NCBI RefSeq assembly: GCF_009914755.1
Contig: NC_060947.1
Strand: one strand, 5' to 3'
From: the human T2T-CHM13v2.0 reference genome, Homo sapiens
DNA length: 64,000 nucleotides
Shown: positions 1 to 64,000 of the stretch, piece after piece
How the letters are laid out: each line of letters starts with the position of its first letter
How positions within the stretch are numbered: position 1 is the stretch's first letter
Notes under the pieces: generated by a model
Told to the model about the DNA's origin: nothing
The model's input: only the letters and a program-made list of their open reading frames with translations
Database searches by the model: none
Program-made: the position numbers and the translations under genes

Positions 1-1147
1 CTATAAGAACCCTAGAAGACAACCTAAACAATGCCGTTCTGCAAATAGGAAAGGGCAAAGATTTCATCATAAAGAAATCAAAAACAATTGCAACAAAAGC
101 AACAATCGACAAATGGGATCAATGTAATTAAAATAAAGAGCTTCCGCAGAGTAAAGGAAACTACCAAGACAGTGAATCGACAGCATACATAATGGGAAAC
201 ATTTCTGCAATCTATACATCTGGCAAAGGTCTAATATCCAGCATTTATAAGAACCTTAAAAAATGTCCAAGAAAATAAAAACAAACACCAACATTAAAAA
301 GTGGACAAAGAACATGAGCAGACACTTTTCCAAAGAAGACATGCATGCAGGCAACGATCATATAAAAAAAGCTCAACATCACCGATCATTATAGAAATGC
401 AAATCAAAACAACGAGATACCATCTCACACCAATCAGAATGGCTATTCAAAACTCAACAAACAGCAGTTTCTGGCAAGGTTGCGGGGAAAAGGGAACACT
501 TATACACTCTTGGTGGGAGTTAAATTAGTTCAACAATTGTGGAAGACAGTGTGGTGATTCCTCAGAGACCTAAAAATATAACTACCATTTGGCCCAGAAA
601 TCTCATTACTCGTTATATACCCACAGAAATATAAAATGTTCTATTATGAAGACACATGCATGCACTCATATGTTCATTGAAGCACTATTTGCAATAACAA
701 AGATGTAGAATCAACTCAAATGCCCATCAGTGGTAGGCTGGATAAAGAAAATGTGGTACATATACACCATGGAATATTATGCAGCTATAAAAAAAAGAAC
801 ATGTTCTTTGCAGCACCCTGGGTAGAACTGGACATCATTATCTTTAGCAAATTAATGCAGGAACAGAAAACCAAATACTGCTTGTTCTCACTTATAAGTG
901 GGAGCTAAATGATGAGAACAAATGCGCACATAGAGAGGAATGACACAACACTAGGGTCTATAGGAGAGAGAAAGGTGGAAGGAGGGAGAGGATCAGGAAG
1001 AATAACTAATGGATACTAGACTTAATACCTGGGTGATGAGATAATCTGTACAACAAACCCCCATGCAATAAATTTACCTATGTAACAAAGATGCACATCT
1101 ATCCCTTAACTTAAAATAAAAGTTAAATTGTAAAAAAGAAAAAGAAA
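1..1147 (+). mobile_element. L1 3' portion (end of ORF2, 3'UTR, A-rich tail), L1PA13-16-like; continues beyond the left edge
   Basis: Degenerate ORF2 C-terminal peptides ([15 protein letters not shown]; KLMQEQKTKYCLFSLISGS); 3'UTR 'gggtgatgagataatctgtacaacaaaccccc'; aataaa followed by an A-rich tail. Confidence 0.92.
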
Positions 1148-1633
1148 GTGATTCCTTGCCACCTTATCCCCCAAAGACATTCTATTTTCAACTATTTGAC
1201 TGATTTATTTGGTATTTAAATGAATACATGAAAATAACTTGCTTATATTACTACTTGATGATTTTCAGCTTTAAACATTATGTAATAATTTTTTCACTAA
1301 AGATAAGAAAACCTTAATCCTCTTTTTCCTGTCTGTTCCCAACACTAATGCTGAGTTAAAATAATATATCCTCCCATTGTACCTATATGAATATTTGATT
1401 GATATCAATATCTGTGGCTTATATCACTATGAAAACTATGTACCGTACCATTTACAATGCAGCCATGTAATATACTATGAATATCTTTTATTTTATGCCT
1501 AAGTTTTTAAATTCTTATTGGATTTAATCATTATATTGAATTTTTAGTTGCTTAATTTATTGTGTTATTATTAGTGTCTTAAAAGGCAATGCCTTCCCTC
1601 ATTTTGTAATTAGCTTCCTAGTCTATTCCAACA

Positions 1634-1670
1634 CTAATAATCCATTGTCTTCTAATAATCCATTGTCTTC
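1634..1670. repeat. Perfect 18-bp tandem duplication (ctaataatccattgtctt x2)
   Basis: Read directly from the sequence. Confidence 0.9.
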
Positions 1671-1879
1671 AAGTATCTCTAAGGGCTTCTGGCCTATTAA
1701 AGTCGGGAGTGGCTGCTCTCTAAACCCACTGAAAGCACTTGTCTTGTAATTTCTCTTCACCCTCACCGTGGGTTTTTCTATTTCTCTTTTGAATCCTCTC
1801 TTTCTTAGATACTAAGTCTTCTGTGTCTTGGTAGAGCCCATCCCATCCATTAGTAATTTCCTGGAAAGAGTGCATGAAA

Positions 1880-2150
1880 GTTTATTTTCAGAGACAATGC
1901 CTATGTGTAAGTATACTAATTCACCCTCACACTGGACTAGTAGTCCATATTTAGAATTCTAGACAGGCAATTATTATTCTTGAGAATTTTGATGACACCT
2001 TTCATGTATTTTCTAGCTTCCAATGTTACTATTGGGAAGTTTAACCCCTTTCTGATTATTTTTTGAATTAAATGAAGAAATATGTTTGTCTATTTTGCAA
2101 GTCTCTGAATGCTTTAGGGTTATATCTTTGTCTTTAATGTAATACAATTT
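1880..2150 (-). mobile_element. Ancient L1M/L1ME ORF1-region relic; resumes at about 4820-5430
   Basis: T-rich 'tagaattctagacaggcaattattattcttgagaattttg...ctagcttccaatgttactattggg' resembles antisense old L1 ORF1; highly diverged. Confidence 0.5.
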
Positions 2151-2172
2151 CAAAATAGTAGTTAAGATTCCT

Positions 2173-4594
2173 TGATATGGTTTGGCACTGTGTCCCCACC
2201 CAAATCTCATGTTGAATTGCAATCCACTATGTTGAGGGAGACACCTGGTGGGAGGTGATTGTATCATGGGGGCGGATTTCTCCCTCACTGTTCTCGTGAT
2301 AGTGAGTTCTCGTGAGATATGGTTGTTTGAAAGTGTGTAGCACTTCTCCCTTTGCTCTCTTTCTTCTGCCATCATATGAAGACATGTTTGCTTCTTCACT
2401 CTTCTGCCATGATTGTAAGTTTCCTGAGGCCTCCCAAGTCATTCCCTATACAGCCTTGTGGAACTGTGAGTCAGTTAAACCTCTATCCTTTATAAATTAC
2501 CCACTCTCAGGTAGTTCTTTGTAGCAGTGCAAGAACAAACTAATAAAGAACATTGGTACCAGAGAAGTGGGACATTGGAATAAAGAGACCTGAAAATGTA
2601 GAAGCGACTTTAGAACTTGGTAATGGGCAGAGACTGGAACAGTTTGGAGGCCTCAGAAGAAGACAGGAAGATGAGGGAAAAGTTGGAACTTCTTAGAGAC
2701 TTGATAAATGGTTTTGAACAAAATATTGGCAGTGATATGGACAGTGAAGCTCAGGCTGAGCAGGTCTCAGATGGAGATAAGGAACTTATTGGGAACTGAA
2801 GTAAAGGTGGCTCTTGTTATGCTTTAGCAAAGAGACTGGTGCCATTGTGCCCATGTTCCAGAGAACTGTGGAACTTTGAGCTTGACAGAGATAGTTTAGG
2901 ATATCTGGTGGAAGAAATCTCACAGCAACAAAGCATTCAAGATGTGGCCTGGATGCTTCTAAAGCCTATACTTATTTGCATAAACACAGAAATTGCCTGA
3001 AACTAGAACTAATATTTAAAAGAAATGTAGAGCATAGAAGTTTGGAAAATTTGCAACCCAGCCATGTGGTAGAAAAGAAAAACCCATTTTCACAGGAGAA
3101 ATTCAAGCCTGCAGCAGAAATTTGCACAAGTAAAGAAGAGCCAAATGTTAGTAGCCAAGGTAATGGGGAAAATGCCTCCAAGCCATTTCAGAGACCTTCA
3201 CAGTAGCCCCTCCCATCAAAGGCTTGAGCGCCTAGGAGGGAAAAATGGTTTAGTGGCCCTGGTCCCTGCTGCTCTGGACAGCCTCAGGTCATTGTGCCCT
3301 GCATCCCAGCCACTTCAGCTCCAGGTGTGCATAAAAGGGCCCCAGATATATCCAGGCCACTCTTTTAGAGGGTGCAAGCCACAAGCCTTGGCAGCTTCCA
3401 TGTGATGTTTAGCCTGGGGGTGTGCAGAGGGCAAGAGTTGAGGCTTGGGGGCGTCTGCATAGATTTCAGATCATGTATGAAAATGCCTGGATGTCCAGGC
3501 AGATGTCTGCTGCTGGGGCAGAGCCCTCATGAAGAACCTCTACTAGGGCATTGTGGAAGGGAAATGTGGTGTTGGAACCCCCACACAGAGACCCCACTGG
3601 GGCACTGCATAGTGAATCTGTGAGAAGCGGTCCACCATCCTCCATACCCCAGAATAGCAGATCCAGCAACAGCTTGCACTGTGTGGCTGAAAAAGCTGCA
3701 TGCACTTAATGCCAACCTGTAAAAGCAGCCATGGGGGGCTTTACCCTGAAAAGCCACAGACTCAGAGCTGCTCAAGGCCTTGGGAGCCCACCCCTTGTGT
3801 CAGTGTGGCCTGGATGTGAAACATGGAGTTAAAAAAGATTATTTTGGAGCTTTAAGACATAAGGCTGCCCTTCTGTGTTTCAGACTTGCATGAGGCCTGT
3901 AGCTCTTTTGATTTGGCTGCTTTCTCCCTTTTGGAATGGGAGCATTTACCCACTGCCTGTACCTCTATTGTATCTTGGAAGTAACTAACTGTTTTTTTGT
4001 GGGTTTTTTTTTTGTTGCTGTTGTTGTTGTTTTGTTTGTTTGCTTTTTACAGGCTTATAAGTGGAAGGTACTTGCCTTGTCTCAGATGAGATTTGGAATT
4101 TGTTAGACTTTTGATTTAATGCTGAAATGAGTTAAGACTTTGTGGGACTGTTGGCAAGTTATAATTGTGTTTTGAAATGTGAGAAGGACATGAGATTTGG
4201 GAGGGGCCAGGGGCAGAATACATGCTTTGGATTTGTGTCCCCATTCAAATCTCATCTTTATTTGTAATCCTCAGTGTTGGGGGAGAGACCTGGCGGGAGG
4301 TGATTGGATCATGGGGGCAGATTTCTCCCTTACTGTTATCATGATAGTGAGTTCTCATAAGATCTGGCTGTTTGTAGGTGTGTAGCATCTCCTCCTCTGT
4401 TCTCTGTCTCTCCTGCCACCATGTGAAGATGTGCTTGCTTCTCCTTTACCCTTCTGCCACGATTGTAAGTTTCCTGAGGCCTGCCCAGTCATGCCTCCTA
4501 TACAGCCTGTGGAACTGTGCCTCAATTAAACATCTTTTTTTAATTACCCAGTCTAAGATAGTTCTTTATAGTAGTGTGAGAACAGATTAATACA
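2173..4594 (+). mobile_element. Near-complete MaLR LTR retrotransposon, MSTA-type (5' LTR 2173-2547, internal 2548-4218, 3' LTR ~4219-4594)
   Basis: Termini tgatatggtttgg...taataca; two homologous LTRs; purine tract before the 3' LTR; MaLR ORF remnant (SEEDRKMREKLELLRDL); 5-bp TSD ttcct/gtcct. Confidence 0.93.
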
Positions 4595-4599
4595 GTCCT

Positions 4600-4810
4600 T
4601 GAGATCAAATCACTGTTCTGTGTAATCTTGACCTAATTATTTAACCATTGTGAAGGTCTTACATGTAAATTAACCTCATCTTTAAAAATGAGCATCATAA
4701 TAACATGCACATCTTGGAGATGTTGAGAGCATTAAAGTGGGTTAATTACATGAAAAGTGTTTAGAACAATGGCTGGCATGGGGTAAGTACTTGGTAAACA
4801 TTGTAAGTGT
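4600..4810 (+). mobile_element. MIR SINE relic; its 5' end lies at about 2150-2172, split off by the MSTA element
   Basis: 'cctcatctttaaaaatgag...aaagtgtttagaacaatggctggcatggggtaagtacttggtaaa' matches the MIR core and 3' end. Confidence 0.7.
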
Positions 4811-5176
4811 TCATATGGGTCCATTTTCTATCATTGTGCTGGAACTTGATGAACCCAAATAATATGGAAGCTCATATATTTTAGAGTGGATAAAATTACC
4901 TGAAAAAAACTTTTTGGTAATTTTCTACTCTCTATTTTCTGAGGTCTCCCTCTCTGGAATTTGGACTAACCTCTAATTGTCTTATTTACTTCTCTTACTG
5001 TTTAATCCATCTGTTTGTTTTATTTTCTAAGATACATTCTCAACTCTATCTCTCAACCACTTTTTTCATTTTTTTCTTCATTTCTTTTCATTTCTCTTAA
5101 TAAAGTTTTAATTTCTAGGACATTTAAATTTTTTTTCTGAATGTTTTACTTTTATTCCATATGTTCTTATTTCACT

Positions 5177-5177
<1 letters not shown>

Positions 5178-5202
<25 letters not shown>
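5178..5202. repeat. (TA)n microsatellite
   Basis: Read directly from the sequence. Confidence 0.9.
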
Positions 5203-5207
<5 letters not shown>

Positions 5208-5441
5208 GTTTGTAAATTTTCTTCTATGTTCATGATCTGTTTCTGCTAATTTGATTATTTGTATACTTTTGGTTTGCTTGTTATGCTCTCTTTCAACCTC
5301 TTTGCTTTACTCAAATGCTTGTTAATGCTCACTACATAATTATATTTATGAGTGAAGTGCTGAAACTGATTAGAAGCTCTCTACACAAGGATATGGTTTT
5401 TAGACTATGTTCTTCAACGTAGAGTGGTCTGTTTAAGCCAA

Positions 5442-5555
5442 TTTTTAAATTTATCTTAGTTTTTAATTGGTACATAAAATTGTACACATTTATGAGGTGC
5501 AGTGTGATATTTAAATACATATATACATTGTATAATAATCCATTCACGATGTTTT
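5442..5555 (-). mobile_element. Short L1MA-type extreme 3' end
   Basis: 'tttttaattggtacataaaattgtacacatttatgaggtgcagtgtgatattt' is an antisense L1MA terminus. Confidence 0.65.
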
Positions 5556-8256
5556 GCATGCTTATAGGGAAACCCAATGTCCATATCAATAGATCTCTTT
5601 TCTAGGGCAGTATAATCTTCCAGAGAAGTGTGTCCAGTATTTTTTTTTTTTGTGGGTCTTATCCTGGCGGCCATCATTATGGGGTAAGAACCCTGGGGGT
5701 CTCAACATTCATTTAGTACATAGCTCCCTGTATTCAAGATCATACAAGTTCACCTCTGCTAGATGTACCTCAGTCATGATACCTCTATTTCATCTTTTCT
5801 AAAGAATAAAACTTCAGCCTTCTGCTGAAGTTGGGAAGACAAAGGTTTTGTACGTTGAGAGGAGAAATAAGATTTTATTTTATTTTATTACTATTTTATT
5901 TTACTGTATAGTTTTTAGATCTACCCTGCCATTTTCAGCTCAGCTTGCCTCACTACTGCCAGAGGTACCTGATGTTTGCAATTCCTAAACTTTGGGAAGA
6001 TATCTCCACTTTTCCAACTTCTACCTTAAGATTCAGGTTTCCTGGGCCTGCTAAGTCAGTTGTCAATCACCCACCTCATTTTCAGCTTCCAAATTTGTCA
6101 CTATTTTGTCCCTTTCTATCTTTTTTGTCAATGTATGAATTTTAACAATTTTAAATATTATTATAGGGAGGTTTTATGAACTAGCAGAAATAAATGCATA
6201 TATCTTGTCTACCATCTTTATCTGTAAGTCTTTCAAAACTACTTTGCAAAATTTTTTGCTGTAATAATTTTATCTTCAATTATATTTGATATATGGACAG
6301 AAGTTTAAAGACGTTTCCTATATGCGTCCTTAAACTTTGATTCAGTATGCTATCTAAAGACAAAATAAGCCAATTTCCTGTAACCTGTATGGTAGGTAAA
6401 AACTACTCCTTTACTTGGAAGAGGTGTATGATGATTTACATTGCTCAAAACTAAGAACTCTGGTTCACAGTAACAATGCTGTAGAAAACTAAACATGTAA
6501 GTTAAAAGAAGTACTAGATTTAACAAATTAAACATAATCAGGGCTCAACAATCTCTTTAGCATACATGCCTTGTAAGCAGAAATGCTAGGAGCATCAAAT
6601 TTTTAAATTTAACCTGGTTATTATGGTTCTTAAATTAACTATTATAATAATATTTCAATACGGTTATGTTTTGAACTTTTAATAGATAATTATGAAAAGA
6701 TGGTAAGTAAGGCAGATGCACGGCAAATTATAAATTGATACAACTAATAATGTTATAGTTTCTTAAAAGGACAAATGAAGTGCCTAGATAAAGAAAAAGG
6801 TTTCTAAGATTAGAAGGTATATTTCAATAACAATTAAAATATTATATTTCCACTATTTATTTTTAAAAATAATTGTTCCTAAGTTCCTTGATGAATATGC
6901 TATGCTGCTTATCTCTTAGCGACTTCAAGCGGCATAAAAAATACATTTTTTCAAACCTCTGAAAATGAATCAAATCTTAAACTAAGTAATTTTTCCAATC
7001 TTATTTTCTCTCATAATAATTTTCCTTTAAAAGCAATCCCACTTTATAGGTTTCTTTTTGCTAATGTCTAGTGGCAAAGCAAGACTTTTTTCAAAGTGAA
7101 AATTTTAAAAATCACTGATTTGTGGCCAGTAATAAAGACCATTCACCTGTAAAGGGTTATCATGATTAATTAAGTATTAGCTCTGCAGAAAATAATAACC
7201 CTCTGTGAAGTTTCTAGTAGTATTAAAGATAAAATCACTAACAGAGTAAAAATCAGAAATAGTTATAAATGCAGCACAACTTTTCATGTCTAATCCATTG
7301 TCATCATTTAATAATCATGTGCAAAGAACATATTAACAATAAGAACTGTAAGGTTATTTTTCTATGAACTGGACAAAAATTCAACCCTATTAAGTTCACT
7401 TTGGTTTAAAAATGAAATTCAGTATCATTCATGAAGTGTTGGAGGTGTTGCTACCGCTGTATAACCAATTAGTAAATGTGTTAAAATAAAGGATAGTATC
7501 CTCTGTCACACTCTCTCTCATTGCCAAAGTTTAAAATCTGTACATTTTTTTGTAAGTAGTATATATTTGGAAGTTTATAAAGATAACTTTTTGGGTCCTT
7601 CATATTCTGCATTAAAAGTTATAGTTTAAATATATTTTAACAGCTTAATTGTGACCGATTACCAATTAGCTGAGAACTCTATTTGTTTCACAATTGAGGT
7701 CAATGGAGTTGATCATTGAATGCCTTTAAACATTTTGGTCTGACTTGCAGTTTTCAGATGCTAGTGTTATTCAATGACATTAGTATTGTTTAAGGAACCC
7801 TCTGTTTGTAGAAATGTTTAATGGCTTTATTTATTTATTCACTTAAAACATTTTTTTGCTGGATGCAGAGGGTATTTTTTATGAATAAAGAGGCTGGCTT
7901 AGGAACTTTGGCTTAGGCACCCAGGCCCGGAAGGATTTCAACCACCTAAGCTAAGCAATCAAGTACTTAGGGTTTAGTTTGTCTTCCCTCAAATAATGTA
8001 CTTGAAAGGCTCAAAGAGTAATTCTGATATCTTAGTAGATATTATGTAGATTTAATTGTTTTCATAATAAAAAAACATTTTGTCTGATTTGGTTTATCGG
8101 TTAAAGTACCCTAATTCCGTATGTTGTCATTTTAAGCTTTTTATTGTTGCTGACAGAGGACATTCAGAAGTAGAATGGGAAATAAATGGATAATAAAAAT
8201 GTTAGGAAATTAGAAAACTTGGATAGCTTTATGGTGCTGATAGTTAATTAAATTAG

Positions 8257-8586
<330 letters not shown>

Positions 8587-8974
8587 AAGGCTACTAATTT
8601 TTAAAAAGTACATTTTAACTTACCAATAACTTTACTCAGTGTTTCTCCCGGTTTTTCTAATCTTTCTTTTATTCTCCAGGACAACAACACTTTCTTAACA
8701 TAATGCTTGTTGTTCACTCACAAGTTCTTTTATTCTTGAACTCATAAAGTATAGAAAATATTTTCAATTGCAGTATTTATGTGTGCTTTCCATACTGAGC
8801 TGAAAAATAAGCTGATCTACAAAAACAATATTCTATACAGCTATGCATACAATTTAGTTAATAAAGAAAGTGGATTAATAGTCATATAGTGCTGAATGCA
8901 ATCATTTTTTATTAGAAGTTAAATGCATCTACTAGTTTCAAAGCTTATTATTTCTGTGTATAGTGCGATAATTA

Positions 8975-9210
8975 GATAATATTAGTAATTGATGAGCATT
9001 TAATATGTGTTAAGCAATATGGTAAATGCCTTCCATGAATTATATCTTGAAATCTATGAATGCATTTTTCATTTCACCTATAAGTGATTGAAATTTAGAG
9101 GTTGCTTAGGTTAAACAGCTTGTTTAAGGCTGCTCAGCTAATAAATGACAGAGGCAGAATTTGAACACAGTATATAAAATTAAAGAATCCATGCTTTTAA
9201 GCACAATACT
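8975..9210 (-). mobile_element. MIR relic
   Basis: 'cttgtttaaggctgctcagctaataaatgacagaggcagaatttgaac' matches the antisense MIR core. Confidence 0.7.
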
Positions 9211-9839
9211 AAATTATGTTTAGATGATAATATGGATTGAATATGCATCATTCAGATATAACTCTCTCAACTTGTACTTTTATGGAAACAAAGAATTGAA
9301 TATTCTGATGGAAAACATTGATAATTATGATAATTATCAATGAAATGTCCCATTGATGGAACTTGAATAAAATGCTTTTAAGTTGAAAATGTGCAGTATA
9401 CTGAAAACTTTTTGGATATATTTTCTACACTTTTTCTGTTAAAGTTAAATGAATTTAATAAACTCATTGGGTTGATATAATCTCAGCTATAAGTATTGCA
9501 AGTGAGGAACTTTATTGTCATATCTGGAAATAAAATGAAAATTAACAGGGATCAATCATTGTTTATAGGGATGAGAGGCACACCTAGGACTTATTAGGCA
9601 AGGTTATGCTGCTTTAAAATTACCTTGTAATATTGGTTTTACACATGTCAGAAATGTTACTAATCTATTTTATAATTAAAGTGGTAAGTTTTCACAAATT
9701 TGTGGTAGGCAAAAGAGGGATTGAAAATAAAAACATTGTTTCCTACTATTGGTATCGAAAATAATTAGTATTTTCTATGTTATCCATATGTACTTACTCA
9801 GAAAATCTTCTCTTTTTAATTAAGAGATTTGATTACAGT

Positions 9840-11291
9840 TTTAGTTTTTATTTTTTTAATTGACAAACAAAAATTGTATATATTTGTGGTATCCAACATG
9901 ATGATTTGGTGTTTATTTAAATTGTGTAATGCCTAAATCAAGTTAATTAACATATTCCTGACCTCCTCACACACTTGTCATTTTTTGAAGTGAAAACATT
10001 TAAAATCTACTCTGATAGCAATTTTCAGTTATAAAATATGTTATTAACTATAGTTACCCTGTTGTACAATAGACCAACATGGTCTGAACTTATTCCTGCT
10101 ATTGGACTGAAATTTGTGTTCTTTGACCAATATCTCTCAAATTCTCCCCTCTCCCCGAAGTTCCTGGTAACCACCATTCTATCCTCTGCTTCTATGAGTT
10201 TGACTTCCTGAGATTCGACACATAAATGAGATCATGCAATATTTGTCTTTCTGTGCCTGGTATATTTCACTTAGCATAATGTTCTTAGGGTTCATCCAGG
10301 GTTACAAATGACAGAATTTCGTTTTTTCTTAAGGCTAAATAGTATTCTATTGTGTACACATACCAAATTTTCTTTATTCTTTCATTTGTTGATGGACACA
10401 TGTTGATCTTAGCTATTGTGAATAACACTGTAATAAATATGTGAGTGCAGTTATCTCTTTGACATAGTGATTTCATTTTATTTAAATTACAGACTTAGAA
10501 GAGTAATTGCTGGGTCATATGGTAGTACTATTTTTAATTTTGCGGTGTATCTCCACACTGTTTTTCACAATGGCTATAACATTCTACATTCCCACCAAGA
10601 GTGTACAAGGGTTCTCTTTCCTCCACATCCTTGCCAATACTTGTTTATCTCCTGACTTTTTTGATAATAGCCATTCAAACAGATGTGAGGTGATATATCA
10701 TTATAATTTTAATTTTAATTTCCCTGATGATTAGTAATGCTGAGCATTTTATGTTTTTCATATACCTGTTAGTTATTTAAATGCCTTCTTTTGAAAAGTG
10801 CCTATTCAGGTCCTTTGAAAATTTTTAATCAAGTTATTTGTTTTTCTGATATTTAGTTCAGTTTCCTATATATTTTGAATATTAACCTCTTATTAGATGA
10901 CTGCTTTGCAAATATTTTCTTCCATTCCATAGATTGTCTCTTCATTCTGTTGATTGTTTTCTTTGCTGCACATAAGCCTTTTAGTTTTATACAGTTCCAT
11001 TTGTTTATATTCCCTTTTATTGTCTGTGCTTTCAGGACCATATCTAAAAAATCTTTTTCCAGACTAATGTCAAGAAGATTTTCTCAATGACTTTCTCTAA
11101 TCGTTTGACAGTTTCAAGTCTTAGATTTAAGTTCTTTTTCCATTTTGAGTTGTTTTTTCTATGTGGGGAGAGATAAGGGCCCTTTTTTATTTTTCTGCAT
11201 GAGGATATCCAGCTTTCCCAACACCATTTATTGAAGAGACTGTCTCTTCCTCAACTGTGTGTTCTCATTTTTGTGAAAGTCTGTTGGCTGT
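9840..11291 (-). mobile_element. 5'-truncated L1MA-type element (3'UTR and end of ORF2)
   Basis: Antisense L1MA 3' end 'ttttaattgacaaacaaaaattgtatatatt'; ORF2 peptides (INKWNCIKLKGLCAAKKTINRMKRQ). Confidence 0.88.
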
Positions 11292-11480
11292 GGTGCAGTT
11301 GTTACAATTGATGAACCAATATTGATACACTATCATTAACTAAAGTTAACAGTTTACATTAGGGTTTACTCTGTGGTACAATTCTATGTATTCTGGCAAA
11401 TGCATAATGTCATGTGTCCACTATTACAACATTATACAGAAAAAATTCACTGCCTTAAAATTCCCCTGTGCTACCACAAT

Positions 11481-13135
11481 TCATTTGTGTGTCTTCTTTT
11501 GAGAAATGTGTATTTGAATATTTTGCCTATTTTTTATTGGATTATTAGATTTTTTTTCCTATAGAGTTGTTTGAGGTCCTTATATATTCTGGTTATTCAT
11601 CCCTTGTCAGATGGGTAACTTGCAAATACTTTCTCCTATTCTGTGGGTTGTCTCTTCATTTTGTTGACTGTTTCCTTTGCTGTAAGGAAGCTTTTAAACT
11701 TGATATGATCCCATTTGTCTATTTTTGGTTTGGTTGCCTGTGCTTTTGGGGTATTGCTCAATAAATTTATTCCCAGACCAATGTCTTGGAGAGTTTCCCC
11801 CAATATTTTCTTGTAGCAGTTTCATATTTTGAGATCTTAGACTTAAGTATTAATCCATTTTGACTTGATTTTTGTATAAAGTGAGAGACAGGGATCGAGT
11901 TTAATCTTCTGCATATGGATATTCATTTTCCCAGCATCATTTACTGGATAGACTGGCTTGTCTCCAATGTATGTTAGTGGCATCTTTCTTGAAAAGGAGT
12001 TTACTGTAAGTGTGTAGATTTGTTCCTGTGTTATTTATTCTGTTTCATTGGTCTGTATTTCTGCTTTCATGACAGTACCATATTTTTTTGGTCACTGTAG
12101 TTCTACAGTATAATTTGAAGTCAAGTAATGGGATTCCTCCAGTTTTGTTCTTTTTCTCAGGATGGTTTTGGGCCTTCTGGATCTTTTGTTACTTTGTATA
12201 AATTGTAAGAATATTTTTTCCCTTTCTGTGAAGAATGTGATTAGTATTTCGATAGAGATTGCATTGAATTTAGACATTGATTTGTGTAGTATGAACATTT
12301 TAACAATATTGATTATTCTAATCCATAAACATGAAATGTCCTTTCATTTTGTTGTGTGTCCTCTTCAATTTCTTTTATCAGTGTTTTATTGTTTTTATTG
12401 TAGAGATTTGTCATGCCTTTGGTTAAGTTAATTCCTAAGTACTTATTAATACTTGCATTTTTGGCTATTGCAAATGAAGTTACTGTTTTGATTTCTTTTT
12501 TACATTGTTCAATGTTGGCATATAGAAATGCTACAGATTTTTGCAGGTGAATTTTGTGCCCTTCAGTTTGACTGAATTTGTTTATCAATTCTAATAGTAT
12601 TTTGGTAATGTCTTTAGGTTTTTTCTCAATATAATATTATATTATCTGCAGCAAAAATAATTTGACTTCTCCCTTTTGTAATTTGGATGCCCTTTATATC
12701 TTTCTTTTGTCTGATTCCCCTAGCTAGGACCTCTAGTACTATGTTGAATAATAGTGGTGACAGTGACCATATTTGTCACATTTCCTATCTTAGAGGAAAC
12801 ATTTTCAGTTTTTCCCCATTCAGTATGATACTAGCTGTGGGTCTGTCACATATGGCTTTTATTATTTGGAGGTTGTTTCTTCTGTCCCAACTTTCTGACA
12901 GTTTTTCTAATGAAGAGATGTTGAAATTCATCAAATGCTTTTTCAGCATCAATTAAATTATCTTTTTTATCATTCATTATTTTAATATGATGTATCACAC
13001 TGATTGATTTGCATATGTTGGCCCATCCTTCTATCTCTGGGACAAATCCCACTTGGTCATGATGAATGATCTTTTTAATGTATTATTGAAATCAGTTTAC
13101 TAATATTTTATCCAGGATATTTGCTTCAATATTCA
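11481..13135 (-). mobile_element. Internal L1MA-type ORF2 fragment lacking 3'UTR and tail
   Basis: ORF2 peptides [34 protein letters not shown]. Confidence 0.85.
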
Positions 13136-14599
13136 ATGTAACCTTTTCATACTGGCTTTTTTAAACCTCTGAATAATATTCCAATTTATGGATGTACTAT
13201 GGAATATTTATTCACCTCTTGAAGCACATTTTGGTAGCTTCCATGGTTTGAAAATTATTAATAAAGTAGTTACTGACTTTTATGTGCAAGGTTTTCTCTG
13301 GACGTAAGTTTTTAATACATTTGAGTAAAGACATGGGATCGTGATTATGGAATTTTATGGTAAGATTATGGTTAGCTTGTAAAAAGCTGCCAAATACCTT
13401 CTAAAGTGTCTATACATTTTTGCATCCTGCCAGCAACGAATAACAATCTGCATTGTTTCACAAACTCACCAGCATTTGATGTTGTTAGTGTTTGGGATTT
13501 AGCATTTCTCAGAGGTGTGTCTTTGTTTTACTTTTTAATTCTATTATGACATGTGATGTTTGGTGTCTTTTCATATGCTTATTTCCCATCTGTATATATT
13601 ATTTGATGTGGTGTCTTTTCAGCTATTATACACAGTTTTTATTTGGGTTATTTGTTTTCTTTTTGTTGAGTTATAAGGGTTCTTTGTATATGTTGAATAC
13701 AAGGTTCTGTTTTTTTTTTTCAGATATGTGTTTAACTCCAATCGGTGACTCATCTTTTAATTCTGTTACAATGGCTTTCATAGAGCAGAATTTTTTATTA
13801 TAATGAAGTTTAATTTATCATTTTTTTCATGAAGGGTGCTTTCAGTATTGTAAGTAAAAGTTTATTGACAAATCCCCAGTCACCTAGATCTTTCTCTCAT
13901 ATTTTCATGAGATTTATAGTGTTGCATTTTATATTTAGGTATATGTTTCATTTCAAGTTAATTATCACATAAGTTTTTAAATCAGTGTCAAGATTCATTT
14001 TCTTGCATATGGATCTCTTGTTGTTTAATTACCATTATTTAAAAGACTATCCTTTCTTCATTGAATGGCCTTTTCTCATTTATCCAAAATCAGCTGACTC
14101 TATATGTTTAAATTTATTTCTGGGTTCTCCATTTTGTTCCACTATCTGTTATTTCACCAACACAATACTGTCTTGACTGTTTTAGGTTTATAATAATTTC
14201 TAACAATGAGTAGTGGGAGTATTCCAAATCAGATATTCTTAAATATATTGTTAGCTCTCTGGGGTATATTCTTTTCCATATAAACTTCAGCATAAACTTA
14301 GTAACAGGAATAGCTAACTGTTAGACATTTCATTGAGATTTTATTAAATTTAGAGATCAAATTGGGAAGCACTGATATCTTAACCATATTACAACTTCCT
14401 ATTCTTGAACATGGAATATCTCCCCAGGTACTTAAATATTTGATTTCTTTTATCAGAAATTTGTATTTTGTTTCATATGAATCTTTTTAATTCCATCCAA
14501 TGCATACACAATGAAGAAAAAAGGAAATGATACATTTATTGAAACTACCATTTAGAAGAAGAGAGAAAGGGAAATAACTAACATTAGTCAGGAGTTCTG

Positions 14600-17500
14600 T
14601 TTTTTCAATTTTTTAAAATTTGAATTTATTTTAAGTTCAGGGATACATGTGCAGGTTTGTTATATAAGTAAGTTTTTGCATGAGGGTTGTACAGATTATC
14701 TCATCAGCAAGGTATTTAGCGTAGTACCCATTGGTTATTTTTCCTCATCCTCTCCCCATTGATGCTGTCCACCCTCTGATAGGCCCAAGTGTATGTTTTT
14801 CACCTCTATGTGTCCATGTGTTTTCATCATTTACCTCCCCACTTCTAAGTGTGAATATGTGACATTTGGTTTTGTGTTCCTGTGTTACTTTGCTAAAGAT
14901 AATGGACTTCAACTCAATTCATGTTCCTGGAAAGGACATGATCTTATTTATGGCTGCCTAGTATTCCATAGTGTAAATGTACCACATTTTCTTTACTCAA
15001 TATACAATTGATGGGCATTTATGTTTATTCCATGTCTTTGCTATTGTGAATAGTGTTGCAATGAACATATGCATGCAGATGTCTTTATGATAGAATGTGT
15101 ATTAGTCTGCTCTCACACTGCTAATTAAGACATTCCTGAGACTGAGTAATTTATAAAGGAGAAGTTTAACATGGCAGCAGGCAAGCAAGTGTGTGTAAGG
15201 AAACTCCCCCTTATGAAACTTTCAGATCTCATGAGACTTATTCACTATCACGAGAACAGAATGGGAAAGACTCACCCCTATGAATCAATTGTCTCCCACC
15301 GGGTCCCTCCCATGACTGGGTGGAATTATGGGAGCTGAAATTCAAGGTCATATTTGGGTGGGAACACAGCCAAACCATATCATTCTGGCCCTGGCCTCTC
15401 TCAAATTTCATGTCCTCACATTTCAAAACCACTCATCCTTTCCCAACAGTTCCCCAAGGTCTTCACTCATTTCAGCATTAACTCAAAAGTCCACAGTCCA
15501 AAGTCTCCTCTGAGACAGGGCATGTCCCTTCTGCCTATGAGCCTGTAAAATCAAAAGCAAGTTAGTTACTTCCAAAATACAATTGGGGTACAGACATTGG
15601 GTAAATACACCTACTCCAAATGGGAAAAATTGGCCAAAACAAAGGAGCTACAGGCCCTATGCAAGTACGAAATACAATGGGGCAATCATTAAACCTTAAA
15701 GTTCCGAAAAGATCTACTTTGACTCCATGTTTCACATCCAGGTCATGGTGATGCAAGAGGTGGGCTCCCATGGCCTTGGGCAGCTCCACCCATGTGCCTT
15801 TTCAGGGCACAGTCCTCTTCTTTACTGCTTTCATGAGCTGGTGTTGAGTGTCTGCAGCTTTTCTAGGCACATGTTGCAAGCTGTTGGTGGATTTAGCATT
15901 CTGGAGTCTGGAGGATTGTGGCATTCTTCTCACAGCTTCACTAGGCAGTGCCCCAGTAGGGACTATGTGTGGGAGCTTCCACCCCACATTTCCATTTTGC
16001 AATCCCCTAGCAGATGCTGTCCATGAGGGCCCCACCCCTTCAACATACTTCTGCCTGGTCATCCAGATATTTCCATACATCCTCTAAAATCTAGAAAGAT
16101 GTTTCCAAACCTCAGTTCTTTACTTCTGTGCACCCGCAGGTTCAACAACATGTGGAAACTGCTAAGGCTTGGGGATTGCACCCTCTGAAGTCATGGTTCA
16201 AGCTGTACCTTGGCCCATTTTGGCCACAGCTGGAGCAGCTGGGACACAGAGCACCAAGTTCCTGGGCTGCACACAGCAGGGGGGCCCAGGCCTGCCCCAG
16301 TAAATCATTTTTCCCTCTTAGGCCTCAGGGTCTGTGAAGGTCTCTAACATACCTTGGAGACATTTTCCCCATTGTCTTGGTGATTAACATTGGGCTCCTG
16401 TTACTAATGCAAATTTCTGCAGCTGGCTTTAATTTCTCTCCAGAAAATGGGTTTTTCTTTTCTATTGCAGTGCCATGCTGCAAATTTTCCAAACTTTTAT
16501 GTTCTGTTTCCTCTTGAATGCTTTTCTACTTAGAAATTTCTTTTGCCAGATACCCCACATTATTTCTCTCAAGTTCAAAGTTCCACATATCTCTAGGACA
16601 GGGGCAAAAAGCCACCAGTCTCTTTGATAAAGCACAGCAAGAGTCACCTTTGCCCCAGTTTCCAGCAAGTTCATTATCTCCATCTGAGACCACCTCAGCC
16701 TGGACTTTATTGTCCATATCACTCTCCGCATTTTGGTCAAAGCCATTCAACAAGTCTCTAGGAAGTTCCAAACTTTCCCACATTTTCCTATCTTCTTCTG
16801 AGCCCTCCAAACTCTTCCAGCCTCTGCCTCTTACCCAGTTCCAAAGTCACCTTCATATTTTCAAGCATCTTGACAGCAGAGCTCCACTACTTAGTACCAA
16901 TTTACTGTATTCGTCTGCTCTCACACTGCTAATGAAGACATATGTAAGACTGGTTAATTTATAAAGAAAAGATGTTTAATTGACTTACACTTCCACATGG
17001 CTTCCAAGGCCTCAATCATATCTGAAGGCAAATAAGGAGCAAAGTCACGCCTTAACATGACAATAGACAAGAGTGCTTGTGTAGGGGAACTCCGCTTTAT
17101 AAAACCATGAGATCTCATGAGACTTATTCACTATCATAAGAAGAGTATGGGAAAGACCCGCCCCCATGACTCAAAAACCTCCCACCAGGTGACACCCACG
17201 ACACATGGGAATTATGGGAGCTACAATTCGAGATGAAATTTAGATGGGGACACAGCCACATCGTATCAGAATGCTTTATATTTCTTTGGGTATCAACCCA
17301 GTAATGGGATTGCTGGGTCAAATGGTAGTTCTTTTGTTAGCTCTTTAAGGAATCAATACATTGTTTTCCAAAATGGTTGAACTAGTTTACATTCCCACCA
17401 ACAGTGTATAGGCATTCCCTTTTCTCCACAGCCTCCCCAGCATCTGTTATTTTTTGACTTTGTAATAATAGCTATTATGACTAGTGTGAGACGGCAACTC

Positions 17501-20500
17501 CTTGGGGATTTGATTTGCCTTTCTGTAATGATCAGTTATATTGAGGGTTTTTTTTTTCATATGCTTGTTGGCTGCAAGCATGTTTTGTATTGAAAAGTGA
17601 TGGTTCGTGTCCTTTGCCACTTTTTAATAGGGTTGTTTATTATTTTTTGTAAATTTGGTTAAGTTTCTTATAGATATTGGATATTAGACCTTTGTCAGAT
17701 GCATAGTTTGCAAAATTTTTCTCTCATTCTGTAGGTTGTCTTTTCACCCTGTTGATAGTTTTTTTTTTTTTTATTTTACTGCGCAGTAGCTTTTTAGTTT
17801 GATTAGATCTGGTTTGTCAATTTTTGCTTTTGTTGCAATTGCTTTTGGTGTCCTCAATATAAAATTGTTGCTTGTGCCTATGTCTAGAATGTTATTGCCT
17901 AGGTCGTCTTCCAGGGTTTTTATAGTTTTGGGTTTTCCATTAAAGTTTTTAATCCATCTTAAGTTAATTTATGTAAACGGTGTAAGAAAAGAATCCAGTT
18001 TCAATCTTCTGCATATGCCTAGCCAGTTATCTTAGCACTATTTATTGAATAGGGAGTCTTTCCACATTGCTTATTTTCTGTCAGCTTTATTGAAGATTAG
18101 ATAGCTGTAGGTATGTGGCATTATTTCTGGGTTCTTTATTCTGTTCCACTGGTCTATGTGACTGTTTTTGTACCAATACCTTGCTGTTTGGGTTACTGTT
18201 GTATTGCAGTATTGTTTGAAGTTCGGTAGCCTAGTATTTCCAGCTTTTTGCTTTTTGCTTAGAATCTTATTGGCTATTTGGGCTCTGTTTTGGTTAGAGG
18301 TAAATTTTGAAATCTTTTCTTTTTAGGTATGTAAAGAATATTATTGGTAGTTCAATAGAAATAGCATTGAATCTATAAATTGCATTGGGCAGTGTGGCCA
18401 TTTTAATGATATTGATTCTTCTTATCCATGAGCATGGAATGTTTTTTCATCTGTTTGTGTCATTTCCGATTTCTTTGAGCAGTGTTTTACAGTTCTTCTT
18501 CTAGAGATCTTTCAACTACATGGTTAACTGTATTCTCAGGTATTTTATTCTTTTTGTTGCAGTTGTGAATATAATTTTATTTCTGATTTGGCTCTCGGCT
18601 TAACTGTTGTTGGTGTTTAGTTATGATAGTGACTTTTGTACATTGGTTTGTATCTTGAGACTGCTGAAATTGCTTATCAACTTAAAGGGCTTTTGAGCTG
18701 AGACTATGAGATTTTAAAGATAAAGGACCATGTCATCTGCAAACAGGGATAATTTGACCTTTTCTCTTCCTATTTGGGTATCCTTTATTTATTTTTCTTG
18801 CCTGATTGCTCTGGCCAGAACTTCCAATACTATAATGAATAGGAATGGTGGGAGAGGGCATCATTTTTTGTACTGGTTTTCAAGAGGAGCACTTTCAGCT
18901 TTTGCCCATTTAGATTGATGTTAGCTGTGGGTTTGGCATAGATGGCTCTTGTTATTTTGAGGTATGTTTCTTCAATACCTCGTTTATTGAGGATATTCAA
19001 CATAAAGGGGTGTTGAATTCTATCAAACCCTTTTCAGAATCTATAGAGATAATCACATGGTTTTTGTTTTTAGTTCTCTTTATGTAATGAATCACATTGA
19101 ATAATTTGTGTTATTTAACCAACCTTGCATCCCAGGGATAAAGCCTACTTTGTGCAGTGTGGAAAAGCTTTTTGATGTTCTGCTGGATTCAGTTTGTATT
19201 TTGTTGAGGATTTTGCATTGATGTTCATAAAAGATATTGACCTGAAGTGTTTTTTGTTGTTGTTGTTGTGGCTCTGCCAGGTTTTAGTATCAGGTCGATG
19301 CTGACCTCATAGAATGACTTAGGGAGGAGTTCCTCCTCTTCAATTCTTTGGAATAGTTTCACCAGAAATAGTATCAGTGCTTCTTTGTACATCTGGTAAA
19401 ATTCAACTTTGAATCCTTCTAGTCCTGGGCTTTTTTTTTTTTTTTTTTTGGTTGGTAGGCTATTTATTGCTGCTTCAATTTCGCAGTTCATTATTGGTCT
19501 GTTCAGGGATTCAATTCCTTCCTGGCTCAGTCTTGGGACTGTGTATGTGTCCAGAAATTTATACATTTCTTTTAGATTTTCCAGTTTATATGCATAGAGG
19601 TGTTCATAATATTCTGTGATTCTTATTTATATTTTGGTTGGTTACTGGTAATATCCCCTTTGTCACTTCTGATTGTGCTTATTTGAGTCTTCTCTCCTTT
19701 CTTCTTCACTAGTCTAGCTATTGGTCAATTTTACTATTTTTTTCTTTCATTAAAAATCTCCTGGTTTTGTTGGTATTTTAAATGTTCCTTTGTGTGTCTC
19801 AACCTTCTTCAGTTCAGCTCTAATTTTGCTTTTTTCTTATCTTCTGGTAGCTTTGGGGTTGTTTTGCTCTTACTTCTCTAGTTCCTCTGTTTGTAATTTT
19901 TGGTTGTTCATTGAGATCTTTCCAACTTTTTGATGTGGGCATTTAGTGCTATAAATTTCCCTTTTAATGCTGCCTTAGCTGTATTTCAGAGATTCTGTTA
20001 TGTTTTGGCTTTGTTTTCATTGATTTCTAAGAACTTCTTGATTTCTGTCTTAATTTCATTATTTACCCAGTCATTGAGAAGCAACGTACTCAATTTCCAT
20101 GTAATTTTATGGTTTTGAGTGAATTTCTTAGTTTTGATTTCTAATTTGATCACACTGTGCTCCAAGAGATTGGTTGTTATACTTTCAGTTCTTTTGCATT
20201 TGCTGAGGAATGCTCTATTTCCCATTATGTGATGGATTTAAAAAATGTATCATGTGTTGATGAGAAGAATGCACATTCTGTTGTTTTGGGGTGGAGAGTT
20301 CTCTACATGTATATCAGGTCTATCTGTTACAGTGCTGAGTTTTGGTCCTAAATATATTTGTTAATTTTCTGCCTCAATTATTTATATAATATTGTCAGTG
20401 GTATGTTTAAGTCTCCCCTGTTATTGTGTGGGAGTCTAACTCTCTTTGAAGGCCTCTAAAAACTTGCTTTATAAATCTGATTACTGATTCGTTGGGTCAA

Positions 20501-22486
20501 TATGTATTTTAGATAGGTAGGTCTTTTTGTTGAATTGAACCTTTTACCATTAACTAATGCCCTTCTTTGTCTTTTTTTTTAATCTTTGTTCATTTACAGT
20601 CTGTTTTATTTTTCTGAAATTAGAATTACAATCTCTACTTTTTTTCTGTTTTTCATTTGCTTGGAAGATTTTCCTCCATCCTTTTACTGTGAGCCTCTGT
20701 GTGTCATTGCATATGATATAAGTCTCTTGCCAACAGCATGCAAATGAGTGTTGTTTTTTTATCCCACTTGCCACTTTGTGCCCATTAATTGGAGAATTTA
20801 CCCTATTTACATTCAAGGTTAGTATTGATTTGTGTGGATTTGATTCTATCATCATGATGTTAGCTGGTTATTATGCAGACTTGCTTATATAGTTGCTTTA
20901 TAGTGTCACTAGTGTGTGTACTTAATTGTGTTTTTGTAATGGGCGGTAACTGTCTTTTCATATTTAGTGCTTCCTTCAGGAGTTCTTGTAAGACATGCTT
21001 GGTGGTAATGAATTCCTTTAGCATTTTCTTGTCTAATAAGGATCTTATTTCTCCTCTGCCTAGAAAGACTTTTGGTTGGAATTTCTTTTATTTAAGAATG
21101 TTGAATATTGGCCCCCAATATTTTCTGGCTTGTAGGGTTTCTGCTAAAAGTATTCTGTTAGTCTAATGGGCTTTCATTTGGAGGTGACCTGATCTTACTC
21201 CCTAGCTGCCTTTACGATTTTTTCTTTTGTTTCAAACTTGGAGAATCTGAAAATTATGTGTCTTGGGGATGATATTCTTGTGAAGTTTCTAACTGGGATT
21301 CTCTGCATTTCCTGAACTTGAATGTTAACCTCTCTAGCTAGATTGGGAAAGCAGTCTTTGATAATATTCTGACATATTTTTTCTAACTTCATTCTCCCCA
21401 ACTCTTTCAGGGACATCAATGAGTTATGAATTTGATCTCTTTACATAATTTCATATTTCTTGGAGGTTCTGCTCATTCAGTTTCAATTTTTTTCTATTCA
21501 TATGTGACTTTTATTCAGAAATCTAATCATAAGCTCTGAGATTCTTTCCTCCTTTTGGTTTATTCTGCTACTAATACTTGTGACTACATTATGAAATTCT
21601 TGGGATGTGTTTTTCTGCTCTGTCAGGTTGGTTATGTTTTTTTCTATACTGGATATTTTGTTTGTCAGTTCCTGCATTGTTTTATTGTGATTCTTAGCTA
21701 CTTTGGATTGGGTTTTAATGTACTTTTGCATCTCAATTATCCATATTCTGAATTATATTTCTGTCATTTCAGCCCTCTTAGCCTGGTTCAGAACCATTGC
21801 TGGAAAAGTGGTGTAGATATTTGGAGGAAACAAAGTACTCTGGCTTTCTGAGTTCTTAGGGTTTTTGGTGCTAGTTTTTTTCTCATTTTTGTGGACTTAT
21901 GTCCCTTGGATCTTTGAAGTCACTTACCTTTGGATGGCTCTTTTTCTTTTGTCATATATTAAAAACTTCAAGATTTGATTGTAGTTTGAGGTAGATTCAG
22001 TCAACTGAGTTCATTTCTGAAATATTTTATGGAGCCAGCACTCAGCTCCCAACCCCTGGACTGCATTCTCTAACTCTGCAAAACTTGTATTGGGCATGAC
22101 TATTCTCTGACTCTTTGAGGCTAGGTATCCACTGCACTGGAGGGGTCTGAGCTGCTCCTAGTCTGCTGGTTACTATAGTCTGATAGGTGGTGTCAGCCAA
22201 AACACATTGTACTGCATTGACAATAACTTCAATCTTTGTTTGCATATGCAAGCCGCAGAAGCAGCGGCAGCATGGTGGGCCCATGCTCCTTCACTTTGGC
22301 AGGGTGCTAGCCGGTGCTGAGATGCCTGGCTCCAAGCAGGCATTCACCACAGTGGCAGAAGTAACACGGCTGTGGGACCAGGGGATCCCTGCTGTCGATG
22401 GTTGTGATGATGATGATATTTGCACAGGGACAGGGTGCTGACAGGCCCATGTCTGTGTGCTTTCCTTTGCACTGCAGGCCAGGATC
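14600..22486 (-). mobile_element. Near-full-length L1PA13-16-like element (3'UTR, ORF2, ORF1, part of 5'UTR), interrupted by THE1
   Basis: Antisense 3'UTR 'ttttaagttcagggatacatgtgcaggtttg'; ORF2 peptides ([27 protein letters not shown]); ORF1 peptide FPNLAREVNIQVQEMQR; GC-richer 5'UTR at about 22030-22480. Confidence 0.92.
15098..17268 (-). mobile_element. Near-complete THE1 MaLR element, THE1C-like (LTRs 15098-15382 and 16906-17268)
   Basis: tgtatt...tatca termini on both LTRs; perfect TSD gaatg (15093-15097 / 17269-17273); MaLR ORF remnant at 16526-16810 (MEGSEEDRKMWESLELPRDLLNGFDQNA). Confidence 0.95.
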
Positions 22487-23471
22487 TCACATAAACCTTG
22501 AATATATTTTCCTAGATTTACACCTAGGATTTGCTTGGTTTGGGTGCTAATAAAAATGGTATTGTTTTACATTTCAAATTCCAATTGCTCATTGCTTGTA
22601 TATAGGAGCACAATTAACTTCTGTGTATTACCTTTGCAGTTTGTAACCTTGCTATAATTGCTTATTAGTTCCAGGATTTTGTTTATGATTATGAGAATTT
22701 TTTTTAGAACATCATCATATCCTTTGTGAACAAAGAAAGTTTTGCATTTTTCTTCCCAGTCTCTATTCTTTTTTTTTCTTTTCTTTTCTTAATACATTAA
22801 TTAGAACTTACAGTACAACATTCAATATGAATCATGGGAGGGGATATGTTCACAATTTTAGAGGGTACCATCTAGTTTCTCAACATTAAGTATGAAGATG
22901 CTGGTAGATATTTTGTAGATGTTTTTATCAAATTGAGAAAATCTCTATTGCTAGTTTCCTAATAGTTTTTACCATGAGTGGGTTTTTGGGTTTTGACATT
23001 TTTTTCTGCATGTATTGATATGATCATGTGATTTTTCTTCTTTAGCCTGTGGATGTGATTGATTACACTGACTTTCAAATATTGAATTAGTATTCAATAC
23101 CAGAAATAAACCCTATTTGTTTGTGGTGTATAATTATTTGTATGCATTGTTAGAATTACTTTTCTAATATTTTGTTGAGAAAATTTTCAACTATGTTTAT
23201 GAGAAATATTTTCCTTGTAATTTTATCTTCTTGTGTGTCTCTTCATCTGGGTTTTGTATTAGGGTAATAGTTATCTCATAGAAGAAGTTAGGAAGTATTC
23301 TCTTTGCTTCTGTATTTTGGAATAGATTAAAAACCATTACTATTATTTATTCCTTAAATATTTGATAGTATTAATCATTGAAACCATATGGATCTGATGC
23401 TTTCTGTTATGGAAGACTGTTAACTTGAAATTTCATTACTTTTGTAGACATAGACTTAATCAGTTTATCTA

Positions 23472-26400
23472 TTTTTTAAATTTTTTCATAAGTTATTGGG
23501 GTACAGGTGGTATTTGGTTATATGTGTAAGTTCTTTAATGGTGATTTGTGAGATTTTGGTGTACCCATCACCTGAACAGTATACGCTGCACCATATTTGT
23601 AGTCTTTTATCCCTCACCCCCTTCCACTCTTCCCTGCAAGTCCCCAAAGTTCACTGCATTATTCTTACACCTTTTGCATCCTTATAGCTTAGCTTCCACA
23701 TATCAGTGAGAGCATACAATGTTTGGTTCTCCATTCCTGAGTTACTTCACTTGGAATAAAAGTCTCCAGTCTCATCCAGGTCACTGCAAATCCTGTTAAT
23801 TCATACCATTTTATGGCCGAGTAGTATTTCATCAGCTATATATACCACAGTTTTTTTTGTTTGTTTGTTTGTTTTAATCTACTCACTGATTGATGGGAAT
23901 TTGGGTTGGTTTCATGATTTTGCAATTGTGAATTTTGCAATTACAAACATGCGTGTGCAAGTATCTTTTTCGAATAATGACTTCTATTCCTATGGGTAGA
24001 TGCCGAGTAGTGGGATTGCTGGATCAAATGGTATTTCTACTTTTAGTTCTTTAAGGAATCTCCCTACTATTTTCCATAGTGGCTGTACTAGTTTAAATTC
24101 CCACCAGCAGTGTAGAAATGTTCCCTGATCACCACATTCATGCCAACATATACTGTTTTTTTATTTTTTTTTAATTATGGTCATTCTTGCAGGAGTGAGG
24201 TGGTATTGCATTGTGGTTTTGATTTGCATTTTCCTGATAATTAGTGATGTTGCATATTTTGTTTTCCATATTTTTGGCCATTTTCATATCTTCTTTTGAG
24301 AATTGCCTGTTCATATCCTTAATCCACTTTTTTGTGGGATTGTTTGTTTTTTTCTTACTAATTTTTTGAGTTCACTGTAAATTCTAGATGTTAATCTTTT
24401 TCAGATGTATAGATTGTGAAGATTTTCTCCCACTTTGTGGGTTGTCTGTTTACTCTGCTGACTGTTCCTTTTGCTGTGCAAGTCTCATTAGTTTAATTAG
24501 GTCCCAGCTATTTATCTTTGTTTTTATTGCATTTGCTTGGGGGTTCTTAATCATGAACTCCTTGTCTAAGCCAATATCTGGAAGGGTATTTCCAATATTC
24601 TCTTCCAGAATTTTTATAGTTATAGGTCTTAGGTTTAAGTCCTTATTTTATCTTGAATTGATTTTTGCATAAGGTGAGAGATGGAGATCCAGTTTCATTC
24701 TCCTACATGTGGCTAGCCAATTATCCCAGCACCATTTGTTGAAAAGGGTGTCTTTTTTCCACTTTATCTTTTTGTTTTTGTTGTCAAAGATCAGTTGGCT
24801 GTAAAAGTTAGGATTTATTTCTGCTTTCTCTGTTGGGTTCCATTAGTCTATGTGCCTATTTTTTATACCACTACCACACTATTGTGGTGACTATAACCAT
24901 ATAGTATAGTTTGAAATCAGGCAGTGTGATGCCTCTAGATTTGTTCTTTTTGCTTAGTCTTGCTTTGGCTATGCGGGCTCTTTTTTGGTTCCATATGAAT
25001 TTTAGAATTGTTTTTTCTAATTCTGTGAAGAATTATGGTGGTATTTTGATGGGGATTGTATTGAATTTGTAGACTGCTTATGGCAATATGATCATTTTCA
25101 CAATATTGATTCTACCCATCCATGAGCATGGGTTGTGTTTCCCTTTGTGTCATCTGAGATTTATTTCAACAGTGTTTTGTAGTTTTCCGTGTAGCAGTCT
25201 TTTGATTCCTTGATTAGGTATATTCCTAAGTATTTTAATTTTTCTGCAGCTATAGTAAAAGGTGTTGAGTTCTTGATTTGATTTACCTGTTGGTCACAGT
25301 TAGTGTATAGAAGAGCTACAGATTTGTGTACATTAGTCTTGTATCTGGAAACTTTGCTGAATTCTTTTATCAGTTCCAGGAGCTTACTGGAGGGGTTGTT
25401 AGGGTTTTCAAAGTAAAGGATCATATCGTCAGCAAACAGTGACAGTTCGACTTCCTCTTTACCAATTAGGATGTCCTTTATTTCTTTCTCTTGTCTGCTG
25501 CTCTGGCTAGGACTTCCAGTACTATGTTGAAGAAGAGTGGTGAGAGTGGGCATCCTTGTCTTGTTCCAGTTATCAGAGGAAATGCTTTCAGCTTTTCCCC
25601 ATTAAGTATTACGTTGGCTGCGGGTTTGTAATAGATGGCTTTTATTACATTAAGCTATGTGTCTTGCATGCCAATTTTGCTGAGAGTTTTAATCGTGAAG
25701 GATGCTGGATTTTGTCAAATGCTTTTTCTGCATCTATTAAGATGATTGTGTGATTTTTGTTTTTAATTCTGTTTATGTGGTGTATCATATTTATTGACTT
25801 GTGTATGTCAAACCATCCCTGCATCCTTGGTCTGAAACCCACTTGATCATGGTGCATTATCTTTTTGAAATGCTGTTGAATTAGGTTAGCCAGTATTTTG
25901 TTAAGGATTTTAGGATCTATGCTTATCAAGGATATCGGTCTGTAGTTTTCTTTTCTGGTTATGTCCTTTCCTGGTTTTGGTAATAGGGTGATGCTAGCTT
26001 AATAGAATGGATTAAGGAGGGTTCTTTCTTTATCTTGTGAAATCGTGTCAAAAGGACAGGTACCAATTATTCTTTAAACGTGTGGTAGAATTCTAGTGTG
26101 GATCCATCTGGTCCTGGACTTCTTCGTGTTAGTAATTTTTTAATTACCATTTTAATCTTGCTGCTTGTTATTGGTCTGTTCAGGGTATCTAATTCTTCCT
26201 GATTTAAGCCAGGAGGGATTTATTTTTCCATGAATTTATCCAGCTTTTCCAGGTTTTCTAGTTTATGTGTGTAAAGGTGTTCATAATAGCCTTGAATAAT
26301 CTTTTGTATTTCAGTGGTGTCACTTGTAATATCTCCTGTTGTGTTTCTTAGTGAGAATATTTGAATTTTCTCTCTTATGTTCTTGGTTAATCTTGCTAAT

Positions 26401-29328
26401 GGTCTATCAATTTTATTTATCTTTTCAAGGAACTAGCTTTTTGTTTTATTTATCTATTGTATTTGTTGTTGTTGTTGTTTCAGTTTTATTTAGTTCTGCT
26501 CTGATCTTGCTTATTTCCTTTCTTCCGCTGGGTTTGGGTTTCATTTGTTCTTGCTTCTCTAGTTTCTTGAGGTGTGACCTTACAATGTCATTATGTGCTG
26601 TTTTAGTCTTTTCGATGTAGGCATTTAGGGCTGTGAACTTTCCTCTTAGGACTGCTTTTGCTGTATCCCAGGGGTTTTGATAGGTTGTGTCATTATTGTC
26701 ATTCAGTTTGAATTTTTTTGATTTCCATTTTGATTTCTTTTTTAACTCAATGCTCATTGAGGAGCGGGTTATTTAATTTCTATGCATTTGCATGGTTTTG
26801 AAGGTTCTCTTTGGAGTTAATTTCTAGTTTTATTCCACTGTGGTCTGAGAGGTGATTGATATAATTTTAATTTTTAAAAATTTATTGAAGCTTGTTTTAT
26901 GGCCTATTATATGGTCTATCTTGGAGAAAGTTCCACACACTGTTAAATATAATGTGTATTCTTCAGTTTTGGGATGAAATGTTCTGTATAAATCTGTTAA
27001 GTCCATTTGTTCCAAGGTATAGTTTAAATCCATTGTTTCTTTGTTGACTTTCTCCCTTGATGACCTGTCTAGTGCTGTCAGTAGTGTATTGAAGTCCCCC
27101 ACTATTTTTGTGTTGCTGTCTATCTCATTTCTTAGGTCTATTAATAATTGTTTCATAAATTTGAGAGCTCCACTGTTAGATGCATATATGTTTAGGATTG
27201 TGATATTTTCCTGTTTAACAAGGCATTTTGCCATTACATAATGGGTTCTTCTTTTTCTCTTATAACTGCTGTTGCTTTAAAGTTTGTTTTGTCTAATATA
27301 AGAATAAATACGCCTGCTTGCTTTTGGTGTCCATTTGAATGAAATGCCTTTTTCCACCCTTTTATTTTAAGTTTATGTGAGTCCTTATGTATTAGGTGAG
27401 TCTTCTGAAGGCAGCAGATAGTTGGTTGGTGAGTTCATATCCATTCTGTGGTTCCATATCTTTTAAGTGGAGCATTTAGGCTGTTTACATTCAATGTTAG
27501 TATTGAAATGTGGAGTACTGTTGCATTCATCATGCTCTTTTTCACTTGGGTACTTTGGTCTTTCTATTTTTGATTTTTAACTTGTATATTTGTTTTATAG
27601 GTGCTGTGTGATTTATGCTTTAAAGTGGTTCTGTTTTGACGAGTTTCCAGAATTTGTTTCAAGATTTAGCACTTCTTTTAATAGTTCTTGTGGTGGTGGC
27701 TTGGTAAATTTGTTTGTTTGGAAGCATTTGTTTGTGTGAAAAAAACTGTATCTTTACTTCATGTATGATGCTTAGTTTCACTGGATACAAAATTCTTGAC
27801 TGATAATTGTTTTGTTTGAGGAGGCTGAAGATAGGGCCTTAATCCCTTCTAGTTCATAGGGTTTCTGCTGAGAAATCTGCTGCTAATCTGATAGGTTATT
27901 TTTTATAGGTTACTTGGTGCTTCTGTCTCACAGCTCTTAAAATTCTTTCCTTCTTCTTAACTTTGGATAACCTGATGACAGTGTACCTAGGTGATTATCT
28001 TTTTTGCATTAAACTTCTCAGGTGTTCTTTGTGCTTCTTGCATTTGTATGTCTAGGTCTCTAGCAAGGCCAGGGAATTTTTCCTCAATTATTTCCCCAAA
28101 TATGTTTTCCAAGCTTTTAGAATTCTCTTCTTCCTCAGGAACACCAATTATTCTTAGGTTTGGCCATTTACCATAATCCCGGACTTCTTGGAGGCTTTGT
28201 TCATATTTTCTTATTATTTTTCCTCTGTCTTTGTTGGATTGGGTTGATTTGAAGACCCTGCCTTCAAGCTCTGAATTTGTTTTCTACTTGTTCAATTCTA
28301 TTGCTGAGACTTTCCAGAGCATTTTGCATTTCTAAAAGTGTGCCCAAAGTTTTCTGAATTTTTGCTTGTTTTTTCTTTAAGCTATGTATTTTCTTGAATA
28401 TTTCTCCCTTCACTTCTTGCATCATTTTTTGGATTTTCTTCCATTGGGTGTCACCTTGCTTGGGTGACTCTCTGATTAGCTTAATAACTTACCTCCTGAC
28501 TAATTTTTCAATTATATCGGGGATTTCTTCTTGGTTTGGATCCCTTGCTGGTGAGCTAGTGTGATTTTTGTGGGGTGCTGAAGAGCCTTGTTTTGTCATA
28601 ATACCAGGGTTGGTTTTCTGGTTCCTTCTCATTTGGGTAGGCTCTGTCAGAGGGAAGGTCTAAGGCTGAAAGCTGTTGTTCAGATTCTTTTGTCCCATGG
28701 GGTGTTCCCTTGATGTAGTACTCTCCCCCTTTTCCTATGGATATGGCTTTGTGTGAGCCAAACTGCAGTGATTGTTGTCACTTTTCTGGGTCTAGCCGCC
28801 CAGAGAGTCTACACAGCTTTGGGCTGGTACTGGGGCTTGTCTGCACAGAGTCCTATAATGTGAACCGTCTATGTGTCTCTCAGCTGTGGATATCAACACC
28901 TGTTCCGGTGGAGGTGGTGGGTGGGGTTGGTGGTGTGCAATGGACTCTGTGACGGCTCTTAGCTTTGGCAGCTTAATGCTCTACTTTTGTGCTGGTTGGC
29001 CTTCTGTTGGGAGGTGGCACTTTCCAGAGAGCATCAGCTATAGTAGTATGGAGAGAGACTGGTGGTAGGCAGGGCCCTAGAACTCCCAAGAGTATATGCC
29101 CTTTGTCTTCCACTACCAGGATGGGTAGGAAAGGACCCTTAGGTGGGGGCAGGGCAAGGCATGTCTGAGCTTAGACTCTTGATGGGCGGGTCTTGCTGCA
29201 GCTGCTGTGGGGATGAGGGTGAGATTCCCAGGTCACTGGAGCTGTGTACTTGGGAGGATTATGGGTGCCTCTGCTGAGTAATGCAGGTTGTCATGGAAGT
29301 GGAGGAAAGCCAGCAGTCACAAACCTCA
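23472..29328 (-). mobile_element. Near-full-length L1PB (L1PB1-like) element
   Basis: L1PB 3'UTR 'aagttattggggtacaggtggtatttggtta'; RT motif [11 protein letters not shown]; endonuclease peptides ITILNIYASN and IVGDFNT; ORF1 and 5'UTR remnants. Confidence 0.92.
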
Positions 29329-30207
29329 GAAATCTTGGTTTCTGTTCTGACTTATACTATTTCTTTTTCTACTTATTTTGGATTTAATTTGTTCTTCCCT
29401 TAGTGTTTTAGGCTTAAGATTATAAATTTTATATTTATAATTTCTCATTTTCTCATATGTTCATTTTAGGTTAGAAATTAACTCTAAACACTCCTTTTGT
29501 TGTATCCTTCAGATTTTGGTAAGTTTTATGTTAATTGGTATTTAGTTCAAAGGTGTTTTTGTTTTTCATGAGACTTCTTTGATTCATGGGTTATCTAGAA
29601 GTCTGTACCTTAAAACTTAAATACCTTGAGATTTTCCAAACATATTTTGGTTATTAATTTCTAATTTTATATTACAATAAAGTAAAAGCATTCTTTTCCG
29701 ATTTCTACTCATTTACATTTCTTAAGTCTAATCATCCAGTATGTGGTTGATCTTGGTGAATGCTCCATGTGAGCTAGATAGTAAGTATTCTTTTGTTGCA
29801 AGAAGTATTCTGTTAATGTCAGTTCGATTCAGTTGATTGATGGTGCTGTTCAGTTCAACTATATCCTTACCAATTTGTTTGCTTGCTAGATCTTTTAATT
29901 ATTTATAGAAGATTATTCAAGGCTACAACTGTAATAGTTAAGATGTCTGCCACTCCTTGTAGTTACACCAGCTTTTGCCTCATAGATTTTGAAGCTCTGT
30001 AGATAGACACATACACATTCAGAGATTTTATTTTGTCTTCTTGAATAATTGACTTTGTTATCAATATATAGTGAACCAATTTATTATCGATCATTTCCTT
30101 GGCTCTGAAGTCTTTTTTGTCTGATATTGATATTTTCCTGCTTTCTTTTCATTATTCTTAGCATGGTATATCCTCCACCATCATTTTACTTTTAATCTCT
30201 TTGAGTC

Positions 30208-30710
30208 TGCTGGGGATAGGCTCCAAATCTGGCCATAAACTGGCCCCAAAACTGGCTATAAACAAAATCTCTGCAGCACTGTGACATGTTCGTGAGGGCC
30301 ATGATGCCCATGCTGAAGGTTGTGGGTTTACCGGGATGAGGGCAAGGAACACCTGGCCCATCCAGGGCGGAAAACAGCTTAAAGGCATTCCTGAACCACA
30401 AACAATAGCATGAGTGATCTGTGCTTTAAGGCCATGTTCCTGCTGCAGATAACTAGCCAGAGCCCATCCCTTTGTTTTGGCCCATCCCTTTGTTTCCTGT
30501 AAAGAATACTTTTAGTAAATCTATAATCTATAGAAACAATGTTTATCACTGGCTTGCTGTCAATAAATATGTGGGTAAATCTCTGTTTGGGGCTCTCAGC
30601 TCTGAAGGCTGTGAGTCCCCTGATTTCCCACTCCCCATGCTATATTTCTGTGTGTGTGTCTTTAATTCCTCTAGCGCCACTGGGTTAGGGTCTCCCCGAC
30701 TGAGCTGTTC
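30208..30710 (+). mobile_element. MER9-type solo LTR (HERV-K HML-3 / HERVK9)
   Basis: 'aaatctggccataaactggccccaaaactggc...aaatctctgcagcactgtgacatg' matches recalled MER9a; internal aataaa; the last bases and right TSD appear clipped. Confidence 0.85.
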
Positions 30711-30731
30711 TTTATACTCCAAGGTATTCTT

Positions 30732-33133
30732 GATGGAGGACTCCAAGATGGCTGATTAGTGGCATCTCATGCTCACCTTTTCCATAAAGAATAACTAAAA
30801 TAGTGAGCAAATAATCACATTTTGGATAGGTCATCTAAGAGAGAACACTATAATTCAACAGAAGAGTGACAAAAAAAATCTAAGCCAAGGAAGGAGAGGG
30901 AAGCAAGGCAGACTGCTTGGCTAGAATTAGCTGGAAGCCCAGTGACAATCCCCAGTGTAAGGAAAGGGTAAATTAGAGACCCCAAGTAGTTTATATTTCC
31001 GGTACAGACTGCTGCAATTCTGGCTATGGGAGAGTCTCTTGATCCCTGTGAGCCCTGAGACTAACATAGGGAGCTGCATGGGGACAGTGCAATGGCAATG
31101 ATCCAGAGAGGAAACACACATCGTCCCACACACCCCTTGAGTCCTAAAAAAACTACAGTATGGTGCCATTTAAGAGCCCAGTTCCCGCCAGACTGCATTG
31201 TTCCCTGGGTTGCAACAGCCCATGCATCTGAAAATCACTGGAGCCCAATTGACATCCTCCACTCACTACCACTGAAACTGCTAGCTGCTACTTCCAGGAC
31301 CAAAGCACAAGCCATTGACAGTCACCCCATAACACCTAGAAGCAGGGCTCTTATACATTTTGATGCATCCTGATGACAGGCTTTCCCACCCATTGCATGT
31401 GCAGGCAGCTGCAGCTTGGTACCAAAGCATAATCCGTTGGCAGTGACCCATTTTTTACAGCAGGGTGGCTGCAATACTTGCCCATATATCCTGAAGACAC
31501 ACTATCCTGTTCACAACAGCTGATAATACTTGTTGTTTTTTTCCAGGACTAGAGCACAAGACACTGGCAACAACCCAGAAGACCATAGCAATGAGACCAC
31601 TGCAGATTTTCAAACTCCCTGAAGACATGACAGGCTAGTCCACCCACAGCTGTTACCTGGGGCTAAAGCACATGCTCACATGTCTACCTATGACTATTGC
31701 CATTGAAAGCAACCTTGCCTTCTGCAGCAAAAGGGCTGCAGCATAGCCACTGTCACTATCACATGAGCACTCCTCAGGGGCCTGGGATCACCTTGTCCCT
31801 GCTTGCTGTAACTAGTGACTACACACACCACTGAGGCCTGGGGAGGCCTACCTGGCCTGGTTCTGTCTCCTACCCTAGTGCCCAAGCACATCATCTGAAG
31901 GCCTGGGGATTTCCCTGCCTCATGCACCACTGTTGACACATGAGCACTTATCTCAGGGGCCTGAGGATGGGTCCACTCAACCTGCCACTGCCATTATACT
32001 GAAAACTACCTGCATGCACATACTGCGAGACTGAGGACTGGCTTGCCCAGCCCATCACAAGCACCACCAACATTATCATGAATAGTTTAGGACGCAGAGA
32101 GGTTTCCCACCACTGCTACACCATTGACAATGCTATGCATACTGCCAAAGGACCTTAGAATATTGCCCATCGCCATGTACACAACTGTCAATGCTAGCAT
32201 TTGAGTAAGGCACCTGGAGGTCCAAGAATTGGCCTTCATAGACCCACTAACACAGAAGCCAGCATATGCCAACCTGGGACCCAAGAATAGGCAGGTGTGT
32301 TCCATTGCTTCACCACTGGAGACAAAGAGTGGCCTACCTGGTGTACCTGTTCTCAGCAAAACTTTACCACAGTCTTCACTAACAACTACACTCTAAACCG
32401 TCAAAGAAACCACAGACACAACTAATGCTGTTCACAGCTAAAGAAATTATATAAAGACAACACTACTGCATGCACCCAGAACTAAAGCCAAAGTTCCCTC
32501 CCCAACTTGAATGATGAATAAATCTTCAGGAAAAAGTCCTCTCCTTCAAAAGAAAATCCAAGGAAAGGAATAAACTGTTACACCAGATATACAAATATTA
32601 ATGTAAGGACACAAGAAACATAAAAAAGCAAAAAAAAAAAAAAAATGACATCTCCAAAGCATCAAAGTAATTCTTCAACCACAGATTTTGATGAAAAATA
32701 TTCTGAAATCCTGGAAAAAAAATTCAAAATGATGATATTAAAGAAGCTCAGTGAGATAATTGAGAACAGAGGTAAACAATTTAAAAAATCAGAACACTAA
32801 GTGTAAGAAAAAAAAATTTACCAAAGAGAAAGAGATCATGAAAAGAACCAAGTGAAAATCCTGAAACTGAAGAATTTATTGAATAAAACTTAAAAAACGC
32901 ATTCAAGAACTTCAAATATAGACCAGATCAAGCAGAAAAACAGTTTTAGAACTTGAAAACAGGTCCTTTGAAATGACTCAGGCCAAAATAAAGAAGACAA
33001 AATTTAAAGGAATAAGCAAAGTTTTTTTGTCATATGGAAAAACATAATGTGACAAAATATTTACATTTTTAGTTCATGAAAGGCAAACAGAAAAAAAATT
33101 GAAAATCTAGTTACTGAAATTATACTTGAAGAC
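30732..33133 (+). mobile_element. L1MA-era 5'UTR plus start of ORF1; rest of the element missing
   Basis: Begins with the 'ccaagatggctga' L1 5' motif; long GC-richer UTR; A-rich ORF1-like sequence from 'atgacatctccaaag' (~32645). Confidence 0.8.
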
Positions 33134-33298
33134 TAAGCTTCCTCCCCCTTCAGCCCAGCATCCGAATCCTCCCTCTGTTCACTCTCAATGACTTCCCTTC
33201 AAAGAACTGCTTGGAATGTGACCGATTTTTCTAAGTCCTCATCTCTCAGTGGGAGATTCTCCACCTAACTGTATCTGGTTGGCCATCTTGGCTCCCCT
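33134..33298 (-). mobile_element. Extreme 5' end of an older L1P element
   Basis: Reverse complement reads 'ggggagccaagatggccaaccagatacag...tctcccactgagag', an L1 5' terminus with the YY1 motif. Confidence 0.75.
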
Positions 33299-33412
33299 TC
33301 TATGTTACCTTTATGAAACACGCTAACTGATTTCCACAACTTACTGAATTTTAGAACATAGTTGATGAAAATCTTGTGTGTCTGATTCCTTCTGTTTTGA
33401 GAAATATATTTA

Positions 33413-33842
33413 TGTATTAGTCCATTCTCACATTGTTGTAAAAAAAAATCTGATACTGAGTAATTTATTTTAAAAAGAGGTTTAATTGGCTCACAATTCT
33501 GCAGGCTGTACAAAAAGCATAGCTGCATGTGCTTCTGGGGGAGCCTCAGGAAGCTTCCAATTATGGCAAAAGGCAAAGGGGAAGCAGGCATGTCACATGG
33601 CAAAAGCAGGAGCAAGATGGAGTGAGGAGGGATGAGGAGGGAGAGCTACACACTTTTAAATCACTAGATCTTATGAGAACTCACTCACTATCATGAGGAC
33701 AGTACCAAGAGGGACGATGCTAAATCATATATGAGAAAACTGCCCTCATAATCTAATCACTTTCCACCAGGTACCACCTCCAACATTGGAGACTGCATTT
33801 CAATATGAGATTTGGGTAGGGACACACATCCAAACTATATCA
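33413..33842 (-). mobile_element. MSTA solo LTR
   Basis: tgtattagtcc...ccaaactatatca termini; TSD attta/actta. Confidence 0.92.
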
Positions 33843-33989
33843 ACTTAGGTAGAGAAAGTAATAATTGCTCACATCTTTATACTAATTACACTTATATAAT
33901 GTAATTAAATATTACATGAATTAATAAAAGATTAGTGTAAAGGGGCATTTTTGAAGTCTTTGAAAAGAATTGAGAAAAACAAATGAATA

Positions 33990-36062
<2,073 letters not shown>

Positions 36063-36209
36063 CTATTAAAGGAAAAATAAAACAAACACTAAAAATAGTA
36101 GATCATTCAATATCAATATGGTAATGCAAGAAAGTAAGTGAAAAAATATTAAAACAAAATAAAGACATCAGTGAAAAGAGTGAGGAAACTTAACTAAGAA
36201 GTTGGGTTT

Positions 36210-36372
36210 ATTTAGTAGTATGTTAATAATCTTAATTTTCTGATTTCTGTAATTTTTCGTGGTTATGTAAGATTTTAGCATTAAAGTAAGTGGGTCAGGG
36301 ATTTATGGGCTCTTTATTCTTTTGAAATTCTCTCTGTGTCTAAAATAAACCTAAATTAAATATTTAAAAAAT
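36210..36372 (+). mobile_element. Ancient L1MC/ME 3'-end relic
   Basis: 'gtggttatgtaag...ttttgaaattctctctgtgtctaaaata' resembles old L1 termini. Confidence 0.5.
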
Positions 36373-36689
36373 TACTAATAAATATATATGTAATTTATAT
36401 GTTTCTTATACATACATACCAATCTTTGGCCTTGTTAATGTTTCAACAGGATAAAATAGAATAAATTCAGATCTGTGCTTCTAAGACTTATGGATTTTGA
36501 GAGCCAAAGGTTTATACTCACAAACTGGGGGACTAAAATAGTGCAGCTAATTTTTAATTTTAATTTTTAATTTTGTCAAGTTAAGCTATTTAAAAATATC
36601 AAGAACTCTTTCAGCCAAGAAAAAATATTTCAAAACAAATTATGAAGAATAAAATATCACAATAAAAGACAGTTCTTAATATTCTAAGT

Positions 36690-37695
36690 ACTCATTGTAG
36701 ACAATTTCAAACATATTTAAAAGTAGAAAAATAATAGTTTAATGAACCTCCGTGTATCCATCCCAAGCTTCAATGTTTCTCATCTAATAGACAATATTGT
36801 TTCATCTATATCCATCATAAGTATCCTATTCTTAATTCTAATGGATATTTTGAAGAAGGTACTAGATATTACATCATATCATTCATAAATATTTTGCTCA
36901 TATATCTAAAAGATAAGGACTCATGTTTATCATCTAATAGACAATCTTGTTTCATCTATATCCATCATTAAGTATCCTATTTTTAATTCTAATGGATATT
37001 TTGAAGAAGGTACTAGATATTACATCCTATCATTCATAAATATTTTGCATATATATCTAAAAGATAATAACTCATATTAAAAGCATACTATAATACCATT
37101 CTCACTTAAAACAATAATTCCTCATTGTAAACTATCCAATTAGTTTTCAAATTTCTTCAATTATCTTATTAGTTTTTTCTTTTAATTTGCAATTGTCCAA
37201 ATTATGAGCTAAATAAGGTCTACACATTTTAGTTGATTAATGTGTCTCTTAAGTCTTATTTAATTTATATATTTTCTTCTCAATCTCTTATATTTTCCTT
37301 TGAAATTTATATGTTAAAATATCTTTTCATTTGCCATAGAGATTTTCCCTCATTCTGAGTATCTTTGCTGTCATTTAACATGTTCTTCATTCCATCATAT
37401 TTCCTACATGCTATTAATTGAATCTAGAGAACTGATCAGATACAGGGTCAAATTTTTGGTAAGGATACTTTATAGATGGGTCTATATATGGATCTATATA
37501 TTTGTATTAAATATTCATAATGTCTAAATGCCTCTACCTTTTGTGGTGTTAAAATTAATCAGTGGTTTTTAGGTGTCATTAGTTTGATTTATTCCTCATA
37601 AAGCTACACAGCAGCTTTTCACATAATGGTTTTCTCAGGAATGTATAATTGTTGCCTAGATCCATTCTTTTTCATCAAGGTTTGCAAAGTGTTAA
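36690..37695 (-). mobile_element. Ancient L1MC5/ME-type 3' region containing a 150-bp tandem duplication
   Basis: 'aatttcaaacatatttaaaagtagaaaaataatag...aatgaacctcc' antisense old-L1 end. Confidence 0.6.
36773..37074. repeat. ~150-bp tandem duplication, two copies differing at only a handful of positions
   Basis: 'catctaatagacaat' at 36781 and 36931; alignment holds across the unit. Confidence 0.95.
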
Positions 37696-37696
37696 T

Positions 37697-37881
37697 TTTC
37701 TTTTTCTTTTTCTTTCCTTTTTTTTTTTTCCTTTGAGACATAGTTTCTCTCTGTTGGCCAAGTTGGAGCGCATTGGAGTGACCTCAGATCACTGCAACCT
37801 CTATTTCCCGGGCTCAAGCAATTATTGTGCCTCAGACTCCCAAGTAGCTGGGATTACAGGTGCATGCCACCGTGTTTGGCT

Positions 37882-37915
<34 letters not shown>

Positions 37916-38116
37916 GGATTACAGGTGCATGCCACCGTGTTTGGCTAATTTTTTTTTTTTTTTTTTTTTTTTTAGTAGACATGGGGTTTCGACTTTAGTA
38001 GACATGGGGTTTCGCCACGTTGGCCAGGTTGGTCTCGAGCTCCTGGCCTCAGGTGATCCACCTGTCTCACCCTCCCAAAGTGCTGGGATTACAGGCGTGG
38101 GCTACTGTGTCCAGTC
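37697..38116 (-). mobile_element. AluS-type element with two internal perfect duplications
   Basis: Antisense Alu with duplicated 35-bp and 21-bp segments around the linker. Confidence 0.95.
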
Positions 38117-38171
38117 ATATTTTTCTACTTTATCATTTTTCCTTTGATTATATATATACATTCACTTTTTA

Positions 38172-38453
<282 letters not shown>

Positions 38454-38735
38454 TTAACCTGAGATATACTTTATTCAGTCAAAATATGATAAATGCTTTG
38501 TGAGAATCATGGGTTGGTTCCCTGGCATCTTTCAAAGTTAACCAATGAGTTTTAAAAAAATACTATAAAATCACAGATTTTAACATAATTAATGTGTCAG
38601 AATCTACTGAGTTATTTTTCCTTTATTTAGGATTATACGGTTTTGTTTATTTTCATTGATTTTTATATTTCTAAGTCTTTCATACTGAAAATCTTAAATG
38701 TTCATGACAATAATATAAATATTTTGGTTTATGTT

Positions 38736-39126
38736 TGCTGTGGTTTGAATGTGTCTCTCAATGATCATGTGCTGTAAACTTAGTCCCTAATAGAACAGTA
38801 TCGGGAGGTGAAGTCCAATAGGAGGGACTGTGATGACAGTTCTACTCTATTGATTGGATTAATGTCATCATCACAGGAGTAGGTTAGTTATTCCAAGAAT
38901 GGGCTTTTTATAAAAGCAAATCTAGCCTCCTTTTTCTTTCTCGTGCTCTCTTGTCCTTCCACATTCTGCCATGAAATGACACAGCAAGACTCCCCTCACC
39001 AAATGCAGACCCCCTGACCTTGGACTTTCCAGCCTCCAGAATTATAAGAAATAAATTTCTTTTCAGAAAAAATAAATTACTCAGGCTGTGGCAGTGTGTA
39101 ATAGCAACACAAAATAAATTAAGACA
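38736..39126 (+). mobile_element. MSTD-like MaLR solo LTR
   Basis: tgctgtggtttgaatg...taagaca termini; 'ttggactttccagcctccagaa'; TSD atgtt/atgtg. Confidence 0.85.
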
Positions 39127-39446
39127 ATGTGACTTTCAGAATAACAATTGCAATATTATTGCTAATCATATAATTACTAAAACAGATTATTGTTTTGTTA
39201 TTTTTGACCTTGAGATATATGTCACTGGGGATTTACTGATAAATTACTTTGTTTTTAAGTTTCTTGAAATAAGTTTTCTTGTGTCTTTAGGATAGACCTC
39301 ACTGAGAATGTACTGCCAAATCACTATATTTTAAAGTTACTTGAAAGATGTTCTCTCTGCATAGTTGAAGTACTGAATGCATTTATTAATTTAATTTGCT
39401 CTCAAATTTTACATTTTTTATTTTGTTTTTGTATAATTACAAATGT

Positions 39447-40917
<1,471 letters not shown>

Positions 40918-41399
40918 CCATTCTACAAAACATATTCAAAGAAGTCTACTATCCAGCTGCTTTTCTGCTCCCAATTTTCTCCTATCAGTTACCTTATTTT
41001 TTTAACATTTTAAACATAAGGGAATGCATATATCATACCTTTCTTTCTTAGATAAATGATCACATACTATATAGAATTATCTCCACCTTACTTTGTTTGC
41101 TTAACAATGTATCCTGGAGATTCTCTCATAGCAATACATAGAAACAGACTGCCTTCTCTTTATGGTAATATTATACACCCATTTTGTGTGTATGTACCAT
41201 AGTTTCTTCTATCACCCAAGAGTAGTCATTTAAATGCAATCAATTTACACCATGGAAACATATTACACTTTTCTTATTTTGGAGATTTCACATGAGAAAC
41301 TTTCCTCATAGATGAGCAGTGAGTTGGGAATCAGGATATAAGAATTAGTAGTAAGACTGCTTCTCTCTCTGAATTTAGGAAGCTGAATTTTTTTCACCT

Positions 41400-41575
41400 C
41401 TTATTTCTATTTTTTTATTGTTAAAAATTTATGGGGTACATGTGAAATTTTGTTACATATATACAATAAGTGGTGGTCAAGTAAGTCTGCTTAGTGTATC
41501 CATCATCTGAATACAATACATTTCTGTGAACTGTAGTCACCCTAACCTGCTATCAAACACATTTCATATAGTCCT
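41400..41575 (-). mobile_element. Short L1PB4/L1MA-type 3' end
   Basis: 'aatttatggggtacatgtgaaattttgttacat' antisense L1 terminus. Confidence 0.7.
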
Positions 41576-41726
41576 TTTATGTTTTAAGAGACTCAAGCTG
41601 CTCGACTAAACCTGTGCTTTCCAAATAGGTGGTAGTAATCCACGTAAGAAGTGGTAAATGGGTAGAGAGTGAAATGATTTACTAAGGAGTACAAACATCA
41701 AAAGTTTAGTCCATTATTTGGCATGC

Positions 41727-43875
<2,149 letters not shown>

Positions 43876-44204
43876 GATTATTATCCCTCCCATCTTCTAG
43901 CTATGTTACCTTTGTCAAAAACCAAGGGCCCAGAGGTCTGTTTATGACTTTTCTGGATTCTCTTTTCTTAACTATGTATCCATATGCCAACAACACACTG
44001 CTTTTATTTCTATATCCTTATAATAAATTTCAATGTTGGGTGATGTATATCAGTTAACTTGTAGTACTTCAAAATTCTCCTGGACCAGCATGGTTCTTTC
44101 TGGTTTTGTACACATTGTAGAATAATTTTCTCAATTTTCATGCAGAAATTAATAGAATTTTGATTGAGATTGTATTGAACTTAAATATCATTATGGGACA
44201 TTGA

Positions 44205-44400
44205 ATTTTAGCAAGACAGCCTGGATTAGAGTTCTGTTTCTGACACTTTTGATAATGAAAAGTGAAACACTTTGTACTTTATTCTAAAAAATAATAGATA
44301 CTCTCTGCTATCTTAGCATTTTTGTGAGGATTAAATATTATGGTCTAAGTAAAGTGCTTAGCAAAATACATTGTACATAGTAACCACTCAACAAATGGGT
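44205..44400 (+). mobile_element. MIR relic
   Basis: 'gtgaggattaaat...aagtaaagtgcttagc...catagtaaccactcaacaaatg'. Confidence 0.7.
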
Positions 44401-44471
44401 AAAATTAAGCTGAAAATATTCATAAGTTTCTTTTAAAATATCTAAATATTGGTTAAGGGAGTAGATCTCAG

Positions 44472-47400
44472 GGGAGGGCTTCCAGAAGGCTGATTAAAGT
44501 CATCTTGTATTCACCTCCTCCACCAAGGAAAACCAAAGTAGTATGTAGTTAATCATACTTTGAAGAGGCCATCCAAGAGAAAACACTGGAATTCAACAGA
44601 AAATTGACAGGAAAATGTAAAATGGGAAGAAAAAGAAAGTGAGACTTCCTGCTCAGTCAGGATCAGCTGGGAGCCTAAGGAGACTTCCCCATGCAGGGAA
44701 AGGGTGAGTGATAGACCCCCAGTAGTCCATATTCTCATGAAACATGCTTGCATTCCTAGCCACTGGAGAGCCCCCAGACGCTCATGGGCCCTGTAACTAA
44801 CATACAGAGCTAACTGGAGATTGTGCAATGGCATTGCTCCAGGGAAGCAGCTTGTGGAGGGTCCCACCCCTTCCTTTGTTATAAGCAGCTGCAGATGCTA
44901 TTTTACAGGCCCAGCCCACAACAGACCGAACACTGTCCTGGGTCCCAGCATGAGCTACTGCTGCGTTGGGGCTGACACAGAAATGAAGTGTGAACTGCCA
45001 CCGCTGTACTGAAGTGTGAGGAGGGTGTGTTTTCCCCACTTGCCAGACTAGGCTATCTTTCTACTGAAGGTAGCCCCACCTTCCCCAGTAAAAGGGCTAC
45101 AGTGTAGCAACTACCAGTCTCACCCAAACATTGTTCTGGGTGTCTGGGTATTACCCCACCCCTGTCTACCATGGTAGGCACCTGTATGCAACAGTATTGA
45201 GCCTGAGGACAAATCTGCTCAGCCATTTTGTCAAATACTTTATTTGTGTCTATTGAGATAATCATGTGATTTTTGTTTTTAATTCTGTGTATGTAGAGTA
45301 CCACATTTATTGGCTTATGTATGTTAAACCATCCCTGCATCCCTGGTATGAAACCCACTTGATCATAGTGGATTATCTTTTTCATATGCTGTTGGATTCG
45401 CTTTGCTAGAATTTTCTTGAGGATTTTTGCATCTATGTTTATCAGGGATATTGGCCTGCGGTTTTCTTTTTTAATTATGTTCTTTCCTGGTTTTGGTATT
45501 AGGGTGACACCAGTTTCATAGAATGATTCAGGGAGGATTCTCTTTTCCTCTTTCTTTTGAAATAGTGTTCATATGACTGGTACCAATTATCCTTTGAATT
45601 TCTGATATAATTCAGTTGTGAATCCATCTGGTCCTGGACTCTTTTTTTGTTGTTGGCAATTTTTTTATTACCATTCAATCTCACTGCTTCTGCTTGTTAT
45701 TAGTCTGTTCAGATATTCTATATCTTTCTTGTTTAATCTAGGAGAGCTGTATATTTCCAGGAATTTATCCATTTCCTCTAAGTTTTCTAGTTTATGCACA
45801 TAAAGGTGTTCATAGTAACCTTGATAATCTTTTGTCTTTGTGTGGTATCAGCTTTAATGTCTTCCATTTCATTTCTAATTGAGCTTATTTGGATCTTCTC
45901 TCTTCTTTTCCTGACTAATCTCATTAATGATCTATCAATTTTATTTATCTTTTCAAAGAACCAGTTTTTAGTTTCATTTATTTCTTGTATTTTTTTGTTT
46001 TAATTTCATTTAGTTCTGATCTGATCTTCGTTATTCCTTTTCTTCTGCTGGCTTTAGTTTTGGATTTTTTTTGTTTCTCTAGTTTCATGAGGTGTGACCT
46101 TAGACTGTCTGTTTGTGCTCTTTCAGACTTTTTGATGTAGGTGCTTATGCTATGAACTTTCCTCTTACCATCTTGATTTCATTGTTGACCCAACAAACAT
46201 TTAGAAGCAGGTTATTTGATTTCCATATATTTTCGTGGTTATAAGCATTTGTTTTGGAGTTCACTTTCAATTTTATCCCATTGTGGTCTGAGAGAGTACT
46301 TGATATAATTTTGATTATCTTAAATTTACTGAGAATTGTTTTGTGGCCTAACATATGGTCTAACTTGGACAATGGTCCAGCAAATGCAACAAAGAGAGAC
46401 AAAAAGATGGGACTTAATTAAACTAAAAAGCTTCTACAAAGCAAAAAAAAAAAAAACAAAACAAAAAAACCCCCTAATAATCAGCAGAGTTAACAGACAA
46501 CCCACAGAGTGAGAGAAAATCTTCACAATCTATACATCCAAAAACGTATTATTATCCAGAATCTACAAATAAACAAATCAGCAAGAAAAAAAAACAAGCA
46601 ATCCCATCAAAAAGTGGGATAAGGACATGAATAAACAATTCTAGAAAGAAGACATACAAATGTCCAACAAGCATATGGTTAAACGCTGAGTATCAAAAAT
46701 TATCAGGGAAATGCAAATCAAAACCACCATGAGATACCACCTTACTCCTGCAAGAATGGCCATAATCAAAAAATTAAAAAAATAATAGATGTTGGTGGGG
46801 ATGTGGTGAAAAGTGAACACCTTTACATTGTTAGTAGGTATGTAAACTAGCACAACCACTATGGAAAACAGTGTAGAGATTCCTTAAATAACAAAAAGTG
46901 GATCTACTGTTTGATCCAGCAATCCCACTACTAGGTATCTACCCAGAGGAAAGTAAGTCATTATATGAAAAAGATACTTGCACACACATGTTTATAGCAT
47001 CACAATTCGCAATTGCAAAAATATGAAACAAGCCCAAATGTCCATCATTCAATGAGTAGATTAAGAAATTGTTGTATATATGTACAATGAAGTGCCACTC
47101 AGCCATGAAAGGAACAAGTTAATGGCATTTGCAGCAACCTGGATGAAACTGGAGAATATTATTCTAAGTGAAGCAACTCAGGAATGGAAAACCAAATATC
47201 ATATGTTCTTAGTCATAAGTGGGAGCTAAGCTATGAGGATGCAAAAGCATAAGAATAATACCTTGGACTTTGGAGACTCGGGGAAAAGGCTGGGGTGTTG
47301 TGAGGGATAAAAGACTACACATTGGGTACAGTGTACACTGCTCAGGTGATGGGTGCACCGAAATCTCAGAAATCACCACTAAATAACTTATTCATGTAAT

Positions 47401-48178
47401 CAAACACCAACTGTCCACCAAAAACCTATTGAAGTAAAAAAAAAATTTAAAAAAGAAACTAAAAATAGAACTACCATACCATTCAGCAATCTCAGTACTG
47501 AGTACTTATTCAAAGGAAAGATATCACTATACCAAAGGTATAGCTGCACACACGTTTGTCACAGCATTACTAATAGCAAAGTTGTAGAATCAAACTAAGT
47601 GTTCACCAAGGGATGAATGAATAAAGAAAATGTGATATATATATATATATATATATACACGCACACAATTAAATATTATTTGAGCATAAAGATGAATAAA
47701 ATAATGTCATTTGCAGCAACATTGATGGAATTGGAGGTCATTAAGTTAAATGAAATACGCCAGCCACAGAAAGACAAACATTGCGTGTTTTTCCATACAT
47801 GCAGGAGCAAAAAAAGTTGACTTCTTGGAGATAGAGTATAGAATGATAGATACCAAAGACTGGGAAGAGTGTTTGGGTGAGAGGGGGGGATAAAAGTAAG
47901 TCAGTTACTAGGTACAGACATGCATTTATATAGAAGAAATAAGTTCTAATGTTCAATAGCATAATAGGTTGATTATAGTTGGCAACAACATATTTTATAC
48001 TTCAAAGTAGCTGGAAGAGAGGACTTGAAATATTCCCAATAAATAGAAAAAATAAATACTTAAGTTTACGAATATCCCAAATACCTTGGCTTGATTATCA
48101 CATATTCTATGCATGTAATATATACTCACATGTACCCCATGAATACATTATCAACAAAAATATTTAAATCTCGATTTT
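44472..48178 (+). mobile_element. L1MA-type element reduced to 5'UTR (44472-45225) and 3' end (~47452-48170), with an L1PB between them
   Basis: 5'UTR homologous to the one at 30732; L1MA 3'UTR; diverged candidate TSD aagggagtagatctcag (44455-44471) / aaagaagcatatttcag (48179-48195). Confidence 0.7.
45226..47451 (+). mobile_element. 5'-inverted L1PB element: antisense ORF2 arm 45226-46380, sense 3' arm 46381-47451
   Basis: Antisense peptide [19 protein letters not shown]; sense L1PB 3'UTR 'gagggataaaagactacacattgggtacagtgtacactgctcaggtgatgggtgcacc'. Confidence 0.88.
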
Positions 48179-49906
48179 AAAGAAGCATATTTCAGACTTA
48201 CAAATTGTGAGTCATATTCATGTGTATCATACATATTTATGTGCCATCTAAAAGTTACCAAATTAACATTTTTAAAACATCCTTTAAAGTAAAATATTTT
48301 GCATATCTAATTTCAGCAACGACAAAATAAGAGCTTGAATGTACATGACCCAATTATCAGGGATTTTTTTTTCTTAGGGCAAATCATAATTTATCATATG
48401 ATAAAATAACATGAGTGGTAAACTCCAATGCAGTGGCAGAGATTTTCACATTAATTTGTTTATTTATGACAAATAAATATTTTTTACTTACTCTGGAGGA
48501 AAATTTTTTATTACATACTCATGCTTTATACTAATTATAATATTAAACATTAAATTATTCTTAACAATTTCTTAGTAATTTTTAACCCATACTTCTTGCC
48601 CAAAACTTTTTCAATGTGTACAAAGAAAGCTGACTTTAGTTCTGTGAATTGACTTATTTCAAGAAATTGTCGTTTATATTCATATTAACAAATCAACCAT
48701 GAGGTGAAACAAAAATGAGACAATGCAAAAATTAGATTTGAACAATTCCATCTGAAAATCCACACTGCTTTAGATGCAAATCTAAGCTTCAGTAAATATA
48801 AGGCCAAAGTTGTCACTAAAATTCATGTTCATTAGGTAATAAATACTCATAAAGCAAGTTTAGTCATTAATACTAAAATAGTATCAAAAATGAATATTAG
48901 AAAGAAAAGTAAGGCTATTTAAAAAGGAGGGAGGGAAGAAAAGTAGATACAAGATATGCTTCTTTAGCTCTCCTTTTTAAAAAATATTAAAACTCTTATC
49001 TATACCAAACTGACAAAAAAAACCAAATTTCTAAATTCTAAAAATAAACATTAACCTTTCTTTTTTTTAAGTTATAGATATTAAAATCACATAAAAATGA
49101 ATTTGAATCTAGTTTTTAGTTACAGTAAAAACATCTACAAGTCTACTTAAGTAAATTCAATCATGACAGCACAAAAATAAGTTTAATTATATAGCATTTC
49201 AACTACTGCAGACCTGCAGAGAACACATAAATATTCTATACATTGTTAATGAAAGAAAATCACACTAGGTTCTGACAACAGTGAAAGAAAATGAACTCAA
49301 TTGCTTTGAACAAACAGAAGTGAAATGCTGGGAAATTCATTCTCTTTGCATACAAAATTATTTTCAATATTGTAAACTACAATTAGGGTCCCATTTTATC
49401 TATGAAACTTATCTGGACCACTCCAGCTATTCCTTCTCTAGATCCTTAGAGCATTTACTGTCAGTGCCACTCACTTTCCACATTTTTGCATGCTTTCCTT
49501 CAATGTAATTTGTATATTTTTTATGTTATAATATTTTGGAGATGGAGATCTTTCCTCTAAACTTTTCATGTATTCTTTTCTTGACAAGCCAATTGTAAGT
49601 ATTTTAAAGAGAAACATTTTTTCAAAATTTAAATTGTTGTTTCAGTAGTTAATATATACATATGTGTAAAAAAATTAAAATATTACAAACGGTTTCAAGG
49701 TGACAGGTGAGTTTCCTTTTCTCTCTTTTTATTTGTCTTAGCCCCAATGATCTTTCCAACCCAATGTTCAGCAAACAGTACTTAATTTTCTTATGTTTCC
49801 TGTTGGAGATATTTGCAATACTTGTTGCATAGACAAGCACAAAAATAATGTATAATATGCTGCATATTAATATATGTCTTTTAAATATACACATATCCAC
49901 TTGTCT

Positions 49907-49927
49907 ACACACACACACACACACACA
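49907..49927. repeat. (CA)n microsatellite
   Basis: Read directly from the sequence. Confidence 0.9.
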
Positions 49928-51692
49928 TACATATCCAGTTTAAACACAAAAGGTGGCATACTATACACAATGTTATAGTTCTTTATATTCTGCTTATTGT
50001 CTTCCATGCTTCCTAAAAAGTATTAAAGAATGTAGGTTGACTACCTGATTAATTGGAATAATGAGTTTGAGAATTAGCTATGGAAGGGAAAGACTTTTAA
50101 CTTAAGAAAATGACATTTTAAGTTTACCTAATTTATACTTGTCATCTGAAACTTCTTAATTTGAATATTATGCATAGTGAATTTTGTAGGGTAAAAATGT
50201 TTTAAAGCTACCTTATATTGAAACAAATAATAAATTTTGATGGCAATATCATGGGGTCACTTTCCCGATGAGACCTATTGGTTTTATTCATAAGTTATAA
50301 GTTTATTCTGACAGTACAAACAATTTTGGTGGCAGTAGAAACATATTTATTTTGAATAAGTTATTTCAACATTTCTTTATGTAAATGCTCTATACTTAAC
50401 ATTTGTTTCTCTAGGTTTTGTGTGACCACATTGTTTAGAACTTGGTTAATTTGTAACATAAGACAAATGTGAAAATCTGGCCATCATTAGAGTTGAGGTT
50501 TATTTTGTAGTGTTTGTTTTTATTAATATTAACAAACAGTACAGTATAACTTAAATTAGTTTATGCTCAAAAATTAATTTTTCCCAAAAAGCAAAATCAC
50601 AGGTAGAGTCAAAGACCTAAGTTCCGCATAAGCATTTGCTTGCCTGAAATCAATAAAGTAGGTTAAAAAGTTTAGCCTTGCTGTTGGCAAGATGGCCGAA
50701 TAGGAACAGCTCTGGTCTGCAGCTCTCAGCGAGACCAATGCAGAAGATGGGTGATTTTGGCATTTCCAACTGAGTGGCACCTGGAACCCCAGTGAGACAG
50801 AACCATTCACTCCCCTGAAAGGGGGCTGAAGCCTGGGAACCAAGTGGTCTTGCTCAGCGGGACCCACTCCCACAGAGCCAAGCAAGCTAAGAACCACTGG
50901 CTTGAAATTCTCCCTGCCAGCACAGCAGTCTGAAATTCATCTGGGATGATAGAGCTTGGTGCGGGGAGGGGCATCCACCATTACTGAGGATTGAGTAGGT
51001 GGTTTACCCCCTCACAGTGCTAAGGACTGGGGGGAACTCAACACAGCGCAGCAAAAGGGCTGTAGCCAGACTGCCTCTCTAGATTCCTCTTCACTGGGCA
51101 GGACCTCTCTGAAAGAAAGGCAGCAGCCCCACTCAGGGGCTTATAGATAAAACTCCCATTTCACTGGGACAGAGCACCTAGGGGAAGGGGTGGCTGTGGG
51201 CTTAGCTTCAGCAGACTTAAATGTTCCATTCCTGCCTGCCAGCTGTGAAGAAAGCAGTGGATCCTGACAAGGAGGGTTCTACCAGCACAGCACTGGAGCT
51301 CTGCTAAGGGACAGACTGCCTCCTCAAGTGGGTCCCTAACTCCCATGCCTCCTGACTGGGAGAGACCTCCCAACAGGGGTTGACAGACATCTCACACAGG
51401 AGATCTCCAGCTGGCATCAGGCCAGTGCCCCTCTGGGATGAAAATTCCAAAGGAAGGAGTAGGCATCAATCTTTGCTGTTCTCCAGCCTCCACTGGTGAT
51501 ACCCAGCCAAAAAGTGTCTGGAGTTGACCTCCAGCAAACTGCAGCAGACCTGCAGCAGAGGGGCCTGACTGTTAGAAGGAAAACTAACAAACAGAAAGCA
51601 ATAACATCAACATCAACAAAAAGAACCCCCACATAGAAACCCCATCCAAAGATCATCAACCTCAAAAATCAAAGATAGATAAATCCATAAAG

Positions 51693-52444
51693 ATGAGGAA
51701 AAACCTGGGCAAAAATGCTGAAAATTCCAAAAACCAGAAGGCCTCTTAATAGCAAACTCCTCTGAGCTAAAGGTGCATGTTCTAATTCAATGCAAGGAAG
51801 CTAAGATCCTTGACAAAAGGTTACAAGAACTGCTAACTAGAATAACCAGTTTAGTGAAGAACATAAATGACTTGATGGAGCTGAAAGACACAGCACGAGG
51901 AAAGTGAAGGGGAGAATGGAACCAAGTTGGAAAACACACTTCAGGATATTATCCAGGAGAACTTCCCGAACCTAGCAAGACAGACCAACATTCAAATTCA
52001 GGAAATACAGGGACCACCACTGAGATACTCCTCAAAAAGAGCAACCCAAAGACACATAATCATCAGATTCTTCAAGGTTGAAATGAAGGAAAACAATGTT
52101 AAGTGCAGCCAGAGAGAAAGGTCAGGTTACCTACAAAGGGAAGCCCATCAGACTAATGGCGAATCACTCTGGAGAAACCCTACAAGCCAGAAGAGAGTGG
52201 GGGCCAATATTCAACATTCTTAAAGAAAAGAATTTCAACCCAGAATTTTATATCCAGCCAAACTAAGTTTGATAAGTGAAGGGAAAATAAAATCCTTTAC
52301 AGACAAGAAAACACTGAGAGATTTTGTCACCACCAGGCTCCTGAAGGAAGCACTAAATATGGAATACAAGAGCTCCTGAAGGAAGCACTAAATATGGAAA
52401 GGAAAAACAAGTACCAACCACTGCAAAAACACACCAAAATATAA
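51693..52444 (+). pseudogene. L1 ORF1p, disrupted by two internal deletions and frameshifts
   Basis: ATG at 51693 (MRKN...); peptide ENTLQDIIQENFPNLARQTNIQIQEIQ. Confidence 0.88.
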
Positions 52445-52504
52445 AGACCAATGACACTATGAAGAAACTGCATCAACTAACGTGCAAAATAACCAGCTAG
52501 CATC

Positions 52505-55500
52505 ATGATGGAAGGATCAAATTCACACATAGCAATATGAACCTTAAATATAAATGGGCTAAATGCCCCAATTAAAAGACACTGACTGGCAAAATGAATG
52601 GAGTCAAGAGCCATAGGTGTGCCATATGCTGGAGACCCATCTCATGTGCAAAGACACACATAGGCTCAAAATAAAGAGACAGAGGAATATTTACAGAGCA
52701 AATGGAAGGAAAAAACAAAAAGCAGAGGTTGCAATCCTAGACTGATAAAACATACTTTAAACCAACAAAGATAAAAAAAGACAAAGAAGGTCATTACATA
52801 ATGGTTAGGGGATCAATGCAACAAGAAGAGCTAACTATCCTAAATATATATTCACCCAATACAGGAGCACCCAGATTCATAAAGCAAGTTCTTAGAGACC
52901 TAGAAAGAGACTTAGATTCCCACACCATAATAGTTAGAGACCTTAACATCCCATTGTCAATATTAGACAGATCAACGAGACAGAACATTAACAAGTATAT
53001 TTAGGACTTGAACTCAGCTCTGGACAAAGCAGAACTAACAGATATCTACAGAACTCTCCACCCCAAATCAGCAGAATATACATGCTTCTCAGCAGCACAT
53101 AGCACCTATTCTAAAACTGACCACATATTTAGAAGTAAAACACTCCTCAGCAAATGCAAAAGAATGGAAATCATAACAAACAGCCTCTCAGACCACAGTG
53201 CAATCAAATTAGAGCTGAGTATTAAGAAACTCACTCAAAACTGCACAAATACCTGGAAACTGAACAACTTGCTCCTGAATGACTACTGGAAAAATAACAA
53301 AATTAAGACAGAAATAACAAAGTTCTTTGAAACCAATGAGAACAAAGAGACAATGTATCAGAATCTCTGGGACACAGCTACAGCAGTGTTAAGAGACAAA
53401 TTTATAGCACTAAATGCCCACAGGAGAAAGTGGGAAAGATCTAAAATCAATACCCTAACAGCACAATTAAAAGAACTAGAGAAGCAAGAGCAAACAAATT
53501 CCAAAGCTAGCAGAAGACAAGAAATAACTAAGATCAGGTCAGAAATGGAAGAGATAAAGACACACACACAAAAACTTTCAAAAAAATCAATGAATCCAGG
53601 AGCTGGATTTTTGAAAAGAGAAACAAAATAGATAGACCGCTAGCCAGACAAATAGAGAATAAAAGAGAGAAGAATCAAATAGACAAAATAAACATAGTAA
53701 AGGGGATTTCACCAGTGAATACAAACTACCATGAGAGAATACTATAAACACCTCTAGACAAATAAACTAGAAAATCTAGAAGAAGTGGATAAATTCCTGG
53801 ACACACACACCCTTCCAAGACTAAACCAGGAAGAAGTCAAATCCCTGAATAGACTAATAACAAGCTCTGAAATTGAGGCAGAAATTAATAGCCTACCAAC
53901 CAAAAAATGTCCAGGACCAGACGGATTCACAGCCGAATTATACCAGAGGTACAAAGAGAAGCTGGTACCCTTTATTCTGAAACTATTCGAAACAATAGAA
54001 AAAGAGGGACTCCTCCAAACTCATTTTATGAGGCCAGCATCATTCTGATTCCAAAACCTGGCAGAGACACAACAAAAAAAGAAAATTTCAGGCCAATATT
54101 GCTGATGAATATCGATGTGAAAATCTTCAATAAAATGCTGTCAAACCGAATCCAGCAGCACATCAAAAAGCTTATCCACCACAATCAAGTCAGCTTCACC
54201 CCTGGGATGAAAGGCTGGTTCAACATGTGCAAAACAATAAACGTAATGCATCACATACACAGAACCAATGACAAAAACCACATGACTATCTCAATAGATG
54301 CAGAAAAAGCCTTTGATAGAACTCAACACCCCTTCATGCTAAAAATTCTAAATAAACTAGGCATTGATGGAACGTACCTCAAAATAATAAGAGCTATTTA
54401 TGACAAACCCACAGCCAATATCATACTGAATAGGCAAAACCTGGAAGCATTCCCTTTGAAAACCGGCACAAGACAAGGGTGCCCTCTCTCACCACTCCTA
54501 TTCAACATAGTATTGGAAGTTCTGGTGAGGGCAATCAGGCAAGAAAAAGAAATAAAGGGTATTTAAATAGGAAGAGAGGAAGTCAAATTGTCTCTGTTTG
54601 CAGATGACATGATTGCATATTTAGAAAGTCCCATCATCCCAGCCAAAAATTCCTTAAGCTGATAAGCAACTTCAGCAAGCTCTCAGGATACAAAATCAAT
54701 GTGCAAAAATCACAAGCATTCCTATACACCAACAATAGACCACCAGAGAGCCAAATCATGAAAGAACTCCCATTTACTATTGCTACAAAGAGAATAAAAT
54801 ATCTAGGAATACAACTTAAAACGGATGTGAATTACCTCTTCAAGGAGAACTACAAACCACTGCTCAAGGAAATAAGAGAGAACACAAACAAATGCAAAAA
54901 CATTCCATGCTCATGGACAGGAGGAATCAATATCGTGAAAATGGACATACTGCCCAAAGTAACTTATACCTTCAATGCTATTCCCATCAAGCTACCATTG
55001 ACTTTCTTTGCAGAATTAGATAAGACTACTTTAAATTTCATATGGAACCAAAAAAGAGCCCATATAGCCCAGATAATTTTAAGCAAAAAGAACAAAGTTG
55101 GAGGCATCATGCTACCTGACTTCAAACTATAAGGCTACAGTAACCAAAAAGCATGGTACTCATACCAAAACATGTATATAGACCAATGGAAAGCAACAGA
55201 GGCCTCAGAAAGAACACCACATGTCTACAACCCTCTGATCTTCGACAAACCTGACAAAAGCAAGCAATGGGGAAAGGATACCCTATTTAAAAAATGGTGC
55301 TGGGAAATCTGGCTAGCCATATGCAGAAAAAAGAAACTGGAACCCTTCCTTACACCTTATACAAAAATTAACTCAAGATGGATTAAAGGCTTAAATGTAA
55401 AACCCAAAACTATAAAAACCCTGGAAGAAAGCCTAGGCAACACCATTAAGGGAATAGGCATGGGCAAAGACTTCATGACAAAACAGCAAAGCAATTGCAA

Positions 55501-56306
55501 CAAAAGCCAAAATTGACAAATGGGATCTAATTAAACTAAAGAGCTTCTGCTCAGCAAAAGAAACTATCGTCAGGCAACCTACAGAATGGGAGAAAATTTT
55601 TCAATCTATTCATCTGACAAGGTCTAATATCCAGAATCCACAAGGAACTTAAAAAAATTTATAAGAAAAAACAATGTCATCAAAAAGTGGGTGAAGAATA
55701 TGAACAGATGCTTCTCAAAAGAAGACATTTACGTGGCCAATAAACATGTAAAAAAAAAAAAAGCTCATTATCACTGGTCATCAGAGAAATACAATTCAAA
55801 ACCACAATGAGATACCACCTCACGCCAGGTAGAATGATGATCATTAAAAAGTCTGGAAACAACAGATGCTGATGAGGATGCAGAGAAATAGGAATGCTTT
55901 TACATTGTTGGTGGGTGTGTAAATTAGTTCAACCATTGTGGAAGACAGTGTGGCAATTCCACAAGGATCTAGAACCAGAAATACTATTTGACCCGGCAAT
56001 CCCATTACTGGGTATATACCCAAAGGATTAGAAATCATTCTGCTATGAAGACACATGCACACGTTTGTTTATTGCAGCACTATTTACAATAGCAAGACAT
56101 GGAACCAACCCAAATGCCAATCAATGATAGACTCAATAAAGAAAATGTGGCACATATACATTATGGAATACTATGCAGCTATAAAAAATAATGAGTTCAT
56201 GTCCTTTGCAGGGACATAGATGAAGCTGGAAACCATCATTCTCATCAAACTAACACAGGAACAGAAAACCAAACACCACATGTTCTCACTCATAAATGGG
56301 AGCTGA
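52505..56306 (+). pseudogene. L1 ORF2p (APE-type endonuclease / reverse transcriptase), disrupted by stops and frameshifts
   Basis: Fragments [48 protein letters not shown]; LFADDM codons at ~54593; split across several ORFs. Confidence 0.95.
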
Positions 56307-56629
56307 ACAACGTGAACACATGGGGCACAGGGAGGGGAACATCCCACACCAGGGCCTGTTGCCAGGTGGGGGGAAAGGGGAGGGAGAGCATTATGACAAA
56401 CACCTAATGCATGAGGAGCCTAAAACTTAGATGACGGGTTGATAGGTACAGCAAACCACCATGGCACATGTATACCTATGTAACAATCCTGCATGTTCAG
56501 CACATGTATCACCGAACTTAAAGTAAAATAAACACACACACACACACACACAATCAAATAAAAAGAGGAAGAAGAAGAACATATACCCTTTATAAGAGAT
56601 CATTTTTGTTTTTACTGAGAGACAGTACA

Positions 56630-57077
56630 TATATATATAAACACACACTATATATACATATATATATATATATATAATTATTATTTATCATGAAGAATTG
56701 GCTCATGCGGTTATGGGAACCAAGAAGTCCCATGATCTGCCATCCATATGCTGAAGACCCAGGAAAGCCATTCATGTAGTTCCTCCAGTCCAAACTCGAA
56801 TGCCGGAGAACCTGTCCAAGGCCAGGAAGAGATGAATGTCCCAGCTCAAGCAGAGAGAGAGAGAATTCACACTTCCTTCTTTTTGTTCCATTCAGGCCCT
56901 CCACAAACTGGATGAGGCCCAATACATGGGTAAGAGGGGGATCTTCTATACCCAGTCTACTGACGCTAATCTCTTTCAAAAACACCATGAGTCACAGACA
57001 CACCCAGAAACAATGTTTTACCAGCTCTCTGGGCATCCCTTAGCCCAATCAAGTTGACACATATAATTAACCAGCAC
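56630..57077 (-). mobile_element. MLT2 (ERVL) LTR, lacking its terminal bases
   Basis: Reverse complement 'ggttaattatatgtgtcaacttgattgggctaagggatgcccag'; (TA)-rich segment typical of MLT2. Confidence 0.85.
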
Positions 57078-57263
57078 CAATGGGGAGTTGCTAATTCATG
57101 GGTGTAAAGTTTCAGTGAAGCAAGATAATTAAGTTCTAGAAATTTCGTGTACCATGTTGTACCTATAGTCAGTGATGTTCTATTGTGCACTCAAAATTTT
57201 GCTAAAAGGGTAGATTTCACATTAAGTGTTCTGACCACAATAAAATAAAATTGAAAAAAAAAA
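57078..57263 (+). mobile_element. L1MB1/2-like 3' end with A tail
   Basis: 'taaagtttcagtgaagcaagataattaagttctaga...aagggtagatttcacattaagtgttctgaccacaataaaa'. Confidence 0.8.
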
Positions 57264-58139
57264 CAAAGGGAATAGACATTTCAAATGTGCAGTGGAGGGA
57301 AAGAAAGGGGAGAGTCACAGTTAGGCTAGGGGCTGCTCCTCATTCAGACAAGTGTCCTCACACCATCCACTAAGTCTCTGGGCAGAGATGACAGACGATT
57401 GTGCAAAGAAAAACCTAAGGGCTTTATTTTAAGACCTTCTGTCAGGAAAGGCCTTTGGAGGAGCTTCAACGACTGGACTGCATTCCTGAAGGTCAAACAG
57501 CAGTGACATGATCTGCTGGATTTGGGGAAGCATTTTTAAAAAAGAGGAATAATAAGAAGAACATATACCCTTCATGAGAGATGATTTTTATTTTTTACCA
57601 AGAGACAGAGAAAGAGGCGAGAAAGTTCTGGTAGGAAGGAATTAAAGGGAGATGAGCACCTGCCTCTTCAGCTTCTGTTGAAAGTGCTCTTAAAGCAGCG
57701 GTTTCCAGACAGGGCCAGGTACTTTATTACAAATATTGGAATTTATTTCAATAAGCTCTGTCATTTCTTAGCAGCTGTTTCACTTTACAGCAAACTAACC
57801 AACAGAGGTGTAGGAGGCAGCTTGTCTTTTGTCTTTCATTTTGATGAACTTGATTTTTTTTTTTTTTTGGTGTGATGCTTCTGGCTGAGGCTCACAGGAA
57901 GAGAAGACTCTGTTTTTGTTTTTTGTTTTTGCTTCAGCAGAGGGAATGAGGAGGAGCAGGCGGTGCCTGTGAGCAGCCTACCTTCTCAAGGGTCCCGAGT
58001 TACAAAGAGCAGACATCACGCCCTGTGTCTCTAGTTACAGAACCAGAAGGAAGTGACTGTATTATTCTCCCACATTTATCAGCCCAGGGAAGCCATTCGT
58101 GTGTTCTGAGAGGATCCTATCTTTTATTCTCATAAAAAC

Positions 58140-58322
58140 ATCATTCTATTTTCTTTCTTATCAGGACTTGAGATTAGCCAATTACATTATTGTGTACACC
58201 TTTTCCTTTTCCACTACCAGAATGTAAGGTCCATGATATCAGGAATTCCGACTTATGTATCACTTATGTCTAGAACAGTTCCTAGTACATAGTAGGTAAC
58301 CAGAAAATGATTACTGAATTAG
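58140..58322 (+). mobile_element. L2 3'-end relic
   Basis: 'ccactaccagaatgtaaggtccatga...ctagaacagttcctagtacatagtagg'. Confidence 0.7.
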
Positions 58323-58412
58323 TTACACTTTCCATAAAATCCCAGGTTTTTCTTCCTCTAGGAAGCTTTTGAGAGTTGTCCCAGTACATGTTAATTTTAC
58401 TTACTCCAAGAT

Positions 58413-59035
58413 TGATGGGAATGTAAATTAGCTCGACCATTGTGGAAAATAGTATCTTGATTCCTCAAAAAGCTAAAAGCAAAAATACCATTTAATTCAG
58501 CAATCCCATCGCTTGGTATATACTCAGAAGAATATAAATCATTCTACCATAAAGACACATGCACACGAATGTTCATTGCAGCACTATTCACAATAGCAAA
58601 GACATGGAATCAACCTAAATGCCCATCAATGACAGATTGGATAAAGAAAATGTTGTACAAATACGCCATGGAATACTATGCAGCCATAAAAAAGAATGAG
58701 ATCATGTCTTTTGCGGGAACATGGATGGAGCTGGAGGCTATTCTCCTCAGCAAACTAACACAGGAACAGAACACCAAATACCAGAGGTTCTTGCTTATAA
58801 GTGGGAACTAAATGTTGGGAACACTGGACACGAAGAAGGAAACAACAGACACCAGGGTCTACTTGAGGGTGGAGGATGGGAAGAGGGAGAGAAGCAGAAA
58901 AGGTAACTATTGGGTGCTGGGCTTAATACCTGAATGATGAAATAATCTGGACAACAAACCTGTGTGACACAAGTTCACCTGTGTAACAGAACTTCATATG
59001 TACCTTGAAACCTAAAATAAAAGTTTTTAAAAAAT
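58413..59035 (+). mobile_element. 5'-truncated L1PA15/16-like 3' end
   Basis: MFIAALFTIAKTWNQPKCPSM peptide; older-type 3'UTR; aataaa at 59016. Confidence 0.9.
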
Positions 59036-59199
59036 TCAAAAAAAGTTTAGCCCTGAACAAAACAACAGAAATGTTTTTTATAAAATTTTCTTTATGGAAA
59101 AGAGATAATATATTTATTCACATAACATCAAGCAAACAATCATTATGAAGCAGAGACTAAGAATGGAGGAAATATAATTAATACTTCTACTGATCGCTG

Positions 59200-59410
59200 T
59201 TAACAATAAGAAAAATTTACTGAATATGTACTATGTGTTGAGACTATTTTGCATGCGTAATCTCAGATACTCCTTATAATAATCTGCTGCAATATGATAT
59301 TAATACTCACAAGTTAAAGATAAAAACTTTCTGTTAGTATAAAATATCCTGCCCACTGCCACAAGCTGGAAAGGATGCAAATCAAGTATGTCTGTGTAAA
59401 GCATTTTCAG
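59200..59410 (-). mobile_element. MIR relic
   Basis: 'atttactgaatatgtactatgtg' antisense MIR/L2-type 3' end; weak similarity beyond it. Confidence 0.5.
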
Positions 59411-59429
59411 CCCTCAAGTAGTTCGCATT

Positions 59430-60360
59430 TCTTTGACAATGATGAACAGAAAGTGTCATAGTAAGAAAGTGGAAGAGCGCCTAACCTAGACTAGCCTGAA
59501 AATGATGGGGGTCAGCTAATGAGATCAATTTTGGAAGATGGTAAAAACTGGGTAGTATTGAACAGAAAAAATATTTTTTCACAAAAGCAGCAGCTTGTAA
59601 AAAATACTCATAGGGGAAAAAACCTCATCGGCATGAAAGACTCATACATAGATAAATAAGAAAGATGTGAATGATGATAAAATTAACATAATGAGGCAAA
59701 TATAACAGATTGTTAGGGGCTTTAATAAAAGATAAGAAGTTTGTGTTTTGTCATTTGATCAATAGAGGGTCACTAAAGTATTTTAAGTGGGGATGACACA
59801 ATTAGTCTTGAGTTTCATAAAGACTACTCAATCATCAATATGGAAAATGGACTAAAGAGGGTTTTATCAAAGCAGGCATTACTACAAAAGAGAGCATAGG
59901 GTCTTAACTAAAGTGATAATAGTGGGGATATAGAATGGACTGATTCAAGAGGTATAAATAAAGTAAAAATTATCAAGAACTTCAATGGCTGTTTGGAGCT
60001 GAAAAAAATTTATTGAGAGCACATTACTGCTTTAGAGTCTAGATGGAGAAGTCTGGTTGCAGTCCCAGATTTCCAATCAGGGCAACTGAGTGCTACTCAC
60101 CAAGAAAGGAAATGCAGAAGGAGGAGCACTGATTTGACAAAAAGATAATGCATTCAGTTTTGATGTATTGAGTACTACCAGGAAAGCTAAGTGGGGATAT
60201 CCAGTATGCAGTTTGATATACTTAAGACTTAAGATAAAACTCTGAGTTACTCTAGGCTTAGGAGTAATCTGTAGAAAGGTGAATACACGGTAGATGCTGA
60301 GATGTCCTTAATAAAAGTTGTATACAGTGTATTGACAACAGAAGAGAGTGAATGAGGGCA
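59430..60360 (-). mobile_element. L2 relic
   Basis: 'aatagagggtcactaaagtattttaagtggggatgacacaattag', 'ttcagttttgatgtattgag' antisense L2 motifs. Confidence 0.65.
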
Positions 60361-60374
60361 TTTTAAAAATTTTC

Positions 60375-61690
<1,316 letters not shown>

Positions 61691-62052
61691 TGCAGGTTGA
61701 GCACCCACAATCTAAAAATCATAAATCCAAAATGTTCCAATAAAGCCAGTGCACAAGACAGTATATTCAGCGGCCCCAATGGAACAAAAGAACCTCCCAT
61801 CCACTTTCATCCGCAAAATCTTTTCTATATACACCCAGATTTATCCATGCAAACACACCTACAAAGGGGAATAAAATGGGACATGTAGAGGCTGGATATG
61901 CCAATGGCAGAATCCCCATGATGTCCTAGATGGAGCAAAGACCTATGTGCATTATTTACTGTGTTTTTTTTTTTTTTTACTTTTTTGGCTTATTATCTGC
62001 TTTGTGGTATAAAAATCTTGTTGAAAATGTCAAAAAGGCCTGAATATATCTA

Positions 62053-62502
<450 letters not shown>

Positions 62503-63660
62503 CTAAATCAAAAGAATAATAAACTGTTTAAAGTGATATACATAAGTTAATAAAAATAGGGAGAAAAACACTGCTGAAAGTTGAAAGTAAATATCTTGAT
62601 AGTTTGTTGAAAGAGGGGATTCATCAGTGTTGCCATAAACACATACCGCTTAATGATATGATGATCATGAAACAAGCAAAGATCTATCACAATAAATGAA
62701 CTGAAAATTAAATAAAATTGTGGATATTCAACAGGCTGCTTACAAAAACTTAAGAAAAGACATAGCATTAAATTTTTAAATATTTGTATCTGCAGATCAC
62801 GAAGAAGAAAAAAGTCTGTTGATAAGTTTGCCAAGGTCATTGTTGATGAAAAATTGGATGCCAGAAAAAGTCTATAATGCCAGTAAGACATCACTTTTTT
62901 TGCATTATTGCTTCAGAAATATACTGACTACAGCTGATAAGACAGCCTTTACAGGAATTAAAGATGTCAAGTGCAGAATAACTGTGCTAATGCTGTAAGC
63001 ACATGTAAGTGTAAACTTGCTGTGATAGGCAAGTGCTTATTTCCTTGCTATTTTCAAAAAGTGAATTATTACCAGCACATTATTATGCTAACAGAAAAGC
63101 ATGGATCATCAACAACATATTTTCTGATTGGTTTCACAAATATTTTCTACCAGTGGCTCATGCTCACTGCAGGTAAGCTGGTCTGAATGACGACTGCAAT
63201 ATTTTGTTGTTATTCCTTGATAGCTGTTCTGCTCATCTTCCAGCTGAAATTTCATAAACAAATTATGTTTATTCCATGTAATTTTCCCAAAATATAACTT
63301 TACTAATTCAGCCATGTAACCAGGTATCCTTAGATCAGTGAAGAGTAAATCTAAAAACACTTTCTTGAACAGTATGCTAGCAGCAGCGAACAGCAGCACA
63401 GGTGTGGAAGATTTACAAAAGAAATTTAGCATGGAGAACTTTACATATGTTGTTGCCAATGTTTGAAGCACAGTGACTAAAGACACTGTTGTGCATGCTT
63501 CACACTACCTCTTGCCTGAAACTACATGCCATAATGATGGTAAACCATGTAATGACTTTGAAGGATTCTGTATGAAAATTGAGAAAAAATGATATCACAC
63601 TCAATCACATATGCCAAAAATACCTGCACAATCCGTCAGTAAGCTAATATAAAGTGGATG

Positions 63661-63786
63661 TCAAAGAAATTTTTAACATTGATAACAAGGCTCCAATTGT
63701 TCATTCATTAACCAATGGAAAAATCAAAGAAATTTTTAACATTGATAACAAAGCTTCAATTGTTCATTCATTAACCAATGGAAAAA
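63661..63786. repeat. 63-bp tandem duplication with 2 mismatches
   Basis: tcaaagaaatttttaacattgataac... at 63661 and 63724. Confidence 0.95.
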
Positions 63787-64000
63787 TAGCTAAAATGGTT
63801 CTAAATTAAGATAATCGTAATAGTAATGACAATGGATATGATGTTGTTAACACTGCAGATAAAGTGCCTATAGATGACATGGTAAAAATGTATGATAGGT
63901 TTATTGAATGACTAAGGGAGCATGCATTGATAACAGAACAGGAAATAATGTCAGTTTATAAAATAAAGAGAAGACTTCAAAGATGAAAAACATTGTGAAT

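What the first reader, a model, noticed from the sequence alone, without database searches (positions are those of the whole stretch)
50665..59055. L1 insertion carrying a ~2.5-kb 3' transduction that ends at another L1's poly(A) signal
Seen: 'tt|aaaaagtttagccttg' directly precedes the L1 5' end. The same 16-mer (15/16 match) reappears only at 59040-59055, right after the aataaa and A-rich tail of a different, older L1PA15/16-like fragment. It is absent after the L1's own tail (~56530-56560), and the older fragment shows no TSD of its own. Known: L1 transcripts read through their weak poly(A) site and co-mobilise 3' flanking DNA. Inference: the whole ~8.4 kb is one insertion, and the MLT2, L1MB, unique, L2 and L1PA15 pieces were imported from another locus. 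A repeat annotation would list them as independent native elements.
Basis: partly seen in the sequence, partly recalled or inferred. Interest (0 to 1): 0.85.

Follow-up and report, generated by a model that had tools for sequence, protein, structure and literature searches.

The report
L1 insertion with 2.5-kb transduced flank
An old, dead L1 jumping gene on the human X chromosome carried about 2.5 kb of neighbouring DNA with it from chromosome 16 when it copied itself, which is a well-known and ordinary behaviour of L1 elements.

Summary
AAAAAGTTTAGCCTTG (50665-50680) abuts the L1 5' end. Its only near-copy in the window, AAAAAGTTTAGCCCTG (59040-59055), follows the AATAAA and short A-rich tail of an older L1 3' fragment. 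Window 56559-59034 is a copy of C16:8353321-8350704 (minus strand), with 2150 matches and 301 mismatches, K2P 0.135. The homology starts right after the L1's own tail and stops at the older L1's poly(A) site. Both chrX flanks are single-copy. At chr16 the homology begins at TTTT|AAAAAGAGG, a canonical L1 endonuclease site, and no L1 is present there, so chr16 is the empty site of a lost source L1. A local 122-bp duplicate crosses that site without interruption, which sets the direction as chr16 to chrX. The older L1 fragments on chrX and chr16 are sister copies with 99/97 support. The main L1's tip branch (0.063) fits co-insertion. This is a textbook L1 3' transduction. It is well documented here but not novel. 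Subfamily names and outgroup empty sites could not be checked.

The parts
50665..50680 (+). 5' target-site duplication AAAAAGTTTAGCCTTG, preceded by GGTT (a TT|AAAA L1 endonuclease site)
50681..56532 (+). Essentially full-length, decayed primate L1. Its 5' end CTGTTGGCAAGATGGCCGAATAGG lies within about 5 nt of the 5' termini of 11 of 11 related copies examined. Its own AATAAA is at 56527-56532. The largest ATG open frame is 219 aa.
53907..54566 (+). Open-frame fragment of ORF2 with a reverse transcriptase domain (Pfam RVT_1, E 5.4e-30)
56533..56559 (+). (CA)n followed by ATCAAAT. This is neither L1 nor chr16 sequence. It is inferred to be the degenerate remnant of the source L1's genomic A-tail, copied as part of the read-through transcript.
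   Evidence: inference
56560..59034 (+). Transduced segment, a copy of C16:8353320-8350704 (minus strand). 2150 matches, 301 mismatches, 18 gaps covering 195 columns, K2P 0.135.
56627..57077 (+). High-copy interspersed repeat inside the transduced segment (3466 first-look candidates genome-wide, 67-77% identity among the whole-element matches that were scored). Family name not verified.
57472..57595 (+). Second copy (A') of a local duplication about 122 bp long. The first copy spans the chr16 empty site, and on chrX that first copy is cut off at 56560.
58412..59028 (+). Older, 5'-truncated L1 3' fragment in the same orientation. Its AATAAA (59016-59021) terminated the read-through transcript. 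It is sister to the chr16 copy in a tree of 23 L1 3' ends (99/97 support).
59029..59039 (+). Short degenerate A-rich tail (AAAAAATTCAA). Its boundary with the TSD is ambiguous because the TSD begins with AAAAA.
59040..59055 (+). 3' target-site duplication AAAAAGTTTAGCCCTG (15 of 16 identical to the 5' copy)

Best explanation
Window 50665-59055 is one L1 retrotransposition event with a 3' transduction of about 2.5 kb. A source L1 once sat on chromosome 16 at TTTT|AAAAAGAGG, next to C16:8353320 on the minus strand. Transcription ran past its own AATAAA, continued through about 2.5 kb of chr16 flank, and was cleaved and polyadenylated some 8-18 nt after the AATAAA of an older L1 3' fragment lying in the same orientation. 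That RNA was inserted by target-primed reverse transcription at GGTT|AAAAAGTTTAGCCTTG on chrX, which created the 16-bp duplication. The source L1 is not at chr16 in this assembly. The site there is precisely empty, so the source allele most likely never became fixed. Shown: the TSD, the junctions, the chr16 paralog with its boundaries, the direction of copying, and the agreement of branch lengths. Inferred: the read-through transcript, the former presence of an L1 at chr16, and the date.
For: (1) A TSD with 15 of 16 identity lies at both outer junctions and at a TT|AAAA site. It is the only such pair in the window.

(2) There is no TSD for the L1 alone or for the older fragment alone.

(3) Window 56559-59034 matches C16:8353321-8350704 in one BLAST alignment of 2648 columns. 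In the global alignment there are 2150 matches and 301 mismatches, K2P 0.135. The window's flanks and its L1 body match nothing else in the 30 kb of chr16 examined, apart from Alu and old L1 fragments.

(4) Both chrX flanks (531 bases each) have 1 of 1 candidates genome-wide, namely themselves.

(5) The chr16 homology starts at TTTT|AAAAAGAGG. TTTTAAAA occurs at 0.0002 per position in that 30 kb.

(6) A duplicate about 122 bp long reads straight through that chr16 site. Its paralog is contiguous in both the chr16 and chrX copies. The chrX copy of the first unit is cut exactly at AAAAAGAGG, against the L1 tail.

(7) The older L1 fragments share the same truncation point. In a tree with 20 unrelated copies and the main L1 as outgroup they are sisters with 99/97 support, stem 0.031, tips 0.078 and 0.090.

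(8) The main L1 3' end has a tip branch of 0.063 in its own family tree. Half the chrX-chr16 distance is 0.068. This fits one insertion date.

(9) The segment is 39.5% G+C, against 28-33% in the chrX flanks.
Against: No L1 is present at the chr16 site, so the source element is inferred rather than seen.

The A-tail before the 3' TSD is only about 11 nt and is degenerate.

Five of the 16 TSD bases are A, and the remaining 11-mer alone is not rare in the window.

For the older L1 fragment, 18 of 39 non-self hits scored above the chr16 copy (84-86% against 83%). Raw similarity therefore does not single out chr16 there. Only the shared truncation point, the contiguous flank and the tree do.

No outgroup genome could be examined, so the empty chrX site was not seen.

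The own-genome search scores only the best candidates (40 of 3466). Further offspring carrying very short transductions could have been missed.
Confidence: 0.92

Rival explanations
1. Template-switch chimera. L1 reverse transcriptase first copied a polyadenylated chr16 transcript that ended at the older L1's poly(A) site, and then jumped to the 3' end of an L1 mRNA. This would give the same L1-plus-chr16 order and a single TSD without any L1 ever having sat on chr16.
For: It explains the absence of an L1 at chr16 and the single TSD around the whole unit.
Against: The chr16 boundary falls exactly on TTTT|AAAAA, a motif present at about 0.0002 per position. A transcript 5' end or a random switch point has no reason to lie there. 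The 27 bases between the L1's AATAAA and the chr16 sequence look like an old genomic tail that decayed into a microsatellite, as expected of a source element's tail.
Confidence: 0.04
2. Two separate events and a chance TSD. A 2.5-kb copy of the chr16 segment was already at this chrX site, having arrived by some duplication or by capture during break repair. The L1 later inserted exactly at its left edge.
For: The A-tail before 59040 is very short. The 11-mer part of the TSD is not rare on its own.
Against: The L1 alone has no TSD. The 16-mer pair sits precisely at the two outer junctions and is the only pair in the window. The segment ends at a poly(A) site and begins at an endonuclease site. 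The L1 tip branch (0.063) matches the per-lineage divergence of the segment (0.068). This rival needs three coincidences.
Confidence: 0.02
3. Reverse direction. The chrX L1 is the source, and chr16 carries an orphan, 5'-truncated transduction derived from it.
For: Homology is limited to the same 2.5 kb in both places.
Against: The chr16 copy has no TSD, and its left boundary is not a junction. A local duplicate runs 64 bases further upstream across it. The TSD lies on chrX around L1 plus segment. The chr16 sequence continues past the poly(A) site into non-A sequence: CTAACAACGA, then an Alu with its own duplication of about 17 bp.
Confidence: 0.01

Closest known systems
L1 3' transduction (Moran et al. 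1999; Goodier et al. 2000; Pickeral et al. 2000; Szak et al. 2003). These four were seen only as entries in the reference list of PMC9311842. Two of them were requested and are not held. The mechanism as described was read in the introduction of PMC9311842 and in passages of bioRxiv 10.1101/2021.07.12.451456.
   Same: A weak L1 poly(A) signal is bypassed. The downstream flank is co-mobilised to the next poly(A) signal. One TSD encloses L1 plus flank, the target is a TT|AAAA site, and the flank has a paralog at the source locus.
   Different: Nothing differs in kind. Three particulars stand out. The event is old, with K2P 0.135 between the copies. The source L1 is missing and only its empty site survives. 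The terminating signal belongs to another, older L1 3' end.
The CHM13 catalogue of TE-driven transductions (Hoyt et al., bioRxiv 10.1101/2021.07.12.451456; passages read)
   Same: It covers the same assembly and uses the same logic: a TSD search around annotated L1s with a modified TSDfinder. It reports 183 highest-confidence L1 3' events.
   Different: I could not see whether this event is listed, because the preprint's supplements are closed. The passages speak of transduced loci and 'their identified parents'. An event whose parent L1 is absent may therefore fall outside the verified set. This is my inference and was not checked.

Membership tests
L1 3' transduction event | An L1 with its own 3' end and poly(A) signal, followed directly by non-L1 sequence instead of a TSD | tested here: met
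   AATAAA lies at 56527-56532, followed by (CA)n ATCAAAT and then chr16-derived sequence. No shared word of 8 or more with the 5' flank occurs after the L1's own tail.
L1 3' transduction event | A single TSD enclosing L1 plus the extra sequence, at an L1 endonuclease consensus site | tested here: met
   A 16-bp TSD with 15 of 16 identity lies at 50665-50680 and 59040-59055, preceded by GGTT. It is the only pair in the window.
L1 3' transduction event | The extra sequence ends at a poly(A) signal followed by an A-tail | tested here: met
   AATAAA is at 59016-59021 and homology to chr16 ends at about 59034. The tail is only about 11 nt and degenerate.
L1 3' transduction event | The extra sequence has a second genomic copy that begins at the 3' flank of a source L1 | tested here: inconclusive
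   The paralog at C16:8353320-8350704 begins exactly at TTTT|AAAAAGAGG, but no L1 is present there. It is an empty site, not a filled one.
L1 3' transduction event | An empty target site, with one copy of the TSD, in species that diverged before the insertion | not testable with these tools
   No other primate genome was available. Both chrX flanks are single-copy in this genome, so there is no paralogous empty site either.
LINE-1 (primate L1PA-type element) | ORF2 reverse transcriptase, and a 5' UTR and 3' end colinear with other genomic L1 copies | tested here: met
   RVT_1 at E 5.4e-30. The 5' 740 bases gave 4624 first-look candidates, and the 39 non-self long hits were 82-87% identical. 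The 5' terminus aligned with 11 of 11 related copies. The 3' end gave hits at 88-91%.
Subfamily labels L1PA7/8 (main element) and L1PA15/16 (older fragment) | Best match to the named subfamily consensus | not testable with these tools
   No repeat consensus library was available. Only the relative age is supported. The older fragment's best unrelated hits are 83-86% identical, against 88-91% for the main L1. The older fragment also has a stem of 0.031 before the copy event.

The most novel reading that the evidence does not exclude
The progenitor L1 never reached fixation on chr16. This chrX insertion is then the only surviving record of an extinct, transduction-prone source element. Because its parent locus now holds no L1, pipelines that demand an identified parent TE would leave it out, and a repeat track would show the 2.5 kb as native chrX repeats. 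If such parentless old transductions are common, the share of primate DNA shuffled by L1 is underestimated.
Probability: 0.4. Interest if true: 0.3.

Novelty: new member of a known kind. Interest (0 to 1): 0.2.

Why it matters
This is a clean, internally verified example of an ancient L1 3' transduction between chromosomes, from chr16 to chrX. Both endonuclease sites, the source's empty site and the terminating poly(A) signal can still be read. It has two practical consequences. Repeat annotation of 56560-59034 as independent local insertions would misdate and mislocate those elements. The older L1 fragment in particular inserted on chr16, not on chrX. It also shows that an older sense-oriented L1 3' end can act as the stop for a younger L1's read-through. 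None of this changes what is known about L1 biology.

Tried and rejected
**Paralogous empty site for the chrX target.** I searched each 531-base flank against the own genome. Each found only itself, so no internal empty-site test is possible.

**Further offspring of the same source.** Apart from chr16, nothing matched the first 730 bases of the segment above 77% (40 of 3466 candidates scored). Nothing else matched 57270-58410 beyond short pieces (5 of 5 candidates scored).

**A source L1 in 30 kb of chr16.** The only hits were an old L1 piece at 8354000-8354142 (70.5% identity) and the older fragment itself.

**A TSD for the older L1 at chr16.** No shared word of 8 or more was found. This is inconclusive.

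**Raw similarity as a test of common descent of the older fragment.** It failed, because 18 unrelated copies scored above chr16. I replaced it with a tree.

**Pickeral 2000 and Szak 2003.** Neither is held.

**Pfam on five other open frames.** There were no matches.

Full report
**Observation.** The sequence reads ...aggTT|AAAAAGTTTAGCCTTG|CTGTTGGCAAGATGGCCGAATAGGAACAGCTC..., with the 16-mer at 50665-50680. At 59040-59055 it reads AAAAAGTTTAGCCCTG, straight after ...CCTAAAATAAAAGTTTTTAAAAAATTCAA. At up to 2 mismatches on both strands these are the only two matches in the window. Shuffles gave a mean of 0.17, and 2 of 100 shuffles reached two matches. On the + strand the next-best 16-mer has 4 mismatches. 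The non-A part (GTTTAGCCYTG) is not rare by itself at 1 mismatch, with 5 matches against 2.39 expected. The strength of the observation therefore lies in where the two copies sit. No word of 8 or more from the 5' flank recurs after the L1's own tail (56520-56640). The older L1 fragment has no flanking repeat of 7 or more of its own.

**The L1.** The 5' 740 bases gave 4624 first-look candidates in the window's own genome. The 39 non-self long hits were 82-87% identical, and several alignments begin at window 50680-50685. In 11 of 11 related copies inspected, the element starts (G)GGAGATCTGGCAAGATGG or GCTGCTGGCAAGATGG. The window's CTGTTGGCAAGATGG is therefore the L1 terminus short by only a few bases, and the TSD abuts it. 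The coding region is decayed. The longest ATG frame is 219 aa, and it carries a reverse transcriptase domain (RVT_1, E 5.4e-30). The element ends ...GAACTTAAAGTAAAATAAA, with AATAAA at 56527-56532, followed by (CA)n ATCAAAT. I could not verify the subfamily name because no repeat library was available.

**The decisive test.** Searching 57270-58410 against the own genome gave 5 of 5 candidates scored. One was a full-length paralog, C16:8351322-8352603 on the minus strand. I fetched 30 kb of chr16 and ran BLAST against window 49000-61000. This gave one alignment of 2648 columns, window 56559-59034 to C16:8353321-8350704. The chrX flanks matched nothing there apart from Alu copies, and the L1 body matched only two older L1 fragments. 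In a global alignment there are 2150 matches, 301 mismatches (182 transitions, 119 transversions) and 18 gaps covering 195 columns, giving K2P 0.135. The imported block is therefore bounded on the left by the L1's own tail and on the right by the older L1's poly(A) site, as a 3' transduction predicts. Both chrX flanks (531 bases each) are single-copy in the genome. This excludes a larger segmental duplication.

**The chr16 site.** Read on the minus strand, chr16 shows ...GGATTTGGGGAAACCTTTT|AAAAAGAGGAAGAAGAAG.... Homology to chrX begins exactly at AAAAAGAGG, where chrX has ...AATAAA(CA)nATCAAAT|AAAAAGAGGAAGAAG. TTTT|AAAAA is the canonical L1 endonuclease site, and TTTTAAAA occurs at only 0.0002 per position in that 30 kb. 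No L1 is present there. Upstream lie a (TA)n run and an Alu. I read this as the empty site of the source L1. The 27 bases at 56533-56559 would then be the remnant of the source element's genomic A-tail. That last point is an inference.

**Direction of copying.** A stretch of about 122 bp that spans the chr16 site (8353385-8353264) has a local duplicate about 1 kb downstream, at C16:8352401-8352285 and window 57472-57595, with 84-89% identity. It is not found elsewhere in the genome. In the four-way alignment the duplicate reads straight through ...CTGCTGGATTTGGGGAA.CATTTT.AAAAAGAGGAA.... The chr16 arrangement is therefore uninterrupted and ancestral. The chrX copy of the first unit is cut off at AAAAAGAGG, against the L1 tail. 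chr16 also lacks any TSD around the segment. It continues past the poly(A) site as CTAACAACGA..., interrupted there by an Alu with its own duplication of about 17 bp. The direction is chr16 to chrX.

**The 3' end.** Both copies share ...CCTAAAATAAAAGTTTTT(TT)AAAAAA and then diverge. Cleavage therefore fell about 8-18 nt after AATAAA (59016-59021). The tail left today is only about 11 nt (AAAAAATTCAA) before the TSD, which is itself A-initial. This is the weakest anatomical feature, though it is unsurprising at this age.

**The older L1 fragment.** It starts at 58412 and aligns to the main L1's 55908-56494 at 74%. Similarity alone does not tie it to chr16. In the genome search, 18 of 39 non-self hits scored above the chr16 copy (84-86% against 83%; 40 of 12355 candidates scored). 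I therefore fetched the 20 best unrelated copies and built a tree with the main L1 as outgroup. The chrX and chr16 fragments are sisters with support 99/97 (bootstrap not fully settled), a shared stem of 0.031, and tips of 0.078 and 0.090. They also share the same truncation point and a contiguous upstream flank. The fragment inserted once, on chr16, and was later copied to chrX.

**Timing.** A like-for-like tree of the main L1's last 626 bases with its 20 best relatives gives the window's L1 a tip of 0.063. This is close to half the chrX-chr16 distance of the transduced block (0.068) and to the chrX tip of the older fragment (0.078). The L1 and the block are therefore of one age at this locus. 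With a recalled neutral rate of about 2.2e-9 per site per year, the event is roughly 30 million years old. I would not narrow that beyond 25-40 million years. The block is 39.5% G+C, against 28-33% in the chrX flanks.

**Rivals.** There are three.
- A template-switch chimera would also explain the missing chr16 L1. It does not explain why the chr16 boundary is an endonuclease site, or the decayed tail at 56533-56559.
- Two independent events with a chance TSD would need several coincidences and is contradicted by the matching ages.
- The reverse direction is excluded.

**Comparison with what is known.** This is L1 3' transduction as described in the literature. The mechanism is stated in the introduction of PMC9311842 and in passages of Hoyt et al., bioRxiv 10.1101/2021.07.12.451456. 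The primary papers of Moran, Goodier, Pickeral and Szak were seen only as reference-list entries, and two of them are not held. Hoyt et al. catalogued 183 highest-confidence L1 3' transductions in this same assembly with a TSD-based tool.

**Verdict.** The finding is ordinary in kind, and its interest is low.

Noticed in passing
window 56560-56625 and 57472-57595; L007 (C16:8353385-8353264 and 8352401-8352285): A local direct duplication of about 122 bp, roughly 1 kb apart and 84-89% identical, that predates the transduction. It was not found elsewhere in the genome (5 of 5 candidates scored). Its origin is unknown; it could be a tandem duplication or the flanks of an inserted block. The chr16 second copy also carries an expansion of about 46 bp of poly-T.
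   Followed up: partly
L007 (C16:8353414-8353735 and C16:8350404-8350693): Two Alu elements sit at chr16 just outside both ends of the transduced block. Neither is present on chrX. The downstream one lies in the older L1's tail and has a duplication of about 17 bp, AAAAAAAYTAACAAYGA.
   Followed up: partly
window 50681-51400 against genome hits: The 5' UTR varies in length within the family. Only 6 of 39 non-self long hits are colinear with this L1 from the 5' end. In 22 loci the first 90 bases or so match separately, 300-440 bp further upstream, so most relatives carry an extra block after about position 115 of the query.
   Followed up: no
L059 (C24:5450265-5450889) and L061 (C23:91103727-91104351): Two L1 3' ends on contigs 24 and 23 are almost identical (tips 0.0015 and 0.0034, shared stem 0.052). 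This is as expected if they lie in a recent X-to-Y transposed block; that reading is recalled and was not tested.
   Followed up: no
window 56560-59039 against 48001-50664 and 59056-61700: The imported block forms a compositional island: 39.5% G+C, against 28.0% and 32.8% in the flanks.
   Followed up: yes
window 56624-56686; L007 C16:8353383-8353440: (TA)n microsatellites lie near the start of the block in both copies, but at different places. In chr16 the long (TA)n lies upstream of the empty site, next to an Alu tail. In chrX a (TA)n lies about 65 bp inside the block.
   Followed up: no

What the first reader, a model, noticed from the sequence alone, without database searches (positions are those of the whole stretch)
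50761..50800. The same L1 appears to derive from a spliced RNA (SpIRE-like 5'UTR junction)
Seen: 'catttccaactgag|tggcacctggaacccc', with the junction at 50774/50775, about 94 nt from the element start. Known: the L1 5'UTR has a splice donor near +97 (ctgag|gtac) that generates spliced integrated retrotransposed elements. From my recall of the L1PA7/8 consensus, the resumed sequence is normally preceded by 'tttttttcataccccag', a good acceptor, so roughly 300 nt with GT...AG ends are missing. Inference: an intron was spliced out before reverse transcription, using an acceptor specific to this older 5'UTR. One RNA was thus both spliced and read through, and the copy probably had an impaired promoter from the start.
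Basis: partly seen in the sequence, partly recalled or inferred. Interest (0 to 1): 0.75.

Follow-up and report, generated by a model that had tools for sequence, protein, structure and literature searches.

The report
Old L1 copied from spliced RNA
This old L1 retrotransposon on chromosome X was copied from an RNA that had lost a roughly 320-base intron from its leader, and thirteen other copies in the genome carry the same splice scar, so spliced L1 copies date back to L1 families older than those described so far.

Summary

- **The junction:** CCAACTGAG|TGGCACCTGG lies at 50774/50775, 94 nt from the L1 5' end.
- **The missing piece:** Unspliced relatives carry 295-351 nt (median 321) between the two halves. 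It starts with GT in 48 of 49 and ends with AG in 44 of 49, behind a T-rich tract. The donor is the known L1 5'UTR donor (CTGAG|GTAC).
- **Recurrence:** The same junction occurs at 14 places in the genome, each with a different 5' flank. That is about 1.2% of copies that keep the acceptor.
- **Independent origins:** One clade of all 14 is rejected (AU p = 1.1e-5), so splicing happened more than once. A chance deletion is effectively excluded.
- **Read-through:** The window copy also carries a 2.5-kb 3' transduction. A 13-bp target-site duplication encloses the L1 plus the extra DNA, and a paralogue of that DNA lies on chr16.
- **Prior work:** Larson et al. 2018 searched only for junctions defined on young L1s and found no SpIRE97/622 in L1PA7 or older. 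This looks like an undescribed older SpIRE class rather than a new mechanism.
- **Left open:** 11 of the 14 copies sit in one sub-lineage. Either its 5'UTR was prone to splicing, or a spliced copy kept copying. Promoter impairment is inferred and was not tested.

The parts
50665..50677 (.). 5' copy of the target-site duplication AAAAAGTTTAGCC; the site reads TT/AAAAA, as expected for L1 endonuclease
   Evidence: the only match of 10 nt or more between the 71 nt at the L1 5' end and the 4 kb after the L1 3' end. Sequence.
50681..50774 (+). L1 5'UTR part 1 ('exon 1', 94 nt), ending in the splice-donor exon side ...CCAACTGAG
   Evidence: In unspliced relatives the next bases are GTACCC.
50774..50775 (+). 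Splice junction; about 320 nt of 5'UTR (GT...polypyrimidine-AG) are absent
   Evidence: The same junction is found at 14 places in the genome.
50775..51693 (+). Rest of the 5'UTR ('exon 2' side), from TGGCACCTGGAAC to the ORF1 ATG at 51694
51694..56532 (+). L1 body. The ORF1 remnant has two private deletions, at 51747/51748 (97 nt) and 51899/51900 (197 nt), measured against the chr8 copy. ORF2 is broken; the longest open frame is 219 aa.
   Evidence: (alignment with the chr8 and chr3 copies; the deletions are not shared), (3' end ...aaagtaaaataaa).
56533..56558 (+). Degenerate tail of the source L1: (CA)n plus ATCAAAT
56559..59039 (+). 3' transduced DNA (about 2.5 kb). It ends about 15-20 nt after the AATAAA of an older L1 3' fragment (58410-59035).
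   Evidence: paralogue at chr16:8350704-8353321 (minus strand), pieces 83-90% identical, covering window 56559-59034; homology stops at both ends..
59040..59052 (.). 3' copy of the target-site duplication AAAAAGTTTAGCC, preceded by a short A run

Best explanation
[quoted passage not shown] A source L1 was transcribed from its own 5' end. The spliceosome joined the conserved 5'UTR donor (CTGAG|GTAC, the G98U99 donor of young L1s) to an acceptor about 320 nt downstream (T-rich tract, CATACCCCAG|TGG) that lies in the 5'UTR of this older family. The same RNA ran through the L1's own polyadenylation signal and ended 2.5 kb further on, at the AATAAA of an older L1 fragment. It was then inserted on chrX by target-primed reverse transcription at a TT/AAAAA site. 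Shown: the exact GT..AG boundaries, the recurrence in independent insertions, more than one origin, the duplication enclosing L1 plus extra DNA, and the chr16 paralogue. Inferred: that the window copy's own template was the spliced RNA, that the copy was promoter-impaired at birth, and the age of roughly 30-45 million years.
For: (1) Boundaries: of 57 unspliced loci examined, 49 had both anchors. The piece missing here is 295-351 nt, with GT in 48 of 49 and AG in 44 of 49, and a median 78% pyrimidines at -3 to -20. (2) Recurrence: the 27-mer across the junction, with up to 2 mismatches, hits 14 places and the reversed control hits 0. A shifted 27-mer hits 12 places, all among the 14. All 14 have unrelated 5' flanks and the junction lies about 94 nt after a canonical L1 5' end. 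(3) Frequency: 14 spliced against 1140 unspliced acceptor junctions scored the same way, about 1.2%. Larson et al. report about 2% for young L1s (passages). (4) More than one origin: 3 spliced copies carry the diagnostic bases of one subfamily and 11 those of another. One clade of all 14 is rejected (lnL difference 172.7, AU p = 1.1e-5). (5) Retrotransposition marks: a 13-bp duplication at 50665 and 59040 at a TT/AAAAA site. The chr16 paralogue begins 26 nt after the L1 3' end and stops 5 nt before the duplication, just after an AATAAA. (6) The donor is the one Larson et al. describe as conserved from L1PA1 to L1PA10 (passages).
Against: No unspliced parent of this particular copy was found: the chr16 paralogue has no L1 upstream of the homologous DNA. 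No separate poly(A) tail is visible, only an A7 run that overlaps the duplication. The one other copy held in full (chr3) shows no exact repeat of 10 nt or more flanking it. The subfamily name is recalled, not computed. No branch point was identified. No RNA evidence exists or can exist here.
Confidence: 0.88

Rival explanations
1. Inherited scar. The intron was removed by splicing once in this sub-lineage, and the resulting spliced DNA copy (or a chain of them) stayed active and produced the 11 type-A copies, including the window copy. On this reading the window copy's own template RNA was not spliced; it was transcribed from an already spliced parent.
For: One clade of the 11 is not rejected (AU p = 0.35). 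The group was named after the tree was seen. Spliced copies are concentrated in type A: 11 of 14, against a 27% share among unspliced exact hits (p = 9e-5). Five of the 11 share a T at +38 after the acceptor that is rare in unspliced copies (Fisher p = 0.022). A 2025 preprint reports one young SpIRE that regained activity through a host gene promoter (passage).
Against: The 11 split at a transversion site about 285 nt after the acceptor: 7 have CAAC and 3 have CACC. Unspliced copies exist with each state (17 and 15 exact hits). The T at +38 occurs with both states, so all four combinations exist. Unspliced copies with that T also exist (15 of 17 hits). A single spliced founder would therefore need parallel mutation or recombination. 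Larson et al. found spliced 5'UTRs to have much reduced promoter activity (passages). The window copy's transduction is shared with no other copy.
Confidence: 0.12
2. DNA-level deletion or reverse-transcriptase template jump at the two-base AG microhomology, unrelated to splicing.
Against: The identical junction occurs in 14 independent insertions and in two subfamily backgrounds. The ends are exactly GT and AG, with a polypyrimidine tract. The donor is an experimentally known L1 splice donor (passages). The other deletions in this same copy, in ORF1, are private and not shared.
Confidence: 0.02
3. The 2.5 kb after the L1 is ordinary chrX flank, the 13-bp repeat is chance, and chr16 holds a segmental duplicate. 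On this reading there was no read-through. It concerns only the second half of the reader's inference.
For: The source L1 is absent at chr16. There is no clear poly(A) tail.
Against: The chr16 homology begins right after the L1 3' end and stops within 5 nt of the repeat, directly after an AATAAA. By my arithmetic, a 13-mer match in a 71 x 4021 nt comparison is expected about 0.004 times, somewhat more in A/T-rich DNA. At chr16 the 125-nt internal repeat is complete, whereas on chrX its first copy is cut at the L1 end.
Confidence: 0.07

Closest known systems
SpIRE97/622 (Larson et al. 2018, PLoS Biol, PMC5860796; passages read)
   Same: Intra-5'UTR splicing from the same donor context (CTGAG|GT near +97), followed by retrotransposition. 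The copies otherwise look full length. The same junction recurs in independent insertions. The share of full-length copies is similar: about 1.2% here against 1.8-2% there.
   Different: The acceptor is about 320 nt after the donor, in an older family's 5'UTR, not 524 nt away at position 622 of L1.3. That paper found SpIRE97/622 only in L1PA1-L1PA6 and none in L1PA7-L1PA17, L1PB or L1MA. Its probes were built from young L1 sequence, so this junction could not have been found.
SpIRE97/790 and SpIRE97/853 (same paper)
   Same: These are classes whose acceptor is used only in some versions of the 5'UTR, so changes in the 5'UTR switch splice classes on and off. Here too the spliced copies are concentrated in one sub-lineage.
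   Different: They belong to different subfamilies (L1PA1-2 and L1PA3-4) and use different acceptors. There the cause is a known 129-bp deletion. Here the cause is unknown; a longer T-rich tract is only a lead.
L1 3' transduction
   Same: The L1 is followed by non-L1 DNA, and the whole is enclosed by one target-site duplication. The extra DNA ends after a downstream polyadenylation signal and has a paralogue elsewhere.
   Different: No L1 now sits at the paralogous chr16 site. The combination of splicing and transduction in one copy is a coincidence of two known events, not a new process.
Processed pseudogenes
   Same: An intron is removed from an RNA before L1-mediated reverse transcription and insertion.
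   Different: The template here is L1's own RNA, and the intron lies in its promoter-bearing 5'UTR.

Membership tests
SpIRE (spliced integrated retrotransposed element) | An internal gap in an L1 whose ends coincide exactly with GT and AG in unspliced L1s of the same kind | tested here: met
   of 57 loci examined, 49 were usable. GT in 48 of 49, AG in 44 of 49, gap 295-351 nt.
SpIRE (spliced integrated retrotransposed element) | Use of the conserved 5'UTR donor (G98U99 of L1.3, context CTGAG|GTAC) | tested here: met
   exon 1 ends CCAACTGAG, 94 nt from the 5' end, and relatives continue GTACCC. Larson et al. state the donor is conserved from L1PA1 to L1PA10 (passage).
SpIRE (spliced integrated retrotransposed element) | Marks of target-primed reverse transcription: target-site duplication, endonuclease site, poly(A) | tested here: met
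   13-bp duplication at a TT/AAAAA site. The poly(A) is reduced to an A7 run that overlaps the duplication, so that item is weak.
SpIRE (spliced integrated retrotransposed element) | The same junction in independent insertions | tested here: met
   14 places with unrelated 5' flanks. One clade of all 14 is rejected.
SpIRE (spliced integrated retrotransposed element) | The spliced RNA is detectable, and the spliced 5'UTR has reduced promoter activity | not testable with these tools
   This needs reporter and RT-PCR assays of the kind used by Larson et al.
Published SpIRE classes 97/622, 97/790, 97/853, 97/976 | Junction to the acceptor at 622, 790, 853 or 976 of the young L1 sequence; copies in L1PA1-L1PA6 | tested here: inconclusive
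   Here the gap is about 320 nt, whereas the 97/622 gap is 524 nt by their account (passage). The copies are old: the paralogue pieces are 83-90% identical. I did not align to L1.3, because no reference sequence was on hand, so the position in L1.3 numbering is not known.
L1 3' transduction | One duplication encloses the L1 plus extra DNA; the extra DNA ends at a polyadenylation signal; the source locus is identifiable | tested here: met
   The source locus (chr16) holds the DNA but has no L1 beside it.

The most novel reading that the evidence does not exclude
Spliced copies of this old family were not all dead ends or accidents. In the small sub-lineage marked by GAACTCAAC, to which the window copy belongs, roughly one full-length copy in ten carries the splice scar. 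This is my estimate: 7 spliced in all, 2 of them among 19 exact hits. Five of the 11 type-A spliced copies share a rare variant 38 nt after the acceptor. The nearest unspliced relatives have expanded T-rich tracts before the acceptor. So either a 5'UTR allele with a stronger acceptor arose about 40 million years ago, wasted a sizeable share of its transcripts on splicing, and was replaced by a successor with no spliced copies (0 of 14). Or a promoter-crippled spliced L1 went on copying for a while.
Probability: 0.25. Interest if true: 0.6.

Novelty: new variant of a known kind. Interest (0 to 1): 0.45.

Why it matters
SpIREs were described for L1PA1-L1PA6 with probes built from young L1s, and none of the main class (97/622) was found in older families. 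This junction shows that the same donor was already yielding spliced, retrotransposed copies in an older family, through a different acceptor. That fits the published view that the donor is retained despite its cost because it overlaps a promoter element. It also adds 14 elements that would pass as full-length L1s but lack about 320 nt of 5'UTR. The uneven spread among sub-lineages offers a natural test of how changes in the 5'UTR tune splicing losses.

Tried and rejected
- **Shared defects with the chr3 copy:** The window copy pairs with the chr3 copy on the tree (SH-aLRT 94). Their ORF1 deletions differ and the transduction is not shared, so they are not close siblings in any demonstrable way.
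- **Unspliced parent:** I looked for one through the transduced DNA. The only full-length paralogue (chr16) has no L1 upstream.
- **Duplication of the chr3 copy:** No exact repeat of 10 nt or more was found.
- **Wider junction searches:** Searches allowing 3 mismatches failed on the server. A shifted 27-mer with 2 mismatches added nothing.
- **Rfam:** No family matches 50500-51800 at E up to 0.1. The LINE-1 ribozyme reported 650-750 nt upstream of ORF1 (passages) was therefore not located.
- **Papers not held:** Khan 2006 and the two Belancio papers could not be read. Their content is known to me only through Larson et al. and recall.
- **Branch point:** I found no convincing candidate by eye and claim none.

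Full report
**What is in the sequence**

One search shows an L1 5' end at about 50681 (ctgttggcaagatggccgaataggaacagctc...). The 19-mer across the junction is unique in the window (0.02 expected), and the window holds only this one L1 5' end of the type.

The ORF1 start is at 51694 and the L1 ends at 56532 (...aaagtaaaataaa). The element is long dead. ORF1 has two internal deletions, at 51747/51748 and 51899/51900 (97 and 197 nt against the chr8 copy). The longest open frame in the body is 219 aa.

**Is a piece missing, and what are its ends?**

I searched the window's own genome with the 216 nt that follow the junction (2142 first-look candidates, 40 scored, 30 loci kept). Of the 29 loci other than the window itself:
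- 26 have a T-rich tract directly before TGGCACCTGG, mostly ending in CATACCCCAG.
- 2 have the window's junction.
- 1 gave no anchor.

I added 30 loci found with the unspliced donor word, giving 57 unspliced loci examined, of which 49 had both anchors. In those, the stretch between CCAACTGAG and TGG[CT][AG]CCTGG is 295-351 nt (median 321). It begins with GT in 48 of 49 and ends with AG in 44 of 49. It has a median 78% pyrimidines at -3 to -20. The 8 unusable loci were L011, L025, L033, L049, L056, L058, L066 and L069.

**Is it private to this copy?**

No.
- The exact 19-mer occurs at 3 places in the genome.
- The 27-mer across the junction, with up to 2 mismatches, occurs at 14 places, and the reversed control at 0.
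- A 27-mer shifted by five bases finds 12 places, all among the 14.
- Searches allowing 3 mismatches failed on the server, so a few badly decayed copies may be missing.

All 14 have unrelated 5' flanks, and in each the junction lies about 94 nt after a canonical L1 5' end. They are separate insertions, not duplicated loci.

Scored in the same way, the unspliced acceptor junction occurs 1140 times and the unspliced donor junction 6784 times. The donor word is shared by more L1 families than the acceptor. Spliced copies are thus about 1.2% of copies that keep the acceptor.

**One origin or several?**

I built a tree from the 94 nt before the donor plus the 1100 nt after the acceptor. It has 14 spliced and 49 unspliced rows; the 8 loci named above were left out.
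- The tree is star-like, as expected for L1. It places 3 spliced copies (chr14 twice, chr15) in one subfamily background and 11 in another.
- After dropping three long-branch rows (L009, L016, L055), one clade of all 14 is rejected (lnL difference 172.7, AU p = 1.1e-5).
- Diagnostic columns agree: at about twenty positions the 11 and the 3 carry the alternative bases that also divide the unspliced copies.

Within the 11:
- A transversion site about 285 nt after the acceptor splits them 7 (CAAC, including the window copy) to 3 (CACC). One has a gap there.
- Unspliced copies exist with each state (17 and 15 exact hits).
- By parsimony that makes at least three splicing events. The step within the 11 rests on one site, however, and an AU test does not reject one clade of the 11 (p = 0.35; the group was named after the tree was seen).

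**The read-through**

The only match of 10 nt or more between the 71 nt at the L1 5' end and the 4 kb after its 3' end is AAAAAGTTTAGCC, at 50665-50677 and 59040-59052. The site reads TT/AAAAA.

The 2.5 kb in between (56559-59034) has one full-length paralogue, at chr16:8350704-8353321 on the minus strand. Its pieces are 83-90% identical.
- The homology starts 26 nt after the L1 3' end, behind a (CA)n remnant.
- It stops 5 nt before the duplication, 15-20 nt after the AATAAA of an older L1 fragment.
- At chr16 a 125-nt internal repeat is complete, whereas on chrX its first copy is cut at the L1 end. The chr16 arrangement is therefore the ancestral one.

This is the anatomy of a 3' transduction. 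Two weaknesses remain. There is no L1 at chr16 now, so the unspliced parent cannot be shown. The poly(A) tail is only an A7 run that overlaps the duplication.

The divergence of the two paralogues suggests an age of a few tens of millions of years. That is my inference, using recalled rates.

**Mechanism**

The best reading is a SpIRE. An L1 RNA was spliced from the conserved 5'UTR donor to an acceptor in the older family's 5'UTR. The same RNA read through into flanking DNA and was inserted by target-primed reverse transcription.

In the passages I read, Larson et al. 2018 state the following:
- The donor G98U99 is conserved from L1PA1 to L1PA10 and lies in a RUNX3 site needed for promoter activity.
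- SpIRE97/622 occurs in L1PA1-L1PA6 but in no older subfamily.
- About 2% of full-length L1PA1-6 are SpIREs.
- Spliced 5'UTRs have much reduced promoter activity.

By analogy, the window copy lost the donor half-site and about 320 nt of 5'UTR at birth. This was not tested.

**What is known and what is new**

I found no description of this junction.
- Full-text searches.
- Passages read: Larson 2018, the UCSC Repeat Browser preprint, the LINE-1 recombination preprint, the mini-ribozyme preprint and Wagstaff 2012.
- Not readable here: the two Belancio papers and Khan 2006 are not held, and I did not open Larson's supplementary tables.

The mechanism is known. The acceptor, the family and the age are new, so I rate it a new variant of a known kind. 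The subfamily name (L1PA7/8-like) is recall, not a computed classification.

**An unexplained skew**

Exact 23-mer counts at the diagnostic site:

| Type | Exact hits | Spliced among them |
|---|---|---|
| A | 34 | 2 |
| Y (a well-supported clade that I take to be the successor) | 31 | 0 |
| B | 56 | 1 |

- Type A makes up 27% of unspliced hits, yet the tree places 11 of the 14 spliced copies with it (p = 9e-5). Counting only the 13 copies typable at the site, it is 10 of 13 (p = 2.6e-4). None of the 14 is type Y (p = 0.014).
- Five of the 11 carry a T at +38 after the acceptor. In exact-pattern counts that T goes with 2 spliced and 4 unspliced copies, and the usual C with 1 and 56 (Fisher p = 0.022; the two patterns differ slightly).
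- The six unspliced copies nearest the 11 have longer T-rich tracts before the acceptor. The median is 25.5 nt against 17 and 19, with (T5G)n in two of them (Mann-Whitney p = 0.018). The numbers are small, the groups were named after the tree, and such tracts also grow after insertion.

Either this sub-lineage had a stronger acceptor, or a spliced copy kept copying. I cannot tell which.

Noticed in passing
window 56559-59052 and chr16:8350704-8353321 (loci L080, L087, L088): A 2.5-kb 3' transduction is attached to the L1 and enclosed by the 13-bp duplication. Its only paralogue, on chr16, has no L1 beside it; an Alu and a (TA)n run lie just upstream there. The source L1 was either lost or never fixed.
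   Followed up: yes
window 56560-56625 and 57472-57599: A direct repeat inside the transduced DNA flanks about 0.9 kb. It is also present at chr16, where both copies are about 125 nt. Part of the enclosed DNA (about 56690-57080) matches many loci at 70-77%, so it is an old interspersed repeat of unknown family.
   Followed up: partly
window 51747/51748 and 51899/51900: Two private deletions in ORF1 (97 and 197 nt against the chr8 copy) without GT..AG ends. The chr3 spliced copy has a different ORF1 deletion.
   Followed up: yes
window 58410-59035: The 3' fragment of an older L1, whose AATAAA served as the end of the read-through transcript.
   Followed up: partly
L040 (chr12:7485399): This spliced copy has a roughly 20-nt tandem duplication of the end of exon 1 (...CTGCATTTCCAACTGAG twice) just before the junction.
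   Followed up: no
chr11:19019471, 19041621, 19063771: Three identical type-Y hits spaced 22,150 bases apart. This points to a tandem segmental duplication that contains an L1 5'UTR.
   Followed up: no
window about 50944-51044: A preprint places a self-cleaving LINE-1 mini-ribozyme 650-750 nt upstream of ORF1 in L1PA6-10. That interval lies after the junction and is retained in this copy. Rfam gave no match for 50500-51800, so its presence here is untested.
   Followed up: partly
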